Shown: piece by piece, positions 1-46,231 of the stretch
How the letters are laid out: each line of letters starts with the position of its first letter
How positions within the stretch are numbered: the first letter of the stretch is position 1
NCBI RefSeq assembly: GCF_016432865.1
Contig: NC_067403.1
Coordinates: forward strand, 258,044,001 to 258,090,231
Source of the DNA: Antechinus flavipes
Taxonomy: Eukaryota
Direction of reading: 5' to 3'
Length of the DNA stretch: 46,231 nucleotides
Notes under the pieces: model-generated
The model's database searches: none
The model's input: only the letters and a program-made list of their open reading frames with translations
What the model was told of the DNA's origin: nothing
Position numbers and translations under genes: made by a program

Positions 1-1075
1 ACAAGGAGTATACACGATGATCAGGTGGGATTTATAGTATGAATGCAGAATTGGTTCAGTATTAGGAAAGCCACCAACATAATTGATCATATCAACAATA
101 AAACCAACAGAAACCATATGACGATCTCAATAGATGTTGAAAATGCTTTTGACAAAATACAGCTTTCATTCCTATTAAAACACTAGAGACCATAGGATTG
201 AAGGAAGTATTCCTTAAAATGATAAGCAGGACATAAGATAAACCCCATATTTCACTAGCATTTCTTTATGTGACCCACAAAACCCAGCATCAAGAGATAG
301 AGAAATTCCATTTAAAATAACTGTAAACAATATAAAATACCTACCTGCCAAGATAAACTCAGGAACTATATGAACACAGTTACAAAATACTTTTCACACA
401 GATAAAGTCAGGTCTAAAGAATTGGAAAAATATCAACTACTTAGGAGTTGGTCAAGACAATATAATAAAAATGACAATTCTGCCTAAGTTAATCTACTTA
501 TTCAGTGCCATATCAAACTACCAAAAATTATTTTACAGAGCTAGAAAAAACTATAATAAAATTCATCAGAAAGAACAAAAAGTCAAAAATATCAAGGGAT
601 TTAATGGAAAAAAATTACAAAGGAAGGTGGTCTAGCAATACCAAATCTCAATCTATATTACAAAGTAATAATTATCAAAACTATCTGGCACTGGCTAAGA
701 AATAGAGTGGTGGATCAGTGGAATAAATTAGGTATACAAGACATAGCAATAAATGATCTTAACTTAGTTTTTGAAAAAATAATTTGAACTAATATGTTGC
801 ACAATGATGAACTATGAAACACTTAGCTACTCTGATCAATATAGTGATCCTCCCCCCCCAAAAAAAGAGAGTACTGACAATCTCTGAGTAAATATTGAAG
901 CAGATTTTCTTTTGTTTTCTTTATGTTTCTTATTTTCCCCTTCTGCAACATGGTTAATGTGGAAATATGTTTTGCATCACTTCATATATATAATGGATAT
1001 TGTTTTTCTTGCCTTCTTAATGGGTAGGGGAGGTGTGGAATAAAGGGAGAAAATTTGGAAATAAAAGAAAAAAAT
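1..1075 (+). mobile_element. Degraded, internally deleted L1 (ORF2 RT/post-RT fragments joined to 3' UTR)
   Basis: Translation traces L1 ORF2 motifs (HDQVGF, ISIDxExAFDKIQ; ORF 505-705 NYFTELEKTIIKF). The sequence then jumps to marsupial L1 3' UTR-like DNA ending in an A-rich tail at about 1060-1075. Confidence 0.85.
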
Positions 1076-1204
1076 TTAAATATTTTAAATAAAATATTTT
1101 ATTAAAACTATATTTGATTATAATATATTTAGAAATATTTTTATAAAATAAACTTTATAAAAATAATAAAGAGAAGACAGCAAAGACTGGGAAAATGTTG
1201 AATT

Positions 1205-1385
1205 TTATTAGAAAAGAAAGGGAGAGAGAGAAGGAGGGAAAAAGAAAAGAAAAAGAGAAGAAGAGAAGGAAAAGAGGGAGAAGGAGGAGGAGTAAAGAAA
1301 AAGAAAGGAAGGAGGGAAGGCAAGAGGGAAAAAAGAAAGCAAGGAAGGGAAGGTGGGTGGGAAGAAGGAAGTGACCAAGAGAATA
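1205..1385. repeat. Purine-rich (GA) low-complexity tract
   Basis: Almost entirely A/G; it explains the spurious F/S/L/P-rich ORF 1141-1398. Confidence 0.9.
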
Positions 1386-1419
1386 TACTCAATACCAAAT
1401 CATGTTACCTTTCCATCTT

Positions 1420-2150
1420 CATAACTTTTTATTAATTTTTTTATATCTTCTATTTTTTACATCATTATAGTTATCTTCAGTATCCTTCCTCCTCCCAGAA
1501 GGTCATCCCATGTAACAAATGCTATTCTTTCGAGAGAAAAACAGTCAATTGATAGGCTGAAAAAAAATCTGAAAATATGTACTTTGTGGAACATCTGTGG
1601 ACCTCCCACCTCCACTAAAGGCAGGTTGAGATTGTCTTTTCATCTCTGTTCATCTGAGTCCTGTTTAATTGTTAAATTTTCTCACATTTACTTTTGGGGT
1701 TTTTTGGTTTCTGTTTCCATCGTGGTAATCATTGTATATATTGTTTTCTTGACTCTCTTACTTTACTCCGTATCTGTTCATACGGACATTTCCAGTTTCT
1801 CTATATTTATCACATGTATAATTTCTTATAGCACAGAAATATTGCATTAGGTTCGGTATTCCTGAATTTGTTTAGCCACTCTCCAGTTGATGGGTATCTC
1901 CTTTGTGTCCAATTCTTTGCTGTCACAAAAAATGCTACTTTAAACATTTTTTGATGTATAAAGGGACTTTCTTTTCTGGCTTACTTGGGGTATAAGTCTA
2001 GGAAAAAAATCTCTGGTACAAAGAGTATGAGCATCTTAATTGCTTTATTTGCTTCATTCCAAGCTGCTTTTCAGAATGATTGTACCACCAGTAATGTACC
2101 AGTGTGCCTCTCATTTCACGGCTCCTTTACACTGGCTATTGCCATAGTTT
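1420..2150 (-). mobile_element. Old L1 3' end
   Basis: tttagccactctccagttgatggg (about 1870-1895) is the antisense of the L1 ORF2 C-terminal PSIGEWLNK segment; flanked by L1 3' UTR-like sequence. Confidence 0.6.
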
Positions 2151-2499
2151 GCCAGTGAGGATGCAGAGGGGCTAGGCTGAGTGGGAGCACCCCCCCTCAA
2201 CCCCATAGACTGAAAAACAAAGGACAGATGATCACTTAGGGAGATGGGCAGCCTTCTGAAAGCAAGGTTTCCACAGGGAATGGAGGGCTCACATCCTTGG
2301 GGTGCAGAATTCCATGCTCCTCCCTTCCTCTTCTCTCCTCCAAAGTCAGATACTGGAGAACAAGTAGACTAGAGCTCTGTCCTCCCGGCTGGGATGGTGG
2401 GGGGCTTGGTGGCTGTCCCAAAACAATCAGGCCACAGGAGGCAACTGGGTAGAGCTCGGCCCCTCAGAACTCCCAGCCAGGAAATCCAAAGTTGATTTT

Positions 2500-3203
2500 C
2501 TTTTTTTTTTTTTTTTTTTATTGTGATGGAGTATTTTATTGTACTATAAGAAATGACAAGCAGGATGATTTTAGGAAATTCTAGAAAGACTTATATAAAC
2601 TGATGCAAAGTCAAGCAAGCGCAATCCAGAGAACATTATACCTAATAACACCAACCTAAAAAAAAAAAATCAATTATTTAATTAATTTTGTTTACAAAGC
2701 ATATGCATGGGTAATTTTTTCCAACATTGACCCTTGCAAAACCTTTTGTTTCAAATTTTCCCTTTCTTCCCCCACTCCCTCCCCTAGCTGGCGGATAGTC
2801 CTACATGTTAAATATGTTGAAATGCATGTTAAGTCCAATATATGTATACATATTTATAGAGTTATCTTGTTGCACAAGAAAAATCAGATCAAAAAGTAAG
2901 GAAAAGAAAAAAACTGCGAAAGAAAACAAAATGCAAGCAAATAACAGAGAGAGTGAGAATGCTATGTTGTGTTCCACACTGTTCCCATGGTTCTCTCTCT
3001 GGATGTAGATGGCTCTCTTCATCACTGAATAAGTGGAACTGGTTTGAATCCTCTCATTGTTGAAGAGACCCACGTCCATCAGAATTGATTGTCATATAGT
3101 CTTGTTGCCATGTATAATGATCTCCTGGTTCTGCTCATTTCACTTAGCGTCAGTTCATGTAAGTTTCTCCAGGCCTCTCTGAAATCCTCCTGCTAGTCAT
3201 TTC
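2500..3203 (-). mobile_element. Segment 3'-transduced by the adjacent L1: poly(A) tail, a + strand L1 fragment (about 2521-2670) and an older - strand L1 3' end (about 2680-3203)
   Basis: Poly-T at 2501-2519; tttatt at 2535-2540 (AATAAA on the minus strand); lies inside the TSD pair caaagttgatttt at 2487-2499 and 5742-5754. Confidence 0.75.
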
Positions 3204-5741
3204 TTTTTTTTTTTTAAATAACTTTTTATTGCCAGAATCCATGCCTGGTAATTTTTTACAGCATTATCCCTTGTACTCACTTCTGTTCCAATTTCCCTCA
3301 CCCCCATCCCCTCCCCCAGATGGCAAGCAGTCCTTTACATGTTGAATAGGTTACAGTATATCCTACAATGTATGTGTGCAGAACCGAACAGTTTTCTTGT
3401 TGCACAGGGAGAGTTGGATTCAGAAGGTAGAAATAACCCGGGAAGAAAAACAAAAATGCAAGCAGTTTATATTCATTTCCCAGTGTTCTTTCTTTGGGTG
3501 TAGCTGTTTCTGTCCATCCTTGATCAATTGAAACTGAAGTAGCTCTCTTTAACAAAGAGATCCACTTCCATCAGAATACATCCTCAAACAGTATCGTTGT
3601 TGAGGTATATAATGATCTCCTGGTTCTGCTCATTTCACTTAGCATCAGTTCATGTAAGTCTCGCCAATCCTCTCTGTATTCATCCCGCTGGTCATTCCTT
3701 ACAGAACAATAATATTCCATAACATTCATATACCACGATTTACTCAACCATTCTCCAATGGATGGGCATCCATTCATTTTCCAGCTTCTTGCCACTACAA
3801 GTAGGGCTGCCACAAACATTTTGGCACATACAGGTCCCTTTCCCTTCTTTAGTATCTCTTTGGGGTATAAGCCCAGTAGAGACACTGCTGGATCAAAAGG
3901 TATGCACAGTTTGATAACTTTTTGAGCATAGTTCCAAATTGCTTTCCAGAATGGCTGGATGTGTTCACAATTCCACCAACAATGTATCAGTGTCCCAGTT
4001 TTCCCACATCCCCTCCAACATTCCACATTATCTTTCCCTGTCACTCTAGCCAATCTGACAGGTGTATAGTGGTATCTCAGAGTTGTCTTAATTTGCATTT
4101 CTCTGATTAATAATGATTTGGAGCATATTTTCATATGTCTATAAATAGTTTCAATTTCTTTGTCTGAGAATTGTCTGTTCATATCCTTTGACCATTTATC
4201 AATTGGAGAATGGTTTGATTTCTTATAAATTAGAATCAATTCTCTATATATTTTGGAAATGAGGCCTTTATCAGAACCTTTGATTGTAAAAATGTTTTCC
4301 CAGTTTATTGTTTCCCTTCTAATCTTGTCTGCATTTGTCTTGTTTGTACGAAAACTTTTCAATTTGATATAATCAAAATTTTCAATTTTGTGGTCAATAG
4401 TGATCTCTAGTTCTTCTTTGGTCATAAATTCCTCCCTCTTCCACAGGTCCGAGAGGTAAACTATCCTATGCTCTTCCAATTTATTTATCATCTCATTCTT
4501 TATGCCTAGGTCATGAACCCATTTTGACCTTATCTTGGTGTATAGTGTTAAGTGTGGGTCACTGCCTAGTTTATTTCCATACGAATTTCCAATTTTCCCA
4601 GCAATTTTTGTCAAATAATGCGTTCTTATCCCAAAAACTGGGGTCTTTGGGTTTGTCAAACACTATATTATTAAAGTTATTGGCTATTTTGTCCTTTGAA
4701 CCTAACCTATTCCATTGATCAACTAGTCTATTTCTTAGCCAATACCAGATGGTTTTAGTAACTGCTGCTTTATAATATAATTTGAGATCTGGTACAGCTA
4801 GGCCACCTTCATTTGATTTTTTTTCATTAATTTCCTTGAAATTCTTGACCTTTTGTTTTTCCATATGAACTTTGTTATTATTTTTTTCTAGGTCATCAAA
4901 GTCTGATTGGTATAGTGCTAAATAAATAGATTAATTTAGGTAGTATTGTCATCTTTATTATATTTGCTCGCCCAACCCAAGAGCATTTAATATTTTTCCA
5001 GTTGGTTAGATCAGACTTAATTTGTGTGGAAAGTGTTTTGTAATTTTGCTTATAAAGTTTCTGATTTTCCCTTGAGATAGATTCTTAAATATTTTATACA
5101 ATCAGTAGTTACTTTAAATGAAATTTCTTTTTGTAACTCTAACTGTTGGGTTTTGTTAGTGAGAGTAAGAATGCTGATGACTTATGTGGGTTTATTTTGT
5201 ATCCTGCAACTTTGCTAAAGGTGTGGATTGTTTCTAATAACTTTTTAGTAGAGTCTCTGGGGTTCTCTAAGTATACCATCATATCATCAGCAAAGAGTGA
5301 TAATTTGTTTCCTCATTGCCTATTCTTATTCCTTTAATCTCTTTCTCAACTCTTATTGCCAAAGCTAGCATTTCTAATACAATATTAAATAGTAATGCTG
5401 ATAGTGGGCAACCTTGTTTCATTCCTGATCTTATTGGGAATGGTTGCAGCGTGTCCCCATTACATATGATGCTTACTGCTGGTTTTAAATAGATGCTACT
5501 GATTATTTTAAGGAAAAGTCCATTTATTCCTATATTCTCAAGAGTTTTTAATAGGAATGGATGTTGGATTTTATCAAATGCTTTTGCTGCATCTATTGAG
5601 ATGATCATATGGTTTTTGTTAATTTGATTATTAATATGGCCAATTATACTGATAGTTTTCCTAATATTGAACCAGCCCTGTATTCCTGGTATAAATCCTA
5701 CTTGATCGTGGTGTATTATCCTGGGGATGATTTTCTATAGT
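3204..5741 (-). mobile_element. Young 5'-truncated L1 with frameshifted ORF2 (RT C-terminal half to Cys-rich C-terminus) and 3' UTR
   Basis: ORFs 5279-5608 ([24 protein letters not shown]), 4571-4864 ([14 protein letters not shown]) and 3571-4659 (CWRGCGKTGTLIHCWWNC) are L1 ORF2. T-rich tail at 3204-3215. Confidence 0.97.
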
Positions 5742-6329
5742 CAAAGTTGATTTTTAAAGCAAAGGCTCCTCTTGTCCACTGGCTAAGGGTGGAGGCCGAT
5801 GCTCACTTCCTAGGCCAGATGTGGCCTGGAGCAGCGGCAGTTGTTCCTCCTGGTCAGTGGCACTGGCAACCGTCTGGCCAAGGGGCCAAGCTTGGAGTCC
5901 AAGCTGGAATGTTGCTCAGGAAAGAGAAGCTGCCTAAAGCACGTGATCAGGGGATTAGCCTGGCCCAAGAGCCCTTGTCCTGGCCCTCTGGGCACCCACA
6001 AAAACACCAGACTGAGCCCTGTTGGAGAAGATCAGAGCTTGCTGGTTCTGAACTGGAGAACCCCAGAGGTTCTCTGCTCAGCTCGAGCTCCCCCACAGGC
6101 CTGCAAGGAGTCCCCCAGAGTGCTCCACAGCCTCAGCTAGAATGTGTCCAAGGGGAGAGTCCAGCCCCTCACAGTCCATGGCACCGGAGCAGCTCTCCTG
6201 GGCAGGAAGGCTACCTTGGGTTCTGCCCCTTGCAGCCAAGCCCAATATGTGCAGCTTCTGGACCACCAGACTGGCCCACTGGTACCAGCCTATGGATGCC
6301 ATTCCTTGTCAGACCTAGATTCCTCTGCC

Positions 6330-7340
6330 CCCATAGACCATCTCCCACCATCACACCTTTGCCATGCCCGTGCCATGCCCAAAGAGCCCTTTCCTCTCCA
6401 AGACTCGGCTCAGATCCCATTTCTGCAGGAGACCCTGGCTGATCACCCCAGCTTCTCGCCTCTATCCCCTGTGCCCCTTAGCCTGGGGCAGGCACGTGGA
6501 TGAGGGATGCCAGGGGGCAAGCTCTCTAAGGCCAGAGCTGTCTTTCCCAAAGGGAAATGGGTGTCTGGGGAGGCAGGGAGATCTCCAAGCCAAGGCTGGA
6601 TGGCCGCATTGGGGGCTGCCGTGGAGCCTATTTCTGCCCAGGTGAGGGTGGCTCGGGTGCCCAGGTCCCACCTGCCTCAGAGCCCCTGGGGCCGGCTCCT
6701 GGGCTCTCAGAGGATGCCAGGTGAAATTCCCCTGCGCTCTTCCTGCAGAAACAATGGCTGAGCCTCTGCCTCTTGGTTGTTCCAGGAGTCTCCTTGGTCA
6801 GGCCGGGAGGCTCCATGCTCCCCTTCATCACTCCACGCACTCCCTCTCCATCCTTCCCTCTCTTCCATGTAGTTCCCTTCCGCCACAAGACCTGTGGTCC
6901 AAAGAGCCCCAGGCCCTTCTTCCAGGAGCTGGGTCCCTGTCCGTCATCTTCCTCTCGTTCCCAGCTCCGAGCCTCTTGCTGGGAGAATTCCACCCACACC
7001 CCGACTGTCCCACTCCCTTCCCAGGAGCTGCTCCTCCACCGCACCTCAGCCAGACCCAGAGATGATCCTGCCGTCATCCATCTCGCCATCGCCCACAAAT
7101 GCGCCTCCCCCACATTCAGGAATTGGGAAATCCCTTTATCTGACCGTAATCTATTGGATTTCCACCTATCCCCCAGTCTTCCTTCACATAGCCCTGTTCC
7201 TCATCCACACTGTGGCCTCCATCAGCTGACCTTGGATCTTCTCCCAGGCTACCTTTTATCCTGCCCTGGTCATCTCGTCTCCCTTGCTGGACTCCTCAGT
7301 GACCAGTTCCACTCTGCACTGTCCCTCATCCCCTTATAAT
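6330..7340 (+). mobile_element. L2 fragment covering the ORF2 endonuclease domain
   Basis: Degenerate L2 APE motifs: gagaccctggct (ETWL-like), SLLLGEFHPH (LILGDFNIH-like), HLAIAHKC..FRNWEIPLSDRNLLDFHLS (DLAITHKC..NSEIPLSDHNLL-like). Confidence 0.75.
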
Positions 7341-7464
7341 ACTGCTGATGATGCCCTGCCAAGCCTCCACCTGGGATCCCTCCCACTGTCCTTCACTCTT
7401 ACAAATGTGCTGCTGAACAGAGGTGAGAACATCGTGCCCGGATTCTGAGTGGGCTCTCCGCAGT

Positions 7465-7673
7465 TCTATCATTTTCAGTCATGTCTGACTCTGAGACCCC
7501 ATTTTAGGTTTTCTTGGCAAAGATACTAGAATGGTTGGCTGTGTCCTTTTCCCTCTCATTTGGCAGGTGAGGGAACTGAGGCAAACATGGTGAAGTGACT
7601 TTCCCAGGGTCACACAAGTAGTAGGTATCTATAACTGGACTTGAACTCAAGCCTTCTGGACTCCAGGCCTAGG
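7465..7673 (-). mobile_element. MAR1-type CORE SINE
   Basis: ttttcttggcaaagatactaga...gaactgaggcaaac...gtgactttcccagggtcacac, matching the MAR1/CORE pattern. Confidence 0.85.
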
Positions 7674-7674
7674 A

Positions 7675-7775
7675 TATCTGTCTGTCTGTCATCTATCTGC
7701 CTGTATCTATCTAGCCAATGTCACCTGTCATCTGTCTATCCACCCATCCATCCATCCATCCATCTATCTATCTGT
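7675..7775. repeat. Mixed (TCTG/TCTA/TCCA)n tetranucleotide repeat
   Basis: atctgtctgtctgtcatctatct...ccatccatccatccatctatctatct. Confidence 0.85.
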
Positions 7776-7799
7776 CCTCTTGGCTTTCCTCCTCCCTCC

Positions 7800-7990
7800 C
7801 TGACCATTTCTTCTCTGTCTCCTTTGACAGATCCTCTTTCAGATCATGCCTCTGACTGTGACTGATCCTCAGGGTTAGGATCCCTTCCCTTCTCCTTCTA
7901 TACCATTTCACTTGGTGATCTCATCAGAATTTAATTCTCATTCCTCTTCTAATGATTCTCAAATCTACCCATTCTGGCTCAATCTCTGCT
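7800..7990 (+). mobile_element. L2 RT fragment (probably a continuation of the 6.3-7.3 kb L2)
   Basis: cctcagggt...cttctataccatttcacttggtgatctcatcag...gattctcaaatctac resembles the PQGS..LYT.SLGDLIS..DDSQIY region. Confidence 0.7.
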
Positions 7991-7994
7991 ATTT

Positions 7995-8790
7995 CTAGTC
8001 ACATGGAGAAATGCTCTCAATCACGCTTGATCAAAAAAATGCAAATTAAGACAAATCTTATGCACCACTACACGCCTCTCAGATGGGCTAAGATGACAGG
8101 AAAAGATAAAGACGGATGTTGGAGGGGATGTGGGAAAACTGGGACACTGATACATTGTTGGTGGAATTGTGAACGGATCCAGCCATTTTGGAGAGCGATT
8201 TGGAATTCTGCTGAAAGGGCCATCAAACAGTGCATCCCTTTGCTCCAGCATTACTGAGTCTGTATCCCAAAGAGATCATAAAGGAGGGAAAAGGACCCAA
8301 CATGTGCAAACATGTTTGTAGTGGCAAAGAACTAGAAATTGAGTGGATGTCTATCACTTTAGGAATGACCAAGTAAGTTATGGAATATGAAAGCAATGGG
8401 ATATTATTCTATACAAATAACAGGTTGATTTTAGAAAGGCTTGGAAAGATTTACATGGACTGATGCTGAGGGAAACAAGCAGAACCAGGAAAACATTGTC
8501 CAGAGAAATAGCAAGACTGGGATGGTCAACAACGACAGACTCGCTCTTTCTCAGTGATTCGGTGATCCAAGGTGATCTCAATAGACTTTGGATGGAAAAC
8601 GCTATTTGCATCCAGAAGAGAACTAAGGAGACTGAATGCAAATCAACACAAACTAGGTTCACTCTTTTTTCTTGTTTTTCCTCTTTCTCATGTTTTTTCC
8701 CTTTTTGTTCTGATTTTTTTCTCCCAACATGACTTATATGGAAATATGTAAGAAACAGACATACATATATAAACTTAAAAAAAAAAAAAA
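7995..8790 (+). mobile_element. L1 3' end (ORF2 C-terminus, 3' UTR, poly-A)
   Basis: ORF 7952-8257 contains CWRGCGKTGTLIHCWWNC; poly-A at about 8778-8790. Confidence 0.95.
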
Positions 8791-8834
8791 GATCCAAAAC
8801 ATACTTTCTTGCATCTGGAGTTCTCCAAGAAGGA

Positions 8835-9343
8835 CGTGTGTTGCTTCTTGACACCAGAGACTTGTGGGCAAAGGCCTTTCATCAGTAACAGGATTGACTT
8901 GGATCAAGTGGCCTCTGAGGACCCTCCCACCCGAGACTAGATGATAGGAATGGGCCAAGAATTGGAGAATGTCTTAAATTCATCGGACCCAGAAATCCCA
9001 TGTGAAGTCAGAGAGCTCTGACCTGGTAGTCGGCCTCCAAAATTCATGAATGCAAATTCTGCCCCACTTACGCAGGGGTCCATGCCATGTTGTCATATAA
9101 CCCAGGCTTTAAGCCCAGGGCATTGGGCTCCTGCTGCTTGGGCAGGAGCCGACTTTGGAGTCATGTCTGCTCGCCATATGTGGGAATAAACTGTGGGAAT
9201 AAAATTGCCTCTTATCCTGTTTGTCCTGGTCTTTTGTGTAACTAGTACCTGGGGAGAAAGAGGCGGGGCTTAAAAGAGCAAGCTTGAGGTGCCCTTCTCC
9301 CTAGAAGGGAAACCCACTGACTTTTAAACATAAACCCACAACA
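8835..9343 (+). mobile_element. Probable LTR (5' boundary uncertain)
   Basis: TATA-like catataa at about 9094-9100, duplicated tgtgggaataaa poly(A) signals (9185-9190, 9198-9203), ends in ...cacaaca. No TSD identified. Confidence 0.45.
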
Positions 9344-9348
9344 TTTAG

Positions 9349-10145
9349 TGTAAAGGGCAGGAACTCTGGAGAAACCTACTTAAGGCTCAGTATGAGGGAT
9401 TGAATCCTCCAACAAGGTGTTAAGACAGTGGAATTGATAAGATGGTGGTTCTCCAGTTTAGCAAGGTGATTAACAATTCTCTAGTTCAGTGTGAGTGATT
9501 TAATCCTACAACAAGGTGCTAACTCAGTGGAATTGATAAGATGGTGGTTCTCCAGTTTAGCAAGGTGATTAACAATTCTCTAGTTCAGTGTGAGTGATTT
9601 AATCCTACAACAAAGTGCTAACTCAGTGGAATTGATAAGATGGTGGTTCTCCAGTTTAGCAAGGTGATTAACAATTCTCTAGTTCAGTGTGAGTGATTTA
9701 ATCCTACAACAAGGTGCTAACTCAGTGGAATGGATAAGCTGGTGGTTCTCCAGTTTAGCAAAGTGATGACCAGTTCTCTAGTTCAGTGTGAGTGATTTAA
9801 TCCTACAACAAAGTACTAACTCAGTGGAATTAAGATAATGATAAGATAATATAGTTCTACAAGACTGACACCTATGATGATGTGCTTGGAACAGAGTCTA
9901 TAAGGCCCAACAAGGATTGGAAGAGAGAGATTGCATCTTGGCCCAGTCTCTGGTGGCTCTCCTGCCCCACTGAGACCCGGGCCCATTCCGGAGCCCCCAG
10001 AAAGCCGGCCCGGCCCCGGGTGAAGGAGACAGACTGAGAAGGAGACAAGAAAGACTGGACTTTATTCCTGACCGTTCTCCCGGTGACGATTCTGCTGAGA
10101 CCAAGGCTGGTCCGGGACCTCCAGAGAGCTGGCCCGGCCGTTACA
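9349..10145 (+). mobile_element. Solo ERV LTR with 6-bp TSD
   Basis: Starts tgtaaagggc, ends gttaca; atttag flanks both sides (9343-9348 and 10146-10151); TATA-like tctataag near 9897; homologous to the LTR at 32278-32656. Confidence 0.88.
9403..9831 (+). repeat. 99-bp tandem repeat, about 4.3 copies, in the LTR U3 region
   Basis: aatcct recurs at 9403, 9502, 9601, 9700 and 9799. The unit has stops in all six frames, so it is non-coding. Confidence 0.97.
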
Positions 10146-12032
10146 ATTTAGGAGGGCTGAGAGACGTCCCTCTAGTCCGGAGCAACGTGTTTCCCGCCTT
10201 ACTTCCGGAGGGCAGAGGCCCTCCTCTTCTCTTCCACCCTTCTCTTTCCCACAAGCCCCCCTTCAGCCTGCCCAGGACATCCCTCGGGTGTGGACACCTC
10301 ACACCTATTTCCATTTCGGCTGCAGCAGCTGCCTGCCTCGGTCCCGTCCATTCACCCGAGACGAGATCGGCAGCGTGTGCTCACTCCGAGGCAAGCCCCG
10401 ACATTCCGCCTGCGCTGCGGCTCGGGTAGCAGCCGTACGGAGGCTGCCATCGTCATGGGTTAATTTAATCATCGGGACAAACTCCCCTTGTTCTTATTTT
10501 TAGAAATGGCCGCGAGCACCCAGCCTTCAGCTCCCCCCGCTGACCAGCAGCCGCCACATCGCGGCCAGGAGGTTCCGGTGCTGGGCAGTGGGTTTTGTTT
10601 TTATAATAAAGTCTGTTTAATTAGGACCTCCTCATTTTGGACACAGCCCAACGTTGCAAACTCCACAGACTACAGGGCGGTATAAACACGACTTTCCACG
10701 CACCGGGAAACCAAAAAGTCGGTGCGACTCCCTTCAAGGCATCGGCCGGAGAGTCAGGGTTGGGTAGGTGCAAAGGAGAATGCCCCTGCCCGTCCCCAGG
10801 GGCTGCAGCCTCTCCCTCCGGGACCCCTGCTCCTCCCGGCCCCCGCCCAGGGCCCACGTGCCAGTCCTTCCGGGACAGAGTTAGAATCCTTTGAGCCTCC
10901 TCGATCCCTCCCTGGGCTGGGTCTGTGCACCGTGGACCCCCCAAAAGGACTTGGAACCATGGAGGTGAACCCAGAAAGGTCATCCCTCAGAGGCCCCTGC
11001 CTCCTCCCCCACCCTCTCTCACTCTGGACCGGTTTGGTAGCACGAACCTTGCTGTCCTGCCCCGGCCTCTCCCCAGAGCTCGGGCTCCAGTGGACATTCT
11101 GAGCTGGACATCGTGGCTATTTCAGAACAAAAGCATCTGGCCCCTTCCCGCCATTCTTCCCGCCAATTGTCGAGTCCGCCCAGAGCCCCACGCTGGGGAT
11201 GAGTCCCGCGCACATTATGGAACCACACGTGCCCCTCCCCCTCCCGGCCACCATGCTGGGATAAATGACAGCAACCAGTTTGTTTCTTGCTCTCAGTCCC
11301 GGCCTTAAGTGTCTCTCTAGCAAAGTCCAACTTTGGACTAAATGATCTCAAAATCTCTTTAATTCACACCAAAAAACTCTTTAAAGGCCCAGAACCTGTT
11401 CAGGTCACTGGGTTTTGGAGGATTCTGGGAAGTAAGTGGGAGGAAAGCCAAAAAGGGGAGAAGGAAGGGGAAAGCAGGGGCCGGGCTGAGTAAAAGCCTC
11501 TCAGGGTTCAAAGGTCACTGGGAGGTCAGGACTGTTGGATGCATCAGAGTAAATGAAGATGACCTCGGGAGGTCAGGGGAGGGGTGGGAAGGTCCAGGGG
11601 TTGAGCCAGAAAAGACCCCAATCCTGCGGAAGCCTCAGCGTCCAGAGTGACCAGAGGGCCCTGGCTCAAGTGGAGGCCGCGACAAAGTAGCTGCCTCGAG
11701 CCGCCGGCAGAAAAAGGCCTGGACTGACCGAGCCGAGCTTGCGCAGCTGGGCAACGAATGGCAAAACCAGGACACCCCCAAATGAATGTCGATTACGGTT
11801 TGTCTGGAATCCGCAGGCCCCCAAAGCCGGGGTCACCTCCACGCCTGGGGGGGCTACCGCTTGGGAGGACGGGGCCTGAAAAGCAGGAAGCTTTTGGGTC
11901 ACTGTCCCTCTGGGCTCAGCAAGGGTGGCAGGGAGACCAGCAGGGACAGCGGGAAAACCTTGCCAGTCAAAGGAGGGGAGGATAAGTCAAAATGAGGGGC
12001 AAGGAGCCAGTAGCCTCTCCAGGACCTCAAGT

Positions 12033-12038
12033 TTTATT
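12033..12038 (-). terminator. C11orf24: Likely C11orf24 polyadenylation signal (AATAAA)
   Basis: tttatt on the + strand about 455 nt beyond the stop codon at 12493. Confidence 0.65.
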
Positions 12039-12492
12039 AAATGAGTGCTTACAAAAATAAACCATATTACTCATTATACATCTCCAAAAGGGTCTGACTT
12101 CAAGGAAGGTTGGCAGCACACTGTATTACATAAATAGAATTAAGCTCAGAAAGAAAAAGTCCATCAGAACCCCACAAACTTGGCTGCTGGTATTCTGACC
12201 AAGACACTGAAAATGACAGAACGAGAGGAAGCAACCAAGAGGGGTCTGGAAGCAGCACCCGATCTGGTACAATGATTGCTGGCCTGGCCCTTGGTCAACA
12301 TGATTCTTAAAATGATAAAGGAAGCAGCGATTCTTTAGTAACGGTGGCATTAGATAGAAATTAAATCCTTTGAAGTAGCTGGCGTTTCTCCTAAATTGCA
12401 CCAAAATCATTTGGAAGCACTTGGTTTGGTCTTAGGCAAACTGAAAACGAGGGGGAGGGGGCTCCGCCGCCCCGAGCTGCCGCGTCCCCCCC

Positions 12493-13557
<1,065 letters not shown>

Positions 13558-13964
13558 TTATTTTACAAAAAGTCTTTCCATAGGGACCTTTAAAGCCGCG
13601 GTTCTCAATGGGAGTTTTACCATAGCAGATTGGCCCTCAGAATGCTGGGGAATTAATGTACACCCCAGAGCCCCTCCCTGCTCTCCCAGCAGTCTGGGCC
13701 CGTGGCAGTCAGGAGGCCGGGCCAGGCCCCCCCCCCCCAAGGGACTCGTGCCAAGCTTGGCCCTGCAGGGCCTGCTCCCGGGGCCCCGAGGTCCGTGCAG
13801 TGACCTCTGCTGCCTCCTTCGCCTGGCTGCGCCTCCAGCTTCCCTTAGGATGAGGGCCCGAGTTCCAGCCCCACAGTCCCCAGGGGGTCCCCGCAGCCCC
13901 CGCTCTCCCGGCTCCCTCCTGGACACCGTTTAGACTTCCTACTGAGCCCCCAGATGCCCAGTAC

Positions 13965-14081
13965 CTGCGACGAGTTCTTGGATCTCCTGAGAGCTGGCAT
14001 TTTGGCACAGCACCAGCTGTGGACATTCGAGGACGACACAAAGCTGCGGCTCCTTTGGGGACCACCTGCAGAAAAGCTGAC
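13965..14081 (-). CDS. C11orf24: C11orf24 internal 117-nt phase 1-1 exon, (G)QLFCRWSPKEPQLCVVLECPQLVLCQNASSQEIQELVA
   Basis: Acceptor ttcccatag|GT and donor GCAG|gtactg. It preserves the frame between the flanking exons and carries 4 Cys. Confidence 0.88.
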
Positions 14082-14859
14082 CTATGGGAAAGGCAGAGAC
14101 CCCGGGTGGGAGAAGGGAAACCACTGCGGCCCAGCATGCAAAGAACAAGGCCCAGCTCGCGAAGGTCCCCACTACTGAGAGCTGCCGGGGTGCTGGGGGG
14201 CCCTTCCCCACTGTGGCCCCACTCAGCTCCTCTGAACAAAGATCGGGGTGCCGGGGCCCCCAAGCCCTTCTGGTCCCCCCACCCAGGCCTAGAGCTAGAG
14301 CTAGTGCATCCAACAAGGGAGGGCCTGGTGGGGGCAAGGCTGGACCCGGGCCTGCTTCCACCCCCCAAACGGTGACATCAGAGCCGGGCACTCGGGTTTG
14401 GGAGAAGGCGTCTGTAGCCCCAGGGATGGTCGAGGTCTCACAACCCTGGGCAGCGGCCCCACAGAGCAGAAAACGCCCAGAAAACTTCCCCTTCAGAGGC
14501 GGGAGGCTGTGGGGGCGGGGATCACAGCAGACCCTGGCCAAGTCCTAGCCCTCTGACCTTGTGCAGAGGCAGGGGGAAGGGTGACTCCCCTCCCCCCCGG
14601 GCCCCTCCTCCTGGACACTCTAAGACCCCGAACTCCAAAGCTCCATGGGAGGAGCCCTGCCTCTCCCCTCCCCACAGTTCCTTGAGGGCAGGCACCCCAG
14701 TACGGGGCCTGGCACCTAAAGGCCCAAGAGAGGAGGTCCGGAGCGGAGGCAGAAATGAGACACTGGTCCGCGGTCTGGGCGGGGAGGGTGACGCCCCGAG
14801 CAAATGAGGAGAGCGAGGGATCGTGGAGAAGGGAGGAGAACGAGAACGTTCTGGAAGGC

Positions 14860-15860
14860 AGAACGGGCGGCTCTGATGACATTGAACCAAAAAGGTTTGC
14901 CCAGAACCGAGACGAGGGAAGCAGAAAGCTGGGGAAGCCTCACAGCAGCGACTCCGACAAAGGCCTCGTTTCCAATCTACGTAAAGCGTGGCCTCTGAGT
15001 CACTCCGCAAGTGACAAACGGTCAAAGGACACGAACGGACAACTTTCAGACAAAGAAACTAGAGCCATCTCTAGTCATGCGAAAAAATGCTCTAAATCAC
15101 TTCTGATGAGAGAAACGCAAATGAAGACAATTCTGAGGTAGCACCTGGCACCTCTCAGAGCCGCCAAGATGGCGAACGTTGGAGGGGCTGCGGGAAAACC
15201 GGGACCCTGATGCATTGTGGGTGGAGCTGAGAACGGATCCAGCCGCTCTGGGGAGCAGCCTGGAACTCCGCCCGAAGGGCCCTCAACCGGGAATCCCTCT
15301 GACCCAGCAGGGCCTGTATCCCAAAGGGAGCTCAACAAAGGGGGGAAGGGGCCCGCAGGTGCCAGAACGTTTGTAGCACTGCTTTTTATGGTAGCAAGGA
15401 ACTGAGGGGATGCCCATCGGCGGAGAATGGCTGGACAAGGCCTGGCAGATGAAGCCAAGGAATCTCACTGCGCACAATGAAGAGCAGGCTGATTGTGGGA
15501 GGGCCTGGGGAGATTTACACGAACTGAAGCTGGGAGAAAGGAGCAGAGCCAGGACCACGTTCTACAGATGATCAACCACCACAGACGCGGCTCTTCTCGC
15601 GGGCCAGCGGCCCGAGGCAATCCCGATAGACTTTGCACAGAAAACGCCACCCGCCTCCAGAGAGAACCGGAGGCTGAAGGTAAATCAGCACCGGCTCTGT
15701 TCACTTCTTTTCCCTTTTTTCTATTTTTTCCTCTCATGGTTCTTCCCTTTTGTTCTGATTTTTCTCTCTCAATGGGAATCATAAGGAAACCGTGTCAAAA
15801 TAAAAACGTAGACGTAGAACCAAAAATGTTTTTACGTGTGACAGGTAAGTACAAATAAAA
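14860..15860 (+). mobile_element. L1 3' end, strongly GC-shifted, in a C11orf24 intron
   Basis: ORF 14755-15141 SDKGLVS...KCSKSLLMRETQMKTILR aligns to L1 ORF2; 3' UTR and A-rich end at about 15850-15880. Confidence 0.93.
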
Positions 15861-15964
15861 ATTCCTTAAAAATTAAAATTAGAAATCAAGACACAATAAA
15901 ACAAAAGGTAGCAATAAAGATGCAATGACGTCCTTTCTCCCTAACATCCCTGATGTCAAGGAGT

Positions 15965-16080
15965 ACAAATGCTTCCCCATTTTACAGATGGGAAAGCTGA
16001 GGCTCAGAGACGCCTCCTCACAGACCACCACAGCCTAGGGACAGAGACGGGATCTGAACGGGTTCCCCTCACTCCAGAGG
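15965..16080 (-). mobile_element. MIR fragment
   Basis: ccccattttacagatgggaaagctgaggctcagaga CORE. Confidence 0.8.
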
Positions 16081-16254
16081 CGGGCAGCAGCGATCTGCCC
16101 GAGGGCACATCCCTCGGGGTGTCACCCTCTCGCTGCCGACCCGTCCTTAATTCAGATCTTGGCCAAAGAGGGGAAGCCAGGCTGTCCGGGGGCGGGCACA
16201 CCCAGGCCTCAGACTCCCGGTCCGGGGGCATCGGCTCACCTGTCCTGTTGCCAC

Positions 16255-16414
16255 CTGTCGGGTTCGAGTCTCTGCACAGTTGCTGGCACTGAACTTCGTT
16301 TGTGACATTCTGCACCCCGAGCACCTGGGCCGAGCTGTTTCTCAAGGGGCTCTGCTGGTCTGACCAGGACAAGGACAAGGAAGAAAGCAGAAGGCAGGCC
16401 GCGGGGGCCCACAT
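16255..16414 (-). CDS. C11orf24: C11orf24 first coding exon (exon spans 16500-16255): signal peptide MWAPAACLLLSSLSLSWS and start of the Cys-rich module
   Basis: aagATGT start; MW-hydrophobic-SLSLS resembles human MWTALVLIWIFSLSLS. Acceptor cctaac...cctcttgttcgcag at 16501. Donor CAG|gtggca at 16254, with an alternative CAG|gtgagc at 16239. Confidence 0.9.
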
Positions 16415-16869
16415 CTTGAGGGCGGGCGCTCCAGGCGCGGCGTGGTGATCTCCAAAGCCCCCAGGGAGGGAGGACTGGCCGCTGCTCAACCGTGAGACAT
16501 CTGCGAACAAGAGGCAGGATGTTAGGAAGGCCTTCCTGGGAAGGGCGCGTCTGTCCCTGGCCAGGAATCCACGGGAAGGGACCCCACTTTCTCTGGGCGC
16601 CCCAGGGGTGAAGGGAGGCGCTCTGTAAAGGGAGACCCGACTTCTAGACACGCAATCCCAGGAGGCAGCAAGGCCCAAGGTCCGCTCCTGGATGAGAGCC
16701 TGCCTGGCTGTGGGATCCCAGTCCCTCCCAGCCTCCATCTTCTTGCCTGTAAAATGGGAATAAGCAGCCCCCCATGCCCCTGAGCTGCCACACATAAAGC
16801 ATTTTGCAAACCCAAAAGCAAGTGGGCAGCGCCAGCAGGAACTGGCTGCCACAAAGACCTGCCCGACCA

Positions 16870-17050
16870 TTCTAAGACCCCGTCTGGGGTTTTCTTGGCA
16901 GAGATATTGGAGCAGTTTGCCCTCTCCAGCTCGTTTTACAGATAAGGAAACTGAGTCAAATGTTTGCCCAAAGTCACCCAGCTAGGAAGTGTCTGAGGCT
17001 GGCTCAGGAGCATTGGGCCTGAGTGGAGGTCGTTCTAGCACCACCGAGCG
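16870..17050 (-). mobile_element. MAR1-type SINE (preceded by a MIR fragment at about 16700-16830)
   Basis: ggggttttcttggcagagatattggag...ttttacagataaggaaactgag. Confidence 0.8.
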
Positions 17051-17201
17051 GCCCTCATTCTCACTGCCACCCCCACGTCACCCAAGAAGTGTGTGTGTGT
17101 GTGGGGTCTCTTGGGCTCTCAAATAAGAACTGGCTGGAGGCGGAGCAGGCGGGTCATGACTAAGTAGAGAAGGGAGAACTGCTGGAAAGAGACAGGTAGA
17201 G

Positions 17202-17421
17202 GTGACCCCGGGCTAGAAAGTAGCCAGAAACGGGTGCCTGTGATCCCCCCTAGAAAGAACCAGAAACTGAGTGTGACCCCTGGCTAGAAAACCCCCCCAA
17301 AACTAGGTGCTTATGAACGCTGGCTAGAAAGCACTCAGAATCTGGGTGTTTGTGATCCCCCTAGGAAGGACCTAGAAATTGAGCATGTGACACCCCCTGC
17401 TAGGGCGCAGAAACGGGGCGC
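17202..17421. repeat. Degenerate minisatellite, 6 units of about 33-40 bp
   Basis: Recurring gtga(c/t)ccc..ctag(a/g)aag..cagaaac motif. Confidence 0.8.
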
Positions 17422-18639
17422 TTCGGCTCGGGGAAAGGCTCAGCAGAGAAGGCACCGGCTGGGGGGGAGGGCATCTTATTTAAAAGAAGGACCCTGCTTC
17501 GGTTCTTGCTTTTGTCCCAGCAGCGGGTTCTCGGGCCTCCGGCCTGGTGGGGGATGCCAGCTGACCAGACTGGCTGGGCTCCTTCCAGGCCTGGCCCCAA
17601 GGCCATCTCTGCTTTGAGCCCTTTCCTGCCGGGCCTCCCCCAAGACCCCCCCAGATAATATGGAAAGGGGCCCCCGCGGGGAAGGCAGCAGGGGAGAAAA
17701 CAGAGAACACGTGTGACAAAAACGAACGCCGTTACATGGAACGCTGCATTCTGGCCGGATTTCGGAGTCTACGCGGGCCCCCAGAGCCCACGGGATGTAG
17801 CAGATGCTTATGGGCGGGATCCAACGAAGAAGCGCTCCCCGAGCACCTGGCATGGGTCCGGTAACGCCCCAGGAGCTACCGGAGGCGAGTCACCAGTCCA
17901 GGGTCACCACCTGGTGCAAAGTCTGGTGGCAGGAAACTCTCCCACAAGGGCTGGGGGGGGGGGGGGACATACTGACCTGGAAGTCAAAGGGAGAGAGGGG
18001 GCGCGCTAGGAGTTGTGGCTTCCACTTCTTGCCAGCGGACTGGAGTCAGAAGGTGGGAGGGAAGCACGAGGTAGGGGAGGCAGGTTGAGGGCAGGGCTCG
18101 GAGGCTGGGGGAGGACTTTGGACAGGCTCCGATAAGGATCTGCTAAATCAACTTTCTCTTCTCTATCCCGCCGATCCTGGAGTCCAGAGGATCACTCACC
18201 CTCCCTCCCCATGGCTGGAGCCTTTCCTCCCCTCCTCCCCTCCTTTCATTGGCCCCAGCGCGGCCGTACCCGGCACGGTAGCCAGTGGCTCGGCCCCCCT
18301 GCCCCCCCAATGCCAAGCCTGCGCCCTCCTGTGCCCCCCTCGCTACAGGAGCTAGCACTCGCATTGCCTTCTCCTCTGCCAGACTTCCCAGGTGCTGAGA
18401 AATCTGGGGAACCCGAGATGGGTAAATCTCCTCTTTCACAGATGTGGGCAAGAGGCAGTGTGGCCCAGCGGTCGGGGGTGGCCTGAAAACCGACCCATAT
18501 GGCTCATGGGATGCTCCAGGCGGAGGGGTCGTGCTCGGGCTGCCCCCAGAGAACTGGGCTGCGAGTAACGACAAATAAAACCCCAGCAGCCCCCCGTGGG
18601 ACCCCCCGCCCTGCTAGGTCAGCCTCTGGAAGGAGAAGG

Positions 18640-19090
18640 GCGTCGTGTCCACGGGGATATATAGCAGCTCTTTCCATGGTGGTGAAGAACTGCGAACCGA
18701 GGGGCTGCCGGCCCTTGGGCGGAACCTCTCGCGCTGCTCAGAACCAGGAGGAGACGGCTCCCAGCAGCAGCAGCACGGCGCGGTCTTCGCCCGGAGCCAT
18801 TCGGCTCTGCTCGGCAGCACGGCGGTCCAGGACATCCCCAATGGGGAAAGCAGCTGCTCCCCGCCCGAGAAACAGTCTGAATGCAGATGGAAGCACAGCT
18901 TTTCAACTTTATTTTTCTTGTTTTTTTTTTTTGGGGGGGAGGGGTCGGTTCACATTCTCTTTCACAACAAATAGGAAAATGCTTCACGTGACCACACGCA
19001 CCACACGTGCAAAGATCAAAGATCAGCGTGCTCGTCTTCCCAACGAGGGGGAAGGGAGGAAATCCGGAACTGAAAATGATCGCGACTGCT
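18640..19090 (+). mobile_element. GC-shifted L1 3' end
   Basis: atagcagctctttccatggtggtgaagaactg (IAALFVVAKNW-like) and gtctgaatgcagatggaagcacagcttttcaactttattttt (marsupial L1 3' UTR). Confidence 0.75.
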
Positions 19091-19129
19091 ACGCGGAAAC
19101 AAACGCAGTGGCCGAAGCCGTTACCTGCC

Positions 19130-19330
19130 GGACAGCTCCACCTGACGTCGCATCGGAACTAGAAATCAGCGACCTCCAACAAAACTCCCGGAAAACCCGG
19201 CCCTCCTCCACCCCCTTTTCTCTCTGGACGGGAAGGTCGGCAGCCCGGTCATCCTCGACTCCTCCATCTTCCTCCAGCGGCTGCCAGCGCCTCCTTCTAT
19301 CTCCACAGCCCTTACCCGGCCCTCTCCCCT
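19130..19330 (+). mobile_element. GC-shifted L2 fragment
   Basis: gtcatcctcgactcctcc (VILDSSL motif) with preceding L2-like sequence. Confidence 0.6.
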
Positions 19331-22309
19331 CCGTTGGCACAAGTCTCTGCCTCCAGCCCTTCTCATCTTGTAACAGACATCCTGCTTCCGTTCTCTCCTC
19401 TCTAACCTTCTCCACAAAACCCCCGAACCCCCAATTTGATATTAAAAACCAAACCAAACATGAAAAGGTACAACTATGTCACCTCCTTACCCCCAAACCT
19501 TCTGTGGCTCCCTACTGCCCCTAGGCTAGTCACCCCCCCGGGCACCCCGTCCGTGACCTTCCTCCCCACTCTCACCCCCAAGCCTTCCCGACGCCCTTCT
19601 CACCCACGGCCCCGGCAGGGCCGCCATCTTGGCCATGAGCGAATGGTGCCCTTAGTTGGTCCCCAGTAAGGGCCAGGCAGATGGGCCCGTCCGGGTTTTC
19701 TCCTGGTGGGTCCAGGAGCTCAGAGCACAAAGAAGCCCAACAATTGGCTGAACGGTCCCGGGTACCCATCCGAGGGCCCAAGCCCCTGCAGGGGTGGACG
19801 GCGGAGCCTCCGCGCCCCAGGAGATCTCCGGGCAGGACGACTTACTCACAGTGGTCTCCCCCCTGCAGCCTCCAGGCCCGACCTCTCCCACCCCCCATTT
19901 CCAGCAGAGCCCGGCGCCTTGTCCCGGGTCACCCCGTCGCCATGAACGATTCTGACCTCTGGGCCCGGACGCTCGGCAGGACTTTGGTCCGGGCCCTGAC
20001 CAGGCAGGGATGGCACCGGCCGCTCGCTCTGCCCGCGGTCAGAGGGCAGACGTCGAGGGTCACGCCCGCTTCTGTGAGTGAAGGCTCCTTGTCCCCACAG
20101 AAGGTCCCCCGCCCCCCGCCCCCGCACAAAGGGGCCATTCAGCCAGCGTGGATGACTGAATGAATCAATGCTTGTTGAATAAATGCTGCTTCTCATCCAT
20201 CACTTCCCTCCTGGGCAACCTCTGCCCTACAGCGAGCACCGCTCCCCGATCTCGTCGTCCCCCCCTGGGCGCGGGCTCCCGGCTCCCACGTCTGAGCAGA
20301 GTCGGGGGCTGGGGGAGTGAGGGAGCGGAACGGGGGAAGGGCCCGGGCATCACACCAGTGACAGAAGCTGGAGCTAACTGCCCCGACCCTAAAGTGCCAC
20401 CAGAGCAACGTCGCACTTTGTCCAATACAAAGCCTCGTATTCAGTAGGTGCCCCATAAATGTTTCTCTGATTGCTTGCACTGGGTCAAAGGCACATGGGC
20501 TTGTAGCCAGGACACCGACAGCGGCTCCGGTCCCTCCCAATCCCTTTTTCTCCACCTCGGCCCCGACAGCTGCAAAGAGCACAGGGTAACGAGGGGCTGA
20601 AAGCGAGGGGGGTTGGTGAGATGCCCCCACCTTGCGGAGGCTGCAACGGGGACACTGGTCAAGCTGCCACATCAGCGGGAGGGTCCGAGGTCCCAGAACT
20701 TGGGCAGGAGGCGGGTACAGGGAGCGATTCCAAACCCGGGACCTCCTGGGAGGGCTCTGCCGGGGTGCGCGGCCCCCCGCGAGCGCTTCTTCGGGCCTCT
20801 GTGGCCCGGGCACTGGGAGGCTCACCAAAGGAAATCCACGTCTTTCAGGGAAGGATTCGGGGCCGACACAGTGCGCACCCCACAGCCCGGGAGCCGGGAC
20901 CTGCTCACTCCTGGGAGAAGAGACTCTCCCCAGCCTCGGGATGTCGGGGAGAATGAATGGAGAAAGACGGAGGCGGCAGCTCCCAAGCTGGGCCAGGTGT
21001 GGAGGGGCAAGAGCAGGGTCCAGAGGAGCGAAGCAGCAGCGCATGGGAAGGAGGCTCTGAGGCACTCGGAGGGGAGCTCTGGAAGGAGCCGCCGGGCATC
21101 CGAGGAAGGGTCCGGGGCAGCCGGGCCGGCCCCCCCGCCCCAAGCCGAGGCCCCTGTGCCAGTCTGGCAGCCGGGAGCTCCCGCCCTGAACGGTGTGAGC
21201 TAACCCCGAGGCGGGCACCTGGGGGGGTGCTGGGGGGAGGACACAGAGGCCCACACACACGCCCACCTCGAGGCACTTCCCTGGGATCCCTGCCCCCCCC
21301 AAGGCCCTGAGTGTCCCTTTGGAGCCGGGGTCACCACCCGCCTGGGTCCGCCTCTAACAGGGACTCGGGGAGTTGCCCCGGTGCCGGGCCAGCTTCTGCG
21401 CTTTCCTCACCCATTCGGGGGGTGCCACATGGAAGCCTCTGACAGCCTTGGGGCAGGAGCCGCCCAGAAAACGAGCAGGGGCGGAATCTTCCCTGCGGGG
21501 AGGTGGGAGCCCCCGGGACAGGACGAGGTGACCGAGGGAAGGTGGAGTGCGCCGGCGGGACGGAGGAGCCCGGAAGGGCCCCCCAGGGCTGCATGTGGAG
21601 GCCGCAGGGGAGGCTGGGGGGGCGCTGTCTGAGGAGACGGTTGCCCCGTGGGGGGAGGGGGGGCAGGGCGAGATGGAGCCGATCACAAGGTCAGGGCCCT
21701 GCCCACAGCAGGCGCGGTTCCGTTTGATGCCAGATCGGAGGGAGAATCGGCAGAGGCCGGAGGGTGGTGATGAGAAGGCCCACAGGGACCGACAGGGAAG
21801 GTGAGGGAGGGGGAGGCCCCCGGGGGTCCGCAGGGAGAGGTGGTTAAGGGTCCCGGAGCTGAGAGAATCCCGGAGTGACGCCATTCCTTAAACGTTGATC
21901 CGGTGCCCGCCCTTGTGGGTGGCCCTGAGCCGGGCCGGGGGCAGCGGGCAGGCTCGGCCTCCCGGAGCTCTGGGGACCAGGAGGAGGAAGCGGCCAGGGC
22001 CGAGTGAGCGCCATGGGCACTCTGTGTGCCAGGCCTGGGAGGCCTCTGTGCCGCTGAGCTCTCTAGGGCTCTGGGGGACCCCAGAGGGAATGGGGAGAGA
22101 CGGGGAACGGGCGCCTGCAGAGGGGGGTGGGCGCCGGGTGAACCCTGGGGCTGATGTCCCGGGAGTCAGGGGAAGCAAACCCTCCCCCAGGCCTAGGCAT
22201 TCGGGGACACCCTCCCCACCCCGCCAGGCTGGCTGCTCCCTGCTCAGCCCTCCTCCCTGGCAAGGGCTAACGGTGCTCCGAGGCCCGCCCCTCACCTGGC
22301 AACCCAGAG

Positions 22310-22500
22310 CCCGGCCAGTGCTACCTGGAAGGCAGAGGTTCTGGGTTCAAATCCTGTCTGACAATCAGCACCCATGGGGCCCTAAGTACAACATGCCCTC
22401 CCAGGCCTCAGTTTCCCCATCTGTAAAAGGAGCTGGATTCCCCCTCCCCCCCGGGCCTCAGTTTCCCCAGCTGTCCAGCGTCGGACCAGGTGACCCTAAG
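22310..22500 (+). mobile_element. MIR (two CORE segments)
   Basis: ctgggttcaaatcctg B-box and ggcctcagtttcccca CORE present twice. Confidence 0.8.
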
Positions 22501-23500
22501 CACCCAACCCAGGCCCGGCTCCACGCGCAGCTCGAGCCGGGTCGAGGAGGCTTTGGCCAAGTCTCGCGAGAGAATGCGGAACCCCCTCCCCCCCTCCGCC
22601 CCCTCCCGCGACCACCGCCCTCCCGTCTCCCCTGGCAACGGCCCCTAGCAACCGGCCCCGGCATCAGCGCGGCTCTTACCGGGCGCGGCCCCGGGGAGGA
22701 GCGGCCGCCGCCACCTGCAGGCTGCAGGCGGCGCGGGAGAACACGGGGTCGGAGCGTGGCGGGCGCAGGACCGGCCACGGGCGCCAGGGAGCCCCGGGCC
22801 TCGGCCTTGGCCTCGGCCCCAGCTCTGGGCCCGCCCCGCCCCGCCCCGGAAAAGACGTCACCCAAGCCGGAAATCCAGGGCGCGCCCGGCCCCGCCCCGT
22901 AAGGCGCCACGTCCGTGGAGGGAAGGAGAGCCGGCCTCATCATGTACTCCGGGACAACCTCCGCTGAGGGCCGGGAAGCTCCCGCTCTCGATACCGCCGC
23001 CGGAGTCCGGTCCAAGGCCCGTTCCGGAAGTGAGGTGGACGGAACCCCGCGGCGCTGCGGTCGTCACCGGAAGCGGACAGGGGCGTGCCGGAAGTGAATG
23101 GGATGTCCCGGAAGTGGGTGGGGTCGGTGACGAGGTTACCAGTCCCGGGACATTGGGTGAGCGGCTTGTGGGGCAGTCAGCCGAGGGTCCGAGGTGGAGG
23201 CGGCGGCGGCAGCAGCCTTGGGATCCTCGCGGTACAGATGAGGAAACCGAGGCCCAGAGAAGTCGCGTCTAGAGCCTAGGGTCGCCCCGCGAGAGTCTAG
23301 GAAGCCCGGTTCGAGTCGGGCCCTGAGATCAGGGAGTTTTAGTGGGAAGGTGCCTTGGGCGACGGGGCCGGGGCCGCTCGCTCCCAAATATCCGGCCCTC
23401 GTCAGGGGCCCGACCCGGGGGAGCTTCGAAATGCCTCTCGAAGGCCGGCGGAAGCCCTCCACCGCTCCAGGACCGTGGCCGCCCCCGCACTGGTGCTTCA
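22500..23500 (-). promoter_or_regulatory. C11orf24: CpG island, the probable C11orf24 promoter and non-coding exon 1
   Basis: Dense CpG and GC boxes; four CCGGAAG ETS sites at 23024-23115; strong minus-strand donor CCG|gtaaga at 22680/22679. The TSS is not determinable from sequence. Confidence 0.8.
23215..23330 (-). mobile_element. GC-shifted MIR inside the CpG island
   Basis: tacagatgaggaaaccgaggcccagaga CORE. Confidence 0.75.
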
Positions 23501-24679
23501 GCGCTGTCCCTTCGGGAGCAGCCCTGGGCGCTGGGGGGGATGGGGCCCTGCAGCAGGGCCATTGTTGACTTGTCCTGCTTGGGGTCCCTCACTGAGGTCA
23601 GCACCGCCGGGGGCAGGTCAAAGCTCCCGAGCCTGTTCCCCGGGCCCTTCCGGTCTGGACGAGGTGGGGAAAGAGTCTTCAAACAACCACTAGAGGTTTC
23701 CCTTTTGTTCAGATTTTTCTCACATAATTCATATATCATTCAATATAATCACTAGAAAATGTTATTTTTTAATAAAAACGAATGAACATATGGAACCAGG
23801 ACAAAGATAAAAAATATAAATAAACCCAAACCACAAGAACAACAGAGGTGTAGCCTAGAGAAGACTTTTTCAAAGTTAGTTTTCTAGGTAGAATTTAATG
23901 GGGAAGGAAGAAAAAGCAGGTTGGAAGAGAGAACACACCATTTTGCTATATTGTCTTTAAAACGTAGTAAGAAACACAGCAAAGATTCTAGACAGGAGAC
24001 CTAAAAGCAGATGGGGGAGAAGAGAATAAAGAAATCTTTCAGATGATCACAGTAGTCCCCGAGGAGAAGGAGGGAAAGGAAAGAGTCACAAAGATCCTGG
24101 TGGGGACAAAACCGCCTACCTGTGGTGTTTCCCTTCTCACCCAATGCACTTTCCACAAAGGACAAGCCTTTTGGGTGGGGGGTCTCTGAGGGCTCTGAAA
24201 TGCTGAATGTTACAACTGAGACCCCTTCTTTGCTTTTGGAGGAAGACAATCAAAGAGAAAACAACTCGGTAGAATATCACCAACGTCAGCACATTTGTTC
24301 ACAGGAATGACTGGACGGTGGAAAAGAATACACAAAAACATTCAATCTGGGGTTGGAAGTGCTGGGGAAAACAGGCTGGTGGCTGTGCCTGGGGCGCGGC
24401 TGCGCACTTGTGTGGCCATCCTGGAAAGCAACCTGGAGTTTGACCTTCAAAGTTAGGAACTGATAGCCTTTGACCCAGCAACAACTGCCAGGGCTGTAAC
24501 CCAGAGGGATTAAAGAAAGAAAGATCAATGAAAGGGCTTTTTTTGACATGGCAAAAAAAAACTAAGGAGATTACAGTCAGGGGCCGAGCAAATGATGGTA
24601 TATGATGAAATGAGCCGCCCACTACTAGCCAGGGAGTGCTTGTTGAGACTTTAAAAATGTGGCCGTTGGAAGAATGTTT

Positions 24680-25165
24680 TGCTTGGTTATAGAGGCCTTG
24701 TTTTTCTTGCTTTCTCAAGGTATGCGGTGCAGAGGAGGAGAGATGAGACAGGGAGAAAATGCGAGCCTGAGAGTAAAACAATTTTAAAAATGGCATAAAC
24801 TCTATGGAATATTATTGTGAGAAATGCTGTAAAGATTGATTTCTGAGAAACCTGGCAATACTCGGCTCCATTAACGCTAAATGAAATGAGCAGAACCAGG
24901 AGCGTGACACAACATCGTAAAGACAAACGACAGTGAAAGACAAGGACTCTGGTCAGCACATGGCCAACCACCATTCTCTCCCTGATGACAGAAGGGATGG
25001 ATTGACCTGGTTTTGGACGCGGCCAATATGAGAATTTGTTTCCGCTTGCGTATTTGTTACAAGGATGTCCTTCCCCCAGTGGGAGTGGGGTGGTTTGGTT
25101 GGTTGGTAGGAAGGAGGGGAAAAAAAAGAATTGAGAATTGGAAAAAAATAAAGTCTTAATTCTGC
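24680..25165 (+). mobile_element. Old L1 3' end
   Basis: atggaatattattgtgagaaatg...aaatgagcagaaccagg; ends aaataaagtc. Confidence 0.8.
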
Positions 25166-25199
25166 AACTTATTATGTGATTGTGGACAAATTGTCTCGT

Positions 25200-25680
25200 C
25201 GTTTTGTCAGCCCCTCTCTCCCTCTGTGGTTCCAGGATCAAATCCAAAATGCTCCACTGGGACTTCAAAGCTCTTTATAACCTGGGTTCCTCCTCTCTTT
25301 CCAGCCTTCTTAAACCTTCCTCAACACATATTCTTCAGTCCAGTCGCACTGACCTGGTTGTTCCATGAAAAAGGCCCTCCACCTCAGCTGCTGGGGTTTT
25401 CTCTGACCTTGTCCCATACCTATTTTCTTCCTCTATCAGCTGACCTCACTGGCTTCTCAACTACAATCCCACCTCCTACAGGCAGCCTTCCCCGAGCCCT
25501 CACAATTCCAGTGTCTTTTCTTTGCTAGTCGCATCCTATTTATCCTGATTATAGCTTGTGTGTGTATATTTGTCTGCCTGTAGTCTTTCTATCATTAGAG
25601 TAGGGACTGTCTTTTGTCTCCTGTTGATCCCCAGTACTTGGCAAAGTGCTGACACATAGTAGATAATTAACATTTATTGA
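25200..25680 (+). mobile_element. L2 3' region, followed by a MIR fragment
   Basis: ccaggatcaaatccaaaatgctc...ttcaaagctctttataacctgg and tail cacatagtagataattaacatttattga. Confidence 0.75.
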
Positions 25681-26507
25681 AGGTCCTGTAAAATGACAAT
25701 ATTTGTCTTTGATAAAGCTACTATGAGGGTCAAATGGGATAAGGGATGTAAAGTGCTTTGTGCTGTCAATTATTAATAGTATCATTCTAATACTCTGTTT
25801 TATGTTATACTTTTTGAGATTTCTAGTTTATGGGCCTAGGGGAACCATCCTAGAACTTAAGTCAGAGACTGAACCTCTTGGGAGTCTAGTCCTGAAAATC
25901 AATCTAATTGCCATGTAAATCGAGGTGGAGGTGGACAGTGCTAGGAGCCTGCAAGAGAGAGGAAAGGGGAGGGTGTGGGGGCAGAAGAACTCGATTAGGT
26001 CCCAGCTCTTCTGCTCACTCCTTAGGGGCCTTCGGGCAGGTCAGTGATCTCTCTGTGCCTCATTTTCTAGACTAGGGGAAAAAATGGGCCAGGTGATTTC
26101 TTAAAGTCCAGTCATCTCAGTCCTGGGAAGGAAGAAAGCGTGCCCTTCTGTGGTAGCTGCTCTGTGCCAGTCGTGTTAAGAGGTTTGCAAACGTGATTTC
26201 ATCTTCACAGTAAGACAGGGGCTATAACCGTCCTCATTTTACAGATGAGGAAACTGAGGTTGGGTGAAACTAAGTGACTTGACACAGCTAAAAACTAAGG
26301 TTCTTCTGACTCCAGACTCAGCATCGTGTGTTTACTTAAAAGGGTATTTTGTTTGTTTATGGTCCCATTTTGTAGCTTTCATTTCCGATTAATTTTGACC
26401 TTTAAATGCTTTGGCATTTAAGGAAGAGCAGTAGCTTTATAACTTTTATGAGTGAAAGATCACGGGGTCAGTGTTGGAAGGGATTTTGAGACCAGCTTAT
26501 ATGGGAA

Positions 26508-26650
26508 GAAGCAGCTAGGTGGTGTAGTGGATAGAGCGCCAGCCCTGAAGTCAGGAGGACCTGAGTTCAAATTTAACCTCAGACACTTAACACTTCCTAG
26601 CTGTGTGACTGGGCAAGTCTCTTACCCAGTTGCCTCAGTGGGGAAAAAAG
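26508..26650 (+). mobile_element. WSINE1-type tRNA-derived SINE
   Basis: gcagctaggtggtgtagtggatagagcgccagccctgaagtcaggaggacctgagttcaaat A/B boxes; A-rich end. Confidence 0.9.
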
Positions 26651-27289
26651 AAATAAGTGAGTGTCAAAACATGTTTAAAAACTTCCTTTTTGGTTTCTCT
26701 ATAAATATTAAGATGTGATATTTCTCTGTTCTTTAAAAAACCCTCCAAAATTCTTGGAAAAGCTCCTTGAAAAGGCTAGTGAGAGGTTGAAAAAAGAAAA
26801 ATGTCTTTAGGAAATAACATGACAAGTGATACCCAGTTTTTTAAATAAATAAACTCTTTACATCCTTACCTTTCCACCGACCAGGAACCAGTTGGAGCCT
26901 AAACCTACCCAGTCTTTTATCTTAAAAAGGCTATTGATCTCTTGCTCATAGTAGGTCTCTTTGTGTGAATTACTGTTGTTACTCAATTATTCCCAGATAG
27001 CATTAATCCCGACTGTATCGTGATCTCGTTACATATTGTGATCCAGACTCTTATAAATATTACCTGAAATTGGCACGAGGCAATCCAAGCTGGAAATGTT
27101 TGGATATTAGATAAATAATAATTAGATAAATAAATTGTTTCTGGCAGACTTGAGCCTAATAAAAAATGCAGAGTACAATATTAGAATTAATATTTTTCTT
27201 AACACCAGGCGTGATGTCAGCATCCTCTCTCAAAGGTCATTAACCCTTTGCTCAGTCTCCTCAGAGGGAAAACCGGCCTGCCATGCTGG

Positions 27290-27470
27290 CTTAGGGTGGC
27301 TCTGATCGTTAGGAAGTTTTTCCTTATGTGAAGTCTAAATTAACTTCTTCACAGTTTCTGCTCCTTGTTTCTAGGTCTGCTCTTTGGGGCGAAAAAGAAC
27401 GAGGGATTTATTTCTCTGCTATGTGGAAGCCTTTGAAGTAAGGTGATTGTATCTGCTCCACTCCCCATCC
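27290..27470 (-). mobile_element. L3/CR1 fragment
   Basis: gttaggaagtttttccttatgtgaagtctaaatt...ctctttggggcgaaaaagaac resembles antisense L3. Confidence 0.6.
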
Positions 27471-28643
27471 CCTACTCCACCCCACTTTATCCAAGTCAAA
27501 ATAATAATTAGCATGTAGATAACACTATAGGTTGCGTTGGCTTTATATGTTATCTCATTTGATCTTCATGACCTTTTACAAATGAGGAAACCGAGGCAGG
27601 CAGCTGTGAATTGACTTTCCCCATGTCACACAACTGGGAAGGGGCTGAAGCAGGATTTGAACTGAGCTCTTCCGGCCTCCACACTCCACTACCAGCTAGC
27701 CACCTTTCAAAATCTCCTTGACCTTCAACCCTCAGGGTATCCTGGTTGTCTTCCTTGGCACATTCTCCAGCCTTTCTATAAAAGCTGACATTTATCTGTT
27801 CATCAGAGCCCTTCTTAACTTAATGGAGTACCCAGAACTCAGATAACATCGCCTTCCTAGATCCGAGCGCTGCCTCGGAACAGTGACTCACCAGGATCAT
27901 CTGGTCTTTTTCTCTCATCTCGCTGACTGGTAACTTGTAGCTCCCTCCTCCAGCGGGACAAGTTGCTCTCAGCCTCCCCCAGCGGGTCCCGGTGGAGCAG
28001 GTGCTTCTGAACCAGGGAGATAAAGGGAACCTTTACCTCCATTAAACTTTGCCTTAGCAGATTTAGGTCAGGATGCATTAGAATCCTGACTTTCATCCAC
28101 TGCATTGGGTATTAACCCATCTCTGGGCATCAAGCTTAATCTGTCCCTTGATCCACTAAACTATTGAGTATACAAGGCTAACCCTGGGAGCTTGGAGCTT
28201 CACACTAGTCCTGGTTTAGCCCACAAATAATCTCCTCCAGAAGAATAGGCCAGTCTTGATGGATGGATTAGTCCAACCAGTAATTGAAGAGCTTTCTCTA
28301 GGAGGATGGGAACATTTGGGAAGCAGGGAAGGACTTTAAATAAGTTGGAGAACCACGTGTCAAGAATGGTCTCAAGGGATTCTTGTTGGATCCTTCCAAG
28401 TCCGTTACAGCTTTGGGATCCTGTGGATGTCTACACCTGCCTAGGAGTCTTTTATCCTAAAAACAACAAAACCTCTGTCACTTGACCCAGGCATCCATTC
28501 CCTTAAGCAACAGGCTGTACCTTCTCTCTCACTGAGGCTCTAGAAAAGAGCTCCAGGTCCTCACACCTCTCTTAATTGCTTTAACACTTTCTGCCATAAG
28601 GAAGCCCCTCTCTCTGGGCCTCCCCCTGCTGTACTTTGCTCAG

Positions 28644-29336
28644 CTTTTTTTTAAAAATATATTTTTTATTTTTTTTATAACTTTTTATTGATAGAACATA
28701 CGCCAGGGTAATTTTTTACAGCATTATCCCTTGTACTCATTTCTGTTCTGAATTTTCCTTTCCCTCCTTCCACCCCCTCCCCTAGATGGCAGGCAATCTT
28801 GTACATATTAAATATGTTATAATATATTCTATATACAATATATGTGTGCAGAACCAAACAGTTCTTTTGTTGCACAGGAAGAATTGGATTCAGAAGGTAA
28901 AAATAACCTGGGAAGAAAAAAAAGCAAGTAGTCCACATTCATCTCCCAGTGTTCCTTCTCTGGGTGTAGCTGCTTCTGTCCATCACGGATCAATTGGAAC
29001 TGAATTAGATCTTCCTATTGTCGAAGAAATCCACTTCCATCAGAATAAATCCTCATACAGTATCGTTGAAGTGTATAATGATCTCTTGGTCCTGCTCATT
29101 TCACTCAGCATCTGTTCATGTCAGGCTCTCCAGGCCTTTCTGAAATCATCCTGTTGGTCTTTTCTTATCGAACAATAAAATTCCATAACATTCATATACC
29201 ACAATTTACCCAGCCATTCTCCCATGGATGGGCATCCATTCAATTTCCAGTTTCTAGCCACTACAAACAGGGCTGCCACAAACATTTTGGCACATACAGG
29301 TCCCTTTCCCTTCTTCAGTATCTCTTTGGGATATAA
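28644..29336 (-). mobile_element. Young 5'-truncated L1 with TSD
   Basis: Same 3' UTR as the 3204-5741 element; TSD actttgctcag at 28633-28643 and 29337-29347; KGKGPVCAKMFVAALFVVARNW in ORF 29121-29369. Confidence 0.95.
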
Positions 29337-29499
29337 ACTTTGCTCAGTTTTTGACCCTGCTAGCCACACATTCTCTTTTCTCCTCTGACTTTTGTGACTC
29401 TTGGTTCTCTTCCCATTTCTCTTAATTGTCCCTTTTCTGTCATTTTTACTGGATTATGATCCAGATCATCCCCCCTTCATGTGTCAGTTTCCCCCAAGA

Positions 29500-30660
29500 A
29501 TTTGCTCCTTTTGGGGGATTTGTCTCACCAGATCTTCTGAGTTGTTGTTATTTTTATGCAGATGACTCCCAGAGCTCAATCTCCATATCCAACCCTAGCC
29601 TTTCTGGAGTGCTAGTGTCTGGGGAATTGTCAATGTAATGCCAGATAACTCCTGGATGTGCCACAGACATCTCTAACTCAACATGTCCACAGTAAGCCTG
29701 TCCCTTCTCCACACCAATTTATTTTTATATACTAATAGCTTTTTATTTTCCAAAATACTTGCAAAGATAGTTTTCAACATTCACCCTTGGAAAACCTTGT
29801 GTCCAAATTTTTCTCCTTCCCTCCCCAGCTCCCCTCTCCTCTCTAGACAATCCAATATAGATTAAACATGTACAATTCTTCTCTACATAATTTCACATTT
29901 ATCATGCTGCCCAAGAAAAATCACATAAAAAGGGAAAAAATGAGAAAGAAAAATACAAGCAAGCAACAACAACAAAAAAGCTGAAAATACTATGTTATGA
30001 TCCACCCAGGCCTCTCTCTGGGTGCAGATGGCTCTCTTCATCACAAGATCATTGGAACTGGCCTGAATCATCTCATTGGAAGAGAGCCACGTCCCTCAGA
30101 ACTGATCATCACATAATCTTGATGCCGTATATAATGATCTCCTGGTTCTGCTCACTTCACTCAGCCTCAGTTCCTCTAAGTCTCTCCAAGCTTCTCTGAA
30201 ATCCTCCTGCTGCTCGTTTCTTACAGAATTATAATATTCCATAATATTCATATCCCATAACTTATTCAGCCATTCCCCAGCTGATCGGCAGCCGCTCAGT
30301 GTCCTGTTCCTGGCTACTACAAAAAGGGCTGCCACAAACATTTTTGGACCTTTCCCCTTTTTTAAGATCTCTTTGGGATACAGGCCCAGTAATGACAGCA
30401 CTGGATCAAAGGGATGCATAGTTTAATATCCCCTCAACATTTATCATGATTTTTTCCTGTCAGATTCCTAACTTTGAATTCATCCTTGACTACTTTCTTC
30501 CTCGACTTCATGATATCTCTCCTCCCCTCTGTGCACTTATCCTGCTTCAGGTTTCCTCTGTCGAAACATTCTCCCAGTTGACTTCTAGCCTTTCCCCTTT
30601 TATAACTCACACAGCTATCAAAATAACTTCCCTGAGATCCATGTCTGTAAACCACTCCCA
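29500..30660. mobile_element. L2 (+; FYADDSQ RT motif) interrupted by an L1 3' end (-; about 29715-30420)
   Basis: ORF 29426-29638 contains YFYADDSQ; ORF 30096-30419 is the L1 ORF2 C-terminus; L2-like sequence resumes after 30420. Confidence 0.8.
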
Positions 30661-31319
30661 GTGCATCTACAGTAAAATACAGATTCCTAGAGAAAGCAGC
30701 CTGGTATTCTAGACTTGAGGATCTGAGTTCAAATCCCCTTGTTTCAGGTTCTGGCACAAAACATCTCCTTGTAAGGTCAGATACTTCCTAGGTATGTGAT
30801 CCTCTTGGGCAAGTTATCTATCTAACTGTTCTGGATTTCGCTTATCTTGCTCCCCCTGCCTCTCTAGACTTATCTCAGTCTCTGTTATGTTATCTCAGCT
30901 GGACCCAACCTGCAGCAAGGCAGTGTTTTCCCATGTTCCTAATGGATTCACCCTCCTACTCACCAGCTCAGCATTTCTAACCTTGCCATTCCTCCTTAAA
31001 GCTCTTTCTGCTCCAGCTCTCCCAGCTGAGAACTTGCCTCAACCTTCACAAACAATTGAAGACGCGGAGAGCTTCCTCTTCTCTTCCTCTTCATCTCACA
31101 TGTTCTTCGCTATATAATTTACCTCCCTCCTCATCCTTGTGAGGAGCCAGGCAGGGAATAGCTGCATCTGCTTCTAGGAGTGGGCCGCCTACTCTTATTA
31201 TTTTTTTAAATTGTATTTTTTTCCCCTCAAATATATGTCAAGACAATTCTTAGCATTTTAAACAAGATTTTGAATTCCAAATTTTCTACCTCCATCTCTC
31301 CCCTCCTCCAGCCTATTCT

Positions 31320-31680
31320 CAAATGCAACTTTTTCCTCTTCCTCTCTTTTCTTCTCTTTCAGCTCTTTTTTCTTTTTTCCTCCTCCTCCTGTTAGTTCCC
31401 CTTTTTTTCCTTCCCTCTCTCATTACTTTTCCCATTTCCCTTCTCATCCTTTCCTTCTCCTTTCCCTTTCTCCTGTACCTTTTCCTTTTCTCTCTCCCCT
31501 CCTACTTCTCTTTTTTATTTTCTTTCTATTCCTCTCCTATTTTGCTACTTCTTCCTCTTCTACTACTTCTACTTCTCTTCCTCTTTTGTTCTCCTCTTCT
31601 TTCTCCCTTTTTCCTCATTCTTTTCTTCCTCTTTTTCCTTTGTATTCTCATCATTTTCCTTTTCCTTCTAAACTTGATAT
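31320..31680. repeat. Pyrimidine-rich (TC) low-complexity tract
   Basis: Almost all C/T; it explains spurious ORFs 31323-31845. Confidence 0.9.
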
Positions 31681-31950
31681 TTCCCGTAGGAAAAAAAAAA
31701 TCAAATCCCATGTGACTAAATCGCTAAAAAAAAAAAAAAAAAATTCCACACTTGAACAATTTGCATTTTGAATAAATAGAAAAACTAATATTACTATAAA
31801 TACATTTTCAACTAAGCAAAACCCAAAAGAATCTACTTGCTTCACACCTTCTTCTGAACCTGTCTGTACACTTAGGAAGGTCTGATGCCTTGTTTCTTTT
31901 TTTTTCCCAGATAAGATTTTGCAGTTATTATTGGTCTGCTCTCACTCTAC

Positions 31951-32133
31951 CAGGGGTCCTCAAAGTATGGCCAGATGCGGCAGTTGAGGATGATTATCCC
32001 CCTCACCCAGGGCTATGAAGTTTCTTTATTTAAAGGCCCACAAAACAAAGTTTTTGTTTTTACTATAGTCCCCCCTCCAGCAGTCTGAGGGATAGTGAGC
32101 TGGCCCCCTATTTAAAAAATTTGAGGACCCCTG
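31951..32133. mobile_element. Non-autonomous hAT (OposCharlie1/OC1-type) MITE
   Basis: Perfect 14-bp TIRs caggggtcctcaaa (31951-31964) and tttgaggacccctg (32120-32133); 183 bp long. No clean 8-bp TSD. Confidence 0.9.
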
Positions 32134-32277
32134 AGTCATCTACACCATACACTATATCTTTCTTATGTTTTCTTATATTTCATTTAACTCAACACATTTC
32201 AACCACATGTTATATTCTGGCCACTGTAGGGGTTGTAGGTGCAGAGATAAAAAACCAAAGAGAATTTATCGTCTGAT

Positions 32278-32656
32278 TGTAATATTCTCTCTAAAATGTA
32301 ATATTCTCTTGTTGGGGTTTTCTTGGGGTCTCTGGAGGCAGCCTTCCTTTCGGTTCAGGAATCACCCCAAAAGCAGCCAGGTGTTAAAGTCCAAATCCTT
32401 TATTGCCTCTTTCCAAGTTTGTCTCTTTTCCCAAGTTTCCCAAGTTTTCTCTTTTCTTCTGAATCTCCCCAGCTGAATCCTGGTTGAGGCTCCTAGCTTA
32501 TATATGGTCTCTTCTCAAAGATGTGAATCTTGTAGAACTATAGTAAGTACTAAGTACATGCACTGAACTAGAGAAGTATTAAGCACCAGCTAAATAACCA
32601 TTGTCTCTATCAATTCCACTAACTTAGCACTTTGTTTCAAGTTCTGGCCCATAACA
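32278..32656 (-). mobile_element. Solo LTR related to the 9349-10145 LTR
   Basis: TG...CA ends. The reverse complement contains acaaagtgctaagttagtggaattgata...ttctctagttcagtg, atagttctacaaga, a TATA and caataaag. Confidence 0.85.
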
Positions 32657-32669
32657 CCCAGTGACTTCT

Positions 32670-33050
32670 ATTGCATTACTTGCCTTCTAGGGGAGGGAAT
32701 GGGAGAAAAGGGAGGGAAAAACTTTTGTAACACAAGGTTTGGAAGGGTGAATGTTTAAAATGATCTATGCATGTGTTTTGAAAGTAAAAAAAAATTGATA
32801 AAAATATATAGGTTAAACATGTGTAATTCTCCTATACATATGTCCACAATGACCATACTGCACAAAAAAAATCAGATCAAAGAGGAAAAAATGAGAAAGA
32901 AAACAAAGTGCAAGTAAACAACCACAAAAGGAGTAAAAATACCTAGTTGTGATCCACACTTGAATCCCACAGTCTCTCTCCGGTGGGGATGGCTTTCTAC
33001 ATCACATATTGAAACTGGCCTGAATCACCTCAAAGCTGAAAAGAGCAGAC
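32670..33050. mobile_element. Two abutting L1 3'-end fragments in opposite orientation
   Basis: + strand tail ending aagtaaaaaaaaa at about 32790, then - strand 3' UTR (aaaatcagatcaaagagg...). Confidence 0.7.
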
Positions 33051-33849
33051 GGCAGAATTTGATCCACCCTTTTTCAAACAGGACTTTGACTCCTGCCAGG
33101 AGGTGAGCAGGAGCACATGAAGCTGACTCTGCTCTCTTCAGAGGTGGAGTACTGGACAGAATTATGTTCCTCTGCCACCCTAAATATGATTAATCTAGGG
33201 GAAATAAATTTTAGGTTCAAGATACGCTTCTCCTCCTCCCTTAGGATGCTTAAGATAAATTGAAAGGTTCCCACTTCTTTCTCACTAAATGCCAGTTGCA
33301 TTACTCACAGTGATTAACAAATAAACCCACTTGTCCAAGCTGATGATAAAATCAGGAACGTCATATAGAGCAGAATATATCAGACAATAAACAGATGAAT
33401 GAATTCATCCATTGGGAACAAAAGAGAGAGAAACAGGTCCTGATCTCACCCAAGAGGTGTTGGAATGGAGACCAGCAAACCCCTCAAAGATTAAAGTTAA
33501 AAGATCGGGGTCTTTCCTCTTCCAGGCTCTCACCAGCTCAGATCCTCGTTGGGGCATGAATTATTAGCATGGAATAAAAGTTCTCTCCACCATTAAAGAG
33601 TCTTATAGAACCTCAGCTACATTCCCCAAAAAGTTGGGCTGGAGTCAGATTATGAAGAGATTTAAATGGAAAACAGCTGAGTTGGTCTTGAAGCTAAGCT
33701 TCCCTAGCTTCTTGAACTGAGAGGCGCTGGGTTCATGTGTGTTTAAGGAGGTAGGTTTGTGGTGGGCAGGAGAGAAATTGGGAACAAAGAACAATGGAGA
33801 GGTTCCTTCAGGAGTGAAGGGCCCTAGATGGGAGTTGCTCAGAAAAGAG

Positions 33850-34200
33850 AGGCGGAGAGGAGGGTTGTAGGCCTAGAAGTGGCAAGACCTGGTGTCTGCT
33901 TGGATGTGTGGAGGAAGGGAGATGGGGGAAGGATGGAACACATTAAGTTTGGGAACCTGAGTGGGAGGAAGGGGGGGAGGATTTGAACGGAGAAAGGAAA
34001 CGAGGGAAAAGTTAGAGGAAAGATTCCAGCTCTTCCTGGGTCATGTTGAGTTGGAGATGGCTCCAGGATGCAACAGGCAGGTGGAGAATCAGAAGGCTTG
34101 GAGGGCAGGAGAGAAGCAGGTCTGGGATTCTGTTCATCCCCGTGCATTTTCCAGTCCCATTGCTTTCTATTCCCAACTGCAAACCACATCTTGTTCAGCC
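33850..34200 (-). mobile_element. L2 fragment
   Basis: catgttgagttggagatgg...caggtggaga is antisense to L2 HLKLNMSK. Confidence 0.65.
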
Positions 34201-34249
34201 ATTCTCAATCTCTGGACACATGGCTAATTTTCACATTTAAAAAATTAAA

Positions 34250-35062
34250 AATAGAGGTATGAATGCTTTTTCCTTTGGTTCTTCCCCCCCTCCCCACCCC
34301 CGCCCCAGGAGTATTTTAGTTTTTCAGTTACAGGTAAAGATAATCTTCAACATTCATTTTTGTAAGATTTCGAGCTCCAAATTTTTTCTCCTGCTCTCCC
34401 TTACCTCTCCCCTTCTCTAGGACAGAAAATACTCCGATATAGGTTATATATGTACAATCATTTTAAACATTTCCATAATAGGCACATTGTGAAAGAAAAA
34501 GCAGAACAAAAGGGGAAAACCACAAGAAAGAAAAAGCTCCCAAAAGGTGAAAATTGTATGTTTCCATTGGCATCTAGTCTCCATGTTCTTTCTCTGACTG
34601 CGGAGGCCCTTTTCCATCCCAAGTCCACTGGAGTTGTCTTGGATCACGACATTACCTGGAAGTGCCATAGTTGATAGTTGATGAGTGCCCCATGTTGCTT
34701 TATTGTGCACGACGTTCTGGTTCTGCTCATTTCCCCAGCATCACTTCATGGAAGCCTTTCCTTTTTTTAAAAAAAAAACTTTTTAATTAATTAATTTATT
34801 TTTTATTTTTAAATAACTTTTTATTGATAGAACGCATGCCAGGGTAATTTTTTACAACATTATCCCTTGCACTCGCTTCTGTTCCGATTTTTCCCCTCCC
34901 TCCCTCCACCCTCTCCCCTAGATGGCAAGCAGTCCTTTACATGTTAAATAGGTGACAGTATATCCTAGATACAATATATGTTTGCAGAACCGAACAGTTC
35001 TCTTGTTGCACAGGGAGAATTGGATTCAGAAGGTAGAAATAACCCGGGAAGAAAAACAAAGA
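34250..35062 (-). mobile_element. Older L1 3' end (about 34250-34760) abutting a short young L1 3' end (about 34761-35062)
   Basis: The young part shares its 3' UTR with 3204-3570; the older part has gttctggttctgctcattt. No TSD found. Confidence 0.85.
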
Positions 35063-36834
35063 TGCAGATAGATGCAGAGCCCATAACTTCCTCAGCATTT
35101 CCCGGTTGGTGGATGTCACTCCTTTCCAAATGAAGGCTTTTTCTCCAGAGAGTTCCTTCATCTCCTTCCCTTCTCCCTTTCCATGAGATATTTTAGAGTC
35201 GAGTCTCAGCTATGGAAGGATGAAATCAATATGCCCAATAGCTGCCGGGACTCTCACCGTCCATGGCTTGATTGCTCTCCCAAAAGTACCATCGTTCTAC
35301 CGGCCAGATCTCAAGGTGTTTTCCAGCCCTCCTTCCCCCCCAAACTCGCTCAAATCTCCTTTGCCATTTTCCTCAGTTTGGAGGAAATTCGGGTGGAACC
35401 GCTGGGAGTAACTGGGCCTTCAGCACGGTCCTGGCACATCATTTTCTTGTTCGATCATTTTTCAGTCGAGTTCCGTGTGTAGTAGACACTTAATAAGTGC
35501 TTGTTGACAGAATGACCTAAAGTAACAATAGAACACTTGACTTTTTAGTCAGGACTTCCGTTTCAGGGGAAATTGTGAAAGGGGACATTTGTTTTCAGTC
35601 CCCCCCCCCCCCCCTCACTTGATTTATCTGACGCCCTGGCCGCCCCCCCCCCCTTCCTCCTCCTGGCCTGAATCTCTGCCATCTTTCTCCCTAGGAAAGG
35701 AGTTTTCAGGAAACTAGGTGACATCAGCCATTTATACTTCAGGGTGAAATTAAAGCAATATTTGTCTTCCTCAGGCTGTTGCACTGTCAGCGGTTATCCC
35801 CGTGGAAGGAAAGTTTCTTCCCTTAGAGACATTTTAGGCTCAGTGAAGTGGGGGGGGGTTGGAGTTGGGGAGGAGGAATCATGAGGTATTATGAGGAAAC
35901 TGGCTTTCTCGGAGGCCGGAGGGACGGTGGAAGGGGACCAGGTCTGAGTCTCCAGGAGACTGAGCCCCCAGAGAACTCACTTAAATAACCGGGCCTCAGT
36001 TTCCTGGAGAGCAAAATGAAGATAACAGAGCTCCCTCAGAGGGTGGCCATGGGAGTGTTTTGTAAACCTTGAAGTGATTGTTGTGTGGGGGGGGGGAGGG
36101 GGGCGTGTAGCTGGGTATCAAAGGAAGCAGTGATGGGTCAGTGATGGCAACGACCCTGGCAATCTCATCCCACTTCAGGCAGTCCCTGAACCAATCATGG
36201 GGGACTCTGCCCCTCAGTTTCCCCATCTGTTAAATGGGCCTAAAGCTACCTCTCAGGAGAGCTGAGGACTTAATAGATAATGGAGAGTCTCTCCCAGCAG
36301 GAATGCTGAGCCCACTGCTGGAGCTGCTCCCAGGAGGGTTCTCTCAGGAAATGCCTTATCTTCCGTCTCTTAATCGGGCCAGGAGTCTGCAGGGGGCCTT
36401 AAACCCTGGAGAGCAGGGGAGAGGGTGGGACTACCAAGCCCTTGGCCCACAGCAGCAGCCTCCGCCCAGCCCCATCTTTCCCCTTCTTCCTTTCCCCCTC
36501 CCCCAGGGGCACAGCCCCTCCTGTCAGTCAGTGGGCCCAAGCCAGTTGTCACCAGCTATTTACAAGCTCCAGGCCCCTCCCCTCGGGCAATCGGGACAGC
36601 TGCCCCCTTACCCCCCCCTCTGGCTCCCAGGTGTCAGGTCACTGAACAAACTGAGTGGAGGCAGGGAGCATGCAGAGCCACCCGAGCCCTGCTCCTGCCC
36701 AAGGTCGGTGTTTCTGGTTCCCAGGCTCCTCGGGCAGCCCAGCTAAGGCCTAGGGGGGTCCCAAACTTCGGAGACCTCAGGGGTTCTCCGGGTCCTCTCG
36801 TAGCCGAACGGGACTCCTCCCTCACTGGGTATAG

Positions 36835-37070
36835 TCAGAAAACATTTATGGAGCACCGACTGTATGCCAGGCCCTGTGCTAAGGGCTGGGGAGACAAAGG
36901 CAAAGGTCAGACAGTCCCTGTCCTCCTGAAGCTCCCCACAAACTCTAGAGGGGGATCCCTTGGGAATAATCCGAGGGAAGGCCAGGAGCAAGACTCCCCC
37001 TGGAAGTGGGGTTTGAGATGAATCCTGAAGGAGGGCTGAGGTGAGGAGGGACAGCCTCTAGGCATGGGGG
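36835..37070 (-). mobile_element. L2 3' end
   Basis: aacatttatggagcaccgactgtatgccaggccctgtgctaag. Confidence 0.8.
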
Positions 37071-37156
37071 AGCAGCCAAGGAAGGCTCCAGGAATCTAAA
37101 GTCTCAGGCTCAGGACTTTCTCCTTTCTGGGTCTCAGTTTCCTAATCTATGCTCCT

Positions 37157-37338
37157 TTTTTTTTTTTTTTAAATTTAATTTTATTTAATATTTTGTATTG
37201 ACAGAATCCATGCCAGGATAATTTTTACACATCATTATCCCTTGCAGTCACTTATGTTTCGTTTTTTCCCCTCCCTCCCTCTCCCCCCCCCAAGATGGCA
37301 AGCAGTCCTATATATGTTAAATATGTTGCAGTATATCC
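37157..37338 (-). mobile_element. Very short young L1 3' end with 17-bp TSD
   Basis: TSD tcctaatctatgctcct at 37140-37156 and 37339-37355; poly-T tail. Confidence 0.93.
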
Positions 37339-37656
37339 TCCTAATCTATGCTCCTGACAAGCCACCCCAGGACATGTGATCTTCCTCAGAAATGGGGACC
37401 CCATCACCCCAAGAAGCAGGCCCCTTACTTTGGGGGAGCTCTAGCTATTAAGGATTCCCTGCCACCCCAGCCCTGCCAGCATTCAAGGTCAGTCAGCCTC
37501 TGCAGGGGCCTTCGGAGCCTTGAGGCCAGTCAGGGCGAGAGCAGCGGGGAGGGAGCCTCCCCAATTGGTCAACCAAGCCTGGATTCAGGGCCCAACCCCA
37601 GGCCTTCCAACCCGGGAGACTGGGGCTAGTGGTCTGCCTCGGGGCGGGGGGGGGCA

Positions 37657-38013
37657 TGGCTCTGGTGGTCTGCCTGGTCTGGGCCTCTGGCTCTGGAGGC
37701 TTGGATGGTCTGGGGCTCTGGCTCTGGTGGCCTGGCTGGTCTGGGCCTCTGGCTCTGGAGGCCTGGCTGGTCTGGGGCTCTGGCTCTGGTGGCCTGGCTG
37801 GTCTGGGGCTCTGGCTCTGGTGGTCTGCCTGGTCTGGGCCTCTGGCTCTGGTGGCCTGGCTGGTCTGGGCCTCTGGCTCTGGTGGCCTGGCTGGTCTGGG
37901 CCTCTGGCTCTGGAGGCCTGCCTGGTCTGGGCCTCTGGCTCTGGCGGCCTGGCTGGTCTGGGCCTCTGGCTCTGGAGGCCTGGCTGGTCTGGGGCTCTGG
38001 CTCTGGTGGTCTG
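37657..38013. repeat. 31-bp G/C/T minisatellite, about 11 copies
   Basis: Unit ggcctggctggtctgggcctctggctctgg(t/a). The 31-aa period of ORF 37585-38085 equals 3 units. Confidence 0.95.
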
Positions 38014-38599
38014 CTCTGGTGGGGGGTAGGCTTGCAACAGATAGAGCCCCTTAGACTGGAACTGTCCGGAGACGCCCCCTTTCACACCCTCCCCTGTCCC
38101 CAGCTGGTTCCTGTGGAACTGAGTACCCGCTCCAGCCTGTTGGTGCCCCCGACTGCTCCACTTCTCTCCCCCCCCCCCACCCCAGTGCAGCCTCCACCTC
38201 CTGCTGGGGTCTGATACCCTTGGTTCTAAGTCCTAACCCTCCCAGCCCTCACACTGTCTCCTCCCTTGTCCAGCGCTATGAGGGACTCCCTCTCCCGAGG
38301 CAGGTGGGCCCTTCTCAGGGCAGACTGAGAAATTACACCCTGAGCCTGGGGAGGTCCCTGAGGGGCTCTGCACCCCGTCTCTCCCGCTGCTCCCCCTCCT
38401 CCCTGCTCCTTAGGCAGGGAAACAGCGTCCTGCTTGTTGGCTTTGTGGCGGGGTCCACAGAGGGCCAGCCTTAGAATCAGGAAACCCGGGTTCAAATCCT
38501 GCCTCCCGTCCTCAGTAGCTCTAGGGCCCTCCGCAAGTACTTTAGCCTTGGTTTCAGACTCTGGAAAACGGGGAAGACCAGAGCACCTCCTCCCCAGGC

Positions 38600-39010
38600 C
38601 CCCCTCCCCCCAGAGAAGGGTCACCCCGCACGTGGCCCCGGGGATGGGGGCGCACAGAACCAACATCTCCGGGGATACGGAGGGCAGGACCCGCTCTCTG
38701 GGGCTAGATCCCGAGGCCGCCAGCTTGCTGAAGCTGCTCGGTCTGATGACCGGGGATACCGGGCCGGAAGCGGTCTCGGTGCCTTGGAGCTCGGCGTCTC
38801 GGAACCCGGCGTCTCACCCAGCGGCCCCGGGCAGTTCCGGGAATCCCCGGGTCGTGGACGCACACGCGAGGGGCCCGGAGGGCCGGGGGTCCCTTGTTTT
38901 GTCTGCCACGGCCCAGCGGGGGTGAGGAAAGGCTTCTGCGCTGTCAGCTCGCCCAGTCCCAGGCCACTTCCTCCAGCCCCATTGTTAAGGCGAAGCAGCA
39001 GCGGCCGAAC
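38600..39010. promoter_or_regulatory. Small CpG-rich cluster about 4.5 kb upstream of LRP5
   Basis: Locally dense CpG, with ccggaagc ETS site at about 38764; function not determinable. Confidence 0.4.
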
Positions 39011-41469
39011 AGAGAAGAAAGGAAAGAAAATCATAACATCGTCAAATGTTTAGACTGAAAGAAGCCATCTCCCCCCTCCCCCCCTCCTGAAAGAAGCCGT
39101 TTCTCCCCCCTCCCCCCTCCCCCCTCCCGGACTATTTACATTTCAAAGCTTCATCTCCTTAAGACCCGGCTTTGGGCCGCAGAGCCAGAAGCCCCAGATT
39201 CAACTAGTGCCCCAGGCGGGGCGGCGGGGAGCCGTGGGAGTGACAGCACGGCGGCAGCTCAGTTTCCTCTCCTGTAAAACAGAGAAAGCGATCTGAAGCC
39301 GATCCCTCCTGGCCTTGGGTAATGACCGAATGCCCATAGGTCACTTTCTCATCTGTAAAGTGGGTTTTTTTTTTTTTAAATAAACACCATCTATTATTAT
39401 TTATTTAAAATTTTCTACAGCTTTTCTTTGAGAAGTCATGTTCAAGCCCTGTTTCTGACCCAGGTGGCGGGGAAATGCTAAACCTCCCGATCCCGGAGCT
39501 GCTCCTTCTCTGGGATTGCAAATCACAGAAAAGGTGTCGAGCTGTAGAGGTAGAGGAAGCGTCCGGATCTGGGGGAGGGAGGAGGGGGGAGCTTTCTCTT
39601 TATCAATGAAGTCATCGGACTGGAGCCCTTGCCTTTCAAATCTGTCCTTCCCCCAGCTCCTCAAAGTCACTTCCATGAGCTGGAAACTCTACGTCTCCCC
39701 AAGGACCCCAGAGATACTGAACCTGGAAGATGCAGAAGAGAAGAAGGAAGGAAGGAGGGAGGGAGGGAGGGAAGGAGTTAAGGAAGAAAAGAAGGATGAG
39801 TGTGAGTTCAGTCCTGATTGGGCACTGCCGGGGCTTTTTGCCTTCATATTACAGCCCCTCCTCTCAGTCTTTACCACATAGCTTATCACGGGCAGCTCTG
39901 GGCAACTTAGCCCAAAGCAAAAATTCTGGGAAAAGAAACCGAGGCAGCCAGACTGTCTGTGCTCCAGCGCCCAAGTCCTTCGTCCCTGTTCTCGGCTAAG
40001 TCCTTCGTCCCTGTTCTCGGCTCTTTCTCCAAGACTTCAGCGATCTCACGGGTCGGGTTAGCCCCTGGATAGTTCCTAGAGCTCTTGTCTCTCCTGAGCC
40101 CCCTTCCCCTGTCAGCTGCCTCTTGGCCATTTCTCATTGGAGTTCTTGCAGGCAGACTTAATGCAACCTCAGCAGAATTCGGTACCTTTCCACCCCTCTT
40201 CCTCAGGTCCCAGTTTCTGCGGAAGGGCCCCTTCCGCACAGGGAAACTTTTGAGGCGCCCCCAGTACCTCCCTCTGGTTCCTCATTCTCGGGGCTCCTTC
40301 CACTTTGGGGATTCTGAGTTTCAAAGAGCATCCTCTTTTTTTGGGGGGGGCAACATTTTCATTCATCCTCTTGGGCATTTCTTTGATCCCGACGATCAGC
40401 CAGCGCTTAGGAAGCGTCTCCTGTGGCTCAGGCACCGGAGCGCCCACTTCTAGAGATACAAAGAGAGATAGGAGTTCAAAGAGCTGGCGTTCTCCTCATG
40501 CAGAAATGCCTATGAACACCATCAAAATGGATGCGGCAGAAAAGGAGAAAATTCCCCAGACTGGGTTAGCGGAGGGGATCGGGAAGCGCTTCCGGTAGCG
40601 GCAGCTCGGAGCCCCACCCGGGCATCCAGGGGAACCTGGGGGGTGCGCTGAGGGCAATGCCAGCCGGCCCAGGCGCTCGGGGGATGAGCGGCCCAGGTGA
40701 GGAGCGCGAAGAAAGCCAGTTTGACTGGAAGGGAGAGGCCCGGAAGGGGGAGGAGGGGCCGAGAGGGGGAGGGCTCAGCTTGCACAGCCCGACTCAAGTT
40801 CAGGGGAGGCCCCGGAGCCTCAGTGGGGCTCCCGCATCTCAAAGAGAGGCCTTGAATTCAAATCCAAGCTTCCAGTGCGGCCCCAAGCAAGAGCCCGAAC
40901 CCTGCCGAGCCCCGTGAAAGGAGGTGGGGCCCTAAGAGCAGTTGGAGTCGGGTGCTCCCGGCTGGCCCAATGTGGCTGTGAAAGTGTTTGCAATAATCCT
41001 TTAAAAGCCCCTGAGGCTGAGCTACAAACCAGGGAGGCAGTGCCAGCCCCGGCCCTGGCCCACCTCTCAAGCTCCTCCAGGGTAGGGCCTCTGACTCTTC
41101 CCTCTCCCCTCCCCCTCCTCCTCTTCCTCCTCCTTCTCCTTTTCTTCCTCTTCTTCTCCTTTCTCTTCTCCTCTTGCTCCTTCTCTCTCTTTGTATCCTT
41201 GCACTTTGCACATGGTAAACACTTCATAAATATTGGTTGACCAACTGCTGGATGGGTCCCTGATTAGCCAGACTGTGGGTCCCCTTGTTGACTTTGGATG
41301 GTTGGATGCTGAGCGGGCCATCCAGAGTTCAAGTTCACTGAGGCAGAGAGCCGGAGGCCCGAAGGCCTCGACAGCTTCTGGGAAGTCCCTCAGGAGGCCT
41401 TCGGGATTCAGCCAACTGAGGGAGGCCCCGGGACTCCTGTGGCTTCCGGTCAGGCACTCAAAAGTGGTC

Positions 41470-42065
41470 AAGCGAGAGATCACAAAAAAGGGGGAAAGGC
41501 CCCACCTGTGCAAGATGTGTGTAGGCTTTTATAGCGGCGAGGAACTGGAAAGTGAGTGGACGCCCGGTCAGCTGGGGATGGCTGGGTGAGATACGGTCTG
41601 GGCATCTTATGGAATATTATTGTTATAAGAAACAACCGGCAGGAGGATTCAGAGGGGCCTGGAGAGACCGACGGGAACTGGTGCTGAGGGAGGTGAGCAG
41701 GACCAGAGGACCATGGGACATGGCCACAGCGAGATTATACGATGATCAAGTCCGATGGAGGGGCTTCACCCTTGTAATGGGGAGAGCGAACTCAGTGTGG
41801 ATCACAACATGGACTCTTCACCTTTTTGTCGTTTGCTTGTTTTTTTTTCTTTCTCATTTTTTCCTCTTTTTGATCTGATTTTTTCTTGTGAGAAACATGG
41901 AAACTTATAGAAGAATTGCCCATGTTTAACCTATATTGGGACTGATTGCGGTCTAGGGCTCTGGGGGGAGAGGGACAAAAACTTGGAACACAAGGTTTTG
42001 TAAGGACGAATGTGGGAACTATCTTGGCTTGGATTTTGAAAATAAAAAACTGTTATCCAATAAAA
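41470..42065 (+). mobile_element. L1 3' end
   Basis: aaaggcccacctgtgcaagatgtgtgtag...atggaatattattgt...gaggtgagcaggaccag; ends aaaataaaaa. Confidence 0.85.
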
Positions 42066-42074
42066 CATTTAAAA

Positions 42075-42649
42075 GTGATTAAGCTCCTACTATGCGTCAG
42101 GCTTTGTGCTAAGTTCTAGGGAGGCAAAGAAAGTCTTTGTTCTCGTGGTATAATGAGGAGAGGACATTCCAACAAGGATGTTCAGATAAGCTCCATACAC
42201 AACTGTGAAAAACACAGGGAAAGGGCGGATATTAAGGAGACCTCTGGCAGATCTGAAGTGTCTTGAAGGAAGCCTGGAGATGGGACAGTGTTCCAGGCCC
42301 CGGGAGAGCCAGTGAAAATGCCTGGAATCTGGTCCGGGAGCCCCAGGGAGGAAGAGGGTGTGCCGGGAAGTACCTGGGGGAGGGGGAGGCTAGCAGGGGC
42401 TTTGCCTGCCAGAGGACTGGCTACTGGAGTTTGGAGCCATGAGGTGTGGGAATGAGGGTGATGAGGGGAGCTGATTGGGGCTGAGCTTGAGGAGGATCAC
42501 CCTGGCAGCCCAGTGCAGGATGGGTTGCATTTGGAGGCAGGCAGGTCCGGAGGCCAAAGGAACATAGAAGAGACTGCACCCCGGGGATGGCCCAGTCAGA
42601 GGAGAGAGGGAGGGGTGGACAGACACAGGAGACATTGGCAAAAGATTGG

Positions 42650-42724
<75 letters not shown>

Positions 42725-42915
42725 AAAGAACAGAGGGGGAGAGAGAGACAGAGGGAGAAAGAGACAGAGGGAGAGAGAGATAGAGACAGAGGGAGAGACA
42801 GACAGAGACAGAGGAGTTCAAGGTGATCTCTGAGTTTGGAGCCAGAGGGACAGAGATGGGCGGCGCCCTTGTCAGTAACTGGGAAGTCAAGAAGAAGGCC
42901 GGATTTGGGAGGAAG
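42075..42915 (-). mobile_element. Fragmented L2 immediately upstream of the LRP5 promoter
   Basis: Tail ttaagctcctactatgcgtcaggc, plus aggaggatcaccctggcagc and gagttcaaggtgatctctgagtttggagcc. Confidence 0.7.
42651..42720. repeat. Compound microsatellite (TG)21(AG)14
   Basis: Direct count. Confidence 0.98.
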
Positions 42916-43117
42916 TTCGGGGCAAGTTGGGCGTAAGCGGAGAGCAACAGGCGGGCAGCAGGGGAGCCCACCGGGGCCGCGGCCGGACGCGGGGTGACGG
43001 GCCCGGCAGGTGGCAGCTGGCGGGCGCGAGAGAGCACGCCGTATGGGGGTTGGCAGGCACGGAGGCGGGGCCGGCGCGGCAGCTGGGGGCGGGGAGCCGC
43101 CGGGGCTCCCGCCCCTC

Positions 43118-43171
43118 TCCTCCTCCTCCTCCTCCTCCTCCTCCTCCTCCTCCTCCTCCTCCTCCTCCTCC
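43118..43171. repeat. (TCC)18 trinucleotide repeat in the LRP5 promoter region
   Basis: Direct count, uninterrupted. Confidence 0.97.
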
Positions 43172-43439
43172 AGCTTCTCGGGAACGTCCTCCCACTGGGT
43201 TGGCGGAGGATCGGGGGAGGCCCGCCGGGAGGGGGCGAGGGGAGCTAGCAGGGGGAGCTAGCAGGGGGCGCGGGCCGCCAGGAGCGCACGCTGGGGGAGC
43301 CGAGCTGCGCTGGGGCTCGGGCAGCTGGGCGCACTGGTCGGAGCCGGAGCGAGCACCGGAGCGGGAGCGGGCGCCCGAGCAGGAGCCGGCCGGCCCGCCC
43401 GGGGGACGCGCGGACACCGGGGCCCCCGCGGCCCGCGCC

Positions 43440-43454
43440 ATGGAGCCCGAGTGA
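43440..43454 (+). promoter_or_regulatory. Upstream ORF ATG GAG CCC GAG TGA (MEPE*) in the LRP5 5' UTR
   Basis: gccATGG Kozak context; the stop lies 34 nt before the main ATG. Confidence 0.8.
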
Positions 43455-43488
43455 GGCGGCCGGGCCGGGCCGGGGCCGGGGCCGGACC

Positions 43489-43543
43489 ATGGAGGCTGTG
43501 CTGGCGCTGCTGGCCCTCTGCAGCCACTTGGCTCCAGCGAGAG
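43489..43543 (+). CDS. LRP5: LRP5 exon 1 coding part, signal peptide MEAVLALLALCSHLAPAR(G/A)
   Basis: accATGG start, hydrophobic core and phase-1 donor AG AG|gtgagt. Divergent from C11orf24 as in human. The 5' UTR matches the human LRP5 leader as I recall it. Later exons are outside the window. Confidence 0.9.
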
Positions 43544-45342
43544 GTGAGTGGGGCCCCGACGCTTTGTCTCCCGGGGGCCAACTTGGCCGGGCCTGGGCCG
43601 CCGGGACCGAGCGCAGGGCATCGCGATCGCCCGGGACCGGCGGCGAGCGGGGCGCGCAGCCCGGGCTGGGGGCGGCGGCGGCGGGCGCTGCGCCCCCCGG
43701 ACCCCCCCCAGAGGCTCACGTTAACTTTGGGGGGGGGGGGCTGCCGGCGCTGAGACAATAGAACTTTGCCGGGACCCGCTCGGGCCGGACTGCCGGCCTG
43801 CTGGCTGCCTGGCCGCCGGGAGAGGGAGCCGCTGCGGCTGGCAGCGCCGGGAGCCAATTTTGGGGCAGGAGCCGGGCCGAGCTCGAGCCCAGAAGTTGGC
43901 TCGTGGGCCTGGGACGCCCCGCGCCGCGGCCCGGAGCCCCGGGGGAGGGGCGGGGGAGGGAGATCCGAGGGAGGCGGCCGCGGGTGGCCCCCTCACGCAC
44001 CCTTGGCGCCGACCCCCGTCCCCAGCTTCCCCGCGCCTCCGCGGGTGCCCAAGTGGGGCTTTCCGGGCCCTTTGTCTGGAGGTCCCAGCCTCCTCCCACC
44101 CCGGCCCGGGGAGGCCGCCACGGGACCCTCTCCCTGCCTGCGGCCGGGCCGGAGGGAAGCGGGGCCCCCGGCGCGCGCGCGCGCCGTGCTCTCCTCTTGC
44201 TCGGGGAACTGCTCCGCCGGGGGAGGGAGGAGGCCCGGGTGCCGCGGGGTGTGGCCCAGGTGCTCGCCCTGCCTGGCGTAGGGAGGGGACGATAAAGCGG
44301 CAGGGAGGCCGGTCGGGCCGCCAGGTGCCCCTGGCCACCTGTGGAGGGCCGCCAGGTGCCCGGCCGCTGCCCCCCGCCTCGGCGCTCCCCTTTTCGGCCG
44401 GGGAGGGAGTGATCCGCAGGTGGAGGGAGCCCCACGCTGGCGCCCGGCCCAGCTCCGGCCTCCTGCTTTTCCTCGTGGCCCCGGGCTGCGGGGGGTGGGG
44501 GGGCGCCGGGCCCCCTCCTAAGCCTTCCCTCCCAAGCCTTCCCTCCCAGGCGCCGCCCCCCCTCCCCCAGGCATGGGGAGCCCGACTTGCACTGGAAGCT
44601 CTCGCCGGCCCCGCGGTGTAGACGCAGCCTTGGTGGGGGTGGGGGAGGGCAGTGCCGAAACGCTGCTCACCTGGCGGCCCGGGTTGGAGGCTGCCCCAAG
44701 AGAGGCCGGGTCTACACGTGCAGAGCGAGCTAGTGTGGCCCCGGAGGCCCGGGAAGTGGGGCCCCTAAGGTCCCGATAACTCCCCCATAACCGCCTCCAA
44801 TTATTCTTTGTTTACTGGCATAGACCTGGCTTCGGGGAAGTGTCCGGTGCGGGCTGGAGAAACAACTGGGCCCCTTGGCCTTGGCCGCAAACTTTGGGCC
44901 CTGCCCCCGGAGGGCTCAGGCCGAGCAAGGGGAGGCCTGGAGCCAGGTAGCGCTGGCTCCTGCTTCCGGGCGCCCCCTCTCTCCTTGGGCCCAGTGACCT
45001 TGGGCTGGGCACAAATCTGAGAGCTGCTGTGGCCCTGCCCTGGGACGGCCTCGAGCTGGGGGGGAGGGGGACCTTGGGAAGGGGGCTTTCGGACCCATTC
45101 TGAGTCTGCACTTAGTGTGGCGCTCTCTCCTGGCTGAGGCTCCGGGCCCTGGTCCCAAGAAGCGGGGCAACTCCTGAGATCAGGCTGCCCGGCCTCCCCC
45201 GGCTGATTCTCAGTGTAAGAGAGGAGGCTGCCGAGAGTGCCCCCCTTTCATCCTCCCCCCAGTCTTGCCCCTGTGCACACAGATTGGGTTTTAAAATTTT
45301 AACCTTATTTTTTGCCATGTTGACTTGATGCCAATTTACTCC

Positions 45343-45666
45343 TGCCAGTCATTCAGGAAGGGTTTGCTAAGCACCTACTGTGTGTCAGTCATTCAGGAAG
45401 GGTTTGCTAAGCACTTACTGTGTGCCAGGCATTCAGGAAGCGTTTACCAAGCACCTACTGGGTGCCAGGCATTCAGGAAGCATTTGCCAAGCACCTACTG
45501 TGTGCCAGTCATTCAGGAAGGGTTTGCTAAGCACCTACTGTGTGCCAGTCATTCAGGAAGGGTTTGCCAAGCACCTACTGGGTGCCAGGCATTCAGGAAG
45601 CGTTTGCCAAGCACCTACTGGGTGCCAGGCATTCAGGAAGCGTTTGCCAAGCACCTACTGTGTACC
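45343..45666. repeat. 40-bp minisatellite, 8 copies, derived from the antisense L2 3' tail
   Basis: Unit (t/g)cattcaggaag(g/c)gtttgc(t/c)aagcacctactg(t/g)gtgccag. Confidence 0.97.
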
Positions 45667-45700
45667 ATCTAGCAGGGATAACCTCTGTCACACATGTTGT

Positions 45701-45907
45701 TGTCTTTGTCCCGTTGAGATCCCATTTGGGGTTTTGTTGACAGGGATACTGGAGGGATTGGCCATTTCCTTCTCCAGCTCATTTTACAGATGGGGAAACT
45801 GAGGCAAACAGGGTGAAGTGACTTGCCTAGGGTCACAAAGCTAGTGAGTATCTGAGGCCATATTTGAAGTCAGGTCCTCCTGACTCCACTGTACCACCAG
45901 CTGCCTC
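45701..45907 (-). mobile_element. MAR1 SINE in LRP5 intron 1
   Basis: cccatttggggttttgttgacagggatactggag...ccatttccttctccagctcattttacagatggggaaactgaggcaaacaggg...ccaccagctgcctc. Confidence 0.92.
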
Positions 45908-46231
45908 CCTCACACTGACAGTAGGCACCGAGTCCGGGGTTTAAGCCCATGTCTCTAACTGCAGAGACGGCGTGCTTCCTCCTGCTAAGCACCTACTGTG
46001 CACCAGCTGGCAGCGATAACCACTGTCACACATGTTGTAGTTTCTGTTCTGTCTCTTGCTTTTATTACCTCCTTTCTGGCCCCCTCTAAAATGGGGATAA
46101 TTATAGCCATAGTCTGGGTATAACAGGCCAGCAGATAACAAGCATCCAATATTAAGTCCTCACTGTGCGCCGCGGGGGGGGGGGGTAGTGGGGGGTGGGA
46201 GGTGGGGTGGAGTGGGATACTTACATACATA

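What the first reader, a model, noticed from the sequence alone, without database searches (positions are those of the whole stretch)
43440..43491. LRP5 translational gate: strong-Kozak micro-uORF plus an RNA G-quadruplex motif
gccATGGAGCCCGAGTGA (MEPE*) is in optimal context and stops 34 nt before the main accATGG. As I recall, the human LRP5 mRNA leader contains the same ATGGAGCCCGAGTGA about 33 nt before its ATG, which would mean conservation across the marsupial-eutherian split. The spacer here is GGG-cc-GGG-cc-GGGG-cc-GGGG (43462-43481), a canonical short-loop G4 motif made of GGGGCC-like units ending 7 nt before the ATG. I do not recall this G4 in human. Ribosomes would have to reinitiate over a short, structured spacer, making this a plausible tunable control on LRP5/Wnt dosage. 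uORF-loss variants would be predicted to raise LRP5 levels.
Basis: partly seen in the sequence, partly recalled or inferred. Interest (0 to 1): 0.75.

Follow-up and report, generated by a model that had tools for sequence, protein, structure and literature searches.

The report
Tiny uORF before marsupial LRP5 start
The lead-in of the LRP5 (Wnt co-receptor) gene of an antechinus carries a real four-codon mini reading frame with a strong start signal just before the true start, an ordinary kind of translational brake; the neighbouring "G-quadruplex" motif is what such GC-rich DNA gives by chance.

Summary
The uATG is at 43440, the frame reads MEPE-stop, a 34-nt spacer follows, four G-runs lie at 43462-43481, and the main accATGG is at 43489.

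The locus is the CpG-island promoter and first exon of LRP5 in Antechinus flavipes or a very close relative. A C11orf24 homologue 99% identical to the A. flavipes protein lies about 30 kb upstream on the other strand. Exon 1 encodes a signal-peptide-like 18 residues and ends in AG|GTGAGT at 43543/43544.

The best reading is an ordinary short, strong-Kozak uORF that dampens LRP5 translation through incomplete reinitiation.

In a relative about 7% diverged, 43420-43543 shows 1 listed change, against 23 events in the 329 flanking bases. Part of that block was masked by the tool, so up to 2 changes may be hidden there.

The G4 motif is not enriched over shuffles. In leader context folding predicts it loses to G:C pairing, and the leader is no more structured than its composition predicts.

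Not shown here: the transcription start, translation of the uORF, and conservation in eutherians. The human comparison rests on memory only; no tool reached other vertebrates' LRP5 leaders.

No paper on this uORF was found. The scan's earlier notes do not mention LRP5.

The parts
43001..44700 (.). CpG island covering the promoter, exon 1 and the start of intron 1 of LRP5
   Evidence: GC 0.69-0.79 and CpG o/e 0.5-0.8 in 500-nt windows, against 0.2-0.5 outside
43086..43094 (+). GC box (GGGGCGGGG), a candidate Sp1/KLF site; a second one (GGGGCGAGG) lies at 43232-43240
   Evidence: Pattern scan. The human LRP5 core promoter is TATA-less and driven by Sp1/KLF15 sites at -72/-53 (PMC2831824). Function here is inferred.
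43117..43171 (+). (CTC)18 microsatellite just upstream of the likely start region
   Evidence: Tandem Repeats Finder, 100% matches. GC skew turns from -0.63 to +0.44 right after it.
43420..43543 (+). Conserved block: proximal leader, uORF, spacer and exon-1 coding part
   Evidence: The contig of organism B (X17) shows 1 listed change in these 124 nt, against 17 events in the 248 nt upstream and 6 in the 81 nt of intron. Fisher p is 0.008, or 0.07 if the 2 unlisted substitutions lie in the masked 43450-43493.
43420..43439 (+). C-rich segment predicted to pair with the G-runs of the spacer
   Evidence: MFE structures of the 101-, 180- and 255-nt contexts and of 244 nt
43440..43454 (+). uORF ATG GAG CCC GAG TGA (MEPE-stop), with G at -3 and G at +4
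   Evidence: Direct reading. It is the only ATG between 43043 and the main start. Positions 43440-43449 are unchanged in organisms B and F.
43455..43488 (+). 34-nt spacer between the uORF stop and the main ATG
   Evidence: Direct reading. There is no indel here in organism B, because all 20 gap letters of that piece are accounted for elsewhere.
43462..43481 (+). G4 sequence motif G3-CC-G3-CC-G4-CC-G4
   Evidence: Regex scan. The motif is real, but its density equals the shuffle expectation. It is favoured only when folded in isolation.
43489..43543 (+). LRP5 start codon and exon-1 coding part: 18 codons plus 1 nt, signal-peptide-like MEAVLALLALCSHLAPAR
   Evidence: Direct reading. ME-A and the preceding CGGAC match the human primer printed in PMC2831824. 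There is one change (43497) in organism B.
43544..43549 (+). Splice donor GTGAGT (phase 1)
   Evidence: Direct reading. No exon 2 lies within the window.
12493..13545 (-). Last coding exon of the C11orf24 homologue, used as the synteny anchor
   Evidence: Pfam DUF5585, E 1e-27. It is 99% identical to the NCBI 'C11orf24 homolog [Antechinus flavipes]'.

Best explanation
This is the 5' leader and first exon of the LRP5 orthologue of an antechinus, a dasyurid marsupial. The leader carries one AUG-initiated uORF of four codons in strong Kozak context. It is out of frame with LRP5 and ends 34 nt before the LRP5 start.

Proposed mechanism:
- On transcripts that start upstream of 43440, most scanning 43S complexes initiate at the uAUG, make MEPE and terminate.
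- Because the uORF is so short, part of the 40S subunits stay on the mRNA and resume scanning.
- With only 34 GC-rich nucleotides in which to regain ternary complex, only a fraction reinitiate at the LRP5 AUG.

The uORF is therefore a constitutive dampener of LRP5 synthesis. Its strength should depend on reinitiation capacity (eIF2 ternary complex, DENR-MCTS1/eIF2D-type recycling factors) and on how many transcripts start upstream of it. The peptide itself is probably irrelevant. The G-run motif is a by-product of GC-rich composition and adds only generic structure.

Shown here: the sequence anatomy, the gene identity, and local conservation in one relative. Inferred: transcription through the uORF, its translation, and its effect.
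For: Anatomy:
- The features were read directly. Both ATGs have a purine at -3 and G at +4.
- The uATG is the only ATG in the 445 nt before the main start.

Gene and species:
- C11orf24 homologue, 99% identical to A. flavipes.
- C11orf24 and LRP5 lie in one 399-kb human interval.
- Similarity of the start region to the human LRP5 primer.

Constraint:
- In organism B, 43420-43543 has 1 listed change in 124 nt, against a rate of about 0.07 per nt on both sides. The spacer has no indel.

Transcription, indirect only:
- The human LRP5 TSS lies 114 nt before the ATG and the RefSeq cDNA end 74 nt before it (PMC2831824). By analogy these map to 43375 and 43415 here, both upstream of 43440.
- The GC boxes at 43086 and 43232, and the switch to positive GC skew near 43200, lie upstream.
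- Fifteen runs of organism A from 5 studies, four of them on record as RNA-Seq, hold 26-29% of the sampled words of 43172-43560. That share fits exon-only coverage reaching about 43420 +/- 24.

Translational control of Lrp5 exists in mouse: its translation efficiency rises in a phospho-eIF4E-dependent way (PMC10214474).

The mechanism follows established rules, cited from my own knowledge: Kozak 1987 on intercistronic length, and Schleich et al. 2014 and Bohlen et al. 2020 on short strong-Kozak uORFs.
Against: - No read-level RNA evidence. The contigs of organism A that read laying showed were only spurious 18-36 nt GC-rich matches, so the word-share argument is an inference.
- CpG-island promoters start over broad zones, and some transcripts may begin in 43441-43488 and skip the uORF.
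- Conservation is shown only against close kin. In addition, 43450-43493 was masked as a repeat, and 2 of the 23 substitutions of that contig piece are unlisted and could lie there.
- Part of the conserved block is coding. For the 69-nt leader part alone, P(2 or fewer changes) is about 0.13.
- A strong-context closed uORF can arise by chance in a few percent of such leaders.
- No ribosome profiling, no reporter data, and no paper on this uORF.
Confidence: 0.5

Rival explanations
1. An RNA G-quadruplex at 43462-43481 forms in the spacer and, with the uORF, makes a tunable gate. Ribosomes resuming scanning must unwind the G4, so helicases, K+ or ligands would set LRP5 output.
For: - The motif is canonical: four G-runs of at least 3 with 2-nt loops.
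- Short-loop motifs arise in only 3.9% of leader shuffles.
- Folded alone, as 34 or 61 nt, the G4 is the minimum-energy state.
- No indel, and at most 2 hidden substitutions, in organism B.
- 5'UTR rG4s are known repressors, as listed in Table 1 of PMC8191793.
- GGGGCC repeats do form RNA G4s (my knowledge).
Against: - G4 motif density in the island equals the shuffle expectation, and P(any G4 in the leader) is 0.34.
- With 101-255 nt of context the G-runs pair with the C-rich 43420-43439; the MFE has no G4 and the ensemble G4 fraction is 0.002.
- The leader is no more stable than shuffles.
- The loops and flanks are all C, which favours duplex over G4.
- The only published LRP5 rG4 is in the 3'UTR.
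Confidence: 0.1
2. Incidental uATG. The ATG-stop pair is a neutral feature of a GC-rich promoter. Either it lies upstream of most start sites, or it has no measurable effect. The local conservation reflects promoter or exon constraint rather than the uORF.
For: - The TSS was not determined and no RNA contig was seen over the uORF.
- The conserved block starts only about 20 nt before the uATG and includes core-promoter-sized DNA and the coding exon.
- Chance occurrence is a few percent, and uORFs are common genome-wide.
- No literature on it.
Against: - The human TSS and cDNA end lie 114 and 74 nt before the ATG, which by analogy puts the uATG inside the leader.
- ATGs are otherwise absent from 394 nt upstream, while this one has optimal context.
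- The word share in organism A runs, four of them recorded RNA-Seq, fits a 5' end near 43420.
- A strong-context AUG in a leader is, by established scanning rules, used by most ribosomes.
Confidence: 0.25
3. Start-site switch. The broad CpG-island promoter makes two leader classes, one starting upstream of 43440 (uORF included, low output) and one starting within 43441-43488 (uORF skipped, high output). LRP5 dosage would then be set by start-site choice rather than by reinitiation.
For: - TATA-less GC-box promoter, as in human.
- The inferred 5' end of the RNA contigs (about 43420 +/- 24) and the conservation boundary (43420) both lie close to the uATG.
Against: - There are no start-site data at all.
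- A leader under 48 nt made of the G/C-rich spacer would itself be a poor substrate.
- The human TSS by primer extension is a single site at -114.
Confidence: 0.15

Closest known systems
Short strong-Kozak uORFs (stuORFs) whose downstream reinitiation needs DENR-MCTS1 (Schleich et al. 2014, 2017; Bohlen et al. 2020; from my knowledge)
   Same: A very short uORF (4 codons), optimal initiation context, and a main ORF reached by reinitiation over a short spacer.
   Different: DENR dependence was not tested. LRP5 was not found as a DENR target in the paper library. The strongest DENR dependence is reported for 1-2 codon uORFs and for particular last codons.
Kozak's intercistronic-length rule and delayed reinitiation as in GCN4/ATF4 (my knowledge)
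   Same: After a short uORF, the chance of reinitiation rises with the distance to the next AUG. At 34 nt only partial recovery is predicted, and less when eIF2 ternary complex is low.
   Different: There is a single uORF and no second inhibitory uORF. Stress would therefore lower the main ORF rather than induce it. Nothing was measured here.
Conserved dosage-setting uORFs such as PPARGC1A (Dumesic et al., abstract in PMC7288267)
   Same: A uORF in the leader of a dosage-sensitive regulator. Its loss is predicted to raise the protein.
   Different: For PPARGC1A, both conservation from fly to human and a mouse knock-in were shown. For LRP5, conservation beyond close kin and any effect remain untested.
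5'UTR RNA G-quadruplex repressors (NRAS, Zic-1, BCL-2 and others; Table 1 of PMC8191793)
   Same: The motif lies in a leader close to the start codon, with short loops.
   Different: Here the motif is embedded in C-rich sequence that is predicted to out-compete it. It is not enriched over chance. There are no structure-probing data.
The published LRP5 rG4 (Beaudoin & Perreault 2013, as cited in PMC8191793 and PMC13001201)
   Same: Same gene, and a G4 motif in an untranslated region.
   Different: The published one is in the 3'UTR of human LRP5 and acts on polyadenylation-site choice. It has no bearing on the 5' leader.

Membership tests
LRP5 orthologue, exon 1 | Conserved gene neighbourhood (C11orf24 next to LRP5) | tested here: met
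   A C11orf24 homologue lies at 12493-13545 on the minus strand. Human C11ORF24 and LRP5 lie within one 399-kb deletion interval. Their head-to-head order in human is from my memory.
LRP5 orthologue, exon 1 | Start region and signal peptide like LRP5; exon spliced to the first YWTD-propeller exon | tested here: inconclusive
   M-E-A and the preceding CGGAC match the human primer. The hydrophobic 18-residue exon ends in a phase-1 GTGAGT donor. Exon 2 is outside the window and no spliced contig was shown.
uORF (upstream ORF of an mRNA leader) | AUG upstream of the main AUG with an in-frame stop | tested here: met
   43440-43454, ending 34 nt before the ATG at 43489
uORF (upstream ORF of an mRNA leader) | Lies inside the transcribed leader (TSS upstream of it) | tested here: inconclusive
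   Indirect evidence only: the human TSS at -114, the word share of organism A runs, four of them recorded RNA-Seq, and the positions of the GC boxes and the GC-skew switch. Read laying showed no RNA contig over it.
uORF (upstream ORF of an mRNA leader) | Occupied by initiating ribosomes | not testable with these tools
   No ribosome-profiling data could be reached.
Conserved regulatory uORF | Start, stop and spacing kept across distant lineages | tested here: inconclusive
   Kept in organisms B (about 7% diverged) and F: the uATG is unchanged, the spacer has no indel, and at most 2 substitutions may be hidden in the masked part. The eutherian comparison could not be run. The metagenome scan gave only a bacterial chance hit.
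stuORF / DENR-MCTS1 target | Very short uORF with a strong Kozak context | tested here: met
   4 codons, G at -3 and G at +4
stuORF / DENR-MCTS1 target | Main-ORF translation falls on DENR loss | not testable with these tools
   No paper links DENR and LRP5 translation.
RNA G-quadruplex element | Sequence motif G>=3 N1-7, four runs | tested here: met
   43462-43481
RNA G-quadruplex element | More frequent than composition predicts, and favoured over competing duplex in native context | tested here: not met
   3 motifs against 2.84 +/- 1.36 in shuffles, and P of 0.34 in the leader. There is no G4 in the MFE of 101-255 nt contexts, and the ensemble fraction is 0.002. This is an in-silico result from an approximate energy model.
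RNA G-quadruplex element | K+-dependent folding, RT stop, or ligand response | not testable with these tools
   Requires a bench experiment.

The most novel reading that the evidence does not exclude
The MEPE uORF is an ancient element, older than the marsupial-eutherian split, kept letter for letter and at fixed spacing (33-34 nt) before the LRP5 start. Wnt co-receptor dosage would then depend on reinitiation capacity (eIF2 availability, DENR-MCTS1) and on start-site choice. In dasyurids a lineage-specific GGGGCC-like spacer would tighten the gate further. uATG or stop variants would then be an unrecognised class of LRP5 gain- or loss-of-dosage alleles, and the uORF a target for oligonucleotides that raise LRP5.
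Probability: 0.2. Interest if true: 0.55.

Novelty: new member of a known kind. Interest (0 to 1): 0.3.

Why it matters
LRP5 dosage sets bone mass and retinal vascular development. Loss causes osteoporosis-pseudoglioma and FEVR, and gain causes high bone mass.

If the uORF is transcribed and conserved into eutherians, three things would follow:
- It would give a simple way to read 5'UTR variants of LRP5 that current pipelines ignore. Most uORF catalogues exclude four-codon frames.
- It would offer a route to raising LRP5 protein by blocking the uORF.
- It would help explain why mouse Lrp5 behaves as a translationally regulated mRNA (PMC10214474).

As it stands it is an ordinary, plausible uORF candidate with modest support. 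The G4 part adds little.

Tried and rejected
1. RNA evidence. The look-up of sequencing runs offered only Logan contigs. For the organism A runs, read laying showed only spurious 18-36 nt pieces. No start site, strand or splice could be read.

2. Cross-species leaders.
- A metagenome pattern scan for uORF + gap + ATGGAG gave one hit, the end of a gene in a 69%-GC bacterial contig. It is a chance match.
- Fetching C11orf24 loci with 10-kb flanks did not reach LRP5. For Parus (L002) no CpG island or pattern was found in the flank; for Sarcophilus (L003) the pattern was absent. One isoform was not on record.
- Exact look-ups of two window ORFs over the region found nothing.
- A word search with the main-frame ORF, restricted to the leader and signal peptide, found no fragment of 94-297 aa.
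- Exon 1 encodes only 18 residues, so LRP5 proteins could not be reached by homology.

3. The human LRP5 leader. I did not type it into any tool, so the human comparison is left out and named here.

4. Literature. I searched LRP5 with uORF, with upstream open reading, with Kozak/UTR and with DENR, and the 15-mer itself. Nothing was found on an LRP5 uORF or a 5'UTR G4.

5. Rfam on 42500-44500 gave nothing meaningful.

6. Pfam on 20 long ORFs gave only the C11orf24 exon (DUF5585). Among the ORFs tested between it and LRP5, none matched a family.

7. I rejected a specially stable leader structure, because the z-scores are +1.07 and +0.59.

8. The chance of reaching LRP5 mRNA fragments was low.

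Full report
**Observation.**
- The uORF ATG GAG CCC GAG TGA occupies 43440-43454, in the context gcgccATGg.
- The spacer 43455-43488 is 34 nt.
- The G-runs GGGccGGGccGGGGccGGGG occupy 43462-43481 and end 7 nt before the main ATG.
- The main ATG is at 43489, in the context ggaccATGg. The two ATGs are 49 nt apart, so they are in different frames.
- One refinement: the main ORF encodes MEAVLALLALCSHLAPAR plus one base and ends at 43543, followed by GTGAGT at 43544. This is a short, phase-1, signal-peptide exon. Exon 2 is not in the window.

**What the locus is.**
- The region 43001-44700 is a CpG island, with GC about 0.78 and CpG o/e 0.7-0.8.
- A 350-residue ORF at 12493-13545 on the minus strand hits Pfam DUF5585.
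- That ORF is 99% identical to NCBI's 'C11orf24 homolog [Antechinus flavipes]'. Sarcophilus follows at 84% and Sminthopsis at 78%.
- Human C11ORF24 and LRP5 lie in one 399-kb interval with only three other named genes (PMC9778424). I recall them as head-to-head neighbours.
- The primer printed in PMC2831824 gives the human LRP5 start region as CGGACAACATGGAGGC.... The window reads CGGACCATGGAGGC.
- Taken together, calling this LRP5 exon 1 is well supported, though no spliced transcript was seen.

**Is it more than chance?**
- ATG is rare on this strand: four in 1.7 kb, and none between 43043 and 43440.
- A strong-context uATG closed by a stop inside the leader appears in 0.5-8% of dinucleotide shuffles, depending on leader length. 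This null is weak for such AT-poor sequence.
- uORFs are common in mammalian mRNAs (general knowledge). The uORF is a fair candidate, not a statistical outlier.
- The G4 motif is ordinary: 3 motifs on the + strand of the island against 2.84 +/- 1.36 in shuffles, and a 34% chance of at least one in the leader. Only the short-loop form is somewhat unusual (3.9%), and that criterion was chosen after seeing the motif.

**Structure.**
- ViennaRNA with G-quadruplex energies favours the G4 only when the spacer is folded alone, as 34 or 61 nt.
- With 101, 180 or 255 nt of context, the G-runs pair with the C-rich 43420-43439. The minimum-energy fold then has no G4, and the G4 share of the ensemble is 0.002.
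- The leader's folding energy is ordinary for its composition, with z of +1.07 for 144 nt and +0.59 for 244 nt.
- 'Structured spacer' is true of any 80-85% GC leader. A distinct G4 gate is not supported in silico. The energy model is approximate, so only probing can settle this.

**Conservation.** The only relatives' DNA I could see came through read laying.
- A 2404-nt unspliced contig of coded organism B (X17) covers 43172-43624 in one piece, with 23 substitutions and 20 gap letters.
- The listed differences are 15 substitutions and 2 indels in 43172-43419, none in 43420-43496, one at 43497, and then 5 substitutions and 1 indel in the first 81 intron bases.
- The rates are 0.069, 0.008 and 0.074 per nt. 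Fisher p is 0.008.
- Caveat: the tool masked 43450-43493 as a repeat, and 2 of the 23 substitutions are not listed. If both lie in the masked part, p becomes 0.07.
- All gap letters are accounted for elsewhere, so the 34-nt spacing is unchanged.
- The uATG and its first 10 bases are unmasked and identical in organisms B and F.
- This argues for constraint on the proximal leader, but part of the block is coding and the relatives are close.

**Human and eutherian comparison.**
That is memory, not a test.
- The 3' end of my recollection agrees with the printed primer.
- I could not fetch any eutherian, monotreme or sauropsid LRP5 leader. Exon 1 is too short for protein-based retrieval. C11orf24 loci with 10-kb flanks do not reach LRP5. 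The metagenome scan gave only a bacterial chance hit.

**Is the uORF transcribed?** This was not shown.
- All runs offered were contigs, and the contigs displayed for organism A were spurious GC-rich matches.
- Human TSS, indirect: it lies 114 nt before the ATG and the RefSeq cDNA end 74 nt before it, in a TATA-less Sp1/KLF15 promoter. By analogy these map to 43375 and 43415.
- Promoter features, indirect: GC boxes lie at 43086 and 43232, and GC skew turns positive near 43200.
- Word share, indirect: fifteen organism A runs from five studies, four on record as RNA-Seq, hold 0.26-0.29 of the sampled 31-mers of 43172-43560. That fits exon-only coverage starting at about 43420 +/- 24.
- My guess is that these are spliced LRP5 mRNA contigs, which the reads tool dropped as human-like because the rest of each contig is conserved coding sequence. 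This remains unverified.

**Mechanism.**
- By the scanning rules, an AUG with G at -3 and G at +4 captures most 43S complexes.
- After a four-codon uORF, some 40S subunits resume scanning. Over 34 nt only part will have regained ternary complex (Kozak 1987; my knowledge).
- The expected outcome is a several-fold constitutive reduction of LRP5 synthesis. It would be stronger when eIF2 is limiting, and it may depend on DENR-MCTS1, as described for short strong-Kozak uORFs (Schleich 2014; Bohlen 2020; my knowledge).
- Mouse Lrp5 is among mRNAs whose translation efficiency is regulated through eIF4E phosphorylation (PMC10214474). This shows that translational control of this mRNA exists, but it does not point to the uORF.

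**Literature and earlier notes.**
- No paper in the held library describes an LRP5 uORF or a 5'UTR G4.
- The published LRP5 rG4 is in the 3'UTR.
- The scan's earlier notes hold no LRP5 entry. A first-reader note on this window also names C11orf24, and one search confirms that gene identity.

**Verdict.** The gene and clade are confirmed. The uORF is a credible but ordinary translational dampener, at about 0.5 confidence. The G4 gate is not supported. The claim of deep conservation was not tested. This is a new member of a known kind, of modest interest.

Noticed in passing
window 42651-42813 and 43117-43171: A compound (TG)21-(GA)n microsatellite and a perfect (CTC)18 polypyrimidine tract sit directly upstream of the LRP5 promoter. 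GC skew swings from -0.63 to +0.44 across the CTC tract.
   Followed up: no
window 45343-45667: A 40-bp unit repeated 8.1 times (92% matches) in LRP5 intron 1.
   Followed up: no
window 43625-43745: This is an extremely GC-rich stretch of intron 1 containing C8 and G13 homopolymer runs. Organism B has 59 other letters in place of 108 here, and organism F's WGS contigs leave a gap here (43610-43727), with contig pieces ending or starting at its edges. It is a likely hypervariable or assembly-fragile spot.
   Followed up: no
window 43249-43488: The LRP5 reading frame is open for 80 codons upstream of the ATG. An in-frame CTG at 43291 has A at -3 and G at +4. A non-AUG N-terminal extension would bury the signal peptide. 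This is probably only a GC-richness effect.
   Followed up: partly
window 43172-43560 (runs X1-X15): Fifteen organism A runs from five studies, four on record as RNA-Seq, hold exactly 0.26-0.29 of the sampled words, yet no matching contig was displayed. They may be spliced LRP5 mRNA contigs hidden by the human-likeness filter.
   Followed up: partly
window 12493-13545 (-): The C11orf24 homologue's last exon is 99% identical to A. flavipes but only 84% to Sarcophilus and about 50% to diprotodonts. Only the C-terminal 75 residues hit Pfam DUF5585. The ectodomain is evolving fast.
   Followed up: partly
X17 contig over window 43172-44090: Organism B's unspliced 2.4-kb promoter contig has word depth 129 in a run with only 846 Mb of contigs. 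That would fit a chromatin-enrichment library (ChIP or ATAC) marking an active promoter. This is a guess, because the library type is not on record.
   Followed up: no
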